NCBI GenBank assembly: GCA_963922315.1
Contig: CAWUID010000002.1
Location: 9,546 to 73,545, forward strand
Direction: 5' to 3'
DNA length: 64,000 nucleotides
Source of the DNA: an uncultured Gammaproteobacteria bacterium
GTDB lineage: Bacteria > Pseudomonadota > Gammaproteobacteria > Chromatiales > Chromatiaceae
Part shown: positions 1-64,000 of the stretch, one piece after another
How the letters are laid out: every line of letters starts with the position of its first letter
Numbering within the stretch: the first letter of the stretch is position 1
Made by a program: the position numbers and the translations under genes
The notes under the pieces: generated by a model
Database searches by the model: none
Told to the model about the DNA's origin: nothing
The model's input: only the letters and a program-made list of their open reading frames with translations

Positions 1-318
1 CACAGTCAATGCTCTCTGTCCAAAGCAGAACAGGGTACCCTGCACTTTTTAAGGCAATGGGTGCCTGCCGGTGCCTCACCCATGTGCGGTAATTCAATCT
101 GCCAGGATCGGCGTTTTCTGGCACGTCTGATGCCAGACCTGGAACGATTTTTTCATTATCGGCATCTGGATGTGTCTACTCTGAAGGTACTGGCTGAACG
201 CTGGGCCCCTGAGGTCGCCGCCAGTGTGAACAAAACCTCAGCCCATCTGGCCTTATCTGATATCAAAGACTCTATCGCTGAACTTATTCATTATCGTCAG
301 CATCTGTTGCGTGTTTAA
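1..318 (+). CDS. orn: Oligoribonuclease, C-terminal part (gene starts upstream of the window)
   Basis: The frame is open from nt 1. [49 protein letters not shown] matches the C-terminal half of E. coli Orn almost residue for residue. Confidence 0.9.
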
Positions 319-338
319 ACCCCCGGAAATGCCCCGCT

Positions 339-872
339 ATGAAGATCTTATTTGATCTGTTACCCGTCATTCTGTTTGTCGCAGCCTACCAGTTATACGA
401 TATCTATGTCGCTACCCTGACACTGATGGCAGCGATGCCACTGCAACTGGCCTGGATGCGCTGGAGTGGCAAACCTATTGAAAAAATGCACTGGATCACG
501 CTGGCACTGGTTCTGGTATTCGGCGGGTTAACCCTGAGCTTCCGGGATCCGCTGTTTATCATGTGGAAACCTACCGTGATCAACCTGTTGCTGGCAGCCG
601 CCGTATTGGGCTCAGAGTGGTGGATGAAGCGCAGCTTTATGCAGCGCATGTTGCACAAGGTAGCCCCTTTTCCAGCATCCGTCTGCAGAAACTTATCTTA
701 TGCCTGGGCGATCTTTTTCATTCTGCTCGGCGTTCTGAATCTGTATGTTGCTTATTCATTTTCCGAAGCAGTCTGGGTGAATTTTAAATTGTTCGGTTTG
801 ATGGGCTTAAGCCTGATATTTGCCCTGGGACAAGGGTTTTACCTGGCACGTCATATGCCGAAACCGGCTTAG
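339..872 (+). CDS. yciB: Intracellular septation protein A (YciB/IspZ family)
   Basis: 177-aa polytopic membrane ORF. The N-terminus MKILFDLLPVILF and the length are typical of YciB. It sits directly before lapA-lapB. Confidence 0.8.
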   Translation: MKILFDLLPVILFVAAYQLYDIYVATLTLMAAMPLQLAWMRWSGKPIEKMHWITLALVLVFGGLTLSFRDPLFIMWKPTVINLLLAAAVLGSEWWMKRSFMQRMLHKVAPFPASVCRNLSYAWAIFFILLGVLNLYVAYSFSEAVWVNFKLFGLMGLSLIFALGQGFYLARHMPKPA

Positions 873-883
873 CTTATTACAGA

Positions 884-1177
884 GTGCTGGCGATGCAACT
901 GATCAGGTTTGTTTTTGTCGTCTTGTTGCTGATAGCTGGCATGGCGTTCGCCCTGATCAATCATACGCCCGTCTCACTGGATTTTTATGTCACAAGCATG
1001 GAACTCCCTTTGTTCGTTATCATTCTGCTGGCGATCGGTTGCGGATTATTGCTCGGCTCTGTATTAAGCCTGTTTTTCTTTTTACGACTAAAGCGTGAGA
1101 ACCGTCGCCTGCAACGTCAATATGATGCCATTCAGCAGGAAGTCACCAATCTGCGTACCCTGCCGGTAAAGCCATAA
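884..1177 (+). CDS. lapA: Lipopolysaccharide assembly protein LapA (DUF1049/YciS)
   Basis: 97 aa with two TM helices and a basic coiled tail (LKRENRRLQRQYDAIQQEV). It lies 4 nt upstream of lapB, as in enterics. Confidence 0.7.
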   Translation: MLAMQLIRFVFVVLLLIAGMAFALINHTPVSLDFYVTSMELPLFVIILLAIGCGLLLGSVLSLFFFLRLKRENRRLQRQYDAIQQEVTNLRTLPVKP

Positions 1178-1181
1178 GGCA

Positions 1182-2351
1182 ATGTCTGGTGTGAATACAC
1201 TAAACCTGCTCTGGCTGCTGTTACCAATCGCCGCTACTTGTGGCTGGTGGGCTGCCTTACGCAGTCGGCATAAAGCAGCATCAACAACACCCGATTGGGT
1301 TAACCCGGACTGTTTTCGTGGCATACACCATGTGCTGAACGAAGAACCGGATAAAGCAGTGATGGTTTTCAGCCAGATACTGGAAACCCGCAGTGATCTG
1401 GTTGATATTCACCTGATACTCGGTAGCCTGTTTCGACAACAAGGTGAAACCGGTCGTGCGGTACAGGTGCACCAGAACTTGTTAGCAAGGCCTGACCTGA
1501 CCACAAAGCGGCAGGCACAAATTTTACTGGAACTGGGACGCGACTATCTGCAGGCTGGCTTGTTAGATCGGGCCGAGACATTATTTCAGGATTTGCGTAC
1601 AAAAAAACAATGTGTGCCGGAAGCATTACGCCATCTGCGTAGCGTATATCTGCAGGAAAAGGCCTGGCTATCCTGTCTGCAAACCAGTGAGGCACTGGAA
1701 AAAGCAACTCAAGAAGACCTGTCACTGGAAAAATCACACTTTTTTTGTGAACTGGCAATTGAGGCGCAACATCTGGGACAGATTGCACAAACCAAACTGT
1801 ACCTCAAACGTGCGTTAAAGATGCATCCTGGTTGTGTGCGAGCCAATCATTTGCTGGGACAAATTGCCTGGCAGGCAGGAAAACACCGCTCAGCCATCTC
1901 CCACTGGCAACAGACCGTACGCGACGATCCCGGTTATCTGCCGGAAGTCTGGCCAGATTTATTGCATGCCCACCAGACACTGGACACATTGGCCGAGCTC
2001 AACACACTGCTCACAGAAATCGCAGATGTGGTACCCAAACCAGCCATTACAATATATCAGGCTGAAGTATTGCAGGAATGCAAAAATCAGATAATCGCGA
2101 CAGACTTACTGCTGAATGCCATAAAACAGTCTCCATCAATTCCTGCTATCACAGCTTATCTGCAACAACACACAGATCAAACACACGCAATTGATCTGAA
2201 AACATTGTCTGCAGGACTCCGGAAAATACAACAACAGCAGACACAATACCAGTGTCGTCAGTGCGGTTTTCAATCACACAAGATGCACTGGCAATGTCCA
2301 CGCTGTTCAGCCTGGGGTACGATCCGCCGCCACTTAACCAGCCTGACCTGA
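1182..2351 (+). CDS. lapB: Lipopolysaccharide assembly protein LapB (YciM)
   Basis: N-terminal TM helix, TPR-like repeats, and a C-terminal rubredoxin-type metal site CRQCGF...CPRCSAWG. Confidence 0.85.
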   Translation: MSGVNTLNLLWLLLPIAATCGWWAALRSRHKAASTTPDWVNPDCFRGIHHVLNEEPDKAVMVFSQILETRSDLVDIHLILGSLFRQQGETGRAVQVHQNLLARPDLTTKRQAQILLELGRDYLQAGLLDRAETLFQDLRTKKQCVPEALRHLRSVYLQEKAWLSCLQTSEALEKATQEDLSLEKSHFFCELAIEAQHLGQIAQTKLYLKRALKMHPGCVRANHLLGQIAWQAGKHRSAISHWQQTVRDDPGYLPEVWPDLLHAHQTLDTLAELNTLLTEIADVVPKPAITIYQAEVLQECKNQIIATDLLLNAIKQSPSIPAITAYLQQHTDQTHAIDLKTLSAGLRKIQQQQTQYQCRQCGFQSHKMHWQCPRCSAWGTIRRHLTSLT

Positions 2352-2361
2352 ACTTAACTGA

Positions 2362-3843
<1,482 letters not shown>

Positions 3844-3852
3844 AGTATTACT

Positions 3853-5394
3853 ATGGATCGTTTAATAATTTTTGACACCACATTACGTGACGGAGAACAA
3901 AGTCCGGGCGCTTCAATGACCCGGGATGAGAAAGTCCGTATTGCCCGTTCCTTAGAAAAATTACGGGTAGACGTCATTGAAGCAGGTTTTCCAGCAGCAA
4001 GTTCCGGTGATTTTAATGCCGTACAAGCAGTGGCAACAGCAATACAAAACACAACAGTCTGTGCATTAGCACGTGCTTTACCAAGTGACATAGAACAGGC
4101 CGCACAAGCCATCAAACCCGCTGCATCCGGTAGAATTCATACATTCATTGCCACATCACCTCTGCATATGCATTACAAATTACGCATGAGCCCGGAACAG
4201 GTACTGGAACAAACTACAAAGGCTGTACGTCAGGCACGTCAGATGACAGATGATGTCGAGTTTTCAGCTGAAGATGCTGGTCGATCTGAAACAGACTTTT
4301 TGTGTCGTGTGATTGAAGCCGCCATTGATGCCGGGGCAGGCACCATCAACATACCGGATACGGTCGGCTATAACGTACCAACTCAGTTCGGAGAGACCTT
4401 ATATACATTAATAGAACGGGTACCAAATGCCGATCAGGCGATTTTTTCAGTACATTGCCACAACGACCTCGGCTTAGCTGTTGCTAACTCATTATCTGCC
4501 GTTATGAACGGAGCACGACAGGTCGAATGTACCATTAATGGTCTTGGCGAACGGGCGGGTAACGCCGCATTAGAAGAAATTGTGATGGCTGTGCGAACAC
4601 GACAGGACATCTTTGCCTGTGACACACAATTAAATACCACCCAGATCGTTAATTGCTCCAGACTGGTTTCAAATATCACTGGCTTCCCGGTGCAACCTAA
4701 CAAGGCCATTGTCGGCGCAAATGCATTTGCACACGAATCAGGTATCCATCAGGACGGTGTCTTAAAACATCGTGAAACCTATGAAATCATGCGGGCAGAA
4801 GATGTTGGCTGGAGCCAGAACCGGATGGTACTTGGTAAACACTCCGGACGTAATGCATTCCGCACACACATGGCAACCTTAGGTAATCATTTTGCTTCAG
4901 AAGAAGAATTAAATGAAACTTTTGTGCGATTCAAAGCCTTAGCTGATAAAAAACATGACATATTCGATGATGATCTGCAGACATTAGTTACAGAAACAAC
5001 ACCAGATAATGATCATATTAAACTGATCAGCTTAAACGTCACTTCTGGGACCGGAAAATCACCAAAAGCTGATATTATTATCTGCATAGATGATCAGGAA
5101 CAATACACAACTGCAACCGGTGATGGGCCGGTTGATGCTTGTTATCAGGCATTGGAATCCTTAATTAAATCCGGTGCTGAATTGCAATTATATTCAGTCA
5201 ATAATGTTACTCAAGGTACAGATAGCCAGGGAGAAGTGACTGTACGATTGGAAAAAACAGGACATCTGGTCAATGGAAGAGGTGCAGATACAGATATTAT
5301 CGTAGCCTCAGTAAAGGCCTATATCAATGGCTGCAATAAGTTATTTAACCTGAAAAAAAAGGCACATCCACAACACACCTCAAGCCATGTCTGA
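3853..5394 (+). CDS. leuA: 2-isopropylmalate synthase
   Basis: LRDGEQSPG and [13 protein letters not shown] motifs plus the C-terminal LeuA regulatory domain. 513 aa. Confidence 0.95.
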
Positions 5395-6061
5395 TGCCGG
5401 AAGAACGGCTTATCTGCAAGCGATGGATATCCCGATCTGGATAAGTAAAACCGGACAACAACAAGACGTATCAGCGCAAAAAGATATACCTGTTACCAAC
5501 CTGAACTGGGAACAACTGGAACATCAGGTCAGCCACTGCCAACAATGTGGACTCATTCAGTCACGTAAACAAACCGTATTTGGTGCCGGCAACCAACAGG
5601 CAGAATTGATGATCATCGGAGAAGCACCAGGTGCAGAAGAAGACCGACAAGGGCTACCGTTTGTCGGGCGCGCCGGACAACTGCTAACCAATATGCTCAG
5701 TGCGATCAGATTAGATCGGAAACAAATCTACATCGCAAACATACTGAAATGTCGTCCACCAGGCAACCGGGATCCACAACCTGCTGAAGTCATCGCCTGT
5801 AAGGAATACCTGAATCGACAAATTGCACTGATACAACCTCGTCTGATTTTATCAGTCGGTGGCGTTTCAGCGAAAAACCTGCTTGATACCGATCAGCCAG
5901 TTAGTCGACTACGTGGCAAATTTCACCAATACGCACCAACACAAACTAAACTGATGGTCACTTATCATCCGGCATACCTGTTGCGACGACCGGAAGAAAA
6001 AGAAAAGACCTGGAAAGACTTGCAACAAGTCAGAATTTATTTGTCCGATACTTCCCACTGA
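5387..6061 (+). CDS. Uracil-DNA glycosylase, family 4 (Fe-S type)
   Basis: [26 protein letters not shown] and HPAYLLR motifs. It overlaps the leuA stop by 8 nt. Confidence 0.85.
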
Positions 6062-6073
6062 TACATTATTTCT

Positions 6074-7525
6074 ATGCTCAACAGTCCTGTTGCATCAGTC
6101 TGCGAATACCTGCTGACACCCGTCGGCCTGGATGAACGCTCAATAGTGCAGACAATGGATAAACTCCTGCACAAAAATATTGATATTGCCGATATCTATT
6201 GTCACCATCTGCATCGTGAAGTCTGGAGTTTAGAAGATAGTATTGTTAAAGAAGGAAGTCACCAGATAGAGCAGGGAATAGGTATACGCGCTGTAAATGG
6301 TGAAAAAACCGGATTTTCCTGCACTAACCAATTCAGTTTACCAGCACTGATCAAAGCAGCAAAAACTGCCCGGGAAATTGCAGCATGTGGACAAAAATGT
6401 GCAACTCATAAAATTGATAAAAAGACAGCAGATAAATATTATAGCTTTCAGAATCCACTGGCATCAACTGACGAACAATCCAGATTAAAACTGATGCATG
6501 CAGTAGATACTGCAGCACGAGCTTATGATCAGAGAGTGACACAGGTTAATGTTGATCTGGCAGCAGCATACGAACACGTCTTAATCTGTGATGAAAATTA
6601 TCAATTCAGTGCAGATATACGGCCACTGATACGATTAAATGTTAGTGTCATCGTAGAACATAAAGGCAAACGAGAGCAAGGCAGCAGTGGGGGTGGGGCC
6701 AGAAGTACCCTGGAATTTTTGTCAGAACAAAACCGTGCAATCAGCTATGCCAAAGAAGCTGTACGGCAAGCACTGGTCAATCTGGAAGCACAGGAAGCAC
6801 CTGCGGGTACATTACCTGTCGTGTTAGCTTCCGGCTGGCCAGGTGTATTATTACATGAAGCCGTTGGTCACGGACTGGAAGGTGATTTTAACCGGAAGAG
6901 AACGTCAGCTTTCAGTGACGCATTAGGACAAAAAGTTGCAAGCACTAACTGTACTGTAGTCGATAACGGGACATTACCCAATCGACGCGGATCGTTAAAC
7001 ATAGATGACGAAGGTAATCAAACACAAGAGACTGTTCTGATTGAAAATGGCATATTGCGTAACTACCTGCAGGATCGTATCAATGCGCGTCTGATGAAAT
7101 TGCCAGTTACCGGTAATGGTAGACGAGAATCCTATGCTTATCTGCCTATGCCACGTATGACAAACACTTATATGAAATCAGGAGAACAGACCCCTGAAGA
7201 TATTATAAAATCAGTCAGAAAAGGACTGTATGCAGTGAATTTTTCTGGGGGTCAGGTTGACATTACCTCAGGGAAATTTGTATTTTCTGCCAGTGAAGCC
7301 TATTTAATTGAAGATGGAAAAGTCACAGCCCCGGTTAAGGGAGCGACGCTCATCGGTGATGGACCAGAAGTAATGAAAAAAATCAGTCGAGTGGGTAACG
7401 ATTTAGAACTGGATAGTGGTATCGGCGTATGCGGAAAGGAAGGGCAAAGTGTACCGGTGGGAGTGGGGCAGCCGACTCTTAGAATTGACGAGTTAACTGT
7501 AGGTGGGACTCAAATAAAAGCCTGA
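6074..7525 (+). CDS. tldD: Metalloprotease TldD
   Basis: 483 aa with the HEAVGHGLEGD zinc motif. TldD/PmbA family architecture. Confidence 0.93.
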   Translation: MLNSPVASVCEYLLTPVGLDERSIVQTMDKLLHKNIDIADIYCHHLHREVWSLEDSIVKEGSHQIEQGIGIRAVNGEKTGFSCTNQFSLPALIKAAKTAREIAACGQKCATHKIDKKTADKYYSFQNPLASTDEQSRLKLMHAVDTAARAYDQRVTQVNVDLAAAYEHVLICDENYQFSADIRPLIRLNVSVIVEHKGKREQGSSGGGARSTLEFLSEQNRAISYAKEAVRQALVNLEAQEAPAGTLPVVLASGWPGVLLHEAVGHGLEGDFNRKRTSAFSDALGQKVASTNCTVVDNGTLPNRRGSLNIDDEGNQTQETVLIENGILRNYLQDRINARLMKLPVTGNGRRESYAYLPMPRMTNTYMKSGEQTPEDIIKSVRKGLYAVNFSGGQVDITSGKFVFSASEAYLIEDGKVTAPVKGATLIGDGPEVMKKISRVGNDLELDSGIGVCGKEGQSVPVGVGQPTLRIDELTVGGTQIKA

Positions 7526-7575
7526 AATTTTTAAATAAATATTTGATTTTGAATTAATTTCAGTGAAATGCAAAG

Positions 7576-7651
<76 letters not shown>

Positions 7652-7717
7652 AACAATGTGTATTAGATACCAATATCACCCTGAACGTCAAGTATTTTAA
7701 TACTGGTAGTTTATATT

Positions 7718-7969
7718 GTGGAATTCGAACAACTATGTGAACTGATTCGGAATACATTGAAAATCAGCAATGTGTCGCTGGATCGGAGCACCAGACTGCT
7801 TAGTGACTTACCCGAATTTGATTCTCTGAGCCTGCTTATATTACTTAAAAGTCTCGAAGAAAAATACAACATCAGTATAGAGAAAGATGAACTAAGCAGT
7901 GATATTTTCGCAACAATTGGCAGCTTGTGGCAGTTTATAAAAAATAAAAATATGAAAAGCCCGATATGA
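7718..7969 (+). CDS. Acyl/peptidyl carrier protein-like small protein
   Basis: 83 aa with a GTG start. Carrier-protein helix-II motif [10 protein letters not shown] (Ser is the putative phosphopantetheine site). ATGA overlap with hemF. Low-GC codon usage. Confidence 0.5.
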
Positions 7970-8895
7970 AGAAAAAAATTGATATAGAGTCAGTCAGAAG
8001 TTACCTGAAAAATTTACAGCAAATCATCTGCAAAGAACTTGAGCAGGAAGACAAAAAAAAGTTTATAGAAGATAACTGGGAAAGAACCGAAGGTGGTGGT
8101 GGATGTTCCTGTGTTCTGGAGAAGGGAGAGGTTTTTGAAAAAGCAGGTGTTAATTTTTCTCATATCCATGGTGAGGAACTTCCTGCTTCAGCTACCACAG
8201 CACGACCAGAATTAACTGGATGTTCATTTCAAGCCATGGGTATTTCAATTGTTGTGCATCCCAGAAATCCTCATGCACCTACTTCACATGCAAATTTACG
8301 CTTCTTTATTGCAGAGAAGCCAGATACAGAATCTGTATGGTGGTTTGGTGGCGGCTTTGATCTTACACCTTATTATGGCTATGATGAAGATGCTATTCAT
8401 TGGCACAGGACAGCCAAATTCGCCTGTGACCCTTTTGGTGAAGATGTCTATACACGTTACAAAGCCTGGTGTGATCGCTATTTTTATATAAAACACAGAA
8501 ATGAAGCACGTGGTATCGGTGGACTCTTTTTTGATGACCTGAATACACCAGACTTTACGCAATCATTTGCCTTAGTAAAAAGCGTGGGGGACCATTATCT
8601 TCCAGCTTATTTACCTATCATCAAAAAACGAAAAAATATTCCGTATGGCACAAAAGAACGCGAGTTCCAGCTATACCGACGAGGTAGATATGTCGAATTT
8701 AACCTGGTTTATGACCGGGGAACACTGTTTGGCTTGCAGAGTCAGGGAAGAACAGAGTCTATTCTTATGTCATTACCTCCGGTAGTACACTGGAATTATA
8801 ATCATAAATCAGAAAAGAATAGCGAAGAAAAGAAACTATATGATTACTACCTTAAGCCGAAAAATTGGCTATCTGATCAAACCACATTTATCTGA
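7966..8895 (+). CDS. hemF: Oxygen-dependent coproporphyrinogen III oxidase
   Basis: [30 protein letters not shown] and [10 protein letters not shown] motifs. 309 aa. Confidence 0.95.
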
Positions 8896-8911
8896 ATAAA
8901 GGTAAAAAGTT

Positions 8912-10201
8912 ATCGAAATCTGGCATCACATACAGAAAAAGCTGAAGAAAGATCTGACTCAGCAAGAATATAGTACCTGGATACAACCGTTACAGTGTGT
9001 GCAAACTGAGGAAAAGTTGCAGCTTTTTTCTCCGAATTCGTTCGTTATGAAATGGGTGAAAGAACACTATGAAGAAAAAATTAATGGTTATCTTAAACGA
9101 ATTCAGTCCGATACAATTCTAGACATAAGAGTTGGTAACACAGAAAAAAGAGAAGATTTACAAGAAAAAGAAAATTACAAATCAAATGTTAATGAATCAT
9201 TTACTTTCGAAAACTTTGTTGAAGGAAAATCAAATCAATTAGCACGTGCTGCTGGTATACAGGTAGGTGAGAATCCAGGAACAATTTATAATCCAATGTT
9301 CATATATGGTGGCGTCGGGTTAGGAAAAACTCATTTGATGCAGGCAGTAGGCAATATTATCCAGAAAAAGAATCCGAATGCTAAAGTGCTTTACATGCAT
9401 TCAGAACGTTTTGTCGCGAATATGGTCAGGGCGTTGCAACACGGACTCATGGAAGAATTTAAAAAATCTGTACGCGAAGTAAATGCATTACTGATTGATG
9501 ACATACAGTTTTTTGCTGGAAAAGAACGCAGCCAGGAAGAATTTTTTCATACGTTCAATACATTATTTGAGTCCCATCAGCAGATTATATTAACCAGTGA
9601 TTGCTTTCCTAAAGAGGTGAAAGGTTTAGAAGATCGCCTTAAATCGCGATTTGGTTGGGGCCTGACTGTTGCTATAGAGCCACCTGACTTAGAGACCAGA
9701 ATGGCTATTCTGATGAGTAAAGCAACACAGTTATGTAAAACTGAGTTGCCTGATGAAGTTGCTCTTTTCGTCGCAAAAAATGTTCGTTCCAATGTCAGAG
9801 AACTTGAGGGTGCTTTACGTCGAATCAGTGCTAATGCTCAATTCACCGGACAACCAATAACAATTAGTTTTGCTAAAGAAGCACTACGAGATATGTTAGA
9901 TGCTAATGCAAGATTAGTTACGTTAGAGAACATCCAGAAAACTGTTGCAGAGTACTTTAAAACCCGGACATCAGATTTAATATCAAATAAACGTAGCAGA
10001 GCTATTGCACGACCCAGGCAAATTGCCATGTCACTCTCCAAAGAATTAACCAATCATAGTTTGCCTGAGATTGGTGAATCATTTGGTGGAAGAGACCATA
10101 CAACTGTTTTGTATGGAATACGAAAAATAAAAGAACTTCAAGGTATAGATCAAAGGGTCACTGAGGACTATAACAACCTGTTGAGAATTCTGAGTAATTA
10201 A
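8912..10201 (+). CDS. dnaA: Chromosomal replication initiator DnaA (start codon non-canonical or unresolved)
   Basis: [31 protein letters not shown] and [12 protein letters not shown] are present, with near-collinear similarity to E. coli DnaA. The canonical-start ORF begins at GTG 8999. DnaA domain-I homology ([28 protein letters not shown]) continues upstream to the stop codons at 8897/8903. Confidence 0.9.
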
Positions 10202-10212
10202 TGTGAGTAATC

Positions 10213-10256
10213 TGTGGATAATATTGAAAAGCCATATTGTCCACAATTTATCCACA
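10213..10256. promoter_or_regulatory. Cluster of three DnaA boxes directly downstream of dnaA
   Basis: TGTGGATAA (10213-10221, perfect, inverted), TTGTCCACA (10237-10245, 1 mismatch) and TTATCCACA (10248-10256, perfect). A very AT-rich stretch follows. Confidence 0.7.
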
Positions 10257-10443
10257 GTTTTCTATAGAATTCATACTCAGATTATTAACACACCTTTTTC
10301 AAGATAAGTTACTGATTTCTTTGAGAAAAAAGCAAAAAACCTCTATTACTCACAGGCTTAATAGTAATATATTAGTTAAATTAAATACGTTATTAGAGGT
10401 GCCTGTCTAAATCGGATACTCCAAAAACGGTACATTTGACTGA

Positions 10444-10561
10444 AATCAAATTTTAAATCGTGGGCGAGGTATGAAACCTTGCCCACGACCAAAGGGGCGA
10501 GAGCTACGCCTCTCCCCCTTTGGAAACCCCCATGGTTTTGTCCCCGCCGCAAGCGGCGGGG
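10444..10561 (+). repeat. Three-hairpin structured repeat, copy A
   Basis: AATCAAATTTTAAATCG, then HP1 (CGTGGGCGAGG/CCTTGCCCACG), HP2 (CCAAAGGGGcGAGAG/CTCTCCCCCTTTGG) and HP3 (CCCCGCCGC/GCGGCGGGG). Nearly identical to copy B. This is a GC-rich element in AT-rich surroundings. Confidence 0.8.
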
Positions 10562-10775
10562 AATTCTCAGATTAAAAGCTAAGTACCTAATCTGACGACA
10601 GTATTCAAGAGTTTAAACAACGTAGTACTGCAGACGATGCGCGCCATACGCCATTTTAATAACTTCCACAAAATCCTTGTACCGTCGTTGGGCTCATTCA
10701 CCCACGGCTGAAGCCGTAGTATTCTATCTGCGGTCATAAAGATTGATACCCGTAACATAATGTAACTACATCAAA

Positions 10776-11846
10776 ATGTCTGAATTGAAAAACAGCACTT
10801 TTCTGCGTGCTTTATTAAGGCAATCTGTCGATAAAACCCCGGTCTGGATGATGCGTCAGGCTGGTCGTTATCTTCCTGAATATCGTGCTACTCGCGAGAA
10901 AGCTGGTAGTTTTCTGAACTTGTGTAAAAATCCTGAGCTAGCTTGCGAAGTTACTTTACAACCATTAGCCCGTTTTCCATTAGATGCTGCCATCATATTT
11001 TCTGATATTCTGACTATTCCCGATGCTATGGGATTAGGGTTATATTTCAGGGAAGGAGAAGGGCCAAAATTCGAGTATCCGATTCGAGATCGGAGGTCTA
11101 TTCAATCTCTGGGCACTCCTGATCCACAGCAAGAATTAGGCTATGTTCTGGATGCAATACAATTAACCCGCCACGAGTTAGATGGAAAAGTACCATTGAT
11201 TGGTTTTTCAGGTAGTCCCTGGACACTGGCAACTTATATGATAGAAGGTTCTGCTACTAAAACCTTTTCCCGGAGCAAAGGTTTATTGTTTGAAGATCCA
11301 AAGTCATTACATCACTTATTAGATATTTTATCCGAGTCTGTTATTTTATATTTGAATGCTCAGATCAAAGCCGGTGCTCAGGCTGTTATGATATTCGATA
11401 CATGGGGGGGAGTACTAACACAAAAAGATTATGATATTTTTTCATTAAGTTATATGCAAAAAATTATTGATAAATTAGATACAAAGACATCGGAAGGCCA
11501 GATACCTGTTATTTTGTTTACCAAAGGTGGTGGGCAGTGGCTGGAAGCTATGGCGGGAACTGGTTGTGATGCACTAGGACTAGACTGGACGGTGAACATT
11601 AATGATGCCAGGAGAAGGGTTGGACATCAGGTTGCATTACAAGGTAACCTGGATCCTTGTACATTGTATGCATCACCAGATGTGATAGAACGATCAGTAA
11701 GGGAAATCCTTACTGCATATGGTTCTGGTAATGGCCATATTTTTAATCTGGGTCATGGTATCCATCCTGATATTCCACCAGAACATGTCAAGGCTATGAT
11801 AGATGCCGTACACGAATATAGTCGTATCTATCATACTGTAAAGTAA
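10776..11846 (+). CDS. hemE: Uroporphyrinogen decarboxylase
   Basis: [14 protein letters not shown] and [14 protein letters not shown] motifs. 356 aa. Confidence 0.95.
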
Positions 11847-11860
11847 ATACTGTTCTGACT

Positions 11861-12432
11861 TTGTTGAAAAAAAATACTTTACGTATCACTGGTGGCAGTT
11901 ATCTTAGTAGACGCTTGTGCTTCATCCCAGAAAATGAGTTACGTCCAACAACTGATCGTATTCGTGAAACCGTATTCAGTTGGTTACAGTCTGAAATTCG
12001 TGAATACAAAATTTTAGATTTGTTTGCAGGTAGTGGTGTACTTGGGTTTGAAGCTTTATCTCGCAATGCATCTCAAGTCGTTTTTGTTGAGCGAAATAAA
12101 AACTCAATAACTCAGTTAAAGAATAATCTGAAAAACCTGAAAATTTCTGAAAAACAGGCTCAGGTGTTCCATACAGATAGTTTTGATTATCTAAAAAGAA
12201 GTCAAGATAGTTTTGATCTTATTTTTCTTGATCCACCTTTTTCTGGTAATTTGATTTGTGATTTTTTCAATCAAATCAATAATTTTAGTTGTCTGAACCA
12301 TTTAAAATGGATCTATCTGGAACAAACAGTTAAAAAAAATTGGCCAGTTTTACCTGAGCCCTGGTATTGGTATCGTCAGAAAGTTGCAGGTCAGGTGAAA
12401 TTTTCTTTGTTATGCAAACGTACAGATGTTTA

Positions 12433-12433
<1 letters not shown>
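11861..12433 (+). CDS. rsmD: 16S rRNA (guanine966-N2)-methyltransferase RsmD
   Basis: LRPTTDRIRETVFSWL, DLFAGSGVLGFEALSR and IFLDPPF motifs. Classical rsmD-coaD neighbourhood. TTG start. Confidence 0.88.
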
Positions 12434-13315
<882 letters not shown>

Positions 13316-13321
13316 ATTTTA

Positions 13322-15040
13322 ATGACGCGATCTGAAAAGTGTTATTGGTGGTTCTTTATCGGGCTGGTTTTTTTTAGCCTGACCACTTCGGCTGATGATC
13401 GTCCATCTGCTCAAGCAGTTGTGACAGCACATCCGCTGGCTACGGAAGCTGGTGTGCAGATTCTGCAACAGGGTGGTAATGCGTTTGATGCTGCGGTAAC
13501 TATCAGTGCTGTGCTGGCTGTTGTTGAACCTTATGGTTCTGGCATCGGTGGTGGTGGATTCTGGTTACTGCACAGGGCGAAGGATCAGCATCAGGTCATG
13601 CTGGATGGACGTGAGAAAGCTCCTCTGCAGGCCCATCCGCAGATGTATCTGGATGAAAAAGGCAATCCTGTTTCTGGCTTGAGTATCGATGGTCCATTAG
13701 CAGCTGGTATTCCTGGCACACCAGCTGCTTTAGTTCATCTCGCGAAAAAATATGGTCGATTGCCGCTACCTGCTACGCTGTCTCCTGCAATTATGCTGGC
13801 TGAGACAGGATTTACAGTCGATGCTCATTATCAGAGGATGGCGCAATTCCGACTAAATACAATTCGTCAATCACCAGCTGCGAGAAAGCAGTTTTTGTTG
13901 CAGGGTGAAGTACCACCTGAGGGTTATCGTATCCGGCAACCGGATTTAGCAATGACATTGCGCAGGCTTGCAGATGAAGGTAAGGCAGGCTTTTATCAGG
14001 GGGATGTTGCAAAAAAATTAGTGCAGGGTGTGCGTGAAGCGGGTGGGATATGGACTCTGGCTGATTTAGCTGATTATCACATTGTGGAACGTCAGCCCAT
14101 TATCGGAAATTATCAGGGATATCGGATTGTGAGTGCATCACCACCTTCATCTGGTGGTATTGCTCTGGTGCAGATGTTGCAGATGTTAGATCAGTTACCA
14201 GCAAACATTAAACAGGCTTATGGTGAGATTTCGACTGAACTGAATGCATCGCAAATTCATATATTAAGTGAAATCATGCGTCGTGCTTACCGGGATCGGG
14301 CACGTTATCTGGGTGATACTGACTTTGTCGATGTGCCATTACCACAATTGTTAAATCCCGTTTACAATCAAGAGTTAGCTGCTGATATTCAGCTTGATCA
14401 GGCAACGATAAGTCAGGCACTGAAAAATGATTCTGAGAAAAAAGGTAGAGATACAACTCATTTCTCTGTGTTAGATGCTGAAGGTAATCGTGTTGCAGCT
14501 ACGTTGAGTATTAACTACCCCTTTGGGTCCGGATTTGTACCTCCGGGAACGGGTGTACTACTGAATGACGAGATGGACGATTTTTCTATCCGACCAGATA
14601 TTCCGAATGCTTATGGCCTGGTGGGTAGTCAGGCAAATGCGATTGCCCCGGGTAAGCGAATGTTATCCAGTATGACACCAACTTTTATTGAACATAAAGA
14701 TCGTGTCGCTATTCTGGGTACTCCAGGTGGTTCACGCATTATCAGTATGGTTTTTCTGGGTGCACTTCAGTCAATGTCAGATGCCCCAGTTCAGGATTGG
14801 GTGGGTTTGCCAAGGTTTCATCATCAATATCTACCAGATTTGATCCAGTTTGAGCCCGATTCTTTCAGCGCAGAATTGCAGGCAGCTCTCACTCAGAAAG
14901 GACATCGTTTGCAACCTGTTTCTTATCGCTATGGCAACATGCAGGCGATTTTATGGGACAAAGAGACGAATCGTGTCAGTGCAGCTTCTGATCCGCGTCG
15001 ATCCGGGTCTTACCAGGTTGTGTCATCCGGTGTCAGATAG
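13322..15040 (+). CDS. ggt: Gamma-glutamyltransferase
   Basis: Signal/TM N-terminus, autoprocessing/catalytic Thr region GRDTTHFSV, and GTPGGSRII. 572 aa. Confidence 0.93.
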   Translation: MTRSEKCYWWFFIGLVFFSLTTSADDRPSAQAVVTAHPLATEAGVQILQQGGNAFDAAVTISAVLAVVEPYGSGIGGGGFWLLHRAKDQHQVMLDGREKAPLQAHPQMYLDEKGNPVSGLSIDGPLAAGIPGTPAALVHLAKKYGRLPLPATLSPAIMLAETGFTVDAHYQRMAQFRLNTIRQSPAARKQFLLQGEVPPEGYRIRQPDLAMTLRRLADEGKAGFYQGDVAKKLVQGVREAGGIWTLADLADYHIVERQPIIGNYQGYRIVSASPPSSGGIALVQMLQMLDQLPANIKQAYGEISTELNASQIHILSEIMRRAYRDRARYLGDTDFVDVPLPQLLNPVYNQELAADIQLDQATISQALKNDSEKKGRDTTHFSVLDAEGNRVAATLSINYPFGSGFVPPGTGVLLNDEMDDFSIRPDIPNAYGLVGSQANAIAPGKRMLSSMTPTFIEHKDRVAILGTPGGSRIISMVFLGALQSMSDAPVQDWVGLPRFHHQYLPDLIQFEPDSFSAELQAALTQKGHRLQPVSYRYGNMQAILWDKETNRVSAASDPRRSGSYQVVSSGVR

Positions 15041-15531
15041 CGGACTGTTAAACCCTCCAGTGATGCTTTGACTGTTGCCTGGCGAATCTGATCCCGATTA
15101 CCAGTGAAGTGTTTTACACAGCTCTGAATGCCGGAAGGTCCGGCCCAGGCAAGCCAAACGGTACCAACTGGTTTCTCTCTGCTACCTCCATCGGGTCCTG
15201 CGATACCAGTCACTGCCAGTGCGAAATCAGCTGAACTATGTTGAATAGCACCAGCTGCCATTCCTTCAGCGACTTGTTGGCTAACAGCACCATACTGAGC
15301 TAACAGCGACATGGGTACTCTTAACATCTGATGCTTTGCTGCGTTACTGTAAGTAACAAACCCACGATCGAACCAGCTACTGGAGCCTGGCTGATCTGTA
15401 ATCAGTTTTGCAATCCAGCCACCTGTGCAGGATTCAGCACAAGCGAGCATAGCCTGACGGTTATGTAGAGCTTGTCTGATCTGATTCAGCACGGATGTTA
15501 ATTCAGTAGAAAGCGACAAATCAGTATTCAT
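15010..15531 (-). CDS. pncC: CinA-family nicotinamide-nucleotide amidohydrolase (PncC domain only)
   Basis: ESCTGGWIA and TGIAGPDGG motifs. 173 aa. The 3' end overlaps the convergent ggt by 31 nt. Confidence 0.85.
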   Translation of the reverse strand: MNTDLSLSTELTSVLNQIRQALHNRQAMLACAESCTGGWIAKLITDQPGSSSWFDRGFVTYSNAAKHQMLRVPMSLLAQYGAVSQQVAEGMAAGAIQHSSADFALAVTGIAGPDGGSREKPVGTVWLAWAGPSGIQSCVKHFTGNRDQIRQATVKASLEGLTVRYLTPDDTTW

Positions 15532-15539
15532 ATTTTATT

Positions 15540-16793
15540 GTGCAGGATAGTTTTGTGAAAAATGCGTTTTATGCCCAATCTGGTGGTGTAACTTCTGTTA
15601 TTAATGCATCAGCGTGTGGTGTGATACAGACTTGTCGGAATCATCGGGATAAAATCGGGCATGTTTATGCTGGTCGGCATGGTGTTACCGGGGCATTAAC
15701 TGAAGATATTTATGATACTGATCAGGAAACAGATGCGACTATTGCTGGATTGAAACAGACACCAGCGGGGGCTTTTGGATCATGTCGTTATAAATTACGC
15801 GAAGAACGTGAGTATCAGAGACTACTTGACGTTTTTCAGGCACATAATATCGGTTACTTTTTCTATAACGGTGGTGGTGATTCCGCGGATACCAGCTATA
15901 AGATAACCCAGTTAGCCGATAATATGAATTATCCTCTGCAGGTGGTTCATATTCCAAAGACTGTCGATAACGATTTACCATTAACTGACAATTGCCCGGG
16001 TTTTGGCTCAGTGGCTAAGTATATTGCAGTTTCTACACTCGAAGCATCTTTTGATGTACGTTCTGGTGCGACGACTTCAACCAAGGTATTCATTCTGGAA
16101 GTGATGGGGCGTCATGCGGGCTGGATAGCGGCGGCTGGTGGGCTGGCAACTGATTATGACATTCCGGTTGTGATTCTGTTTCCGGAGATTCCTTTTGACC
16201 AGGATAAGTTTCTTACCCGGGTCAGGGAACAGGTAGACCGTTATAGCTACTGTTCTGTTGTAGTATCAGAAGGTTGTCGGGGTACTGATGGGCGTTTTCT
16301 TGCCGATCAGGGTACTCGGGATGTGTTCGGACATGCTCAGTTAGGTGGCGCTGCACCTGTCGTAGCGCAATTGGTCAAAAACCAGTTGGGCTATAAGTAT
16401 CACTGGGCATTAGCAGATTATTTACAAAGATCGGCCCGACACCTGGCTTCAGCCACGGATGTAGAGCAGGCTTATGCCTTGGGAAAATCAGCGGTTGAAC
16501 TGGCCTTAGTGGGTAAGCGTGGCGTGATGCCAACCATTGTGCGTGAATCTTCGCAACCCTACCGTTGGCATCTGGGTAAGGCGAATCTGTCTGATGTTGC
16601 GAACCAGGAAAAAATGATGCCGACTGAATTTATTTCGGCAGATGGATTTGGGATTACTCAGGCCTGTAAAGATTATTTATATCCGTTAATTCAGGGGGAG
16701 GCCTACCCTATCTATACACGATCCGGTTTACCAGACTATGTGACATTAAAAAATATCCAGTTACCAAAGAAACTGCCTGCTTTCACTATATAA
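15540..16793 (+). CDS. 6-phosphofructokinase, PfkA family (ATP vs PPi donor not decidable by eye)
   Basis: YAQSGGVTSVINAS, NGGGDS, PKTVDNDL and MGRHAGW motifs. An in-frame GTG at 15555 fits orthologue N-termini better than 15540. Confidence 0.85.
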   Translation: MQDSFVKNAFYAQSGGVTSVINASACGVIQTCRNHRDKIGHVYAGRHGVTGALTEDIYDTDQETDATIAGLKQTPAGAFGSCRYKLREEREYQRLLDVFQAHNIGYFFYNGGGDSADTSYKITQLADNMNYPLQVVHIPKTVDNDLPLTDNCPGFGSVAKYIAVSTLEASFDVRSGATTSTKVFILEVMGRHAGWIAAAGGLATDYDIPVVILFPEIPFDQDKFLTRVREQVDRYSYCSVVVSEGCRGTDGRFLADQGTRDVFGHAQLGGAAPVVAQLVKNQLGYKYHWALADYLQRSARHLASATDVEQAYALGKSAVELALVGKRGVMPTIVRESSQPYRWHLGKANLSDVANQEKMMPTEFISADGFGITQACKDYLYPLIQGEAYPIYTRSGLPDYVTLKNIQLPKKLPAFTI

Positions 16794-17079
16794 AATCTAG
16801 CAGCAAAATCTTATTTGCAGTAAGCTCGAGGTGTTACAGATTGCTCGATTGATCAGTATACGGAGTCATGGCATCTGGTTAATATATGTGTTCATATTGT
16901 TTTTTAGTTGGTAATCTGGCGGTCAGAGCTGATACCTGGTCGCTCAGCTCTTGTGAAAAACCGATTGGCTTGCCTTTACTGAGTATCAAATTAGGCGATC
17001 CACAACGTTATCGGATACGAGAATACCAATAATGCTGACCAATTAGCAGAAATTCTGAAAAAAACCGTGATAAAAAACT

Positions 17080-17730
17080 ATGACCAACAATTGGCGCAGT
17101 AAGTTACCCACATTTACTACTATCCGTGACAGTCTGTCGGTTATCGCCTTGCTGATCGGTGCCGCCTGGGCAGGCTGGACCTTTTTTGCTACCGATAAAA
17201 TCAGACAGGCCGAGCTCCAGCTCCATCAACTGGAGCAACAAGAATCACCAATGATCAATGTGCAAATAAAAGCCAGACATTGGTCGACTAAACAGGATGG
17301 CGATACAATCCGGATTGAGGTCATTTTGGTGAATAAGGGTAAGTTTGAAGAACAACTTAACGTGACAGATAATTCTCTCCGGGTTTATCCGGTTCAGTTT
17401 AACTCTGGTAATCTGATATATGGCACGCCACTCAAGTCACCATCCCTTCTCGGCTCGGAAGACACTACTGATTTTGAGCCACCCCTCATCGGTTTGTGGG
17501 ATGCTACTCAGAAAGACACCAATGATTTTGAGCTATCTCCCATCGGCATCCTACCAGACGAACAACAGAACCTGATCTGGCTGTATAAGGTACCTGAACC
17601 GCATCTGTACTATGTCGAATTCAGGGCACAGCTGTATCAAAAAAGCAACATATCATGGCGTAACCCGGATAATGAACAGGGCGCAATTGAGTGGTTTAAT
17701 GGCACTTTTGTTGAAGTCCCACCTTCGTAG
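17080..17730 (+). CDS. Hypothetical membrane-anchored protein
   Basis: 216 aa. One N-terminal TM helix (LSVIALLIGAAWAGWTFFAT), a short coiled segment, then a beta-rich domain. No motif recognised. Confidence 0.45.
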   Translation: MTNNWRSKLPTFTTIRDSLSVIALLIGAAWAGWTFFATDKIRQAELQLHQLEQQESPMINVQIKARHWSTKQDGDTIRIEVILVNKGKFEEQLNVTDNSLRVYPVQFNSGNLIYGTPLKSPSLLGSEDTTDFEPPLIGLWDATQKDTNDFELSPIGILPDEQQNLIWLYKVPEPHLYYVEFRAQLYQKSNISWRNPDNEQGAIEWFNGTFVEVPPS

Positions 17731-17758
17731 CGCCAGACTGACACCATCAGACGGCGAA

Positions 17759-19363
17759 CTAGCGACGCCCAGACCGCTCCAGAATCAACACCGGCAATAA
17801 ACCGGCACCAACCAGAATCAATGCCGGCAACGCAGCCCGCTCCCATTCCCCCTCTGAGGTGAATTCATACAGCCGGACTGCCAGGGTATCCCAGCCGAAC
17901 GGGCGCAACAACAGCGTCGCTGGCATTTCTTTCATCACGTCCACCATCACCAACAACGCCGCAGTCAGCAAGCCGGGACGTAACATCGGCAGATACAGAC
18001 GTTGCATCAGCATACCGGTCTGCACCCCGAGGGTACGTGCTGCTTCCGGCAGACTCGGCTGCAATCGTTGCAGCGCCGCATCCACTGGCCCGTATGCAAC
18101 CGCCAGAAAACGGATGAAATACGCGATACACAATGCCGTCAGAGTACCGGTCAGTAACAGGGTTGGATCGGTGCCGGTAAACCATTGCACCAGATCAGCG
18201 ATGCGCTGATCCAGCCAGGTCAGGCTGAGCATCACGCCGACTGCAAGCACAGAACCGGGTAGTGCATAGCCCAGCGTACTGAGGCGGATGCTGAGACGAG
18301 TGCCAGGCCCGACCCGATAGCTGCGGGCAAAAGCCAGTACCAGGGCACCCCCCACCGTCAGTCCAGCAGCTAGTGCACCCAACATCAGGGTCTGCCCGGT
18401 CAGTACCAGATAATCTGCGGACAGATCAGCCTGTGTCATCCATACCCAGCTGACTAATTGTGCAACCGGCAATACAAACGCTAAGATGAAAATGCCCCAG
18501 GTATAGCATGTAGCAAGCCAACTAACCAGACCATGTAACTGGATTCGTCCCTGTGTTGCCTTAGCTGACTGGGTCACACGAGCGCGGCCCCGACTGTATT
18601 GTTCCAGCCATAACATCAACAGCACCAATAGCAACAACAATGAAGCAAGCTGCGCTGCACTGTACAGATCGAAAAAGCCAAACCAGGTCTTGTAGATTGC
18701 AGTTGTGAAGGTGTCAAAATTGAACACTGAGACAGCACCAAAGTCTGCCAGTGCTTCCATCAATGCCAGACTGAGACCTGCAACCATTGCAGGCCGCGCT
18801 AGCGGCAAAGACACCCGCCAGAAGCTGGCCCAGGTACCCAACCCGAGACTGCGGGCGGCATCAAAAGTACTGCGCCCCTGCGCCATAAACGCCGTCCGTG
18901 CCAGCATGTACACATACGGGTACAGCACCAGACTCATCACCAGCACCACCCCGAACGGATGACGTGCTTCAAACGACCAGTGTCCGGGCAATCCGAACAA
19001 CGTTCGTATGCCGTGCTGCACCGGGCCGGAAAAATCAAACAGTCCCAGAAACACAAACGCCAGCACATAGGCTGGCAGGGCAAACGGCAGCATCAGTCCC
19101 CAGGCAAGCCAGCGCCGCCCGGGAAAATCACACAAACTGGTCAGCCAGGCGAGAGAAATCCCAAGCAGACTGACTCCGATACCGACACCACCGATCAGCA
19201 CAGCTGTGTTGCGCAGCAGGATCGGTAACAGCGTCTGCTGCAGATGTATCCAGATATCCGGATTCAGCTGTGTCCAGCTGAATCCGATCACCCCCAAGGG
19301 CACCAGCACCAGGCTGGTAGTAAACCAACTGGCCCAACGCCAGAACCGATCCACCTGCAACAT
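17759..19363 (-). CDS. fbpB: Fe(3+) ABC transporter permease (fused double permease, FbpB-like)
   Basis: 534 aa. Two tandem MetI-like ABC permease halves (about 12 TM). Immediately downstream of the FbpA-like binding protein gene. Confidence 0.82.
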   Translation of the reverse strand: MLQVDRFWRWASWFTTSLVLVPLGVIGFSWTQLNPDIWIHLQQTLLPILLRNTAVLIGGVGIGVSLLGISLAWLTSLCDFPGRRWLAWGLMLPFALPAYVLAFVFLGLFDFSGPVQHGIRTLFGLPGHWSFEARHPFGVVLVMSLVLYPYVYMLARTAFMAQGRSTFDAARSLGLGTWASFWRVSLPLARPAMVAGLSLALMEALADFGAVSVFNFDTFTTAIYKTWFGFFDLYSAAQLASLLLLLVLLMLWLEQYSRGRARVTQSAKATQGRIQLHGLVSWLATCYTWGIFILAFVLPVAQLVSWVWMTQADLSADYLVLTGQTLMLGALAAGLTVGGALVLAFARSYRVGPGTRLSIRLSTLGYALPGSVLAVGVMLSLTWLDQRIADLVQWFTGTDPTLLLTGTLTALCIAYFIRFLAVAYGPVDAALQRLQPSLPEAARTLGVQTGMLMQRLYLPMLRPGLLTAALLVMVDVMKEMPATLLLRPFGWDTLAVRLYEFTSEGEWERAALPALILVGAGLLPVLILERSGRR

Positions 19364-19374
19364 ATCAAAGCATC

Positions 19375-19487
19375 TCTAAAAACGTCGTGAGCGAAGCAAA
19401 GACGAGGCTAAAAAGCGCAGCATATAAAGTATACATGAGTACTTTTTAACGAAGTCTTTGCAAGCGCAGCAATTTTCAGGAGTGCCC
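19375..19487. mobile_element. MITE-like palindromic repeat, family 2, copy 1 (longer form)
   Basis: Imperfect terminal inverted repeats: CTCTAAAAACGTCGTGAGCGAAGCAAAGAC ... GTCTTTGCAAGCGCAGCAATTTTCAGGAG. It matches the reverse complement of 44897-44974 except for an extra central segment of about 40 nt. Confidence 0.7.
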
Positions 19488-19492
19488 ATCGG

Positions 19493-20512
19493 TTAACGGT
19501 ATCCGGTGCGATCCATCAACCGGACTGCCCGCGCCTGAAAGCGACCGGCCTGACGCAGATTGATCGGTTCCTCGCTGAACTCACCCCAGGCCTGTACCTG
19601 GTCAGCAGCCGATACTTGCGGATTTACCGGGTATTCCAGATTCAGTGCCGCAAACTCACCCTGAGCTTCCTCCGAAGCCAACCATTCCAGCAAGCGCAGC
19701 GCAGCTTCAGGGTGTTTCGCATGGAGGGTGACACCACCACCAGAAACATTCACGTGTACCCCACCACTTTCTGCAGTGGGCCAGGCCAGTGCCACCGGTA
19801 AGTCGGATTGTTTACGTTGCAGACGACCAAAGTAATAAGTGTTTACAATCGCGACATCACATTGTCCGGCAGCAACTGCCTGAATCGTTTTGGTATCGTT
19901 GGAAAAGGGTGCAGCCGCCAAATTCGCTACCCAGCCGCGCACAATCTGTTCCGTTTGTATTTCACCGAGACGGGCAATCATCATCGCGACTAATGACTGG
20001 TTATACACTTTTTTCGAAGTACGCAGACAAAGCCGACCACGCCACTTGGGCTGCGCCAGATCAGCATACGTGCTGATCTCCGATGGGTTGACCCGATCTG
20101 TGTTGTAAATGATCGTACGTGCCCGTTTAGACAGGCCGTACCAATGTCCATCCGGGTCGCGTAAAGGCATCGGCACCTGCCGGTTCAGTGGTTCTGAGTC
20201 AACCGCAGCCAGAACACCTTTTTCAGCCGCTTGCCACAGATTACCGGCATCCACCGTCAGTAACAGATCAGCCGGCGTCCGTTTGCCCTCAGCCAGCAAA
20301 CGTTGTACCAAAGGCCCGGCCTTATCAGTCAGCAGACTGATCTTCACACCGGTTTGCTGAGTGTAACGATCAAACAAAGGCTGTATCAGATGCGCTTTGC
20401 GAGCAGAATACACCACCACTTCTTCCGCTGCTGCTACAACAGCAGGTATCGCAATAAAACTACTGAGGGTTAGTGTTATACAGCCCTGCACCAGCTGTTT
20501 GAAATAAAGCAT
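19493..20512 (-). CDS. fbpA: Fe(3+) ABC transporter periplasmic binding protein (FbpA/AfuA-like)
   Basis: Signal peptide and VVVYSARK start of the mature domain. The iron-ligand tyrosine pair is in VNTYYFGR. 339 aa. Confidence 0.86.
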   Translation of the reverse strand: MLYFKQLVQGCITLTLSSFIAIPAVVAAAEEVVVYSARKAHLIQPLFDRYTQQTGVKISLLTDKAGPLVQRLLAEGKRTPADLLLTVDAGNLWQAAEKGVLAAVDSEPLNRQVPMPLRDPDGHWYGLSKRARTIIYNTDRVNPSEISTYADLAQPKWRGRLCLRTSKKVYNQSLVAMMIARLGEIQTEQIVRGWVANLAAAPFSNDTKTIQAVAAGQCDVAIVNTYYFGRLQRKQSDLPVALAWPTAESGGVHVNVSGGGVTLHAKHPEAALRLLEWLASEEAQGEFAALNLEYPVNPQVSAADQVQAWGEFSEEPINLRQAGRFQARAVRLMDRTGYR

Positions 20513-20530
20513 AAAACAAATCCTGAAAAT

Positions 20531-20551
20531 GCAAATGAGAATGATTCTTAA
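20531..20551. promoter_or_regulatory. Fur-box-like palindrome in the divergent fbpA / RiPP-operon control region
   Basis: GCAAATGAGAATGATTCTT matches 13 of 19 positions of GATAATGATAATCATTATC by hand alignment. The core AGAATGATTCT is a perfect palindrome. It lies 19 nt upstream of the fbpA start. Confidence 0.45.
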
Positions 20552-20722
20552 TTATATTCTGAAAAACATCCGGAATGAAACAACTAATCTGGCTTATTCT
20601 CTGAATGTCAGCATCTGGTAAAACTTTTAAAGGATTGGTCTGTCCGAAACATACTGGAAAACTGAATGGCGGTTATTATCCGCAAAACATTATCATCCTT
20701 AAACATTGATCAGGAGACTATT

Positions 20723-21076
20723 ATGAACCCATCTGTAAAACCCGTTGCAATCGCTGTCGGCGCCGCTGTTGCAGGCTCTCTGATGTTGACCCAAACCGCA
20801 TCTGCCGGCAGTAATCCGTTCAGCATGACTGAATTACAAAATGGTTACATGGTGTCTGTCTTCTCTTCCATGGGCGAAACTGAAAAGCACGGGGAAGGCA
20901 AATGTGGGGCCGGTAACTGCGGTGGTGATATGAAAGGTAGTGAAGGCAAATGCGGTGCTGGTAAGTGCGGCGGTGACATGAAAGGTAGCGAAGGCAAATA
21001 CGGTGCTGGCAGCTGTGGCGGCAATGCGAAGGGTGGCGAAGGCAAATGTGGCGCTGGTAAGTGCGGCGCTAGCTGA
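20723..21076 (+). CDS. Sec-signal, Cys/Gly-repeat RiPP precursor (HvfA-family-like metallophore precursor)
   Basis: ATG 20723 follows an AGGAG Shine-Dalgarno. Signal peptide MNPSVKPVAIAVGAAVAGSLMLTQTASA|GS. The core is HG-EGKCGAGNCGGDMKGS-EGKCGAGKCGGDMKGS-EGKYGAGSCGGNAKGG-EGKCGAGKCGAS. DUF692 and DUF2063 genes lie immediately downstream. Confidence 0.8.
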   Translation: MNPSVKPVAIAVGAAVAGSLMLTQTASAGSNPFSMTELQNGYMVSVFSSMGETEKHGEGKCGAGNCGGDMKGSEGKCGAGKCGGDMKGSEGKYGAGSCGGNAKGGEGKCGAGKCGAS

Positions 21077-21083
21077 TTCAGAT

Positions 21084-21114
21084 GCCTCGCTCTTGTCACT
21101 GGCAGGGGCGAGGC
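21084..21114 (+). promoter_or_regulatory. Stem-loop between the precursor gene and the MNIO gene (possible attenuator/processing site)
   Basis: GCCTCGC (21084-21090) pairs with GCGAGGC (21108-21114), with a 17-nt loop. There is no clear U-tract. Confidence 0.3.
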
Positions 21115-21145
21115 GATTCATTGCTGATAACTGACAGGAATCCGC

Positions 21146-21988
21146 ATGTCTTACCAGGTACAGGGGGCTGGGCTGGGACTAAAGCAAGAGCTGATTGCAC
21201 CACTGCTGTCACAACAGCCGTCACAGATCAGATTTGTTGAAGTTGCACCAGAAAACTGGATCCACGTAGGGGGTGCCAGAGGTAAATCACTGGATGCAGT
21301 GACTGAACGCTACCCTTTGGTATGTCACGGTCTGTCTCTGAACATTGGTGGTCCGGCACCACTCGATTGGGATTTACTACGCGATATCAAGCGATTCCTG
21401 CAAGAGCGAAAGGTGCTGGTGTACACCGAGCACCTTTCTTATTGTGGTGACAGCGGCCAACTCTACGATCTGATGCCGATTCCGTTTACCGAAGATGCCG
21501 TGCATTACGTGGCTGATCGTATCCGGCAGGTACAAGATTATCTCGGTCGGCAGATTGGCATGGAAAATGTCTCAACTTATGCACAGTTGCCAGGAGAACT
21601 AAGTGAGATCGAGTTCCTGAATGCGGTCTTAACCGAGGCTGACTGCGGCTACCATCTGGATATTAACAACATTTTCGTAAATGCATCTAACCACAGGTTT
21701 GATGCACTGGATTATTTACATCAGATACCTGCCGACCGTCTGTTATATGCCCATATTGCCGGGCATAACCAGCAGACAGACGGGCTGCGAATTGACACAC
21801 ATGGTGAGGATATACTGCCCGATGTCTGGGATTTACTCGAAGATGCTTATACCGAGTACGGCGTCTTTCCGACCTTACTGGAACGAGACTTTAACATCCC
21901 ACCGTTAGAAACTCTGATGGACGAAGTCCGGCAGATTTGTCGGCTGCAACGACACCATGCCACCACAGGCAATGCCCGTGCCGCCTGA
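21146..21988 (+). CDS. DUF692 / MNIO (multinuclear non-heme iron oxidative) RiPP maturase, HvfB/BufB/MbnB-like
   Basis: FVEVAPENW, CHGLSLNIGG, YTEHLSYC, MENVSTY and LLERDFNIPP motifs of the UPF0276/DUF692 TIM-barrel family. 280 aa. Confidence 0.88.
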   Translation: MSYQVQGAGLGLKQELIAPLLSQQPSQIRFVEVAPENWIHVGGARGKSLDAVTERYPLVCHGLSLNIGGPAPLDWDLLRDIKRFLQERKVLVYTEHLSYCGDSGQLYDLMPIPFTEDAVHYVADRIRQVQDYLGRQIGMENVSTYAQLPGELSEIEFLNAVLTEADCGYHLDINNIFVNASNHRFDALDYLHQIPADRLLYAHIAGHNQQTDGLRIDTHGEDILPDVWDLLEDAYTEYGVFPTLLERDFNIPPLETLMDEVRQICRLQRHHATTGNARAA

Positions 21989-22748
21989 TCTGCCTACTTT
22001 TCAGCAACATCAACTGGCATTTACCGCACGGGTGCGTGATCCATCACAGACACCCTGCCCGGCTGATGTGCCAGAACGACGGATGCGGGTCTATGCCGAA
22101 CTGTTATACAACGGCATGGAAAGCCACCTGGCAACCAACTTTCCGGTCTTGCGCCACATTACACCTGACCCGCACTGGCACCAGCTGGTGCGGGATTTTT
22201 TTCAGCAGCACACCTGCCGTACTGGCTTGTTCACGCGCATTGGCCTGGAGTTTCTGGCCTATCTGGAACATGAACGGGACGCACAAGCAGACGACAGACC
22301 TTTTATGCTGGAACTGGCGCATTACGAATATGCAGAACTGGCCGTAGCGATCAGTGACGAACAGGTCACATCACACTACGACCCGAACAGCGACCTGCTC
22401 GCAGGTTGTCCGGTCGTCGCACCAACTGCCTGGAACTTAACCTATTGTTACCCGGTGCATCGCATCAGCCTGGATTATCTGCCAGACGAGCCTCCGGCAC
22501 AGCCGACCCATCTGGTGGTGTATCGGGACCGCCTGGATCAGGTTCATTTCCTGGAGATTAACGCCGTTACCCAACACCTGTTAACCACACTGAAGGCTGA
22601 ACCACAACTCACAGGTCAGGTCTTGCTGGAAAATATGGCTGCGCTGTTACAACCACAGGATCCAGAGCCAATACGACAGGCAGGTGCCGCGTTACTGACT
22701 GACTTACACGAACGTAACATTCTGCTGGGCGCACGATTATCCAACTAA
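21957..22748 (+). CDS. DUF2063 partner protein of the MNIO enzyme (HvfC/BufC-like)
   Basis: 263 aa. N-terminal FQQHQLAFTARVRDP...YAELLYNGMESHLATNFPVL resembles DUF2063. It overlaps the MNIO gene by 32 nt (translational coupling). Confidence 0.78.
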   Translation: MPPQAMPVPPDLPTFQQHQLAFTARVRDPSQTPCPADVPERRMRVYAELLYNGMESHLATNFPVLRHITPDPHWHQLVRDFFQQHTCRTGLFTRIGLEFLAYLEHERDAQADDRPFMLELAHYEYAELAVAISDEQVTSHYDPNSDLLAGCPVVAPTAWNLTYCYPVHRISLDYLPDEPPAQPTHLVVYRDRLDQVHFLEINAVTQHLLTTLKAEPQLTGQVLLENMAALLQPQDPEPIRQAGAALLTDLHERNILLGARLSN

Positions 22749-22770
22749 CACCTATCATTAAGAAGAAAAC

Positions 22771-23340
22771 ATGCTTGAACTACTGAACCGACTCCAGAAC
22801 ATGCTGGATGTAACCCGCAACCTGGACTTTATTGCACCACTAGCCATCCGTTTGTATCTGGTACCGGTATTCTGGATGGCCGGAACAAACAAACTGGCCA
22901 GTATGGACAGCACAATTGCCTGGTTCGGCAACCCGGATTGGGGACTAGGGCTGCCATTTCCGGCACTGATGGCCTGGGCAGCTACATTGGCAGAAGCCGG
23001 TGGTGCCATTCTGCTATTGCTCGGTCTGGCGACCCGCTGGATTTCAATACCACTGTTCATTACCATGGTAGTTGCTGCGGTCACAGTACACTGGCAACAC
23101 GGCTGGGCTGCCATAGCGGAAACATCAGCTTCTGCAGAACGTTTGGAACGTGCGACTGCCATTTTGCAAGAGCATGGCAACTATGCCTGGCTGACCGAAA
23201 CCGGCAACTTCGTGGTATTAAATAACGGCATTGAATTTGCCGTGACCTACGGCATCATGGTGCTCGCATTATTTTTCATCGGCGGCGGACGTTATGTCAG
23301 CGCTGACTACTGGCTGGCCCGCCGCTTCCGCACTGGCTGA
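22771..23340 (+). CDS. DoxX-family membrane protein (fourth gene of the RiPP operon)
   Basis: 189 aa with 4 TM helices. IRLYLVPVFWMAGTNKL and EAGGAILLLLGLATRW are typical of DoxX. It starts 22 nt after the DUF2063 gene. Confidence 0.8.
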   Translation: MLELLNRLQNMLDVTRNLDFIAPLAIRLYLVPVFWMAGTNKLASMDSTIAWFGNPDWGLGLPFPALMAWAATLAEAGGAILLLLGLATRWISIPLFITMVVAAVTVHWQHGWAAIAETSASAERLERATAILQEHGNYAWLTETGNFVVLNNGIEFAVTYGIMVLALFFIGGGRYVSADYWLARRFRTG

Positions 23341-23357
23341 TCACCTGCCGGAACATC

Positions 23358-23678
23358 ATGCTGTCGGTTCAGATCAGCACCCGGGATGCGCTGTATGCCG
23401 CCTATCTGGCCTTTGTGTCGGATGGCGGCATTTTTATTCCCGGCACCGGGGACTACCGGTTAGGTACAATAATTTCATTACAGCTGCGATTGCCGGATAC
23501 AGCCACATGGTTAAGTACATCCGCACAAGTCATCTGGATTACACCACCCACAGCCTCTGATCAGATTGCCGGTATTGGCGTACAATTCACCGGTCAGACT
23601 GCTGCCCGGATCAAACAACAGATTGAGCAGTGCCTGGCAGACCAGCTCCATTCAGATCAGCCCACCCACACCCTGTAA
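23358..23678 (+). CDS. pilZ: PilZ-domain protein (type IV pilus PilZ-like)
   Basis: 106 aa. GGIFIPGTGDYRLGT...IAGIGVQF. It sits directly before the ycfH/tatD-type gene, as in pseudomonads. Confidence 0.75.
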   Translation: MLSVQISTRDALYAAYLAFVSDGGIFIPGTGDYRLGTIISLQLRLPDTATWLSTSAQVIWITPPTASDQIAGIGVQFTGQTAARIKQQIEQCLADQLHSDQPTHTL

Positions 23679-23694
23679 AACACTTCTCGCCAGC

Positions 23695-24477
23695 ATGCTG
23701 ATAGACTCACATTGTCATCTGGATCGTATTGATCTGACCCCGTATGAGGATAACTTCTCTGCCTTTGTCGCACAAACCCTGGCATCCGGTGTTGAGCATA
23801 TGTTATGCGTCTGCATCAACCTGGAAGCTTACCCCGCGATGCGGGAACTGGTCGCTGATTATCCGCAAATTTCACTCTCGGTCGGCGTACACCCCTGCGA
23901 ACAGGATGGGCAGGAGCCAACCGAGACCTTGCTGACAGAACTGGCACAAGATCCGAAAAATGTGGCCATCGGTGAAACCGGGCTGGATTATTTCCATACG
24001 AAAGAGCATAAAGCACAGCAACAGGAACGATTCCGTTGCCACATTCGGGCAGCGCGGGTAGCACGAAAACCGCTGATTGTGCATACCCGCCAGGCACCGG
24101 CCGATACCATCCGATTGTTGCGAGAAGAAAACGCAGCAGAAGTGGGTGGTGTGCTGCACTGTTTCAGTGAAAGCTGGGAAATCGCATGCCAGGCGATAGA
24201 ACTGGGTTTTTATATCTCATTTTCTGGCGTCGTCACCTTCAAAAATGCGCAACGATTGCGTGATGTGGCTGCAAAGGTGCCACTGGACCGATTATTGATC
24301 GAAACCGATTCACCTTATCTGGCACCCGTACCCTGGCGTGGCAAACCCAATGAGCCGCGTTATGTGATCAAAGTCGCCGAAACCCTGGCAGATGTCCGTC
24401 AGATGCCACTGGACGATGTGATACAGATCACTGGCACGAATTACCAAAAATTGTTTGGCCCGATAGCACAACATTGA
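23695..24477 (+). CDS. TatD-family metal-dependent hydrolase (YcfH-like)
   Basis: IDSHCHLD, IGETGLDY, HCFSES and ETDSPYL motifs. ATG 23695 (MLIDSHCHLD) is preferred over the ORF-track start 23566, which overlaps pilZ. Confidence 0.9.
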   Translation: MLIDSHCHLDRIDLTPYEDNFSAFVAQTLASGVEHMLCVCINLEAYPAMRELVADYPQISLSVGVHPCEQDGQEPTETLLTELAQDPKNVAIGETGLDYFHTKEHKAQQQERFRCHIRAARVARKPLIVHTRQAPADTIRLLREENAAEVGGVLHCFSESWEIACQAIELGFYISFSGVVTFKNAQRLRDVAAKVPLDRLLIETDSPYLAPVPWRGKPNEPRYVIKVAETLADVRQMPLDDVIQITGTNYQKLFGPIAQH

Positions 24478-24504
24478 GCAGCAACTTTTTCAGAGGCATA
24501 ACAT

Positions 24505-24768
24505 ATGACTGTCATGCAAAAAACACTGACTGAACCGTCGCGTGACTGGGTGAAAACACAGATTACTACGCCACCTGGCACCAAACAAAAGATAACAACA
24601 GAAGCTCCTGTGAACAACCATCCAACCCGGTGCTGGGAAGGATCGACTGAAATCCGGACAATTCGTGCAAAACTTATCGAAGGTGAAAACAGTGGCTTCA
24701 TTCGCCAGTCTCCCGAAGAGATACTGGCTGAGTTCAAGGCAGAGCTGAAACAATATGGCCGCTTATGA
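24505..24768 (+). CDS. ParD-like type II antitoxin (atypical central region)
   Basis: The N-terminus TLTEPSRDWVKTQ and C-terminus IRAKLIEGENSGF...ILAEFKAEL resemble ParD/COG3609 antitoxins. The middle 30 aa or so is not recognisable in any frame. It overlaps parE by 14 nt. Confidence 0.55.
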   Translation: MTVMQKTLTEPSRDWVKTQITTPPGTKQKITTEAPVNNHPTRCWEGSTEIRTIRAKLIEGENSGFIRQSPEEILAEFKAELKQYGRL

Positions 24769-25042
24769 ATTAAGCTATCAAGCGAAAATGGATTTGCGCA
24801 ATATCTACCAATATGGTGTATTTCAATACGGAGAAAAACAGGCGGATCAGTATTATATGAGCCTATTCAACTGTTTCGATAAAATTACTGAAAATCCTTA
24901 CTTATATGTTGCTGTTGACCACATCCGCCATGGTTATCGAAGAAGTGTTTTTGGTGTGCATTCAATCTATTACCGCATTGTAAATACTAACGTAGAAATT
25001 ATACGAATTTTAGGCAGACAAGATACAACCCAAGCACTGTAG
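24755..25042 (+). CDS. parE: ParE/RelE-superfamily toxin
   Basis: 95 aa. YELSYQAKMDLRNIYQY...GEKQADQY...ENPYL...IRHGYRR...HSIYYRI...VEIIRILGRQD is a typical plasmid-stabilisation ParE pattern. GC is clearly lower than in the flanking dapD. Confidence 0.85.
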   Translation: MAAYELSYQAKMDLRNIYQYGVFQYGEKQADQYYMSLFNCFDKITENPYLYVAVDHIRHGYRRSVFGVHSIYYRIVNTNVEIIRILGRQDTTQAL

Positions 25043-25082
25043 CTTAATTTTTATTGATTTATGAGATACCAGGAAATAAACC

Positions 25083-25904
25083 ATGTCTGATATACAAAAA
25101 GTGATTCTTGACGCCTTTGAACGGCGCGCCGAACTCAATCCGAAACAAGTTGATCCGAATGTAAGAGCCGCTGTCACGACTGCGTTACAACAACTGGATG
25201 AAGGCATCATCCGGGTCGCGGAAAAACGTGACGGATGCTGGCAAGTCAACGAATGGGTCAAAAAGGCCGTCCTGCTCTCGTTTTGTATTCAGGACAATGC
25301 CCCGATTGATGGCGCAGAAACCCGTTATTTCGATAAGGTTGCGAGCAAATATGCACACTATCAGCCAGAGCAGTTCGCTCAGGCCGGTGTGCGCGTCGTA
25401 CCCCCCGCCGCCGCACGCCATGGTGCCTATATTGCGCCCGGCACCGTACTGATGCCATCTTATGTGAATATCGGCGCGTATGTGGATACTGGCACCATGG
25501 TGGATACCTGGGCCACCGTCGGCTCCTGCGCACAGATCGGCAAAAATGTCCACCTGTCCGGCGGCGTGGGGATCGGCGGCGTACTGGAACCGTTACAGGC
25601 TGCACCCACCATTATCGAAGATAACTGCTTTATCGGCGCTCGTTCCGAAATCGTGGAAGGCGTGATCGTGGAAGAAGGTGCTGTCATCTCCATGGGCGTA
25701 TATATCGGCCAGTCCACCCGCATCTATGATCGTGCCAGAGATGAAGTCACGTATGGCCGGGTACCGGCGGGCTCAGTCGTCGTATCAGGCAATTTGCCTG
25801 CAGAAAATGGGAAATACAGCCTGTATTGCGCCGTGATAGTGAAACAGGTCGATGCGAAAACCCGTGCCAAAGTCGGCATCAACGCCTTATTACGGGAAGT
25901 ATGA
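25083..25904 (+). CDS. dapD: 2,3,4,5-tetrahydropyridine-2,6-dicarboxylate N-succinyltransferase
   Basis: 273 aa. Left-handed beta-helix hexapeptide repeats, with a DapD-type N-terminal domain ([11 protein letters not shown]). Confidence 0.93.
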
Positions 25905-26255
25905 ATGACAACTCTGCATGGCATACCAAACTGCGACACGATGAAAAAGGCACGTGCCTGGCTGACAGAACAGGAGATTGCGTACCAGTTCCACAGCTAC
26001 AAAACAGCAGGCATCGACGAAACGATGTTACGTGACTGGGTTGGACAGGTGGGGTGGGAAGTGTTGCTGAACCGGCGAGGCATGATGTGGCGCAAAGTAC
26101 CGGCTGAGGTGAAAGAAACGATTAACGAAGATAGCGCCATCCGGTTGATGGCAGAAACCCCGAGCATCATCAAACGACCAGTACTACAGCATCAGAATGA
26201 ACTACTGGTAGGATTTGACCCGATACAATATGCCCGGCTATTTGCTTGTGACTGA
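25905..26255 (+). CDS. ArsC/Spx-family reductase (YffB-like)
   Basis: 116 aa with the [16 protein letters not shown] motif. The start abuts the dapD stop. Confidence 0.85.
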
Positions 26256-27381
26256 AACAGACACACTACAACTGGCCTGTGACCTGATGGCACGCGAATC
26301 AGTGACGCCAGAAGACGCCGGATGCCAGACCCTGATACAACAACGGCTGACAGCTTGCGGTTTTCAGACCGAACCCCTGCCCTGTGGCAGCGTGCAGAAC
26401 CTGTGGGCACGACGTGGACAGGCAGCGCCTGTGTTCTGCTTTGCCGGACACACAGACGTGGTGCCACCCGGCACTGGCTGGCAGACACCGCCGTTCCAAC
26501 CCACCGTGCGGGATGGCATGTTATATGGGCGCGGTGCAGCCGATATGAAAGGCTCACTGGCCGCGATGATCACGGCAACCGAACGGTTTGTGCACAAACA
26601 TCCGGATCATCATGGTTCCATCGCCTATCTGCTGACCAGTGACGAAGAAGGTCCGGCAATACAGGGTACCGCCGAAGTCATCAGAATACTGCAAACACGT
26701 AACGAACAGATTGACTGGTGCCTTGTGGGCGAACCTTCTTCCAGCGAACAACTGGGCGACGTGGTCAAACCCGGGCGACGTGGTTCACTCAGTGGCAAGT
26801 TACAGATACAAGGTGTGCAAGGCCATGTGGCCTACCCACAACTGGCACAAAATCCGATCCACCAGGCAGCACCAGCCCTGGCTGAACTGGCAGCGACCGA
26901 ATGGGATCAGGGCACAGCACACTTCCCACCCACCAGTTGCCAGATCACCTCTGTTCAGGCGGGCACCGGAGCATCTAATGTGATCCCGGGAGAACTGACA
27001 GTGCAATTTAACCTGCGTTATTCTACAGCGATTACCCCACATCAGATCAGACAACGAGTCACAGACCTGCTGCAACGGCATAGTCTGCAATATGAACTGG
27101 CCTGGACCTTGTCCGGCGAACCGTTTCTGACTGAGTCCGGTGCTTTGCTACAAGCCACTCAGGCAGCCATCCTGACTGAAACCGGGCGTACACCTGTTTT
27201 ATCCACTGCCGGCGGCACCTCAGATGGTCGCTTTATTGCACCCACCGGGGCACAAGTGCTGGAACTTGGCCCCCGCAACGCAACGATTCACCAGGTTAAT
27301 GAGTGCGTGAGTATCACCGACCTGGCCCAGCTATCGGCGATCTATGAGCGCATTCTGGAAAACCTGCTGACCTCTGCATGA
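26215..27381 (+). CDS. dapE: Succinyl-diaminopimelate desuccinylase
   Basis: [29 protein letters not shown] and VGEPSS motifs. The start is ambiguous (TTG 26215, ATG 26230 or GTG 26248). GTG 26248 fits orthologue N-termini best. Confidence 0.92.
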
Positions 27382-27499
27382 ATTTGATAAAACCGTACTC
27401 ATTTTTAACCTGTAACGACACCCAACATTGGCTGCAATACAGCCATATTGAACTGACAGACGCACCTGCCGATTCACACTTTAGTTACACTTTGTATGT

Positions 27500-27769
27500 A
27501 TGGAAGTTGCTATCTCTATACCTGATCCTTTGTTTGAAGTCGCAGAAAAGTTAGCAGAGGCACGTTCAGTTCCTCGCAGCACACTTTATTCAGAAGCGCT
27601 GTGTACGCATAGCACCGATGAAATTACAGCCAGATTAAATCAGGTTTATGACCACAATGAATCCGGCATAGAGCCTGAGTTGATGTCAGCTCAGTTTGAG
27701 GTGCTTAATCATGAAGCGTGGCGAAATCTGGTTGTGATCGCTCTTATGTCTCTGAAACCCAAAGCATGA
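27500..27769 (+). CDS. Ribbon-helix-helix (CopG/MazE-type) antitoxin, 3' end probably altered
   Basis: MEVAISIPDPLFEVAEKLAEARSVPRSTLYSEAL is an RHH N-terminus. Family members normally end near ...HEAW, where the toxin ATG overlaps. Here the frame reads on for another 16 codons. Confidence 0.6.
   Translation: MEVAISIPDPLFEVAEKLAEARSVPRSTLYSEALCTHSTDEITARLNQVYDHNESGIEPELMSAQFEVLNHEAWRNLVVIALMSLKPKA
27711..27737 (+). pseudogene. Remnant of a MazF/PemK-family toxin gene (8 codons)
   Basis: ATG AAG CGT GGC GAA ATC TGG TTG TGA gives MKRGEIWL*. RGEIW is the characteristic MazF/PemK N-terminus. It sits where the toxin gene should begin, overlapping the antitoxin end. Confidence 0.5.
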
Positions 27770-28665
27770 TGTCTCATCATCCGACTCAACGCGACACACT
27801 CGTTGTCGAACAGGCACATATTCTGGCCCATGATGCGTTCGATGGTGCACAGTATGTGTTGCGAGTGCATGCCCCGCAACACGCAGCCCTGGCGCAGCCC
27901 GGGCAATTTGTGCATTTGCAGGTTGCACCCAGATTGCCTCTGCGGCGTCCGCTTTCCATCATGCGGGCATCAGCCCGGGCCGGCTGGATGGAATTTCTGT
28001 ACAAAGCAGTCGGAGAAGGTACGCGCCTGCTCGCCGAACGCCAGGTCGGCGAAACACTGGATATGCTGGGCCCTGTAGGTAAGCCTTTCCAGGTCGATCA
28101 ACCGCGACCAGTATTGATTGGTGGCGGTGTTGGTATGCCACCGATGATCTTTCTGGCCGAATCATTGCGCCGCAGCCCGCAACAACCCCTTGTGATATTG
28201 GGGTCAGAAGTGCCTTTTCCGTTTCAGGCCCGCCCATCACAAATCATGATACCTGGCCTGCCGCCGGAAGTGATCGGTGCGATGCCGCTGCTGGAAGACT
28301 GGGGTATCGCCTCGCGACTTGCCAGCTTGCAGGCTTATCCTGGTTGTTTTCAAGGCTATGTCACCCAGCTAGTTCAATGCTGGCTGGATACATTAACGCC
28401 GGAACAGCAGCAGGAAGTCGGCTTGTATGCCTGTGGGCCTGAGCCGATGTTGCAGGCAGTGGTAAAGCTGGCAGCAGATTATCAACTGCCGGTACAAGTC
28501 TCACTGGAAGAGTATATGGCGTGCGCCACCGGCGGCTGTGCCGGATGCGCTGTACCCGTGCATAGCCATGCAGGCATAACGATGCAGCGAGTGTGTGTCG
28601 ATGGCCCCGTATTTGATGGGTATTCAATCTATCCCGAACTATCTCAGGAATCACCTCGCGTATAA
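27766..28665 (+). CDS. PyrK-like FAD/NAD(P)-binding oxidoreductase with C-terminal 2Fe-2S site
   Basis: LRRPLSI and IGGGVGMPPM (FNR-like fold), plus CATGGCAGCAVPV...CVDGPVF. ATG 27766 is preferred over the ORF-track start 27718. No pyrD-B partner lies nearby. Confidence 0.72.
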   Translation: MMSHHPTQRDTLVVEQAHILAHDAFDGAQYVLRVHAPQHAALAQPGQFVHLQVAPRLPLRRPLSIMRASARAGWMEFLYKAVGEGTRLLAERQVGETLDMLGPVGKPFQVDQPRPVLIGGGVGMPPMIFLAESLRRSPQQPLVILGSEVPFPFQARPSQIMIPGLPPEVIGAMPLLEDWGIASRLASLQAYPGCFQGYVTQLVQCWLDTLTPEQQQEVGLYACGPEPMLQAVVKLAADYQLPVQVSLEEYMACATGGCAGCAVPVHSHAGITMQRVCVDGPVFDGYSIYPELSQESPRV

Positions 28666-28735
28666 TGCTCAACGCAAACATGCTGTTGGCTGACGTCGCA
28701 GCACTTCCGATTTATATTCATAGAGAGATTTTATT

Positions 28736-29062
28736 GTGAGCGATGCAATTGTGCAGGTTACAGACGCAACCTTTCAAAACGAAGTTCTGGAATCTGAGCT
28801 GCCAGTATTGGTCGATTACTGGGCAGAATGGTGTGGTCCTTGCAAAATGATTGCACCGATTCTGGATGCCCTGGCGGATGAATATGCAGGCAAACTGAAA
28901 ATCGGCAAAATCAACATTGATGACAACCCCGACACCCCTGCCCACTTTGGTGTACGCGGCATACCAACCCTGATGCTATTTAAAGATGGCGACATGGTCG
29001 CTACCAAGGTCGGTGCCCTGAGCAAATCCCAACTAGCCGCATTTCTCGACAGCCATTTGTGA
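28736..29062 (+). CDS. trxA: Thioredoxin
   Basis: 108 aa with [12 protein letters not shown] start. Confidence 0.95.
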
Positions 29063-31074
29063 ACAATCTGCCGCAATACAGCCAACTCCAGCCGGAACAT
29101 GTTGAAGATAACATCAATCAGTTGCTGACCAGAAACTTACAGCGCACCAACGAACTGATTGCCGGCCTGAAGACACCAACCTGGCACAACCTGATAGAGC
29201 CGCTGGCAATATGGGATGATGAACTGGAACGTGCCTGGTCTCCGGTTTCGCATTTGAACGCGGTTTGTAACAACCCGGCATTACGCACCGCGTATCACGC
29301 CTGTTTGCCGGCACTGTCTGACTATGCGACAGAGCTGGGCCAGCATGCCGGGTTACATCAGGCAGTACAACAACTCGCCGAGCAGGCAGATGCACTGAAC
29401 GCCAGCCAGCGCAAGGTACTGGCAGACAAACTGCGTGATTTTCGTCTGTCCGGGGTCAGCCTACCGCCTGAGCCGCGCCAGCGCTACAAACAGATTGCAC
29501 AGCGTTTGTCTGAGCTGACCAGTCAGTTTGCTGATCATGTTCTGGATGCGACTAACGCCTGGTACAAACCGATTGACCAGGTTGCTGCACTTACCGGACT
29601 GCCTGATTCAGCCATCGCACTGACGGCACAAACCGCGCAACAGCGTGGTCAGGATGGTTGGGGTCTGACACTGGATTATCCGTTATATCAGCCTGTGCTG
29701 GCTTATGCGCAGGATCGGGCCTTACGGCAGGAACTGTATACCGCATATCAAACCCGGGCATCTGATCAGGGGCCACATGATCCGGCATATGACAATACGC
29801 CAGTGATGGAACAGATTCTGGCATTGCGGCACGAACAAGCGAATCTGCTCGGTTTTGCTCAATATGCAGATTATTCGCTGACGACCAAAATGGCAGAATC
29901 TGCTGATGCAGTGACAGATTTTCTGCACGAACTGGCGATGCGCTGCCGACCACAGGCAGAACGAGATCTGGCCGAGTTACGTCAGTTTGCTGCAGATACC
30001 GACGGTATCACCGATTTTTCTCCCTGGGATCAGGCATACTACACAGAAAAATTGCGGGAACAGCGTTATCAGCTCAGCGAAGAAGCGCTGAAGCCATATT
30101 TCCCGGTGGAACAGGTCATTACCGGGTTATTTGAAGTTGCACAACGACTGTATGGGATACAAATTACGCCGGTAGATGGCGTAGATATCTGGCACCCGGA
30201 AGTACGCTTCTACGCTATACAGGACGCAGACCAGAACCTGTGTGGCCACTTCTATCTGGATCTGTACGCACGACCCAACAAACGCGGTGGCGCTTGGATG
30301 GATGGCTGCCAGTCACGTTTTGTCACACACGAACATCATCAGGATCCGGTGGCTTATCTGGTATGCAACTTCACCCCACCAGTCGCAGGACAGCCAACTT
30401 TATTAACACACATTGAAGTTGAGACCTTATTCCATGAGTTTGGTCACGGGTTACATCACCTGCTGACCCGCATAGATTATCCGGACATTGCCGGCATCAA
30501 CGGCGTTGCCTGGGATGCTGTAGAGCTGCCTTCGCAATTCATGGAAAACTTCTGCTGGCAACGAGAGGCGCTGGATTTATTCGCTCGTCATCATCTGACT
30601 GACGAACCCCTGCCAGACGCTTTGTTTGCGCGCATGTCTGCGGCGAAAAACTTCCAGTCAGCACTGGCGATGTTGCGTCAGATTGAGTTTGCTTTGTTTG
30701 ATCTGGAATTGCATCGCAGCTACGATCCGGCACAAGGCGGACGTATCGCCGAAACATTGCAGGCAGTACGCGATCAGGTTGCCGTCATCCAACCACCAGC
30801 CTGGCAGCGTTTTGCGCACGGCTTCAGTCACATTTTTGCTGGCGGCTATGCGGCTGGTTATTACAGCTACCTGTGGGCACAAGTCCTGTCCGCTGATGCA
30901 TTTGATCTGTTTGAACAAAACGGCATCTTTGATGTAACCACCGGGCAAGCCTTTCTGCAACATATCCTGCAAGCAGGTGGCAGTAAAGACGTCGCAGAAC
31001 TGTTTCGTGATTTTCGTGGTCGGGCACCACAAATAGATGCTTTGTTGCGCCATAACGGCATCGAACAAAAATAA
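29059..31074 (+). CDS. prlC: Oligopeptidase A (M3 family)
   Basis: 671 aa with the HEFGHGLHH zinc motif. GTGA overlap with the trxA stop. Confidence 0.94.
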
Positions 31075-31085
31075 CCGGAACTGAT

Positions 31086-32195
31086 ATGCATATTACTTTA
31101 CCACGCGACACCTTATTACAGCCTTTATTGCGTGCCAGCGCGATAGTCGCGAAACAACAAACCCTGCCGATTCTGAGCAATCTGTTATTCCAGCTCACCC
31201 CAGGTAAACTGACAGTAACAGCAACTGATCTGGAAATTGAACTGGTCACAGAAGTTGCGGCAGAACACGAACAAACGCTGGCGTATGCAATACCTGCCCG
31301 TAAGCTGACAGACATCTGTAAAGCGCTATCATCTGACGCAGAAATCAGCCTGGCTTTCAAGGACAACAAGGTGACGTTACGTGCCGGACATGGGCGTTAT
31401 GTACTGAGTACACTGCCTGCGGGAGATTATCCGACCATCACGACAGACGCAGCGACTGAACAGTTTCACGTGGAACAAGCAAATCTCAGGCACCTGTTAG
31501 ACAAAACCGCTTTTGCGATGGCACAACAGGATGTTCGTTACTATCTGAATGGTTTATTGCTCGCATTCCAACCCGATCAGATTCGGACGGTAGCAACTGA
31601 TGGGCACCGGCTGGCGATGGCGGAAACAGCGTTGGAACATAACATTCAGGATGATACGCAACTGATCATCCCGCGCAAGGCCATTGCTGAGCTCAGCCGG
31701 TTGCTCAGCAGAGATGAAGATGCCTCGGCGCAAATCGCATTCAGTCATCACTATCTGCGGATCGACCTTGGCGGCACCGTGTTTACCACCAAGCTGATAG
31801 AAGGTCAGTTTCCGGACTATGAGTCAATTCTGCCATCTGAACAGGACGCTGATCTGCTCAGAGCAGATCGGGAACAACTCAGACAGGTGCTGGCACGCAC
31901 AGCCGTATTATCAGCAACCGAAAAATTTTGCAGCACACATTTTCACCTGAAAAAAGACCAACTGGGCTTGCAGGTCAACAATACCGAAAATGACGAAGCT
32001 GAAGAACGATTGGACGTAGAATACGACGGCAAATTGCTGGATATGGGATTCAATGCTGCCTACGTGCAGGACGTATTGAATGTCATAGAAACACAATACA
32101 TTGAGATGTTAATTACCGGGCCAGACTCCAGTGTCCTGATTCGTCCGGCAGATACAGAAACTTACCGTTACATCGTGATGCCCATGCGTCTCTGA
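31086..32195 (+). CDS. dnaN: DNA polymerase III beta sliding clamp
   Basis: 369 aa. N-terminus MHITLPRDTLLQPLLRASAIV...LPILSNLLFQ and C-terminus YRYIVMPMRL. Confidence 0.95.
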   Translation: MHITLPRDTLLQPLLRASAIVAKQQTLPILSNLLFQLTPGKLTVTATDLEIELVTEVAAEHEQTLAYAIPARKLTDICKALSSDAEISLAFKDNKVTLRAGHGRYVLSTLPAGDYPTITTDAATEQFHVEQANLRHLLDKTAFAMAQQDVRYYLNGLLLAFQPDQIRTVATDGHRLAMAETALEHNIQDDTQLIIPRKAIAELSRLLSRDEDASAQIAFSHHYLRIDLGGTVFTTKLIEGQFPDYESILPSEQDADLLRADREQLRQVLARTAVLSATEKFCSTHFHLKKDQLGLQVNNTENDEAEERLDVEYDGKLLDMGFNAAYVQDVLNVIETQYIEMLITGPDSSVLIRPADTETYRYIVMPMRL

Positions 32196-32210
32196 TACCA
32201 GCATGAATGG

Positions 32211-32376
32211 CTAGGGGTTGTTCTCAATTAACTGAGTGGAAATGATTTCGAGCCATTTTTTGTGCTGACAAGGCGCAATGAGGAGTAATAGTGGTTCTAT
32301 TGGGACGAGTTGCAACACAGTCAGCGCAGAAAAGGGCCGGAATCAAACCATGAAGCTGATTGAGAATACCTCCTAG
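32211..32376. mobile_element. MITE, family 1, copy 1 (dnaN-recF spacer)
   Basis: 166 nt. TIRs are CTAGGGGTTGTTCTCAATTAAC ... GCTGATTGAGAATACCTCCTAG. The 160-nt core is flanked by TA on both sides. It aligns ungapped (about 85% by hand) with 50591-50756. Confidence 0.8.
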
Positions 32377-32388
32377 TGTCAGGCTGCC

Positions 32389-35863
<3,475 letters not shown>

Positions 35864-35884
35864 AATATCCGGACGAATTACTGA

Positions 35885-35913
35885 TTGACGCTGTGACCTG
35901 GTCTCCGTAAAAT
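35885..35913 (+). promoter_or_regulatory. Candidate sigma70 promoter for rplM-rpsI
   Basis: TTGACG (35885-35890), a 17-nt spacer, then TAAAAT (35908-35913). It would give a leader of about 220 nt containing repeat copy C. Confidence 0.45.
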
Positions 35914-35992
35914 TCAGCCTCTTTTGTGAAGCCGCAGCGAACTGTCGTTGCGCCATGAAATATATAGATTTATCAAGTATTTAAACTGAGAG

Positions 35993-36112
35993 CCCCCGCA
36001 ACTTGTTGCGGGGGACAAAACAATGAGGGTTTCCAAAAGGGGGAAAAGCGTAGCTCTCACCCCTTTGGTCGTGTGCAAGGTTTCATGCCTCGCACACGAT
36101 TTAAATTTGATT
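35993..36112 (-). repeat. Three-hairpin structured repeat, copy C (inverted, diverged)
   Basis: The reverse complement aligns with copies A and B along the whole length. The HP1 stem is CGTGTGCGAGG/CCTTGCACACG and the HP3 stem is CCCCCGCAAC/GTTGCGGGGG. Both differ from A/B but still pair. Confidence 0.75.
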
Positions 36113-36139
36113 CGAACTGCTGCTGATGAGAAAACTCTG

Positions 36140-36571
36140 ATGACTGCTACCTATAGCGCAAAACAGAAAGACATTATCCATGACTGGTACCTGGTGGATG
36201 CTGAAGGCAAAACACTGGGGCGTCTGGCTTCAGAAATCGCCCGCCGTCTTCGAGGCAAACATAAGCCGATGTTCACCCCGAATATGGACGCAGGGGATTA
36301 CATTGTCGTGGTGAACGCCGCTCAGATTGCCGTTACCGGCAACAAGCTGAAAGACAAAATGTATCACCACCACACAGGTTATGTGGGTCATCTGAAATCT
36401 ATCAGCCTGGAAAAACAATTACAGAAGGCGCCAGAGCGTGTGCTCCAGGCCGCTGTAAAAGGCATGTTGCCGAAAAACCCACTGGGCCGAGCGATGTTTA
36501 AGAAATTGCGTGTCTTTGCAGGTGCTGAGCACACTCACCAAGCCCAACAGCCACAGCCACTGGCGCTGTAA
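36140..36571 (+). CDS. rplM: 50S ribosomal protein L13
   Basis: [34 protein letters not shown] 36140 is preferred. The ORF-track start 36023 runs through repeat copy C. Confidence 0.95.
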
Positions 36572-36583
36572 ACAGAGAATATT

Positions 36584-36976
36584 ATGAGTAATACGATACT
36601 GGCTGCAACAGGCCGCCGTAAAACCTCCGTCGCCCGGGTATTTGTGCGCCCCGGCAATGGCAGCATCACCGTCAACCGGCGTCCTCTGGATCGCTTTTTC
36701 GGACGCGAAACAGCACGCATGGTCGTGCGTCAGCCACTGATGCTGACTGAAACTCAGGACAAAATAGATGTCGTGGTCAACGTCACCGGCGGTGGTGGTA
36801 GTGGTCAGGCTGGTGCAATTCGTCATGGTTTAGCCCGCGCACTGCTGAAATATAACGAAGAACTGCGTGCGCCACTGCGTGAAGCTGGTTTTCTGACCCG
36901 CGACTCACGGATGGTGGAACGCAAAAAGATTGGTCTGCATAAAGCACGTAAGCGTCCGCAATACTCAAAACGTTGA
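36584..36976 (+). CDS. rpsI: 30S ribosomal protein S9
   Basis: 130 aa. [19 protein letters not shown], and the protein ends KRPQYSKR. Confidence 0.97.
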
Positions 36977-37006
36977 TTTTGCCTCGGCCGGAAAAGGATA
37001 GTTGAG

Positions 37007-37930
37007 ATGCAGGTGATTTTTTTATCGCAAAGACATCAGAGTATCCATCTGCGTCTGCCGCATATCCTGTTCTGGCTGACCTCCGGCCTCGGTTTATGTG
37101 CTGCTGCCCTTGTGACATTCGGTTACATGCTCGGCACAAATAATGCTCAGCAGCAAAGTGCAGATCGTGCGCTGGTGGAGCTGCGTACCATGCTACAGCA
37201 GGCACAGGACACAGTCGCACAAGTGCGAACGGATCAGGATAGCCACCTGAATGCCCTTGGTCTGCGGGTTGCTGCGCTACAGGCGCGCATGATGCGGGTG
37301 GATGCGCTGGGCGAACGTATGGTTCGTATCGGCGGATTAAATCAGGCAGAATTTGATTTTTCCGCCCCACCGGCGATGGGTGGTAACCCAGCCGGCATGG
37401 GAGAAACACAAAATACCGGGGATATCAGCGGCGATCTGGATCAAGTCAGCGCCCTGCTGATTGATCGTGAACATAAGCTGGAAGCACTGGAATCCTACTG
37501 GCAAAATCGCGACTTGCTGCAAGCAGCTTTTCCTTCCGGGCGTCCGATACAACAAGGATGGGTTTCATCACGCTTCGGCTCACGCATTGATCCTATCAAC
37601 GGCCGCAGAAGCCATCACAAAGGCATAGATTTTGCTGCTCAGAGCGGCACACCCATTCATGCTGTCGCGGCAGGCGTGGTAAAACGCGCCAGAATGGTGA
37701 GCGGATTTGGCAATGTCGTCGAAATCAACCATGCTGATGGTTACAGTACCTTGTACGCCCACAACAAAAAGAATCTAGTGCGACAAGGCGATATCGTGCA
37801 AAAAGACCAGGTCATTGCGCTGTTAGGCAATACAGGCCGTTCCACTGGGCCACATGTCCATTTTGAAGTCCGCAAAAATGGTAAAGCGGTAGATCCGCAA
37901 CATTATATTCAGGCAGCAGTAACTCACTGA
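37007..37930 (+). CDS. M23-family murein endopeptidase (LytM domain) with N-terminal TM and coiled coil
   Basis: HKGIDFAAQSGTPIHA and STGPHVHFEV zinc-ligand motifs. 307 aa. Confidence 0.85.
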   Translation: MQVIFLSQRHQSIHLRLPHILFWLTSGLGLCAAALVTFGYMLGTNNAQQQSADRALVELRTMLQQAQDTVAQVRTDQDSHLNALGLRVAALQARMMRVDALGERMVRIGGLNQAEFDFSAPPAMGGNPAGMGETQNTGDISGDLDQVSALLIDREHKLEALESYWQNRDLLQAAFPSGRPIQQGWVSSRFGSRIDPINGRRSHHKGIDFAAQSGTPIHAVAAGVVKRARMVSGFGNVVEINHADGYSTLYAHNKKNLVRQGDIVQKDQVIALLGNTGRSTGPHVHFEVRKNGKAVDPQHYIQAAVTH

Positions 37931-37936
37931 TTCAAA

Positions 37937-38857
37937 TCAGTGCTGGCGTTGCACAATATAGTGCGCTACCTGACGCAACGGATCTGCCTTTTCATCGAAA
38001 TCTGTCAGTTCTGCCAGAGCCTCATCAACGAACCGCTGCGCCATATGGCGAGCACCCTGCAGACCCAGTAACGCAGGATAAGTCGGCTTATTCGCAGCCG
38101 CATCTTTCCCCGACTGTTTACCCGTATCGCGGGTATCTCCCACCACATCCAGCACATCATCCTGCACCTGAAAGGCCAGGCCGATACACTTCGCATACCG
38201 GTCCAGATGCTGCTCAGTCTCCGCAGCAACATCCCTCCCGCACAACACACCTAAACGTACACAGGCTCGGATTAACAGCCCGGTTTTGTGAATGTGGATA
38301 TGTTCCAGATGGGGCAGATCAATCGGTTGTCCAACCGCATCAATATCCAGTGCCTGACCAGCAACCAGGCCCTGTGCACCACTGGCAGCAAACAAATCAC
38401 GCAACATTGTCAGATTGGCCTGCGGATCCGGCAATGGCGCTTCTGCCAATACCTGATATGCCAGGGTCAGCAAAGCATCACCTGCTAAAATCGCTGTCGC
38501 TTCATCAAACTGTTTGTGACAGGTTGGCATACCCCGGCGCAGATCATCATCGTCCATGGCGGGCAAATCATCGTGCACCAGCGAAAAGGCATGTACCAGC
38601 TCAACTGCACAAGCCGGATGGTGCAACCATGCGTGTTCCGCGCCTACTGCCTGACCAGCCGCATACACAAGCAATGGCCGGATTCTCTTTCCCTTCGCCA
38701 ATACGGCATACTGCATCGCCTGATACAGACGATGTGGTGCGTGGGTTGGATCAGGCAGATGCGCTTTTAAGGCCGCCTCAACCTGAGTACAACAAGTCGC
38801 GTGAAAGGCCTGAAAATCGGCATCAGACATCATCAGCAAAGACCTCCGGTTGGGCAT
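37937..38857 (-). CDS. ispA: (2E,6E)-farnesyl diphosphate synthase
   Basis: [17 protein letters not shown] (FARM) and [10 protein letters not shown] (SARM). The likely start is the MM pair at 38833/38830, not 38857. Confidence 0.92.
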
Positions 38858-39053
38858 CCGGGTGATTCTGTGTCAGAATTCTGATTTGTTGCTCGGCGGC
38901 CTGTAGTTTCTGCTGGCAGGCTCGGGTAAGCTGAATACCGCGTTCAAACGCCTGCAGAGCGTCTTCCAGGCTCAGGGTGCCGGTTTCCATCTGCGCCACC
39001 AGTGATTCCAGTTCTTCCAGGGCAACTTCAAACGCAACCTTGTCCTGCGACAC
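38823..39053 (-). CDS. xseB: Exodeoxyribonuclease VII small subunit
   Basis: 76 aa. [35 protein letters not shown]. Classical xseB-ispA order. Confidence 0.9.
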
Positions 39054-39086
39054 GATACATTCTACCTTTGTACAAATACACGAAAT

Positions 39087-40985
39087 ATGACACCGTCATC
39101 TACTGAGTATACCGCTGCCGCCATCGAAGTGCTGAGCGGCCTGCAACCGGTGCGCAAACGCCCCGGCATGTACACAGACACCACCAGCCCGAACCATCTG
39201 GCTCAGGAAGTGATTGATAACAGTGTGGATGAAGCGATCAGTGGCCATGCTCACACGATTCGGGTCACCCATTATCCGGACGGTTCCATCCAGGTAGAAG
39301 ATGACGGGCGTGGTATGCCAGTGGACGAACACCCGGAACAACGACTGCCCGGGGTCGAAGTGGTTCTGACGCAACTCCATGCCGGGGGTAAATTTTCAGA
39401 CAAAAATTACCAGTTCTCCGGTGGATTACACGGCGTTGGCGTCTCAGTGGTGAATGCGCTTTCGACCCGACTGGAAGTCTGGATCAGACGCGGCGGCAAA
39501 GAATACCACATGGCTTTTGCAAGCGGTGCAAAAACCACCGGGTTGCAGGTTGTCCGGGCGGTGCGCAAAAAAGATACCGGTACCCGGCTGCGTTTCTGGC
39601 CGGATGCCGGTTTTTTTGATACGGCAACGATCAATCTGCGCCAGATGGCGAAAGGCTTGAAGGCGAAGGCCGTGTTATGCCCGGGACTGCGGATCAGCCT
39701 GGTATCGGAAGACCAGACGACCTGTCAGGAATGGTGCTATACCGATGGCCTGCCCGGTTATCTGCAACAGGCACTGGCAGAGGCGGACAGCCTGCCGCAA
39801 CCCTGCTACAGCGGACACCGCCAGAAACCGGAGGCCGACGTCCGCTGGGCGCTGGCCTGGCAGCCGCAAGGCGGCGAAGTTTATGCTGAAAGTTATGTGA
39901 ATCTGATTCCGACCCCGCAGGGCGGCACGCATGTGAACGGGTTGCGCACCGGGCTGACCGAAGCGATCCGCGAATTTTGCGAATTTCGCCAGCTTTATCC
40001 ACGCGGCGTCAAACTGGCACCGGAAGATGTCTGGCACAACCTGAGCTATGTCCTGGCTGTGCGGCTGCAGGAGCCACAATTTTCCGGCCAGACCAAAGAA
40101 CGGCTGTCCTCGCGTGGCTGTGCTGGTTGGGTCAGTGGTCTGATCAAAGATGCGTTCAGCCTGTGGCTGAACGAACATACCACGCAGGCAGAACAGATCG
40201 CTGCACTGGCGATCCAGCATGCACAAACGCGGTTGCGCAACAGCAAAAAGGTCGCGCGCAAAAAAATCGTGCAGGGCCCTGCCCTGCCCGGCAAGCTAAC
40301 CGATTGTCTGAGTGACGACCGGGAACGCAGCGAACTGTTTCTGGTAGAAGGCGATTCCGCCGGCGGATCCGCCAAACAGGCACGGGATAAAGACTTTCAG
40401 GCAGTGATGCCGCTGCGCGGCAAAATCCTGAACACCTGGGAAGTCGAATCTGCCGACATTCTGGCCTCACAGGAAGTGCACGACATCGCGGTTGCCATCG
40501 GTGTGGATCCGGGCAGCGACGACTTATCGCGACGTCGCTTTGGCAAGATCTGCATCCTGGCAGATGCTGACTCAGATGGTGCCCATATCGCCACCTTATT
40601 ATGCGCCCTGTTCCTGCGTCATTTTCGCGACCTGGTACTGGCCGGACATATCTATGTGGCGATGCCGCCACTGTACCGGATTGATGTCGGCAAACAGGTG
40701 CATTACGCGCTGGATGAGGAAGAGCGCGCAGCGGTACTGGCGCGTATTCAGGCCGACAAACCGGGCAAAATCAATATCCAGCGTTTCAAGGGCCTGGGCG
40801 AGATGAACCCGCCGCAATTACGCGAAACCACCATGCACCCGGATACCCGCCGCCTGGTACAACTGGTGCTGACCGACGGCGACGACACCGTACAGCGGAT
40901 GGATCGGCTACTGGCCCGCAAGCGGGCCGCAGACCGCCGCGCCTGGCTACAGGCCGAAGGTGACCAGGCCCGACTGGACACCTGA
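39087..40985 (+). CDS. parE: DNA topoisomerase IV subunit B
   Basis: 632 aa. GyrB paralogue without the gyrase-specific insertion. [16 protein letters not shown] and [12 protein letters not shown]. Confidence 0.94.
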
Positions 40986-41230
40986 ACAACTCATCATGCG
41001 ACATATCGATGACACCCGACACACTCCCCTCCTGTTCGAGAACTATGGCCCCTTGTGTCAGGATAGATGACGGTTGTTCTGATGAGAGATCTCATTCTTA
41101 GTGCATACGTTGTGTGATGCCAGATAGTGGCAAACTGGCACACTGACCGTGACTGTCTTCACTCCGGTTGGTTGCTCAAGCTGGTGGGAAAGATTATGAC
41201 CAGACGAAGGAGTTAGATGGTAGCATCATG

Positions 41231-42679
41231 CTAACGGCGCCAGAAAGCGGGTGAGAGCAGGACCAACAGGGTGAAGATTTCGAGTCGGCCAAGTAGCATG
41301 GCGAAACAGAGGATACCTTTGCTGATGTCTGGCAGGTCGGCATAATGTGCCCCGACCTGCCCCAGTCCAGGGCCGAGGTTGTTGATGCTGGCGGCAGTTG
41401 CGCTGAAGGCGGTGATCAGGTCCAACCCGGTGGCGGCCAGACTCAGGTAGATCAGGCTGAAGCTGGCGACATACAGTGCAAAAAAGCCCCAGACGGCACC
41501 GACGATTCTGGATGAAATCACTTTGTCGCCGATGCGCAGCGGGAGCTGGGCGTTCGGGTGAATCAGGCGCATGATTTCGCGCGCGCCTTGTTTGAACAGC
41601 AGCAGGATGCGGATCACTTTCATGCCCCCGCCGGTGGATCCGGCACAGCCGCCGATAAAGCTGCTGAACAGTAACAGTATGGTGATAAAAGCTGGCCACT
41701 GGTACCAGTCGGCAGTGGTAAAGCCGGCAGTGGTGGCGATCGACACGGCCTGGAACAGGCCCTGGCTGACGTTGTCCTGCCAGTCGGCGTCGGTGTTGGT
41801 CAGGAGCAGTCCGAGGATGGTACCAAATACGACCAGGCTGAGCAGGCTGATGTACAGTCGGCATTCGGCATCCTGCCAGTAGATGCGCAGGTTGCGCCGA
41901 CGCAATGCGACAAAATGTAGTGCAAAGTTGATTGCGGCAATCAGCATGAACACGATGGCGACTGCCTGCACGGCCTGGCTGTTGAAGTAGCCAAGGCTGG
42001 CATCATGGGTGGAGAAGCCGCCGATGGCAATGGTTGAGTAGGCGTGGCCCAGGGCGTCGAACGGGCTCATCCCGGCAGCCCAATAGGCAATGGCGCAGAT
42101 CAGGGTCAGACCCAGATAAATCAGCCACAGTGCTTTTGCAGTTTCGGTGATGCGTGGGGTGAGTTTCGCATCTTTCATTGGCCCTGGAGTTTCAGCCCGA
42201 TACAGTTGCATACCACCGATACCGAGCAGTGGCAGGACGGCGACGGCCAGGACGATGATGCCCATGCCGCCAAGCCATTGCAGTTGTTGCCGGTAGTACA
42301 GGATGGCACGTGGCAGGTCGTCCAATCCGGTGATGACAGTGGCGCCGGTGGTAGTCAGACCGGAAACAGATTCGAACAGGGCGTCGATAACGGACAGGTG
42401 GGGTTCGTGGGCGAGGATGAATGGCAGAGCGCCGATCGCGGTTAGTACCAGCCAGAACATGGCGACGACGATAAAGCCATCGCGCAGTTGCATGTCGCGG
42501 CGTGGCCGGAGGACTGGCAGCCAACTGATCAGACCGGCGCTCAGGGTCAGGCTGAATGCGGTAGCAAATGCGGTAGCGGTGCCATCTGCGTCGTAGAGAG
42601 CGAGTCCCAGCGGTGGCAGCAGGGTCAGGCTGAAGAAGGTCAGCAGGATGCCGAGGATGCGCTGGATCGGTGAGGACAT
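41231..42679 (-). CDS. trkH: Trk-system potassium uptake protein TrkH
   Basis: 482 aa polytopic protein with repeated M1-P-M2 units (GLTTTGATV, TTAGFTT). Downstream of trkA. Confidence 0.92.
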   Translation of the reverse strand: MSSPIQRILGILLTFFSLTLLPPLGLALYDADGTATAFATAFSLTLSAGLISWLPVLRPRRDMQLRDGFIVVAMFWLVLTAIGALPFILAHEPHLSVIDALFESVSGLTTTGATVITGLDDLPRAILYYRQQLQWLGGMGIIVLAVAVLPLLGIGGMQLYRAETPGPMKDAKLTPRITETAKALWLIYLGLTLICAIAYWAAGMSPFDALGHAYSTIAIGGFSTHDASLGYFNSQAVQAVAIVFMLIAAINFALHFVALRRRNLRIYWQDAECRLYISLLSLVVFGTILGLLLTNTDADWQDNVSQGLFQAVSIATTAGFTTADWYQWPAFITILLLFSSFIGGCAGSTGGGMKVIRILLLFKQGAREIMRLIHPNAQLPLRIGDKVISSRIVGAVWGFFALYVASFSLIYLSLAATGLDLITAFSATAASINNLGPGLGQVGAHYADLPDISKGILCFAMLLGRLEIFTLLVLLSPAFWRR

Positions 42680-42685
42680 GGCAGG

Positions 42686-44059
42686 CTACAGGAAGGTGAT
42701 GTCGACCTGGAACAGTCGTTCGACAGCGGCGATTTTGCGTTTGTCGGTGACAAACAGGATCAGGTGGTCTTCTGCTTCTATCCGGGTATCATGGTGCGCG
42801 ATAATCACCTGGTTGCCGCGTACAATCGCGCCGATTCTGGCTTCTTCCGGCAGGCGGATTTCGTCTATCCGCCGCCCGACCACCCGGGAGGATGTCCGGT
42901 CGCCGTGGGCAATCGCTTCTATGGCTTCGGCTGCGCCCCGGCGTAGTGCATGTACAGCAGCGACGTCGCCCCGGCGTACATGGGTCAGCAGGGAGCCGAT
43001 GGTGGCTTGTTGCGGTGAGATGGCGATGTCGATAGTCCCCGACTGTACCAGATCAACATAGGCGGCCCGGTTGATCAGGGCCATCACTTTGCGTGCTCCC
43101 AGACGTTTGGCCAGCATCGCTGACAGGATGTTCACCTCGTCGTCATCCGTGACTGCACAGAAGACGTCGGTGCGCTCAATGTTTTCCTCAAGCAGAAGTT
43201 CTTCGTCGGCGGCATCACCATGCAGCACAATGGTGCGGGACAGTTGTTCAGCGATTTTTTCGGCGTGTTGCTGGTTATGTTCTATCAGTTTGACCTGGTA
43301 GTCAGATTCCAGTGCGGCGGCCAGGCGCCGTCCGATGTTACCGCCGCCGGCGAACATCAGCCGCCGGAAGGGTTTTTCTGCTCGCCGCAGTTCCCGCATC
43401 ACAGCGCGGATGTTGTTGGCGGCAGCCAGGAAAAACACTTCGTCGTCTACTTCAACATGGGTATCGCCAGTCGGGTCTATCGCCTGGCCCTGACGATATA
43501 TGGCAACCACCCGGGCTTCTTCACCGCGCAAGTGCTGGTTCAGGGTGCGCAGCGCATGGCCTACCAGTGGTCCGCCATGGTAGGCGTGTAGTGCGACCAG
43601 CCGGACTTTGCCCTGGGCAAAATCCAGTACCTGTAATGCGCCCGGGTGTTGTATCAATCGCAGGATATAGTCAGTGACCAGTTGTTCCGGGCTGATCAAT
43701 ACGTCTACCGGCAATGCCTGGTGGCAAAACAGATTCGGGTAGGCCAGGTATTCTGGTGCGCGTACCCGGGCGATTTTGGTTGGTGTGTGGAACAGGGTCC
43801 AGGCAGCCTGGCAGGCGACCATGTTTGTTTCGTCACTATGGGTGACAGCGATGATCATATCCGCATCTTCTGCCCCGGCTTGTTGCAGTATGTGCGGGTG
43901 GGATGCCTGGCCCTGAACGGTGCGGATATCGAGTCGGTCCTGTAGTTCCCGGAGCAGGTTGTTGTTGTGATCAACGACGGTGATGTCGTTGGCTTCGCTG
44001 GCCAGGTTGCGGGCAACGGTGGTGCCAACCTGGCCAGCCCCCAGTATGATGATTTTCAC
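42686..44059 (-). CDS. trkA: Trk-system NAD-binding protein TrkA
   Basis: 457 aa. Two tandem RCK/NAD folds ([12 protein letters not shown] and [12 protein letters not shown]). Confidence 0.95.
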
Positions 44060-44070
44060 CTGGATACCCG

Positions 44071-44877
44071 CTAGAAGTTGCGTTCGCGCCGGATCACTTC
44101 GTAGGCCTGTTTGATTTCGTGTGTTTTGCGGGCGGCAACCTGCATCATTTCTTCCGGTAGTCCTTTTGAGACCAGTTTATCCGGATGATGCTGGCTGAGC
44201 AGGCGTCGATAGGCCCGTTTGATTTCAGCTGCTGAAGCCTGCGGGGCGATACCCAGTAGCGCATATGCATCTGCTGTTGAGGGTTTTGACCGGGCTGAGC
44301 GTTGTCCTGACTGCTGATAGCCGCGCCCGGCTTGTACCATCCGCTCCAGGCGCCGATAATGCGCCTCGCTCACTCCCAGACTGGCGCAGATCTGGAGTAA
44401 CAGCTGGTCTTCTGTGGTATGCATCTGACCGTCGGCATAGGCGGCATGCAGTTGTATTTCCAGGAAGGTTTGTAACAACCCTGGTCTGCCTCGGCAGACC
44501 TGACCTAGCTCATGTAGTCTGGCTTGCAGGTCACACTGGTCTGCTTTGCCTTCGTTGAACAATCGGATTGCTTCTGCACGTTGGGTAGCATTCAATCCGA
44601 GTTGTGTAATGACCTGCTCGGCCAGGCGAATTTCAGCCTGGCTGATCTGCCCGTCTGCCTTTGCCAGTTTGCCCATGATCTGGAAGGTTGCGCGAAAAAA
44701 GATCGCTTCAACCTGTTCCCGGCTGGTAAAGTTAAACGGATGCTGAAACTGGTGCAGCGGTATCTGGCGCCAGCCCCGGTCAAACTGATGCCCCAGCATC
44801 GCGCCGAAGATGGCGCCCCAGATGCCACCAAACAGGTGCCCGAAGAACGCGCCGATAATTTTCCCCCACCACTGCAT
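44071..44877 (-). CDS. djlA: Co-chaperone DjlA
   Basis: N-terminal TM helix, TerB-like middle domain, and a C-terminal J domain with HPD ([10 protein letters not shown]). 268 aa. Confidence 0.85.
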
Positions 44878-44896
44878 AATGTAACCTTCTGTGTAG

Positions 44897-44974
44897 AAGG
44901 CACTTCTGAAAACGATGGTGCTTGCAAAGACTTGTTCGTCTCGTTTTTGCTTCGCTCGTGACGTTTTCAGAGGC
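44897..44974. mobile_element. MITE-like palindromic repeat, family 2, copy 2 (short form, inverted relative to copy 1)
   Basis: CTTCTGAAAACG...TGCTTGCAAAGAC...GTCTCGTTTTTGCTTCGCTCGTGACGTTTTCAGAGG. The reverse complement aligns with both arms of 19375-19487. Confidence 0.65.
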
Positions 44975-44986
44975 GCCCTGAAATTT

Positions 44987-45310
44987 ATGAGTTATTACCA
45001 ACAACACGTCTTTTTTTGTACCAACCTGCGCGACAATGCGCGCCAGTCATGCCAGCAATGCGATGCTCAGGCCGCACGGGATTATGTCAAACAGCGCTGT
45101 AAGACTTTGTTTCCCGATCCTCATGCGATTCGTATCAACAGTGCCGGTTGTCTGAATCGTTGTAAGCTCGGCCCGGTGCTGGTGATTTATCCGCAAGGTG
45201 TCTGGTATCGTTACGATAACCAGCGTGATCTGGACGACATTATTGATCAACATTTGCAAAAAGGCGAGGTAGTCGAACGACTGTTGTTGCCAGCATCTGT
45301 TACGTCGTAA
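44987..45310 (+). CDS. Thioredoxin-like [2Fe-2S] ferredoxin
   Basis: MSYYQQHVFFCTNLR...SCQQC...AGCLNRCKLGPV cysteine pattern (COG3411 type). ATG 44987 is preferred. The ORF-track start 44915 runs through the MITE. Confidence 0.72.
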   Translation: MSYYQQHVFFCTNLRDNARQSCQQCDAQAARDYVKQRCKTLFPDPHAIRINSAGCLNRCKLGPVLVIYPQGVWYRYDNQRDLDDIIDQHLQKGEVVERLLLPASVTS

Positions 45311-45329
45311 CGGTTTTTCCGCCAGGTTG

Positions 45330-46556
45330 TCAGGGGTGCAGGGTGTGCCGCCGTGCGATTGTCCGTATCGTGTCTGGTACGATACCCAGTTCAGCAGCGA
45401 TGGCTGGCCATTGGCTCAGCGCCTGGGTAGTTTGTTCGATGATGGTGAGTGCCTGATCAGGCCTGATATCAGTCAGTTTTGCCAGGTCAGTCAGGTCCTT
45501 CCGGGTAAATTGCTGACTTTCTCCCATCAACAGGGTGCTCTGTTCGCCGTTCGGGCCAGATGAGTAGGTGATGTCATATGCGGGTGAAAAGATCCAGTCA
45601 CCCGTCTTATCCAGGATAAATGAAAAGTTTTTTGCATGATCGTCCCGGTTGTGTGACAGCACATTGAAGACGGCCAGCCGGTACAGTTTTTCGACTTGTC
45701 TGACAGATCGGGTCAGAACAGAACAGGCTCTGATCAGATCCTGATAATCCAGGCAAGGCGTTCTGAAGTCTGCGTGCAATAAACCACAGGCACTGACGAC
45801 ATGGCGACGCTGGTTGTGCTGGCGGTCAAACCGCTGTGTTGCAAAATAGCGTTCCTGTAATAACCGGACTGCTGGCATCTCAACCCCGGCCAGTTGTGCC
45901 ATCCGGGCATATGCATATTCAATCAGGCCGGATTGCGGGTCATCATAGGTCTGGTTGAATTTGACGATCCAGTGCTGAAAACCGGCTGGTACATCACCCA
46001 CGCCGGGTATGATTTGAGCGTCTTGCGCATGCAGGCCGATCAGTGCCTTCGGGCGCGCTCCGGCAGATGAACCGTTCAGCCTGAACAGTTGTTCGGAAAA
46101 TTCGGCCTTTTCCTGGATCAGAGCAGCCTGTTCTGCCAGGTTGGCCAGATTCAGCGGCATGTCCTGCTCGCTGATGTCGCTATAATCAGGCAGATAGGTC
46201 AGTGCCCCCATTGCCTGCTGACCGACAGCACACAACCGATCCAGAGGTGAACAGCGGGCTGGTTCAATCTGGTGTGATCTGAGTTTCCGATCCAGCAACA
46301 AACGCCCCCAGCCGTCTGGCAGACTGTCATTAAATACGCCGGGCAATCCCTCAAATAAGTGTGGATCTGAACGTATCAGCCCTGATTTGAGTGGTAGCCT
46401 GAAGGGTGAAATCTGCAGGTCGGTATGGATAAACGTTGCATCATATTCAAAAAAGATGACACGATCTTTGATTGCCAATCGCCCTACCGGCAGGATTGTA
46501 TCCTGATCAAAACGCAGCTCCACAGTCACTTTCGTGGCTGGTATAAATCTGCTCAT
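45330..46556 (-). CDS. hipA: HipA-family serine/threonine kinase toxin
   Basis: 408 aa. N-terminal coupling domain, SSAGARPKAL loop, catalytic DDHAKNFSF, and SPAYDI. 4-nt overlap with the upstream HTH gene. Confidence 0.88.
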   Translation of the reverse strand: MSRFIPATKVTVELRFDQDTILPVGRLAIKDRVIFFEYDATFIHTDLQISPFRLPLKSGLIRSDPHLFEGLPGVFNDSLPDGWGRLLLDRKLRSHQIEPARCSPLDRLCAVGQQAMGALTYLPDYSDISEQDMPLNLANLAEQAALIQEKAEFSEQLFRLNGSSAGARPKALIGLHAQDAQIIPGVGDVPAGFQHWIVKFNQTYDDPQSGLIEYAYARMAQLAGVEMPAVRLLQERYFATQRFDRQHNQRRHVVSACGLLHADFRTPCLDYQDLIRACSVLTRSVRQVEKLYRLAVFNVLSHNRDDHAKNFSFILDKTGDWIFSPAYDITYSSGPNGEQSTLLMGESQQFTRKDLTDLAKLTDIRPDQALTIIEQTTQALSQWPAIAAELGIVPDTIRTIARRHTLHP

Positions 46557-46831
46557 GGCAAGGTTTTCAACAGGTCATCCATGGAGGTGTAAGGCGTTGG
46601 CTCGCTGTAAAACAGGGTCATCAGATCATCTGCCAGTTCCAGCACAAATAGCAGCTTTATGAAAGATGTCAGCGATATCTGACCGGTCTGCTCATATTTT
46701 CGTAAGGTGGACAGAGAAACTCCGGATTTTTCCGCTAACCTGGCCTGACTGAGTTGCATTTGTTTTCTGCGTGTCCTGATGGCCTGACATAACTCGGTTG
46801 ATAATTCTTTCGGCGTTCTGAGTGATACCAT
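46553..46831 (-). CDS. hipB: XRE-family HTH antitoxin (HipB-like)
   Basis: 92 aa. HTH region MQLSQARLAEKSGVSLSTLRKYEQTG. Translationally coupled to hipA. Confidence 0.8.
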   Translation of the reverse strand: MVSLRTPKELSTELCQAIRTRRKQMQLSQARLAEKSGVSLSTLRKYEQTGQISLTSFIKLLFVLELADDLMTLFYSEPTPYTSMDDLLKTLP

Positions 46832-46917
46832 AGTGGTTATATTGTACGATATTTAGCGAAAAATAATACAATAATGTTACTTTTTGTAAAGTTGTTTGTT
46901 GCCTGGAAATCATTCTG

Positions 46918-49900
46918 ATGACGGATAACGCACAACGACACACAGCTCTGAATTCGGCAGAATCCTATATTGTGCAGGCGCCGGCAGGCTCGGGTAAGAC
47001 TGAGCTGCTGACACAGCGTTATTTGCGCTTGCTCGCACAGGTCACGCAACCGGAACAGATCCTGGCGATTACCTTCACCCGCAAGGCGGCGGCTGAAATG
47101 CGCCAGCGCGTGCTGGCAGCATTCATTCAGGATGCTGACGAGCCACCGGATGCGCCGCATCAGGCAATCACCTGGCAGCTGGCGCAGGCAGCCCGTGCGC
47201 AGGATACGGCACAAGGCTGGCAACTGAGTCGTAATCCACACCGGTTGCGATTGCAAACCTTTGATAGCCTGGCCGCCGAACTGACCCGACAACTGCCGGT
47301 TCTGGCAGAGCTGGGTGCGCAACCAACCGTGACAGAACAGGCTCTGCCCTGTTATCAGCAGGCGGCGCGCGCCACAATCGCCAGCCTGACAGAAACTGAC
47401 ATGGCACCCCATCTGAGTGCTGTGCTGCGTCATCTGGATAACCAGGCAGATCAGTTGGAAGCACTGATCTCTCGGATGTTACCACGACGTGAACAATGGT
47501 TGCCGACTCTCCTGGATTTGCCAGATGTTGCCTGCCTGGAAACTGCGTTACAGGCAGAAATTGAACACGATCTGCATCAACTGATGGCAGCCTGGGAGCC
47601 TGATTTGCTGGCGGAAGTGATTCGTCTGGCACAGTTTGCGGCAACACATGTTCCAGTTGACCACGTGTTGCAGGCCTGGGTTGAGCCACCTGCTTCTTTG
47701 CTGCCGGAATGGTCACATCTGCACTGGTGGCGCGGACTGGCGACGCTGTTACTGACTACAAGCGGGACATGGCGCAAAACCGCAGACAAGCGAATCGGGT
47801 TTCCTTCGCCGCAGGATACCGGGATTACCGCCCAACATAAGCGCGCACGCCGTGTGGCTAAGGCTGATCTGCGCACATTACTGACGGAATTGGCACACAA
47901 CGTTGATTTGCGAGCGCTGTTGGTTCAGGTGCTGCATTTGCCGGTAACTGGCTATCAGATTGATCAGATCGCCCTGCTGGCGCATCTGCGTATGGTACTG
48001 TTGCGTGCTGCTGCCGAGTTGCGCTTAGTGTTTCAGGCAACTGGCGAAGTGGATTTTGCAGAACTGCAACAACGCGCGATTCAGGCATTAGGCGCGGAAA
48101 CTGCGCCGACGGATCTGGCCCTGGCTCTGGATCATCGTATCCGACATATTCTGGTTGACGAATTTCAGGATACCTCCGTCAGCCAATATCGCCTGTTGCG
48201 TCTGTTGACAGCTGGCTGGCAGCCCGGCGATGGGCGTACTCTGTTCGTGGTTGGCGATCCGATGCAGTCGATTTATCGGTTTCGTGAGGCAGAAGTCGGC
48301 CTGTATCTGCGCACCCGAACACAAGGGCTCAGCGATATTGCACTGACGCCCCTGACATTGCAGATGAATTTCCGCTCAACATCGGGCATAGTCAACTGGG
48401 TGAATCAGACCTTTCAGGCACTGTTTCCGGCGCATGTAGATGTTCATCTCGGTGCTGTGCCGTACTCGCCGTCGTGTGCCGCATCAGATGCAGGCTCTTC
48501 TGCGGAAGCGGTCCACTGGCATCTGCAGGCCGGGCGCGATGATGCAGAAGAAGCACGCCAGATAGCCGATCTGATACGCAGGTTGCAGTGCCAGCAGCCG
48601 CAAGCGCAGATCGCGGTACTGGCGCGTAGTCGCCGACACCTGCCGGCGATTGCTTCTGCCCTGACAGTTGCCGGAATCCGCTATCAGACAGTGGATATCG
48701 ATCCGTTGCAACACCGGCCAGTCGTGCAGGATTTGCGTAGTCTGACCGGTGCTTTACTGCATCCAGCTGACCGATTGGCCTGGCTGGCGCTGCTGCGAAC
48801 TCCCTGGGTTGGTCTGACACTGGCTGATCTGCTAGTGATTGCAGCAGGTTCCGAACCGCTGATCTATGCCGCGATGCAAAATCCTGTTGTACAGGAACAA
48901 CTCAGCCCGGATGGACTGAAGCGTGTACAGCGTTTGCTGCGTCTGTTGCAACCCTGTCTGCCATATCGTGCGCGTCAGCCATTGCGTACTCTGGTCGAAG
49001 GGTTCTGGCTTGCTCTGGGCGGGCTTGCGTTGTCGGATGCTGCGGGCGTGGCTGATGCCCAGGCCTATTTTGATCTACTTGCGCAGATCACGCCGGCACA
49101 CGGATTGCCCGATTACGCCTGGTTAAATGAACGGCTGGCACAACTATATGCTGCACCAGATCCACAGGCCGATGGATGTGTGCAGATGATGACGCTGCAT
49201 GCTGCGAAAGGGCTGGAGTTTGACGTAGTGATACTGCCGGGGCTTGGGCGGCGGACGCGGCGTAATCCGCCGGATTTGTTGTACTGGCAGGAACGAATTG
49301 AGGCAGGTTCATCATCCTTACTGATGGCGCCAATTCGTGCTACGGCGACGGATTCTGAGCCGATAGCGGACTATATCATCCGGTTGCAACACCAGAAAGA
49401 ACGTCTTGAAACCATGCGCTTGCTGTATGTAGCGGCAACCCGTGCGCGGCAACAATTGCACCTGTTCGGGCATTGCACCTGCAACAGCAAGGGAGTCGCT
49501 CGACCAGCCGCAGATAGTTTGTTGCAGGCATTATGGCCGGTTGCTGAACTGCATTATGTGAATACCACGCAGCAAGACGCGGTACCTGAATCTGAAACCA
49601 GATTGTGTGCCCGTACCGAACAACGTCTGCCGCCGGACTGGCAGCTCGTCCTGCCTGAGAGTTGGCGCGAGCCACCGCTGCCAGCCAGCACCCTGTCTAC
49701 CGAACTGACCCAGGTCTGGGTCAGCGATACTGCTCGTCACACCGGCACTCTGGTGCACCGTTATCTGGAGCGAGTCACTCTGGACGGACTTGATCAGTGG
49801 CCACCTGAGCGGATTGCTGCATTGAGTCCCGCGATACGTACCGGTCTTGCCCATCTGGGTGTTTCACCCTCTGATCTGACATCAGCTGCAGATACCGTCC

Positions 49901-50271
49901 GGCGCGCCTTGCACAATACCCTGACTGATACGCGCGGACGCTGGATATTGAGTCCTCATCAGTCCGCTGCCAGTGAACAGGCACTGACTTTGCAGCAGTC
50001 ACAGGGACAATCAGATGCCCGACATTACGTGATAGATCGCACCTTTGTTGACGAAGCCGACACGCGCTGGATTATCGACTACAAAACAGCTGAGCCTGGT
50101 AGTGACCAGTCACTGGCAGATTTTATGCGACAGCAACAGGAACAATACCAGAAACAACTGCACCAGTATGCGCATATTCTGCATCAGATGGAAGACCGAC
50201 CAATACAACTGGCCCTGTATTTTCCTTTGTGCTGTGGTTGGCAAGCCTGGGCATGGACTGCTGCCACCTGA
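46918..50271 (+). CDS. UvrD-type helicase fused to a C-terminal PD-(D/E)XK nuclease (AddA-like)
   Basis: 1117 aa. Walker A QAPAGSGKTELL, ILVDEFQDTS, and a C-terminal nuclease motif ...DRTFVDEADTRWIIDYKT. Confidence 0.85.
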   Translation: MTDNAQRHTALNSAESYIVQAPAGSGKTELLTQRYLRLLAQVTQPEQILAITFTRKAAAEMRQRVLAAFIQDADEPPDAPHQAITWQLAQAARAQDTAQGWQLSRNPHRLRLQTFDSLAAELTRQLPVLAELGAQPTVTEQALPCYQQAARATIASLTETDMAPHLSAVLRHLDNQADQLEALISRMLPRREQWLPTLLDLPDVACLETALQAEIEHDLHQLMAAWEPDLLAEVIRLAQFAATHVPVDHVLQAWVEPPASLLPEWSHLHWWRGLATLLLTTSGTWRKTADKRIGFPSPQDTGITAQHKRARRVAKADLRTLLTELAHNVDLRALLVQVLHLPVTGYQIDQIALLAHLRMVLLRAAAELRLVFQATGEVDFAELQQRAIQALGAETAPTDLALALDHRIRHILVDEFQDTSVSQYRLLRLLTAGWQPGDGRTLFVVGDPMQSIYRFREAEVGLYLRTRTQGLSDIALTPLTLQMNFRSTSGIVNWVNQTFQALFPAHVDVHLGAVPYSPSCAASDAGSSAEAVHWHLQAGRDDAEEARQIADLIRRLQCQQPQAQIAVLARSRRHLPAIASALTVAGIRYQTVDIDPLQHRPVVQDLRSLTGALLHPADRLAWLALLRTPWVGLTLADLLVIAAGSEPLIYAAMQNPVVQEQLSPDGLKRVQRLLRLLQPCLPYRARQPLRTLVEGFWLALGGLALSDAAGVADAQAYFDLLAQITPAHGLPDYAWLNERLAQLYAAPDPQADGCVQMMTLHAAKGLEFDVVILPGLGRRTRRNPPDLLYWQERIEAGSSSLLMAPIRATATDSEPIADYIIRLQHQKERLETMRLLYVAATRARQQLHLFGHCTCNSKGVARPAADSLLQALWPVAELHYVNTTQQDAVPESETRLCARTEQRLPPDWQLVLPESWREPPLPASTLSTELTQVWVSDTARHTGTLVHRYLERVTLDGLDQWPPERIAALSPAIRTGLAHLGVSPSDLTSAADTVRRALHNTLTDTRGRWILSPHQSAASEQALTLQQSQGQSDARHYVIDRTFVDEADTRWIIDYKTAEPGSDQSLADFMRQQQEQYQKQLHQYAHILHQMEDRPIQLALYFPLCCGWQAWAWTAAT

Positions 50272-50283
50272 CGAATGATCAGA

Positions 50284-51320
50284 TTATGCGTTGTTGCGTA
50301 GTTGTTGCATATCTTGTGCAGACAGCTCGGTAACTTCCTGAACGAAATTCAGATCAGAGCCTTTGTTCAGCAGGTTTGAAGCCACCTGATACAAACCTTC
50401 CTGATGACCTTCCTGGTGACCCTGCAGAAGGCCCTTTTTAAGGCCTTTCTGAAGACCTTCCTGACGAAACCTTTCAGCAAATGCACTCATGTATTTTGCC
50501 TCCTCCGGATAACGGTGGGTATATTCGTTGCGCTCCTGTTCGGTCAGCGCACTATAGATATCAATGAAGTCGAGATATTTTGCCAGTTTTTCTGGGGGCA
50601 TTCTTAATGAGCTGAGTGGAAATGATGTCGAGTCATTTTTTGTGCTGACAAGGCGCAATGAGGAGTAATAGTCATTCTATTGCGACGAGTTGCAACACAG
50701 TCAGCGCGGAAAAGGGCTGACATCAGGCCATGAAGCTGATTGAGAATGCCCCCTAAGTCTGGTTCCAGTTGACGCAAACGTCGCGTGGCATGTGCATACA
50801 CCGCCAGCTTATTCGTTTCTGCATCCGCCATATTCGGCAGGTTGACGCAGGCTGGGATATTATCTTCATGCAGATATTTCTGATAGGGCAGACGTGATAT
50901 GTCGCAGACCACTGTCTTAAAATCAAGATACGTTTTCTGCTCGCTACCCAGTTTCAGTTCCGTGGCATAACGGCCGCGCCGCAGAAAGACCACCACCGGC
51001 ACCACCCGGTCAGTTCCAAACATCTCGGCCAGATGCAGACAATAACGGGCTAAGCGGTGGATTGAAAAGCGTTTTGGCTCGGTTTCTTCTTCCAGCACAA
51101 ACAATAAGGCTTCGCGTCGTTGATCTGGCCAGTCTACCAGCAGCGGACAGTCCAGCTCGTGATATCGTTCACCGAGCTTGTCCTGAAGTTGTTCCTGACG
51201 AACCGGTGTAATAGTGGCTGTTGCATCAATATACCGGGCTTCTGATGGTGCAAAGAAGCGCAGCGCCTGTAATGGATAATCAATGAACAGGTTTTTGAAG
51301 TTCTGATCGTGTGACGTCAT
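50284..51320 (-). pseudogene. Rpn/YhgA-like (PD-(D/E)XK, transposase_31-type) gene split by a MITE
   Basis: The N-terminal ORF (51320-50604) is native up to ...RRLRQLEPD (ends at 50757). The C-terminal ORF (50658-50284) is native from PEKLAKYLDFID.. with the EGLQKGLKKGLLQG...LLNKGSDLNFVQEVTELS tail typical of Rpn proteins. The sequence between them is the MITE, and the two halves are in different frames. Confidence 0.72.
50591..50756. mobile_element. MITE, family 1, copy 2 (inside the Rpn-like gene)
   Basis: TIR core GGGGGCATTCTTAATGAGC ... GCTGATTGAGAATGCCCCC. Collinear with 32211-32376. Confidence 0.8.
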
Positions 51321-51439
51321 GGGTCTGACTCAGGAATAGCCGTCGTGTCGGAGGGAATGAAACAGGAAGATTTCCTGTGCACATTATCCACCGAAAACAA
51401 ATCCGGCATCATTTGACAGAAGTCACTTTCTTTAGAGCT

Positions 51440-53695
51440 TCACTGCGGCCAACTGAGCCACAAGGTATATAGCGGTAGTGCGGACAACACATCGTCCACT
51501 GCCGTTGGGTGTGCATCGTAGCCGACCATAGCCAGACGGCTGGTTCTGCCACGGCGCAGGTGACATGGTACGGGTTGCCATTGCGTTATATTCAGCGGCA
51601 CAATCTGCGTGATGGCTTGCAAACTGCCTGCATCCACATCAACGGCCTGCACTGCAATCTCGCCGGAGGTGGATAACGCCGACGAAGCTTCAATTATTGA
51701 CGGACCGGAACGCAACAGATAATCAGCTACCAGTGTGATATTACCACCCGCACCACCGTGCGCATTCGCTTGAATCTGACTGTTTTCCAGAATGACAAAT
51801 ACCGGATCAATCTGAATATCCCCGCCCTTACCAGCCCCGCCTTTTACACTGGTGATAATCTGGCTGCCTTGCAGATGCAACAGATCGCGCGTTTCAACCC
51901 GGATACTGCCACCTCCGGCATTTTCTGATTCAGTCGTCAGGATACTGCCGCCGTGCATCTGAATCTGTTCGCTGGTCAGAATCGCCAGGTGGCCTGCATT
52001 ACCTGCATCTGTTGCGCCGGACTCACTGCCGGAAGTGATACGTGCACCGTCTGTCATGCTTAACACAGCAGGTCGGTTGACTATGCCAATCAGAATATCA
52101 CCGGCATGGCGACTACCAGTGGCAGATGTGCTGATTTCACTTTTATTGCTCATGGACAATGAGTCACTCAGGTCAATCGCAATCAGACCAGCAGCGTCAG
52201 TCAGTGCTTCACCGAAATCCTGATCTAAGTGTACAAACCCACTGGCAGACCTGATTTTGGCGCCTTCAGTTAAAACCAGATTAGCTGCCTGTATTCGGGT
52301 GGAGCCTGCGACTCCCAGGCTGTATGAAGAACTACTGATCTGCGTATTATGGCCGCTGAGTTGAATCTGACCGGAGGCAGCCAGTTGTATGGTACCACCC
52401 CGGCCAGTGCTCAAGGTCCCGGCACTGATCGCGGCTTCATTCTCCAGCGTGATGTCGGTTGCCCGGATTGTCAGGTTGCCACTGTTGCCTGCATTGGCAA
52501 TAATGCTGAAGGTGCTGATATCAATAAAGCTATTATTCATTAGCACCTGATTGGCAGCTTCGAGCTGAACTGCCCCACCCTGACCATTGTTATAAGTCAT
52601 TGTGGTGATCAAGGTATCGTTCTCCAGTGTGATGTCGGCTGCCTGGATTACCAGATTGCCACCGGCACCTGCATCATCGGCTTCGCTGGTTGTTTCCGTA
52701 GTGATAAAACCGTCGTCGATTCTGACCTGATCATTAGCTGTCAACCGGACTGATCCACCCTGTCCACGACTATTCGCCATAGCAGTGATTTCTGAATCTG
52801 TGATCTGTATCGTATTCGCCTGCAAGTCTACGCTGTAACCTGTTGCATCAAAAACACTATTGTTATCAGCCCAGAATGCACTATCACTGATGGTGATATG
52901 CTGACCCAGTATCTGGATTTTGCCGATCATGTGGCTATCAGACTGATTGTCAACGATGATGTCGCTTTCGGTAAAAGTGATATTTGCCTGAGTAGCAGAA
53001 GTTGTGTCGATGCGGTCTGATGAGAGTCGTGCTTCGCCGACTGAGCCCAGTCCGACCAGGTTGATATATCCACCAGAGGTCTCGAAAGTTGCCCCGGAAG
53101 TGGTGCTGATTTCGCCGCCGACCAGGCTGATTGTCTGGCCTTCTGCGACGCTTTGCTGACTGCCATCTATCCGGATTGTGCCGATGTCTGCGTCCAGAAA
53201 GCCGAATGCTTCAGGTGCAGCAACGGTGAGTGTGACGCCCTGATCCGGGTCGATATATACGTGTTGTCCATCTGCCAGGGTGATGTAATTGGCGGTGGTT
53301 GCATGAAATGCACCCTGTACATCCAGGTTGGCGTTCTCGCCCATCACAATACCATTCGGATTCACCAGATACATATCGGCATGACTGGTGGTGCTTTTGA
53401 TCTGGCCATCAATCCAACTATCGTTCGAGCCAGTCACCCGGCTGATGATGTGTTGCGTATCGGGTGCTGCCTGGAAATCAGCCGTCTGATCAGTCTCGAC
53501 GTTAAATTCCTGAAAGCTGTGTAGCAGATTGGTGCCTCGGGCAGTGCCGTTAGTGATTGCTAATATCTGGTCTTGTGTTTTTACAGTTGTGCCGGCAGTG
53601 CTGTCAGCGATCAGCCCGCCACCAGGTGCGGCAAACAGCGTGTTGCCTAACAGCAGGCTACTGAGCAGAGCCGGTAGGATAATTGTTGTTATCAT
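51440..53695 (-). CDS. Filamentous-haemagglutinin N-terminal (TPS) domain exoprotein, TpsA-like, no TpsB nearby
   Basis: Signal peptide, TPS-domain motifs NLLHSFQEFNV and YLVNPNGIVMG, then about 600 aa of degenerate beta-helix repeats (ITLEN..., GQGG..V.L.A). 751 aa. Confidence 0.85.
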   Translation of the reverse strand: MITTIILPALLSSLLLGNTLFAAPGGGLIADSTAGTTVKTQDQILAITNGTARGTNLLHSFQEFNVETDQTADFQAAPDTQHIISRVTGSNDSWIDGQIKSTTSHADMYLVNPNGIVMGENANLDVQGAFHATTANYITLADGQHVYIDPDQGVTLTVAAPEAFGFLDADIGTIRIDGSQQSVAEGQTISLVGGEISTTSGATFETSGGYINLVGLGSVGEARLSSDRIDTTSATQANITFTESDIIVDNQSDSHMIGKIQILGQHITISDSAFWADNNSVFDATGYSVDLQANTIQITDSEITAMANSRGQGGSVRLTANDQVRIDDGFITTETTSEADDAGAGGNLVIQAADITLENDTLITTMTYNNGQGGAVQLEAANQVLMNNSFIDISTFSIIANAGNSGNLTIRATDITLENEAAISAGTLSTGRGGTIQLAASGQIQLSGHNTQISSSSYSLGVAGSTRIQAANLVLTEGAKIRSASGFVHLDQDFGEALTDAAGLIAIDLSDSLSMSNKSEISTSATGSRHAGDILIGIVNRPAVLSMTDGARITSGSESGATDAGNAGHLAILTSEQIQMHGGSILTTESENAGGGSIRVETRDLLHLQGSQIITSVKGGAGKGGDIQIDPVFVILENSQIQANAHGGAGGNITLVADYLLRSGPSIIEASSALSTSGEIAVQAVDVDAGSLQAITQIVPLNITQWQPVPCHLRRGRTSRLAMVGYDAHPTAVDDVLSALPLYTLWLSWPQ

Positions 53696-53726
53696 GATTG
53701 GCCTCTCCCATCAGCAAGATGAAAGT

Positions 53727-54998
53727 CTATATCCGGATTGCAGGATCTTTTTGCAGGCGAGCATAATCTGCCGGGCTCAATCTGACCTGTAGCTTCCAGC
53801 CACCTGCTTCAGTAATTGTTTCACTCAGGACACTGCCCGATTGATACAGTTGTGCTCGTAGCCGTCCCTGCCGCATGTCGAGTTGTAAGGTACTGTTCAC
53901 CCATTGTTGAGATAATCGCTCCTGCAGCGCTTGTTGCAACAGGTCAAGCCCTTGTTTTTGTTGTGCAGACAACCAGACTGCTGAGATTGTATTCTCCTCA
54001 TCTTTGGTGATTTTTGTCATTGGCAGCATCATCTGATCAATTTTGTTATACACGATCAGCTTTGGTAAAGACGCGGCCCCAATCTCATCTAATACCTGAT
54101 CCACATCTGCCATCTGTTCTGCCCGGTTCGGGCTGGCTGCATCCACCACATGCAGCAGAATATCTGCTTCTGCCACTTCTTGTAATGTGCTCTTAAAAGC
54201 AGCTACCAGACCATGTGGTAATTCTGAGATAAAACCAACAGTATCTGCCAGGATAAAGGGTTGGCCATTTGGCAGGCAGGCGCGGCGCAAGGTCGGATCC
54301 AGTGTCGCAAACAACTGGTCTCGTGCCGCTACCCGGGCCTGCGTCAGTTGATTAAACAGGGTCGACTTGCCCACATTGGTGTAACCTACCAGCGCGATTG
54401 TTGGCAGTGCGGCTCGCTGACGGGCCCGGCGTCCCTGACTGCGCTGATTTTCAACCCGTAATAACCGTTTGCGGATCTGGTTGATGCGTTGTCCTAACAG
54501 GCGGCGATCTGTTTCCAGCTGTGTTTCACCTGGGCCGCGCAGACCGATGCCGCCTTTTTGTCTTTCCAGATGAGTCCAGCCACGCACCAGCCGGGTTGCC
54601 AGATGTTCAGATTGCGCCAGCTCAACCTGCAGCTTGCCCTCATGGGAGCGGGCGCGTTGTGCAAAGATGTCCAGAATCAAGCCAGTTCGATCTAACACCC
54701 GGCATGACAAAGCGCGTTCCAGATTACGCTCCTGAATAGGGGTCAGAGAATTATTAAAGATGACCAGCTTTATGTTGAATGTCGCAACTAATTCAGCTAT
54801 CTCTTGGACTTTGCCTGTGCCCAGGTACAACCCGGGGTTCGGTTGCCGACAGGTTACTGTGCATGTCTCGCAGACTTCAGCACCAGCAGACCGGGCCAGT
54901 TCCTGAAACTCATACAGCCGTATCTGATCTGGCATGGCACGATGCGGATTCGCTTGAACCAGTAAAGTCCGGTTATCGTGTTGATGCTCATGATCCAT
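53727..54998 (-). CDS. hflX: GTPase HflX
   Basis: VGYTNVGKSTLFN, DTVGFISELPH and NKIDQ motifs. ATG 54998 (MDHEHQHDNRTLLVQ) fits the E. coli N-terminus. The ORF-track GTG 55028 lies inside an 11-bp hairpin stem. Confidence 0.92.
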   Translation of the reverse strand: MDHEHQHDNRTLLVQANPHRAMPDQIRLYEFQELARSAGAEVCETCTVTCRQPNPGLYLGTGKVQEIAELVATFNIKLVIFNNSLTPIQERNLERALSCRVLDRTGLILDIFAQRARSHEGKLQVELAQSEHLATRLVRGWTHLERQKGGIGLRGPGETQLETDRRLLGQRINQIRKRLLRVENQRSQGRRARQRAALPTIALVGYTNVGKSTLFNQLTQARVAARDQLFATLDPTLRRACLPNGQPFILADTVGFISELPHGLVAAFKSTLQEVAEADILLHVVDAASPNRAEQMADVDQVLDEIGAASLPKLIVYNKIDQMMLPMTKITKDEENTISAVWLSAQQKQGLDLLQQALQERLSQQWVNSTLQLDMRQGRLRAQLYQSGSVLSETITEAGGWKLQVRLSPADYARLQKDPAIRI

Positions 54999-55018
54999 AC
55001 AGATGAGCGCCAAGTGTG

Positions 55019-55081
55019 GAGTTCTCACACGGATATGTGAGAACTCTGCTGTCAGTCAGGGACGCAGTCAGCACTGACTGC
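55019..55081 (-). promoter_or_regulatory. Two strong stem-loops in the hfq-hflX spacer
   Basis: GAGTTCTCACA (55019-55029) pairs with TGTGAGAACTC (55036-55046), an 11-bp perfect stem. GCAGTCA (55064-55070) pairs with TGACTGC (55075-55081), a 7-bp stem with loop GCAC. No U-tract follows either. Confidence 0.4.
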
Positions 55082-55085
55082 CGCT

Positions 55086-55355
55086 TTAATAGTCGTCTAA
55101 TGACTCAGCGCCTGACCCATTCCGCGTATACAAAAACTGCTCGGTAGGAATGTTGTAAGCTGGTACTACTGTTGAGATCGCATGTTTGTAAATGATCTGA
55201 CTTGTGTGGCTTTTCAGCAGTATGACAAATTGATCAAACGACTCAATAGTGCCTTGCAGTTTAATTCCGTTGACCAGAAAGATGGATACCGGAATATGTT
55301 CTTTACGCAGTGCGTTAAGGAATGGATCCTGAAGATTGTGCCCTTTATGGGGCAT
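55086..55355 (-). CDS. hfq: RNA chaperone Hfq
   Basis: [28 protein letters not shown]...[10 protein letters not shown]. 89 aa. Confidence 0.97.
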
Positions 55356-55506
55356 TATGACGACTCCTGAAAATTCTGGTTAAAAATACCCTTCGGGGAT
55401 GAGACATACTATACACCATAGATGAGGGCCACTATGTGGTGACGTTTGTCCGCTTTTACAATCCCAAGTCTACAGAAAACCTCCGGTTTTTTGCTGCCAT
55501 GACAGA

Positions 55507-56430
55507 TCAGCCATCGCTGAACCGGCGTATCAGACTCAGTGCACAGTGTAGCTGAACAGTTTCGGTTTCCGGTAACCAATATGCTGTTTTATCGGTACGT
55601 AACCAGGTAAGCTGACGTTTCGCCAGTTGCCGTGTTGCTGCTTCACTACGTGCGATCATGTCAGAGCGGCTGCTGTTACCAGTCATCCAGGCCCATATCT
55701 GACGGTATCCGACTGCACGCAAGGCCGGGAGTTCAGAGTGCAGCTCGGGACGTGTCATTAATTCCGCGACCTCTTGTTCCAGGCCAAGCGCCAACATGTG
55801 TGCGAACCGCTGATGGATACGCTGATGCAGAGCCTCGCGCTGAGCAGGCGCACAAATCAGAGTCAGTAATCGATAGGGCATGCAAGAAGTCTGCTGCATC
55901 TGCAATACGCTCAGTGGCGTCTTTGTTTTATACCAGACTTCCAGAGCACGTAATATACGTTGGCTGTCCTGCACCCGCGTTGCGGTCACAGGATCTACTT
56001 GTGCCAATTCAGCTTGTAAGGCTGCCAGGCCTTGAGTTTGTAACCGTTGTTGCAGTTCTGCTCGTAGCACCGGGTCAGCTGCTGGCAGAGGCGATAATCC
56101 CTCACGTAACGCTCGGAAGTATAAGTTGGTGCCACCGACTAATAGTGGGATATGGCCGCGCCGGGTGATGTTCGTCATGCAGCTAAGCGCGTCCTGCCGG
56201 AATTGTGCGGCCGAATAGGTTTCCGGAATGTCTCGGATATCAATCAGATGGTGCGGCACTTGCGCCAGTTCTGTCGGTGTGGGTTTGCCAGTGCCGATAT
56301 CCATGCCACGATATACCAGCGCAGAATCCACGCTGATTAATTCAATCGGAAGATGACGATATAACTGCATCGCCAGCTGGGTCTTGCCAGATGCAGTCGG
56401 ACCTGTCAGGAAAATTGCCGGAGGATTCAT
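55507..56430 (-). CDS. miaA: tRNA dimethylallyltransferase
   Basis: GPTASGKTQLA P-loop. 307 aa. ATGA overlap with mutL. Confidence 0.95.
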   Translation of the reverse strand: MNPPAIFLTGPTASGKTQLAMQLYRHLPIELISVDSALVYRGMDIGTGKPTPTELAQVPHHLIDIRDIPETYSAAQFRQDALSCMTNITRRGHIPLLVGGTNLYFRALREGLSPLPAADPVLRAELQQRLQTQGLAALQAELAQVDPVTATRVQDSQRILRALEVWYKTKTPLSVLQMQQTSCMPYRLLTLICAPAQREALHQRIHQRFAHMLALGLEQEVAELMTRPELHSELPALRAVGYRQIWAWMTGNSSRSDMIARSEAATRQLAKRQLTWLRTDKTAYWLPETETVQLHCALSLIRRFSDG

Positions 56431-58229
56431 CTGCCGCGCAGAAACAATTTATCCAGCGCTTGCATAGATACTTGCGTCCAGGTTGGGCGCCCATGATTGC
56501 ATTGTCCGGCACGCTCAGTGGTTTCAATGTCACGTAACAAGGCATTCATCTCAGCTATGGTGAGTTGCCGGTTTGCCCGCACTGAGGAATGACAGGCGAT
56601 GGTTGATAGTACCTGGTTCATGTCAGCTTGTAATCGATCTGTATGCCCTTGTGTACTCAAATCTGCAAGCAGGTCTCGCAACAGCTTTTCTGCATCGGCA
56701 TCGCGTAATACAGCCGGTAGGGCCCGTACTACCAGGCTTTGCTCATCAATCTGGTCGACTGCCAGGCCCAGTGTGTTGAAAGTTGCTTGGTATTGCTCAG
56801 CCAGGTCAGCTTCGCGGGTGCTGACGGTGACTGTGACAGGTACCAGCAAGGGTTGTGATGGGATGTCTGAGGTTGCTCTGGCTTGTTTCAGGCGTTCGTA
56901 GGTAATGCGCTCATGTGCCGCATGCATATCCACCAGAATCAGGCCCTGCGCATTCTGCGCCAGAATGTACACACCGTGCAGCTGTGCCAGAGCAAAGCCA
57001 AGCGGAGGCGTGGTTACGGAGGCGGCGGGCGTCATAGCCGGCTCAGCCTGGGACATTCTGGTTGCTGGTTGGGATATCTCAGGTGAGGGTGCTGGTGAGG
57101 CCGGTGTACCAGGCTTTTGCCAGTCTAATGTTGCCTGATAGGCCGCTCTTTTCGGTTCACGCACCTGCCAGTCAGGTGGTGGTGGGGTTACGGCAGGAAT
57201 TTCAGTGGTTTGTCTGGTTGGTGCGTCAGGTTGCGGGCGTTCATCGGCCAGCGCCTGATGCAGGGTGCGAAAGATAAAATCATGTACTAACCGGCTTTCA
57301 CGAAAACGGACTTCTTGCTTTGTTGGGTGCACATTCACATCCACCCAGGCTGGATCCAGAGTCAGAAACAACACATACGCCGGGTGTCGTCCCTGATACA
57401 ACACATCCTGAAACGCTTGGCGTATTGCGTGACTGATCACCTTATCCCGCACCAGGCGTTGATTCACGAAAAAGTATTGCATATCGGCCTGACTGCGTGA
57501 AAAAGTAGCGCGTGCCAGCCAGCCGTGCAGCCGCAGACCAGCTGCTGACCGGTCCAGTTGCAAAGACTGTGCGACAAACTGCTCACCAAGCAGCTCTGTC
57601 AGGCGCTGGTTGCGTGTTGCCTCATTCGTAGCGGCTTCAGCGCGGAATACTGGCCTGCCGTTATGTTGCAGCACGAAGCCAACATCGGGTCGGGCGACAG
57701 CAAAACGGCGTAACATTTGTTCGATATGACCAAACTCAGTACGTTCGGTCTTTAAAAATTTACGCCTCGCCGGGATGTTATAAAATAAGTCACAGACTTC
57801 AATGGTTGTGCCGGTCGGGTGAGCCGCAGGTTTTGGCTCACTTGCATCTGATGTGACTTGCCATGCATGATCTGTAGCCTGCTCACGAGAGGTCAGCGTC
57901 AGACGCGAGACAGCAGCGATGCTGGGTAAGGCTTCGCCACGAAAACCCATGCTATTGATGTGTTCCAGATCTTCGAGTGAAGCCACCTTGCTGGTTGCGT
58001 GACGTGCCAGTGCCAATGTCAGATCCTCCTGATACAGGCCATGGCCGTTGTCACGTACGCGCATGAGTTTAATCCCACCCTGCTGCACAGCGACATCAAT
58101 CTGATCTGCACCCGCATCTAAACTGTTTTCAACCAGTTCCTTAATCACTGCGGCTGGCCGTTCGACGACTTCGCCAGCGGCAATCTGATTGATCAGCAGA
58201 GAGGGCAAGGTATGAATACGATTAGGCAT
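56427..58229 (-). CDS. mutL: DNA mismatch repair endonuclease/ATPase MutL
   Basis: LINQIAAGEVVERPAAVIKELVENSLDAGA, a proline-rich linker, and the C-terminal dimerisation domain. 600 aa. Confidence 0.95.
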   Translation of the reverse strand: MPNRIHTLPSLLINQIAAGEVVERPAAVIKELVENSLDAGADQIDVAVQQGGIKLMRVRDNGHGLYQEDLTLALARHATSKVASLEDLEHINSMGFRGEALPSIAAVSRLTLTSREQATDHAWQVTSDASEPKPAAHPTGTTIEVCDLFYNIPARRKFLKTERTEFGHIEQMLRRFAVARPDVGFVLQHNGRPVFRAEAATNEATRNQRLTELLGEQFVAQSLQLDRSAAGLRLHGWLARATFSRSQADMQYFFVNQRLVRDKVISHAIRQAFQDVLYQGRHPAYVLFLTLDPAWVDVNVHPTKQEVRFRESRLVHDFIFRTLHQALADERPQPDAPTRQTTEIPAVTPPPPDWQVREPKRAAYQATLDWQKPGTPASPAPSPEISQPATRMSQAEPAMTPAASVTTPPLGFALAQLHGVYILAQNAQGLILVDMHAAHERITYERLKQARATSDIPSQPLLVPVTVTVSTREADLAEQYQATFNTLGLAVDQIDEQSLVVRALPAVLRDADAEKLLRDLLADLSTQGHTDRLQADMNQVLSTIACHSSVRANRQLTIAEMNALLRDIETTERAGQCNHGRPTWTQVSMQALDKLFLRGR

Positions 58230-58260
58230 AACACACTACATTACAAAGGTTATATCAAGC

Positions 58261-58848
58261 GTGTCGATATTCTCTTCACTCTATGACCGGGTACTCACCT
58301 GGTCGCGTCATCCGAAAGCATCATGGGCGCTGGCTGGTGTCAGCTTCGCAGAATCTTCTTTTTTTCTTGTTCCGCCGGATGTGATGCTGATGCCGATGAG
58401 TCTGGCACAACCACATCGAGCATTTTTTTTCGCCACTCTTACAACAGTCATGTCGGTCCTCGGCGGTATCCTGGGTTACTTCGTTGGGTTATGGGCACTG
58501 GACTGGATACTGCCCTTGCTGGAAGGCCGCTATGCTGAACATTACCAGCAGGTTCAGGCCTGGTTTGCTGACTGGGGTTTTTGGGCAATCCTGATTGCAG
58601 GATTTTCGCCAGTACCTTACAAGCTGTTTACCATCGCGGCAGGAGCGATGTATATGGCATTTCTGCCGTTTGTCCTGGCCTCCTGTGTCGGGCGTGGAGC
58701 ACGTTTTTACCTGGTTGCTTCGTTAATGGCCTGGGGTGGTGCCAGTCTGGAACACAAACTGCGCCAGTGGGTTGACCGGATCGGTTGGTTTCTGGTTTCT
58801 GTCATCTTACTGTGGCTCATCATACGGTATTTTAGTCCTGGTCATTAA
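58261..58848 (+). CDS. YqaA/DedA-type (SNARE-associated) membrane protein
   Basis: 195 aa. FAESSFFLVPPDVMLMPM motif and 4-5 TM helices. Confidence 0.78.
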   Translation: MSIFSSLYDRVLTWSRHPKASWALAGVSFAESSFFLVPPDVMLMPMSLAQPHRAFFFATLTTVMSVLGGILGYFVGLWALDWILPLLEGRYAEHYQQVQAWFADWGFWAILIAGFSPVPYKLFTIAAGAMYMAFLPFVLASCVGRGARFYLVASLMAWGGASLEHKLRQWVDRIGWFLVSVILLWLIIRYFSPGH

Positions 58849-58888
58849 AACTATCACTATCAGCCTCTCAGTGAAGGCAAATACAACA

Positions 58889-58918
58889 TTGTAAGCAGGC
58901 AAGTAAAAAGCATATAAT
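58889..58918 (+). promoter_or_regulatory. Candidate sigma70 promoter for leuCDB
   Basis: TTGTAA (58889-58894), an 18-nt spacer, then TATAAT (58913-58918). It lies 11 nt before ATG 58929, so it fits better if the real leuC start is ATG 58953. Confidence 0.3.
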
Positions 58919-58928
58919 CAACAGAATT

Positions 58929-60356
58929 ATGAGCATTATTTCAGGTAGCGACATGACCGCCAGAACCTTGTACGACAAATTATGGGACGCCCATGTTGTT
59001 CGTACTGAAGCAGACGGTACCAGCCTGTTATACATTGACCGCCATTTATTGCATGAAGTGACTTCACCGCAGGCATTTGCTGGTCTTGAGCTGGCAGGTC
59101 GTAAGCCGTGGCGTGTGAGTGCAAATCTGGCGACACCGGATCACAATGTGCCGACGACGACACGTGATATGTCAACTGCCGAGCCTACCTCGCAGTTGCA
59201 GGTTGCTACATTGGATAAAAATTGTGCAACCTATGGTATTACCGAATTTACTCTGGACGATATCCGACAGGGTATTGTGCATGTCGTCGGGCCGGAACAA
59301 GGAGCAACGCTTCCTGGTATGACAATTGTGTGTGGTGATTCGCACACCTCGACACATGGTGCGTTCGCCGCACTGGCACAAGGCATCGGCACCTCCGAAG
59401 TAGAGCACGTGCTGGCTACGCAATGCCTGATTCAGAAAAAATCCCGCACAATGCAGATCATCGTGGATGGACCTGTTTCATCTGGCGTCACTGCGAAAGA
59501 CATTGTGCTGGCAGTAATCGGCCATATTGGTACTGCGGGTGGTACCGGGCATGTGATTGAGTTTGCCGGACAAGGTATTACTGACCTCTCTATGGAAGGC
59601 CGTATGACAGTCTGTAATATGACAATAGAGGCTGGCGCTCGTGCCGGGTTGATCGCAGTTGACGATGTCACCCTGGACTATGTAAAGGGGCGGCCTTATG
59701 CCCCTGCGGGCAAACGCTGGGCGCAGGCAGTAGCAGAATGGCGTACGCTGCATACAGACTCTGGTGCTGTGTTTGATAAAAGCATAACCTTGTCCGGGGC
59801 AGCAATACAGCCACAAGTTACCTGGGGAACTTCGCCGGAAATGGTAACAGCCATTGACGGGAAAGTGCCGGATCCCGCAGACGCAGAGTTTGCCGAGCAG
59901 GCAGATGCCTGGCGGGATGCGCTGAACTATATGGGTTTGCAACCAGGCACAACGATAACGGATATCGCACTGGATAAAATTTTTATTGGTTCCTGTACCA
60001 ATGCCCGGATTGAAGATCTGCGTGCAGCGGCTGCGGTTGTCTCCGGGAAAAAAGTTGCGAACTCTATTCAGGAAGCACTAGTGGTTCCTGGTTCCGGGCT
60101 GGTGAAACGACAAGCAGAAGCAGAAGGACTTGACCGTGTTTTTACCGAGGCTGGTTTTGCCTGGCGGGAGCCTGGATGTTCCATGTGCCTGGCGATGAAC
60201 CCCGACCGTCTGGGGCCAGGTGAACGCTGTGCTGCGACGTCAAACCGAAATTTTGAGGGCCGTCAGGGCCAGGGGGGGCGTACCCACCTGGTGAGTCCGG
60301 CGATGGCTGCTGCTGCTGCAATTGCCGGTCATTTTGTCGATGTCCGGGAATTTTAA
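58929..60356 (+). CDS. leuC: 3-isopropylmalate dehydratase large subunit
   Basis: [24 protein letters not shown] and GCSMCLAMN Fe-S ligand motifs. The alternative start ATG 58953 ([11 protein letters not shown]) matches orthologues. Confidence 0.96.
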
Positions 60357-61001
60357 GTGGAAAAATTCTCGTCTCTCAGCAGCATTGTCTGTCCTCTTCC
60401 CCGGGCTAATGTTGATACAGATGCCATTATCCCGAAACAATTCCTGAAATCTATTCAGCGTACAGGGTTCGGGCCTAACTTGTTTGACGCCTGGCGCTAT
60501 CTGGATGAAGGGCAGCCAGGGATGGATAATAGCCGGCGCCCGGTCAATCCGGATTTTGTATTGAATGATGCGCGTTATCAGGGTGCGCAGATTTTACTTG
60601 CTGGCGGTAACTTCGGGTGTGGCAGCTCACGTGAACATGCTCCCTGGGCGCTGATGGATTATGGGTTCCGCGCGATTATCGCGAGTAGCTTTGCCGATAT
60701 CTTTCATCAGAACTGCTTCAGGAATGGTATTTTACCCATCACATTAGATGAACAGGAAATCGCAGCGCTGTTTGCACTGGCTCAGGCTGCGCAGCCACTG
60801 AATCTGACGATTGATTTGCAAAATGAGCAGATACACCTGCCTGAGGGTGATCAGATAAGCTTTGTGACTGACTCATTCCGTCGTCAGTGTTTATTGAATG
60901 GTTTCGACGATATTGATCTGACATTACAACATCAAGCAGAAATTACTGCCTACGAAGCACACCGCCAGAAGACAGCACCCTGGTTGTTTGCAGTTGGTTA
61001 A
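60357..61001 (+). CDS. leuD: 3-isopropylmalate dehydratase small subunit
   Basis: [17 protein letters not shown] motif. The GTG start abuts the leuC stop. Confidence 0.95.
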
Positions 61002-61013
61002 AGAGCACTGATT

Positions 61014-62102
61014 TTGGCAAAACATATTCTTATTCTGCCTGGTGATGGCATTGGTCCTGAAATTATTGCTGAAGCCAGGAAGGTACTGGATGTTCTGATC
61101 GAGCAAGGTTTGGAGCTTAGCTTCAGCGAAGGTCTGATTGGTGGGGCAGCTTATGAAGCTACCGGTACGCCACTGCCGGATACCACCCTGACAGACGCGA
61201 GACAGGCAGATGCGGTTTTATTGGGCGCGGTCGGTGGGCCTGTATGGGAGTCACTACCAATGCACCTGCGCCCGGAAAAAGGATTGCTGGGGTTGCGTGC
61301 TGAGTTAGAGCTATTTGCGAATCTGCGCCCAGCAGTATTGGCACCGCAGCTAGCAGCGGCTTCGACTTTGAAGTCTGAGGTTGTTTCCGGCTTAGACATC
61401 ATGATTGTGCGTGAACTGACTGGTGGCATCTATTTTGGTCAGCCGCGCGGCATTCGTACCCGGGATGATGGTCAGCGCGAAGGCTTTAACACGCTGATAT
61501 ATGCCGAACATGAGATTGAACGAATTGTGCGAACTGCCTGTGACGTTGCTTCAAAGCGTGATGGTCGGGTTTGCTCCGTTGATAAAGCGAACGTGCTGGA
61601 ATGCACAGAATTATGGCGTGAAGTTGCCACACGCGTCGTGCATGACGATTATCCCGAGATTGCACTGAGCCATTTGTATGTAGATAATGCCGCAATGCAG
61701 TTGGTGAAAGCGCCAAAACAATTTGATGTGATCGTCACCAGCAACCTGTTTGGTGATATTCTTTCCGATTGTGCTGCAATGTTGACCGGTTCAATTGGCA
61801 TGTTGGGTTCAGCGTCTCTGAACGCAGCAGGTCAGGGTATGTATGAACCCATTCATGGTTCTGCTCCGGATATTGCCGGGCGCGACATTGCCAACCCACT
61901 AGCCACCTTATTGTCTGTAGCTATGATGCTACGCTATAGTCTGTCTGAAACACAGGCAGCTCAGCGTATTGAAGCATCCGTAGATGCCGTTCTGGATGCT
62001 GGTTTACGCACGCCGGACATTATGTCGTCAGGGATGACTGAAGTGAGTTGTCAGGCTATGGGTGATGCTGTCGCTCAACATTTGTATTCAGGAAATGTGT
62101 AA
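61014..62102 (+). CDS. leuB: 3-isopropylmalate dehydrogenase
   Basis: [24 protein letters not shown] and NLFGDILSD motifs. TTG start. Confidence 0.96.
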
Positions 62103-62209
62103 GCCTGACCACATTATTATAATTTGACTGGCTGCACCGTTTTTAACTCAGGGCTTCTGATATTGCCTGAAGCTCCGCACTATTTTGAAATCAGGTTTCA
62201 GGAGGTCGT

Positions 62210-63361
62210 ATGAAATCGCTACGTAATGCAGCGCTGGCTGCCACTCTGCCTTTCTTATTACACGCCTGCTCAAAGAGCTCGGCAGGTCTGGTGACAGCTT
62301 ATGTTGCAAAAGGGCCGGTGACCGGCGCCCAATGCGAGCTACGTCGGGCCGCTAATGACACTGTAGTGGCAGGTCCTGTTGAAAGTGAGGCCGGTCAGGT
62401 TTCCTTCGGGGTATTGAATTATCATGGTCTGGCATATGTCGCCTGTCAGGGCGGGACTTATCGCGATGAAGTGAGCGGACACGAACTGAGTCTCAGGCAA
62501 GGAACATTGCGTGCGGCAAAGATGGTTTCAGGTGCAGCCCACTTTGTTATTACGCCAGTTACCGAAATTGCTGTAAAACGTGCGCTCGCCGCGAGCGGGA
62601 AAAATGTGCTGGAAGAGAAACATGTTGCCCAGGCTAATCAGGCAACTGCAGACTATTTCGGGCTAAGTCGCATCGACATTGTGACGGATAATCCAACTGA
62701 TGTGACTGAACAGGCTGTAAATAACACGCCAGAAGGATGGTACGGTGCAGTATTAGCCAGTCTGTCCGGGATGTTATTCAAAGAATCTGGTCTGGCGCAG
62801 TTACCAATTGCTGACTCATCAGTCATTGATGTTGCGATACCGCTGGATGTTATGACGAGTCGTCTGTCTGATCCTGCAAACAATGAAGCTTCGCTTGATG
62901 GTTTGAGCTCGCAACTCCATGACCTGGCGAAACCTGGCACAGTGCCTAATCCAGTGCCATACGACGTTTTAGCTGGCATCTTAGGCGGCATTGGTAATGA
63001 TAAAACAGACAATGCTCCTGGTGTTATGCCTGATGATGACTTGTTTGTATTTTCGGTAACACCTGATACAGTGGCGATGCATGGCGGTGTGTCTGTTGAT
63101 GTAGTAGGCGGCGGCTTTGAGGATCCTGTGCAGGTTTATATTGAAGGAGAACTAGTGCCTGCTGTTACCATTCACTCCAATCAGCATTTAAGCCTGGAAA
63201 CTTACCCAATTCCTTATAATTTTGAGAGCGAGGGTACCACATTAGATTTAACTATAGAGCAAGGCGATAAAAAATACACGCTAACGGACGCTTTCACCGT
63301 ATCGTGCGTTTATAATAATTGTAACCCTCGTTCAAATGTGGCGGAAGGCTGTCCTTTATAG
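62210..63361 (+). CDS. Hypothetical lipoprotein with a C-terminal Ig-like (IPT/TIG-like) domain
   Basis: Lipobox LPFLLHAC|S. The C-terminal 100 aa or so (FSVTPDTVAMHGGVSVDVVGGGF..VQVYIEGELVPAV) resembles IPT/TIG. AGGAGG Shine-Dalgarno. Confidence 0.55.
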   Translation: MKSLRNAALAATLPFLLHACSKSSAGLVTAYVAKGPVTGAQCELRRAANDTVVAGPVESEAGQVSFGVLNYHGLAYVACQGGTYRDEVSGHELSLRQGTLRAAKMVSGAAHFVITPVTEIAVKRALAASGKNVLEEKHVAQANQATADYFGLSRIDIVTDNPTDVTEQAVNNTPEGWYGAVLASLSGMLFKESGLAQLPIADSSVIDVAIPLDVMTSRLSDPANNEASLDGLSSQLHDLAKPGTVPNPVPYDVLAGILGGIGNDKTDNAPGVMPDDDLFVFSVTPDTVAMHGGVSVDVVGGGFEDPVQVYIEGELVPAVTIHSNQHLSLETYPIPYNFESEGTTLDLTIEQGDKKYTLTDAFTVSCVYNNCNPRSNVAEGCPL

Positions 63362-63384
63362 ACAGTCGCTGTATCCAACACCTT

Positions 63385-63419
63385 AAAGCTGCTGGAAATA
63401 CCTTTCAGCAGCTTTTTTT
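63385..63419 (+). terminator. Rho-independent terminator after the lipoprotein gene (between convergent genes)
   Basis: AAAGCTGCTG (63385-63394) pairs with CAGCAGCTTT (63406-63415), a 10-bp perfect stem extendable to 13 bp. A T run follows (63413-63419). Confidence 0.7.
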
Positions 63420-63452
63420 GTGTTGTTTTTATGTGATGCATTAATTTCATCG

Positions 63453-64000
63453 TTAAAAAATCTGCTTTATATTTTTGATCTGGTCGCGTATTTTTGCTGC
63501 TTCCTCAAACTTCAGTTCACGTGACAGAGTATACATCTCTTTTTCCAGCTGTTTGATTTCTTTCAGTGCCGTTAGCGGGTCTGTCAGGTTTGTTGATTTA
63601 TTGACTTCTGTCAACGGATCCTGATGTTTTCTGTTTGATCGATCGCCGGGCATTTTAGTTTCTAAGATATCAGCAACACTTTTCTGCACAGTCCTGGGGA
63701 TGATTCCTTGCGCGGTGTTGAAAGCAGATTGTTTATCCCGTCTGCGTTGTGTTTCATCTATTGCACGTTGCATAGAGCGTGTTATGTTGTCGCCATATAA
63801 AATCGCTTTACCTTTTGCATTGCGTGCTGCGCGTCCAATGGTTTGAATCAGAGCAGACTCTGAACGTAAAAAACCTTCTTTATCTGCATCCAGAATTGCC
63901 ACCAGGGACACTTCTGGCATATCCAGACCTTCACGCAGCAGATTGATACCAATTAGAACGTCAAATACACCGAGGCGTAAGTCACGGATAATTTCCACCC
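63453..64000 (-). CDS. uvrB: Excinuclease ABC subunit B, C-terminal part (gene continues beyond the window)
   Basis: [36 protein letters not shown], and a C-terminal UVR domain ([14 protein letters not shown]). The frame is open to the window edge. Confidence 0.93.

Follow-up and report, generated by a model that had tools for sequence, protein, structure and literature searches.

A Family of Structured, Non-Coding and Very Probably Mobile DNA Repeats with the Insertion Signature of the IS200/IS605 Family in a Gammaproteobacterial Genome and Beyond

In the window, that is, the whole stretch of 64,000 nucleotides analysed here, there are three copies of a hairpin-rich repeat that belongs to a large and apparently undescribed family, and this family is very probably a mobile, non-coding, structured DNA repeat. 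Its copies lie interspersed in intergenic DNA and sister species differ in their insertion sites; the insertion is precise, without terminal inverted repeats and without target-site duplication; the element lands on one side only of a pre-existing T/A-rich pentanucleotide; subfamilies with different internal tails select different pentanucleotides; and the individual copies decay once inserted. In the reading that we prefer, to which we give a probability of about one half, this would be a non-autonomous, gene-less mobile element moved by an IS200/IS605-like mechanism. A dedicated RNA gene is not what the copies are.

The Copies in the Window

A three-hairpin unit of 118 nt, present three times, had been described in a sequence-only reading of the window. 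The three copies are indeed present at those places and can be aligned along their whole length (Table 1), and copy B does have the final A of the rsmD TAA stop codon as its first base, but the length had to be corrected, since about 10 more conserved bases, AATWCTCAGA or TATTTCAAGA, follow the third hairpin (HP3) on its 3' side and bring the unit to 127–128 nt. The same reading had placed the differences between copies A and B in the stem of the first hairpin (HP1) and had described stems rewritten but still paired in copy C; accordingly, no difference separates copies A and B from GACCAAAGG through HP3, six positions of HP1 differ between them, and copy C preserves the pairing of HP1 and HP3 by paired changes. 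Copy A has dnaA and hemE as its neighbours and is a hybrid of the two subfamilies that are defined below, having a type-1 HP1 and tail together with a type-2 HP3, while the neighbours of copy B are rsmD and coaD.

Table 1. Copies of the element in the window, parts of copy A, and adjoining target words.
Feature	Position	Strand	Basis
Copy A, full element, 128 nt	10444..10571	+	Family alignment; boundaries per empty-site comparisons
Copy A, 5' leader AATCAAATTTTAAA	10444..10457	+	Conserved in 42 copies and across phyla
Copy A, HP1, 12–13 bp stem, loop (T)ATGAA(A)	10458..10488	+	Predicted fold, covariation
Copy A, HP2, nearly invariant core CCAAAGGGG-(C)GAGAG-loop-CTCTC-CCCCTTTGG	10489..10523	+	Predicted fold
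Copy A, linker AAACCCCCATGGTTTTGT	10524..10541	+	Predicted fold; loop-linker complementarity tables
Copy A, HP3, 8-bp GC stem, loop CAAG	10542..10561	+	Predicted fold, covariation
Copy A, 3' tail AATTCTCAGA, final 10 nt of the element	10562..10571	+	Tail/target comparison
Copy A, target word TTAAA, pre-existing host DNA outside the element	10572..10576	+	Word retained at empty sites
Copy B, type 2, 127 nt	12433..12559	+	Site empty in sister genomes G001 and G002
Copy B, target word ATAAA	12560..12564	+	Empty sites in G001 and G002 carry AATAAA
Copy C, divergent type-1 copy, 127 nt, downstream of gyrB	35986..36112	-	Alignment, fold
Copy C, target word TTTAA	35981..35985	-	Boundary by analogy with the family alignment, +/-1 base

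Copies in This Genome and in Other Lineages

An nhmmer search of the whole 1.83-Mb genome, which is a draft of 57 contigs with 51% G+C, found 42 full-length and about 12 partial copies, a number far above chance, with the partial copies being truncated or internally deleted, the latter showing that internal-deletion derivatives exist. According to the ORF calls all copies are intergenic save one, and the ORF that contains this one was taken as a spurious call. Between co-directional genes, 14 copies are in sense and 15 in antisense orientation, and a further 10 lie between convergent and 8 between divergent gene pairs, a distribution that matches the background of intergenic regions as a whole, of which 62% are co-directional, 18% convergent and 20% divergent. 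The copies of this genome are not regularly spaced, nor do they form a BIME-like arrangement. As a side observation on the host, the GGT protein of this genome has its nearest named relatives in Sedimenticolaceae and sulfur-oxidising symbionts.

Two subfamilies can be told apart. Type 1 has an HP1 of GTGGGCGAGG/CCTCGCCCAC, an HP3 of GCAGC..GCTGC and the tail AATWCTCAGA, and type 2 has an HP1 of GCAGGCGAGG/CCTCGCCTGC, an HP3 of GCCGC..GCGGC and the tail TATTTCAAGA; therefore, the types differ from each other by paired substitutions, with a swap of GCAGC/GCTGC for GCCGC/GCGGC in HP3. The leader has the family-wide consensus AATCAAnTT..ATCG, so that on the opposite strand the element ends in ...TTTGATT.

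Outside this genus, the core GACCAAAGGGG...CCCCTTTGGAAA is present in multiple copies in assemblies labelled Candidatus Binatia and “Deltaproteobacteria”, and also in Chromatiales (including the USC-gamma methane oxidisers), Salinisphaeraceae, Legionellales and others, and the HP2 core occurs at at least 117 loci in several phyla. The order of the parts is constant: an AATCAA leader, a variable HP1, the invariant HP2 with AAACCCCAT, a variable HP3, a short tail and the WTNAA flank. A covariance model built from 16 lineages detected the family in 50 of 400 Gammaproteobacteria that had been sampled evenly, or 46 of 321 genera, and four Binatia-type genomes carry from 48 to more than 100 copies each with 96–100% identity. 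There was no match among the plasmids of PLSDB, and viral contigs did not show the core pattern. Literature searches returned no prior description of the repeat family, which is not proof of absence.

Filled and Empty Sites

The sister species of the same genus hold 31, 5 and 0 copies, the one with none being G001. Orthologous sites are found both filled and empty, and many lineages have from tens to more than 100 copies, which bears out the structured mobile element that had been offered earlier as one of several options. At C19:20672-20804 of this genome (G000), the filled site reads CTGCAA, then the element AATCAAA...CTCAGA, then TTAAAATAG, and the corresponding empty site of G003 reads CTGCAA followed directly by TTAAAATAA. 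This genome also has the element in the rpoA/rplQ spacer and at a tRNA-flanking site, both of which are empty in G001 and G002, and a fourth site, at about position 17245 of contig C2, is filled in G002 and empty here. In all four of these comparisons target-site duplication is absent, and it follows from them that the insert measures 127–128 nt and that the five conserved bases beyond it are host DNA. The site of copy B is likewise empty in G001 and G002, and the insertion created the present rsmD stop.

The ends of the element, AATCAAA... and ...CTCAGA, are not terminal inverted repeats, and the sequence shared from end to end is at most 4 nt (TCAA/TTGA) and occurs in one lineage only. Three other manners of insertion that we considered, with target duplication, with inverted-repeat ends, or helitron-like between A and T with a TC start, do not agree with the empty sites. 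One orthologous copy common to two species was compared, and its conservation is no better than that of its flanks. Regarding the replication strand, 32 of 50 copies fit the lagging-strand-template prediction when the strand is read from local GC skew in this draft of 57 contigs, a weak bias in the expected direction which is not significant (binomial estimate of about 0.065).

Target Words and the Tail of the Element

Read on the written strand, the element sits just 5' of a pre-existing WTNAA word, which flanks at least 85% of the copies against a background of 1.1% per position, and on the other side nothing is conserved. The flanks of type-1 copies are TTAAA (16), TTTAA (12) and TTCAA (3), those of type-2 copies are ATAAA (7) and ATCAA (5), and the target words of the Binatia lineage are ATCAA/ATTAA. 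The first base of the tail, by the foot of HP3, is complementary to the first base of the flank in 58 of 67 copies, the same being seen in 13 of 14 lineages, and the fourth base of the tail covaries with the third base of the target (Fisher p = 0.0016), with no simple register accounting for all tail/target positions. On the opposite strand the targets read TTTAA, TTTAT and TTGAT. Moreover, the 5' end of the element, AATCAA, resembles the target ATCAA, and thus, on the opposite strand, the target and the end of the element have in common a TTGAT before the junction.

Fold and Covariation

The layout of HP1, HP2, linker and HP3, as well as the compensatory nature of the stem changes, had been proposed from three copies, and both are confirmed with the larger family. 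Each copy folds on the written strand well below the energy of shuffled sequences (z from -5.9 to -9.1), and the opposite strands of copies A, B and C fold about equally well. Among the pairs, 13 of 35 are changed on both sides, a value reached in 0 of 500 shuffles, and in the lineage alignment paired cells amount to 94.6% vs. 84% in the shuffles and about 50% in slid controls. The two outer hairpins covary strongly: the sequence of HP1 depends on the lineage while its pairing is retained (6 of 12 pairs changed on both sides in 16 lineages), and in HP3, 4 of 7 pairs covary among lineages, with HP3 lying 10 nt and HP1 15 nt from the respective ends of the element and both being supported by covariation. 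Most pairs of HP2 are invariant across lineages. In the copies of this genome, the predicted fold has a fourth small hairpin, AAACC/GGTTT, between HP2 and HP3. HP1 with the ACCA that follows it is also reminiscent of a tRNA acceptor/T-arm minihelix.

In most lineages other than that of this genome, three bases of the HP2 loop are complementary to three bases after CCCCAT, the loop/linker pairs seen being CCG/CGG, GCA/TGC, GCG/CGC, CGCG/CGCG and CGA/TCG. The middle hairpin may thus form with its linker a candidate pseudoknot (helix 5), of which 2 of 3 pairs covary. The candidate belongs to those other lineages, as the loop-linker complementarity is unsupported in this genome's own copies. A closing helix of the 5' leader with the 3' flank was considered too, and C-variants speak against it.

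How the Element May Move

The members of the IS200/IS605 family move as single-stranded DNA by means of a Y1 HUH transposase, and they are characterised by the lack of inverted repeats and of target duplication, by hairpin ends, and by a specificity on the 5' side only (PMC3597680, PMC13565253, PMC4227781). The words TTTAA, TTTAT and TTGAT are published targets of IS605, group A IStrons and ISDra2 (PMC13565253, PMC4227781), a pairing of guide and cleavage site, to which the complementarity of tail and flank at the HP3 foot is a parallel, is known from IS608 (PMC3597680), and gene-less derivatives of the family are known as palindrome-associated transposable elements, or PATEs (PMC10055086). 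The present element agrees with IS608, IS605, ISDra2 and the PATEs in having no terminal inverted repeats and no target duplication, in inserting on one side of a T-rich tetra- or pentanucleotide, with TTTAA, TTTAT and TTGAT as its own words, in carrying hairpins slightly inside both ends, in a target that appears to follow the internal sequence by the hairpin foot, and in an end that resembles the target word. Four of these features, namely no inverted repeats, no duplication, subterminal hairpins and one-sided T-rich pentanucleotide specificity, make up the insertion signature, and we favour an IS200/IS605-like mechanism. The matter of a match to a known IS or MITE end, which the sequence-only reading had raised, has a divided answer: by sequence the element has no similarity to any described IS end, and its insertion signature is that of the IS200/IS605 family.

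According to this mechanism, the element would transpose in folded, single-stranded form through the family's “peel-and-paste” chemistry, with an HUH Y1 transposase provided in trans, either TnpA or a RAYT-like relative. The opposite strand would then have the layout 5'-TTWAA / 10-nt linker - HP3 - HP2 core - HP1 - 15-nt linker ending TTGATT / -3', with the slashes at the two ends of the element. The flanking word would serve as both left cleavage site and target site, being recognised by pairing with the bases at the hairpin foot, and the element's own TTGATT end would be the right cleavage site. The hairpins, together with the loop-linker pseudoknot in most lineages, would be kept because only well-folded master copies transpose, and not because the host needs an RNA.

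The element also differs from the known members of the family. A cognate TnpA was not found for the element, and many of its hosts have no detected Y1 gene; HP1 (12–13 bp, GTGGGCGAGG...) and HP3 (8 bp, CCCCGCAG...) share neither sequence nor size; and the element is best conserved in its central hairpin with the possible pseudoknot, not at its ends. The REP/REPIN-RAYT systems consist, as this family does, of short palindromic intergenic repeats in tens to hundreds per genome with compensatory stem changes, and two single-copy RAYT-like Y1 proteins are encoded in this genome; however, a REP/REPIN is a single hairpin of 20–40 nt with a GTAG/CGTC tag, often in an inverted doublet, whereas the present element is asymmetric, has 3–4 hairpins and no conserved tag, its copies do not flank RAYT genes, and RAYT-A tracks it weakly. 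Classical MITEs, such as Correia of Neisseria and ERIC, are also non-coding, intergenic and multi-copy, of about 100–150 bp, with subfamilies and deletion derivatives, but they have terminal inverted repeats and a target duplication (e.g., TA), and the element has neither.

The Search for a Partner Enzyme

Canonical IS200-type TnpA is absent from this genome and from G002, G003 and G017. The only Y1 genes of this genome are two single-copy RAYT-like genes, RAYT-A and RAYT-B, whose proteins reach 72 and 57 bits with the NCBIfam model REP_Tyr_transpos (cut-off of 80); both genes are also present in G001, the species with zero copies, no copy of the element is adjacent to either gene in this genome, and RAYT-B is flanked by another palindromic repeat. 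In the gammaproteobacterial sample, RAYT-A homologues are weakly enriched, with an odds ratio of about 2.3, as they occur in 19 of 50 genomes with the element and in 74 of 350 without it. No Y1 gene was detected in 19 of 33 re-checked genomes that bear the element, including G035 and the Binatia genome G032 (more than 100 copies), and the roughly 600 kb of DNA surrounding 85 copies elsewhere contain no Y1/RAYT gene. Neither the partial copies of this genome nor the matches listed for four Binatia genomes include a longer, autonomous element with the same ends. Given that many of these genomes are metagenome draft assemblies, a missing transposase weighs little as evidence. Two other proteins were considered. 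TnpB (PF07282) is absent from G000–G003, from G017 and, among 15 other genomes rich in the element, from 13, and since it is thus missing from almost all host genomes, the structured middle of the element is not a TnpB guide (omega) RNA. Rpn/YhgA (Transposase_31) is multi-copy here but missing from most other hosts, and was rejected.

These results bear directly on a second reading, possible but clearly less probable than the IS200/IS605-like one, in which the element is mobile DNA moved by an enzyme other than Y1, a nuclease or recombinase that would read the invariant middle hairpin while HP1 and HP3 act as struts joining the ends. Such an enzyme would fit with the Y1 genes having escaped detection in many element-bearing genomes, one of them with more than 100 near-identical copies, although most of the genomes searched are metagenome drafts, where multi-copy transposase genes are often missing; it would fit as well with a module of HP2 and AAACCCCAT that is invariant across phyla and with end hairpins whose sequence can vary freely. 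The dissimilarity of the end hairpins, in place of the near-identical hairpins which IS608 has at both ends and which are bound by the same protein, and the absence of an autonomous longer version among the matches listed in the four Binatia genomes point in the same direction. Nevertheless, no candidate protein was found, as neither TnpB nor Rpn/Transposase_31 tracks the element, and IS200/IS605 elements have exactly these target words and this one-sided insertion without duplication.

Somewhat more doubtful is a related proposal that takes the middle module CCAAAGGGG-AGAG-loop-CTCT-CCCCTTTGG-AAACCCCAT with its pseudoknot as the functional heart of an unrecognised kind of mobile element, which would be read as a folded single strand, of DNA or RNA, by a partner other than Y1, TnpB or Rpn, with HP1 and HP3 positioning the ends. 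In a variant of this proposal, the tRNA-minihelix-like HP1 with ACCA would recruit a universal host enzyme, and if so, the persistence of the family across phyla without a transposase candidate would be explained.

Is the Written Strand Selected as an RNA?

The sequence-only reading had seen in the G.T pairs a hint of selection on an RNA of the written strand, and this hint was not sustained: at the level of copies, G.T and A.C mismatches are symmetric (116 G.T vs. 110 A.C in HP1 and HP3 of 152 copies from many genomes), the orientation with respect to genes is random, and the orthologous copy is conserved no better than its flanks. On the written strand, the HP1 of copy B even contains an A.C mismatch, and the opposite strand of this copy folds at -70.5 vs. 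-64.1 kcal/mol for the written strand. Whole-element folding energy favours the opposite strand in 111 of 155 copies, a preference that wobble pairs do not explain and on which we do not rely. In the lineage consensus there are about 27 G.U vs. about 13 A.C on the written strand, an excess carried by three columns in lineages that are related to each other, and 9 of 16 lineages have a G.U pair at the top of HP2; this written-strand excess is on the strand opposite to the one predicted to be active from the target position. An mRNA-stabilising 3' module, another of the earlier suggestions, fared no better, with a consensus scan finding neither terminator nor promoter in copies A and B.

That the repeat is no recognised Rfam family was correctly surmised earlier: a search of Rfam 15 gave no gathering-level match, the best sub-threshold score being that of BjrC80 (26.4 vs. 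80 bits), a Binatia copy likewise gave no match, and a known RNA family was dismissed after both the gathering and the E-value modes returned nothing usable. BjrC80 (RF02354) and ar14 (RF02344), two alphaproteobacterial sRNAs, do have a similar string of hairpins and align weakly along the full length, with 26.4 and 16.5 bits, but their gathering scores of 80 and 58.8 are far higher, no sequence motifs are held in common, and the taxa are different.

It is accordingly improbable that the host maintains the copies as genes or cis-elements of a structured RNA on the written strand (for example an sRNA, an mRNA-stabilising 3' module or a protein-binding RNA). In favour of such an RNA are the strong covariation and the candidate pseudoknot, the wobble pairs of about 2:1 for the written strand among lineages, the recurrent G.U at the top of HP2, the likeness of HP1 with ACCA to the tRNA minihelix and the weak full-length resemblance to BjrC80. 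Yet the copies have no orientation preference with respect to the flanking genes, promoter and terminator consensus is absent in copies A and B, the mismatches are strand-symmetric at copy level, the orthologous copy decays as its flanks do, sister species differ in presence and absence, some copies disturb gene ends, as at rsmD, and the top Rfam score is far under its threshold. What is observed is rather the behaviour of a selfish element, with random orientation, symmetric mismatches, an orthologous copy no better conserved than its flanks, deletion derivatives and high copy numbers in Binatia.

Least probable of all is a domestication of the copies as REP/BIME-like DNA sites, bound for example by gyrase, IHF or a nucleoid protein, with CCAAAGGGG...CCCCTTTGG as a double-stranded protein-binding site, since, even though the copies are intergenic, numerous and palindromic, with an invariant symmetric core and strand-symmetric mismatch counts that suit a double strand, the loop-linker covariation requires a single-stranded fold, the sister species G001 has zero copies, the copies decay, and regular spacing or a BIME-like arrangement is absent.

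Significance of the Family

The family is present in about one in eight of the sampled gammaproteobacterial genomes and reaches at least 100 copies in Candidatus Binatia, and we found it in no catalogue, nor in Rfam. Many false “structured RNA” or “riboswitch-like leader” calls in genomes of uncultured bacteria would disappear once the family is catalogued. For the IS200/IS605 family, the importance of the element lies in that the insertion signature is joined here to a foreign architecture, with unlike end hairpins and a nearly invariant, possibly pseudoknotted centre, and in the hosts without a detectable Y1 gene, for which either a cryptic transposase would act in trans or the enzymology of single-strand transposition would be wider than is known. 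In addition, the covariation of tail and target between the subfamilies is a natural experiment on element-directed target choice. In the organism itself, the element reshapes gene ends, as with the rsmD stop, and it adjoins the dnaA/origin-like region of a reduced, symbiont-type genome.

Deletion Derivatives and Unusual Insertions of the Element

Besides its full-length copies, the element, a gene-less mobile repeat of 127–128 nt, is present in its own genome as three internal-deletion derivatives, one of them with HP1 fused to HP2 at the common GGGCGAG, and the others having lost either HP2 or most of HP1/HP2; loss of the hairpins seems to be modular. A lone HP1 hairpin (AAATCGCAGGCGAGGTATGAAACCTCGCCTG) was also found outside the window, at C9:60-170, between two direct 35-bp host repeats (TTGTAGTTTCCTCTCTCATCCCGACAAGCTATAAT), and this is an odd event that differs from the normal insertions of the element. 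In the rpoA/rplQ spacer, where the own genome carries a full copy, the sister genome G003 (contig C192, locus L182) has at the same site no more than a ~40-nt fragment (CTCAGGATT-CCCTGCCACAAGCAGCGGGG-ACAAAA); because this fragment matches the HP3 end of the element in reverse orientation, it suggests an insertion independent of that of the own genome.

Features collected in the own genome (contigs C1, C3, C14, C37 and C39) and in Shewanella
Feature	Location	Strand	Remark
RAYT-like gene, 241 aa	C1:120358-121083	minus	outside the window
Palindrome flanks of this gene	C1:120212-120357 and C1:121084-121333		outside the window
Internal-deletion derivatives of the element	C39:14417-14502, C3:17434-17516, C37:8873-8938		outside the window
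Example loci of the ~560-aa/~310-aa paralogue sets	C14:13798-15483 and C3:10988-11917
Core word, Shewanella gaetbuli	L278:5830-5865
Core word, S. holmiensis	L282:3220-3255

RAYT-like Genes and Other Repeat Families

Two genes resembling those of the REP-associated tyrosine transposases (RAYTs, which are Y1 proteins) are present in the own genome. The 241-aa gene is bordered on each side not by the element, but by a different, ~110-nt imperfect palindrome (CTTCTGAAAAC...GTTTTCAGAG), of which an extra copy adjoins a tRNA near C39:13500, and the gene and this palindrome together look like a separate REPIN-RAYT pair. The second RAYT-like protein, of 281 aa, has a DnaA-like helix-turn-helix at its C-terminal end and shares 50% identity over its full length with a 286-aa protein of the Binatia-type genome G039 (L334, C144:45853-46713). 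Searching the sister Binatia genomes gave 3–7 Y1 matches each in G031, G038, and G039, mostly in open frames of 320–345 aa, and none in G032. Outside the window, the DNA adjoining one copy of the element (C10, around 1240-1440; CAGTTTCAAGGCGTGACTTCGCC...CACAATAGAGTGACTATCCC) has at least 15 matching places in G003 and others in the sister genomes G001 and G002, and represents a third family of interspersed repeats, about 140 nt in length.

The own genome, of 1.83 Mb, also contains about 20 paralogues of a ~560-aa protein, spread over many contigs, and at least 10 of a ~310-aa protein, together with smaller sets of similar proteins. Judging from their sequences, the former look like the AAA-ATPase/PD-(D/E)XK type and the latter like the Rpn/YhgA type, with only one Transposase_31 (Rpn/YhgA) match being detected in this genome. 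Some of the translations, judged by eye, also resemble fragments of the IS3 and IS5 types.

The Core Word in Shewanella

The core word of the nearly invariant HP2 module (GACCAAAGGGG...CCCCTTTGGAAACCC) was found in two Shewanella species, apparently at one locus conserved between them, and there its loop is complementary to downstream bases (CGCT/AGCG). In S. holmiensis, the core word is accompanied, at a distance of about 120 nt, by a TwoAYGGAY RNA.

Window Copies and Their Neighboring Genes

By comparison with the sister genomes, where the rsmD reading frame continues through AATAAAGACTGA, rsmD has lost its final codons, which were replaced when copy B inserted (window 12420-12433 and 12560-12570), and the present TAA stop is made of two flank bases and the first base of the element. 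Copy A, in turn, is directly adjoined by the AT-rich stretch lying 3' of dnaA (window 10202-10443); if this stretch is an origin, copy A would have been inserted at the edge of the origin.

Follow-up and report, generated by a model that had tools for sequence, protein, structure and literature searches.

A cluster of four genes in an uncultured gammaproteobacterium raises the question of whether it joins parts of two peptide metallophore systems and makes a product that is hard to foresee, or whether it belongs to an operon family that is already described. The genes lie within a 64,000-nucleotide window (the whole stretch of DNA that was analysed), and the original prediction read them as a locus for a Sec-exported, Cys-repeat RiPP of mixed Hvf and bufferin character. 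We find instead that the locus belongs, as an ordinary member, to a very large and already described operon family making a secreted thiooxazole copper-binding peptide. Very probably it is an hvfABCX operon that falls among the captophorins (Cu-associated peptidic thiooxazole metallophores), in their EGKCG/oxazolin branch, and works by the mechanism proposed below. The features are as follows:

17759-19363, divergent from hvfA: permease gene
19493-20512, divergent from hvfA: solute-binding protein gene
20620-20647, + strand: predicted ECF sigma-E-type promoter (motif and enrichment in relatives)
20723-21076, + strand: hvfA-family precursor gene, 117 aa (NF050137 match)
21084-21114, + strand: stem-loop after the precursor stop codon (folding energy and relatives)
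21146-21988, + strand: hvfB, MNIO (formerly DUF692), 280 aa (PF05114, NF003818)
21957-22748, + strand: hvfC, DUF2063 N-terminal and RRE-like C-terminal domains, 263 aa (PF09836, PF22106, NF050145)
22771-23340, + strand: hvfX, DoxX-family inner-membrane protein, 189 aa (PF07681, NF050144)

A check of the open reading frames in the window places all four genes at these coordinates on the + strand, and the Pfam domains agree with the predicted DUF692, DUF2063 and DoxX genes. The precursor stop codon is separated from the MNIO ATG by 69 nt, the MNIO and DUF2063 genes overlap by 32 nt if the DUF2063 ATG is the one at 21957, and a 22 nt gap precedes the DoxX gene; public gene calls for HvfC give products of 263 aa, 258 aa (start 21972) and 256 aa (start 21978). 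All four proteins score above the NCBIfam curated cut-offs for Hvf families (the HvfA-family repeat domain, HvfB, HvfC and HvfX); none passes the BufB, MbnB or strict HvfA-equivalog model. Profile-HMM searches of Pfam and NCBIfam identify 21146-21988 as DUF692/MNIO and 21957-22748 as DUF2063, as had been predicted. HvfB matches PF05114 (1.2e-97) and NF003818 (HvfB family; 399 bits, cut-off 360), and falls below the cut-offs of the BufB model NF050167 (261 bits, cut-off 310) and the MbnB model TIGR04159 (41.6 bits, cut-off 325). Its closest solved structure is 3BWW (5.5e-73), and it keeps every conserved metal-site motif of 3BWW and HvfB, including counterparts of the site-3 ligands N175, D242 and H244; the conserved motifs, identical to their 3BWW counterparts, are HGLSL (61), EHLS (95), MEN (139), HLDINN (170), HIAGH (203), DTHGE (217) and LLERD (244). 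HvfC matches PF09836 (1.7e-22), PF22106 (1.3e-28) and the HvfC model NF050145 (284 bits, cut-off 142), with a weak match to 3DEE/NGO1945, and HvfX matches PF07681 (1.4e-21) and the HvfX family model NF050144 (238.5 bits, cut-off 80).

The precursor ATG is preceded by AGGAG at 20712-20716, 6 nt to its 5′ side. A Sec signal peptide was called at aa 1-28 (20723-20806, the mature part beginning at 20807) by hand-read heuristics on its three regions and the ASA/GS site: an n-region MNPSVK, an h-region PVAIAVGAAVAGSLML with a mean Kyte-Doolittle value of 2.0, and a c-region TQTASA/GS. This layout is kept in an alignment of 60 precursor relatives. The next segment (aa 29-57; 20807-20893) contains no Cys and carries a conserved NPF..EL..GY segment, in which G41 and Y42 are invariant in the alignment and P32, F33 and L38 are conserved in at least 90%. 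Four 16-aa Cys repeats make up the remainder (aa 58-117; 20894-21073), and at the DNA level form a tandem repeat of period 48 nt with 3.6 copies and 79% matches (20894-21068). The predicted EGKCGAG[N/K/S]CGG repeat is thus a real one, but not in every unit: the sequences are EGKCGAGNCGG, EGKCGAGKCGG, EGKYGAGSCGG and EGKCGAGKCGA, and in the third, Tyr93 (TAC, 20999-21001) replaces the first Cys, leaving seven Cys and not eight. Five assemblies (that of the window and four others) carry the same TAC codon; a read error is therefore not the cause.

The precursor has 1607 homologues and scores 38.5 bits with NF050137 (KCGExKCG_twice, HvfA family; cut-off 19.5) over two matched stretches, and 34.9 bits with the strict HvfA equivalog NF050188, below its cut-off of 95. 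No Pfam family, DUF2282 included, matches it, and an exact-sequence look-up of the protein returned no record, while the same look-up with HvfB gave records. An AlphaFold2 model from the 60-sequence alignment has a mean pLDDT of 44, a pTM of 0.16 and no secondary structure; it suggests disorder and is otherwise uninformative. The original prediction is supported in that the locus encodes a Sec-exported RiPP with Cys repeats, together with an MNIO, its DUF2063 partner and a DoxX protein.

The second Cys of each unit (AG-x-CGG) had been singled out in the original prediction as lying in a different context, its fate not predictable. This context is not unusual. Among 124 precursor relatives EGKCGAGKCGG is the commonest double motif, with 146 instances versus 99 for EGKCGEGKCGG, and both EGSCG and EGNCG occur naturally. 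The KCG-A-G-x-CG arrangement is in the same register as the AEGKCGEGKCG unit of NTHi HvfA, in which both Cys are modified (PMC11252979), with E replaced by A. Variant studies of FonBC found that Ala is tolerated at position 1 and Ala, Arg or Thr at position 3, and that position 5 accepts only Gly or Ala; the E6A variant, which corresponds to the natural Ala here, lowered turnover. Asn and Ser at position 3 were absent from the FonBC variants tested. Every Cys of the present precursor fits the FonBC variant rule, and all seven are predicted substrates, including the four in A-G-[N/K/S]-C-G contexts.

The same four protein families constitute HvfABCX of NTHi (NTHI1440-1444), and the two systems share a precursor with a Sec signal, repeated double x-G-K-C-G motifs, an MNIO with a DUF2063/RRE partner and a DoxX accessory gene. 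There are also differences. The gene order is X-A-B-C in NTHi (by gene numbering) and A-B-C-X here, and the NTHi unit AEGKCGEGKCG is present three times (six Cys), whereas EGKCGAG[N/K/S]CG[G/A] is present four times here with one Cys changed to Tyr. NTHi HvfA has an N-terminal C38/C43 pair that aids recognition (PMC11252979); the present precursor lacks it and has the NPF..EL..GY segment, and the present HvfB lacks an insertion of ~25 aa found in 3BWW and NTHi HvfB. The failure of the precursor to pass the HvfA equivalog model also sets it apart from oxazolin sensu stricto. Fontiphorin (FonABC, Fontimonas thermophila), gonophorin (Neisseria gonorrhoeae ngo) and bulbicupramide (MmrABC, Microbulbifer) are EGKCG-type captophorins in which an EGKCG-repeat precursor and an MNIO with a PME1/DUF2063 partner yield Cu(I)-binding 5-thiooxazoles. 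In Microbulbifer, as for the precursor here, the N-terminal part is conserved and the core and Cys count vary between strains. The mmr cluster as described comprises mmrA-C only.

These comparisons bear on two accounts of the product that differ from ours. One holds that Hvf-type and bufferin-type systems are combined in a hybrid, with a new and unpredictable product and second-Cys chemistry; it draws on the precursor-MNIO-DUF2063-DoxX order, which equals that of Buf1 operons, on the A-G-x rather than E-G-K preceding the second Cys, and on the poorer processing of E6A by FonBC. The bufferins (BufABCD, Caulobacter vibrioides; gig operons) do share this gene order, as well as a Sec-exported precursor, a thiooxazole, copper binding and a dispensable DoxX. 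However, a DoxX gene is already part of the hvf operon in NTHi (HvfX/NTHI1440; PMC11252979), and the set RiPP-MNIO-DUF2063-DoxX has been published as the core of about 2,000 Buf_EGKCG/oxazolin clusters (PMC12452194), a group now placed within the captophorins, of which there are more than 20,000. Bufferin precursors are folded DUF2282 or 6/12-Cys domains and their MNIO is BufB-type, whereas here an EGKCG-repeat precursor matching no Pfam family accompanies an MNIO that passes the HvfB and fails the BufB model, and the DoxX protein passes the HvfX model. Among HvfB-type relatives, too, the order found most often is A-B-C-X (34 of 80 related loci, with A-B-C in another 29). With five BCX loci added to the 34 ABCX loci, hvfC is followed by an HvfX homologue in 39 of the 80; in six the homologue precedes hvfB. 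With the Ala-type motif in the majority among relatives as well, we regard a hybrid as most improbable, and the DoxX gene as part of the normal set, in which it is common though dispensable as a marker of the class. The other account, in which the Cys residues become a methanobactin-like oxazolone/thioamide pair, follows the original assignment for HvfA (PMC11252979), and the NCBIfam family names still read 'oxazolone/thioamide-modified'. Methanobactin (MbnABC) biosynthesis likewise uses MNIO-dependent Cys oxidation to form a copper-binding heterocycle, but from a short leader-core MbnA that lacks a Sec signal, with MbnC and not DUF2063 as partner, and it is induced by copper starvation; MbnB-type enzymes are moreover distant from the MNIO here. 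For the oxazolin modification at EGKCG, given as oxazolone/thioamide in the original prediction, two groups revised the assignment to 5-thiooxazole in 2025-26 (PMC13097082; bioRxiv 10.64898/2026.06.05.730506) on the basis of alkylation-assisted HMBC, acid stability and UV, and the same reports describe installation of 5-thiooxazoles by HvfBC, FonBC and NgoBC. Oxazolone/thioamide chemistry is accordingly highly unlikely at this locus.

A captophorin is defined chemically by conversion of Cys to 5-thiooxazole (−4 Da, with absorbance near 302-305 nm) together with Cu(I) binding, and we infer both for this peptide by analogy with its characterised relatives. In the mechanism that we favour, HvfC would bind the precursor in the cytoplasm, probably through the NPF..EL..GY segment after the signal peptide, where the HvfC RRE may recognise it, and present it to HvfB. 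By homology to HvfBC, FonBC and NgoBC, a mixed-valent diiron centre in HvfB would use O2 for a four-electron oxidation of Cys in x-G-x-C-G to 5-thiooxazole, with a loss of 4 Da each and a predicted total of −28 Da for seven modified Cys. The modified 117-aa peptide would then leave the cytoplasm through Sec and lose its signal peptide after ASA28, giving an 89-aa Gly/Lys-rich periplasmic peptide that is probably disordered and would bind Cu(I) through thiooxazole N and S, buffering copper or oxidative stress. HvfX is presumably an inner-membrane accessory that is unneeded for modification; HvfABC alone is enough for modification in E. coli (PMC11252979), and DoxX is dispensable for it in Caulobacter Buf1.

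Because a sigma-70 promoter scan of the + strand upstream of hvfA gave no candidate, we turned to a comparative k-mer search, which found an ECF-type motif. The predicted promoter has a −35 element AAAACTT (20620-20626), a 15-nt spacer and GTCCGA (20642-20647), and lies ~75 nt 5′ of the hvfA start codon. It is the sole match to RRAACTT-N15-GTC in the 64-kb window. In the 1.03 Mb of the 80 related loci the pattern occurs 30 times, 29 of these on the sense strand and at most 300 nt before the precursor gene (expected, 0.009), such that 29 of 61 related precursor genes have the motif upstream. The motif agrees with the sigma-E consensus of E. coli (GGAACTT/TCAAA) and is similar to the sigma-E motif of Neisseria (both in PMC2893595). 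An ECF sigma-E-type regulon is marked by a GGAACTT-N16-TCnnA upstream promoter and dependence on an ECF sigma factor, and we infer from the motif that the site may function as a promoter of this type. Transcription would thus start from it, and the operon is probably stress-induced rather than copper-sensed. No sigma factor or anti-sigma gene is present in the 64-kb window, a difference from the bufferins, in which sigma/NrsF genes are adjacent, and with an E. coli RpoE sequence as the probe an ECF sigma gene was found nearby in only one of the 80 related loci. Experiments have established ECF control of homologous operons in Haemophilus (that of NTHi included), where it is exerted by RpoE2 and induced by HOCl, and in Neisseria, where sigma-E exerts it; for the present operon it is predicted.

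Just 3′ of the precursor stop codon is a G+C-rich stem-loop of 14 bp (21084-21114) without a T-run. The 81-nt region around it folds at −32.7 kcal/mol (z = −3.2), and none of 200 shuffles folds as well. It is identical in five strain-variant loci, and strong hairpins are at the same place in eight other related loci, two of them followed by T-runs. The stem-loop is probably an mRNA 3′-end stabiliser or a partial terminator that would give more precursor than enzyme message.

Two further alternatives concern the role of the peptide. With unchanged chemistry, the peptide could have a role other than copper buffering, in a response to envelope or oxidative (HOCl-type) stress under ECF control; it might, for instance, bind another soft metal or serve in the periplasm as a redox or electrophile sink. 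This is consistent with the conserved sigma-E-type promoter and the absence of a metal regulator nearby, with the RpoE2-dependent Haemophilus operon, and with the Neisseria homologues, which are in a sigma-E operon together with the msrAB regulon (PMC2893595). The Microbulbifer mmr genes are not copper-induced and give marginal protection from copper, and unmodified HvfA also binds Cu(I) (PMC11252979). However, Cu(I) binding is common to all characterised products of the class, and Buf1 protects Caulobacter from copper, and we consider a role apart from copper buffering rather unlikely. A stress role as such is compatible with the explanation that we prefer. A role in iron acquisition was suggested by adjacency: the solute-binding protein and permease genes, of Fe(III)-type ABC transporter character, are transcribed divergently from hvfA, and the shared intergenic region has a 13/19 match to the Fur box at 20531-20549. 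But this Fur-like score is weak, with 18 such sites in the window versus about eight in shuffles, and the site adjoins the transporter gene, ~170 nt from hvfA. A search of the 80 related loci for Fe(III)-type ABC transporter, PilZ and TatD neighbours found none, and in no case do these transporter genes occur within 8 kb. The iron link was rejected as incidental adjacency, and we give it almost no credence.

The system type, gene set, chemistry and likely metal of this locus are already published, and NCBIfam models exist for its four genes; its modest interest lies in the Ala-type motif, the promoter and the NPF..EL..GY segment. In uncultured Chromatiales-like Gammaproteobacteria the double motif mostly has the E-to-A form, and the sole enzyme tested with this change (FonBC) handled it less well, so that an Ala-type locus such as this one offers a natural setting in which to study enzyme-substrate co-adaptation. 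The Ala-type loci group in one clade, and ancestry and HvfB/motif co-adaptation are therefore inseparable with these data. A broader proposal, speculative and on balance unlikely, is that the Ala-type motif (EGKCG-A-G-x-CGG) marks a co-adapted HvfB/HvfA sub-branch with uneven thiooxazole numbers (seven here, four to eight among strains), and that induction of the whole gammaproteobacterial branch depends on an envelope-stress sigma factor of RpoE/AlgU type and not on copper. If so, these abundant peptides would be a general periplasmic stress buffer, and the failure of Microbulbifer mmr to respond to copper would be explained. The conserved sigma-E-type promoter provides a concrete idea of what may induce EGKCG-type captophorin operons.

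The four open reading frames of the hvf locus are all on the plus strand at the coordinates of the original prediction, and the spacings also agree with it (intergenic gaps of 69 nt and 22 nt, and a 32 nt overlap of hvfB and hvfC); public gene calls also use hvfC starts at 21972 and 21978.

20620-20644, plus strand: predicted promoter motif, [GA][GA]AACTT-N15-GTC
20723-21076, plus strand: precursor gene hvfA (117 aa)
21146-21988, plus strand: MNIO gene hvfB
21957-22748, plus strand: DUF2063 partner gene hvfC
22771-23340, plus strand: DoxX gene hvfX

An AGGAG sequence is located 6 nt 5′ of the precursor ATG, and the N-terminus resembles a Sec signal peptide (MNPSVK, PVAIAVGAAVAGSLML, TQTASA/GS; heuristics, read by hand), giving a predicted mature peptide of 89 aa with a computed average mass of 8515 Da. 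The core is a true tandem repeat of 48 nt (16 aa) in 3.6 copies, with the units EGKCGAGNCGG, EGKCGAGKCGG, EGKYGAGSCGG and EGKCGAGKCGA in order. The Cys-repeat core was correctly recognized originally, but the Tyr replacing Cys in the third unit (TAC, 20999-21001) was overlooked, and there are seven Cys in total. The TAC codon recurs in four assemblies besides the window, five in all.

For these proteins the NCBIfam models discriminate more finely than Pfam, and they place the locus with the Hvf families, although the precursor falls below the strict HvfA equivalog cut-off.

Family matches of the four proteins (NCBIfam scores in bits against the model cut-off)
Precursor: no Pfam match; HvfA-family repeat domain NF050137, 38.5 against 19.5, pass; strict HvfA equivalog NF050188, 34.9 against 95, fail
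MNIO: Pfam PF05114 (MbnB_TglH_ChrH), 1e-97; HvfB NF003818, 399 against 360, pass; BufB NF050167, 261 against 310, fail; MbnB TIGR04159, 42 against 325, fail
Partner: Pfam PF09836 and PF22106; HvfC NF050145, 284 against 142, pass
Fourth gene: Pfam PF07681 (DoxX); HvfX NF050144, 238.5 against 80, pass

The nearest solved structure to the window HvfB is the Histophilus somni MNIO 3BWW (5.5e-73), and all conserved motifs are kept (HGLSL, EHLS, MEN, HLDINN, HIAGH, DTHGE and LLERD), including the counterparts of the site-3 ligands N175, D242 and H244 of HvfB from nontypeable Haemophilus influenzae (NTHi).

The type of system was correctly identified, but its description as a hybrid of hvf and bufferin operons rests on an incomplete picture of hvf, because the published NTHi operon has its own DoxX gene (HvfX) together with HvfA, the MNIO HvfB and the DUF2063-like HvfC (PMC11252979), and a survey of MNIO clusters already recognizes a ‘Buf_EGKCG/oxazolin’ precursor group of ~2,000 proteins. 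The oxazolone/thioamide chemistry cited with it has been superseded by reassignment to 5-thiooxazole, and the whole set, with >20,000 RefSeq clusters, is now named captophorins (PMC13097082; bioRxiv 10.64898/2026.06.05.730506; bioRxiv 10.64898/2026.07.17.739211). The window locus is a further member of this well-populated known class.

We identified 1607 precursor homologues at E ≤ 1e-3. Among 124 precursor relatives the commonest double motif is EGKCGAGKCGG (146 instances, versus 99 of EGKCGEGKCGG), and AGNCG and AGSCG also recur. In 80 related genome loci collected with HvfB, the best matches are Chromatiales MAGs (70% identity), and the gene orders, with A, B, C and X for hvfA, hvfB, hvfC and hvfX, are ABCX (34), ABC (29), BC (6), BCX (5), AXBC (3) and XBC (3). 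The window proteins are already present in public MAGs (Pseudomonadota bacterium), labelled only ‘hypothetical’, ‘DUF692’, ‘putative DNA-binding’ and ‘DoxX’. A segment NPF..EL..GY that follows the signal peptide and precedes the core occurs in 82 of the 124 relatives; G41 and Y42 are invariant in an alignment of 60 relatives, and the segment is a candidate HvfC recognition site.

In close strain variants the core holds nearly all of the precursor amino acid differences, among them Y93C and changes of the residue preceding the second Cys, in agreement with what is reported for Microbulbifer MmrA (PMC12538549). Within the same strain group, a single metagenome assembly with low coverage (L082) has ~24 substitutions within 88 nt of the precursor repeats (L082:2784-2871, aligned with window 20929-21016), and differs from the window at one position in the other 550 aligned bases. 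Three Cys codons are abolished, so that its precursor (P0023) has four Cys rather than seven; this tract represents either a repeat assembly artefact or localised recombination or mutation. A ParD-like/ParE toxin-antitoxin pair between tatD and dapD (24505-25042) is shared by the window and L082, and is a strain-variable insertion because it is missing from the otherwise near-identical strains L081 and L083, where dapD directly follows tatD.

Comparison of k-mers in 62 upstream and 42 control regions picked out AAGTTTC, present in 22 upstream regions and no controls, which once oriented and extended gives [GA][GA]AACTT-N15-GTC. There are 30 occurrences in 1.03 Mb of related loci, 29 of them on the sense strand within 300 nt 5′ of a precursor gene (0.009 expected), and the sole match in the 64-kb window is that 5′ of hvfA. 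The predicted promoter conforms to the sigma-E consensus of E. coli (GGAACTT, TCAAA) and is similar to the sigma-E motif of Neisseria (PMC2893595). This agrees with the RpoE2-dependent, HOCl-induced expression of NTHi doxX-hvfABC (PMC7907618) and the location of the Neisseria homologues in a sigma-E operon (PMC2893595), and may explain why the Microbulbifer mmr cluster is not induced by copper (PMC12538549). An approximate E. coli RpoE query found no sigma factor gene within the window.

A G+C-rich stem-loop with a 14-bp stem (21084-21114; z = -3.2) lies 3′ of the precursor stop codon, and similar hairpins at the same position in several relatives, including the closest, suggest differential expression of precursor and enzymes. 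A strong, sense-oriented intrinsic-terminator-like element is located within hvfC (22169-22204), with an 11-bp stem including eight G-C pairs (CCCGCACTGGC ACCA GCTGGTGCGGG) followed by A and T7; it could attenuate hvfC and hvfX expression or be a chance occurrence, with six terminator-like sites in the region scan versus 3.0 ± 1.8 in shuffles.

No convincing terminator was found after hvfX, and read-through from the hvf promoter is therefore possible into a PilZ-domain gene, 17 nt past the hvfX stop codon, and tatD (23358-24477, same strand). This linkage is in none of the 80 related loci, nor are the Fe(III)-type ABC transporter, PilZ and TatD neighbours, and the neighbourhood is thus incidental. 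A Fur-box-like site (20531-20549; GCAAATGAGAATGATTCTT; 13/19 to consensus) 20-40 nt 5′ of the divergently transcribed substrate-binding gene (19493-20512) of the Fe(III)-type ABC transporter would plausibly serve that transporter, but is statistically weak, with 18 sites of such score in the window and ~8 in shuffles. The locus is inside an interval separating dnaA (8999-10201) from dnaN-recF-gyrB (31086-35863), which are ~21 kb apart rather than adjacent; only the end of the DnaA_N domain is matched by the DnaA reading frame (400 aa, GTG start). Two other genes are unrelated to the hvf locus.

45330-46556, minus strand: HipA-family toxin kinase gene
51440-53695, minus strand: 751-aa protein with a two-partner-secretion (TPS) domain

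By homology with characterized systems, HvfBC would modify the precursor Cys residues, and the product would be exported by Sec, cleaved and bind Cu(I). DoxX would be dispensable; HvfABC without further hvf genes is enough in E. coli (PMC11252979). Transcription from the sigma-E-type promoter, the roles of the hairpin and of the putative recognition segment, and the number of modified Cys are inferred from the present analysis. The second Cys, originally considered unpredictable, is in the same register as in NTHi HvfA, in which three AEGKCGEGKCG units have 6/6 Cys modified (PMC11252979); the window unit has Ala for Glu before the second G-x-C-G. In variant scans of the Fontimonas thermophila enzyme pair FonBC, position 1 tolerates all tested residues except Pro and Arg, position 3 accepts Ala, Arg and Thr and rejects Phe and Glu, and only Gly or Ala is allowed at position 5; each of the Cys in the window precursor conforms. 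Seven thiooxazoles (-28 Da) are thus predicted on the mature peptide. The single FonBC changes E1A and E11A give normal modification, but E6A, exactly the Ala of the window, reduces turnover, so the enzyme of the Ala-type branch may be co-adapted.
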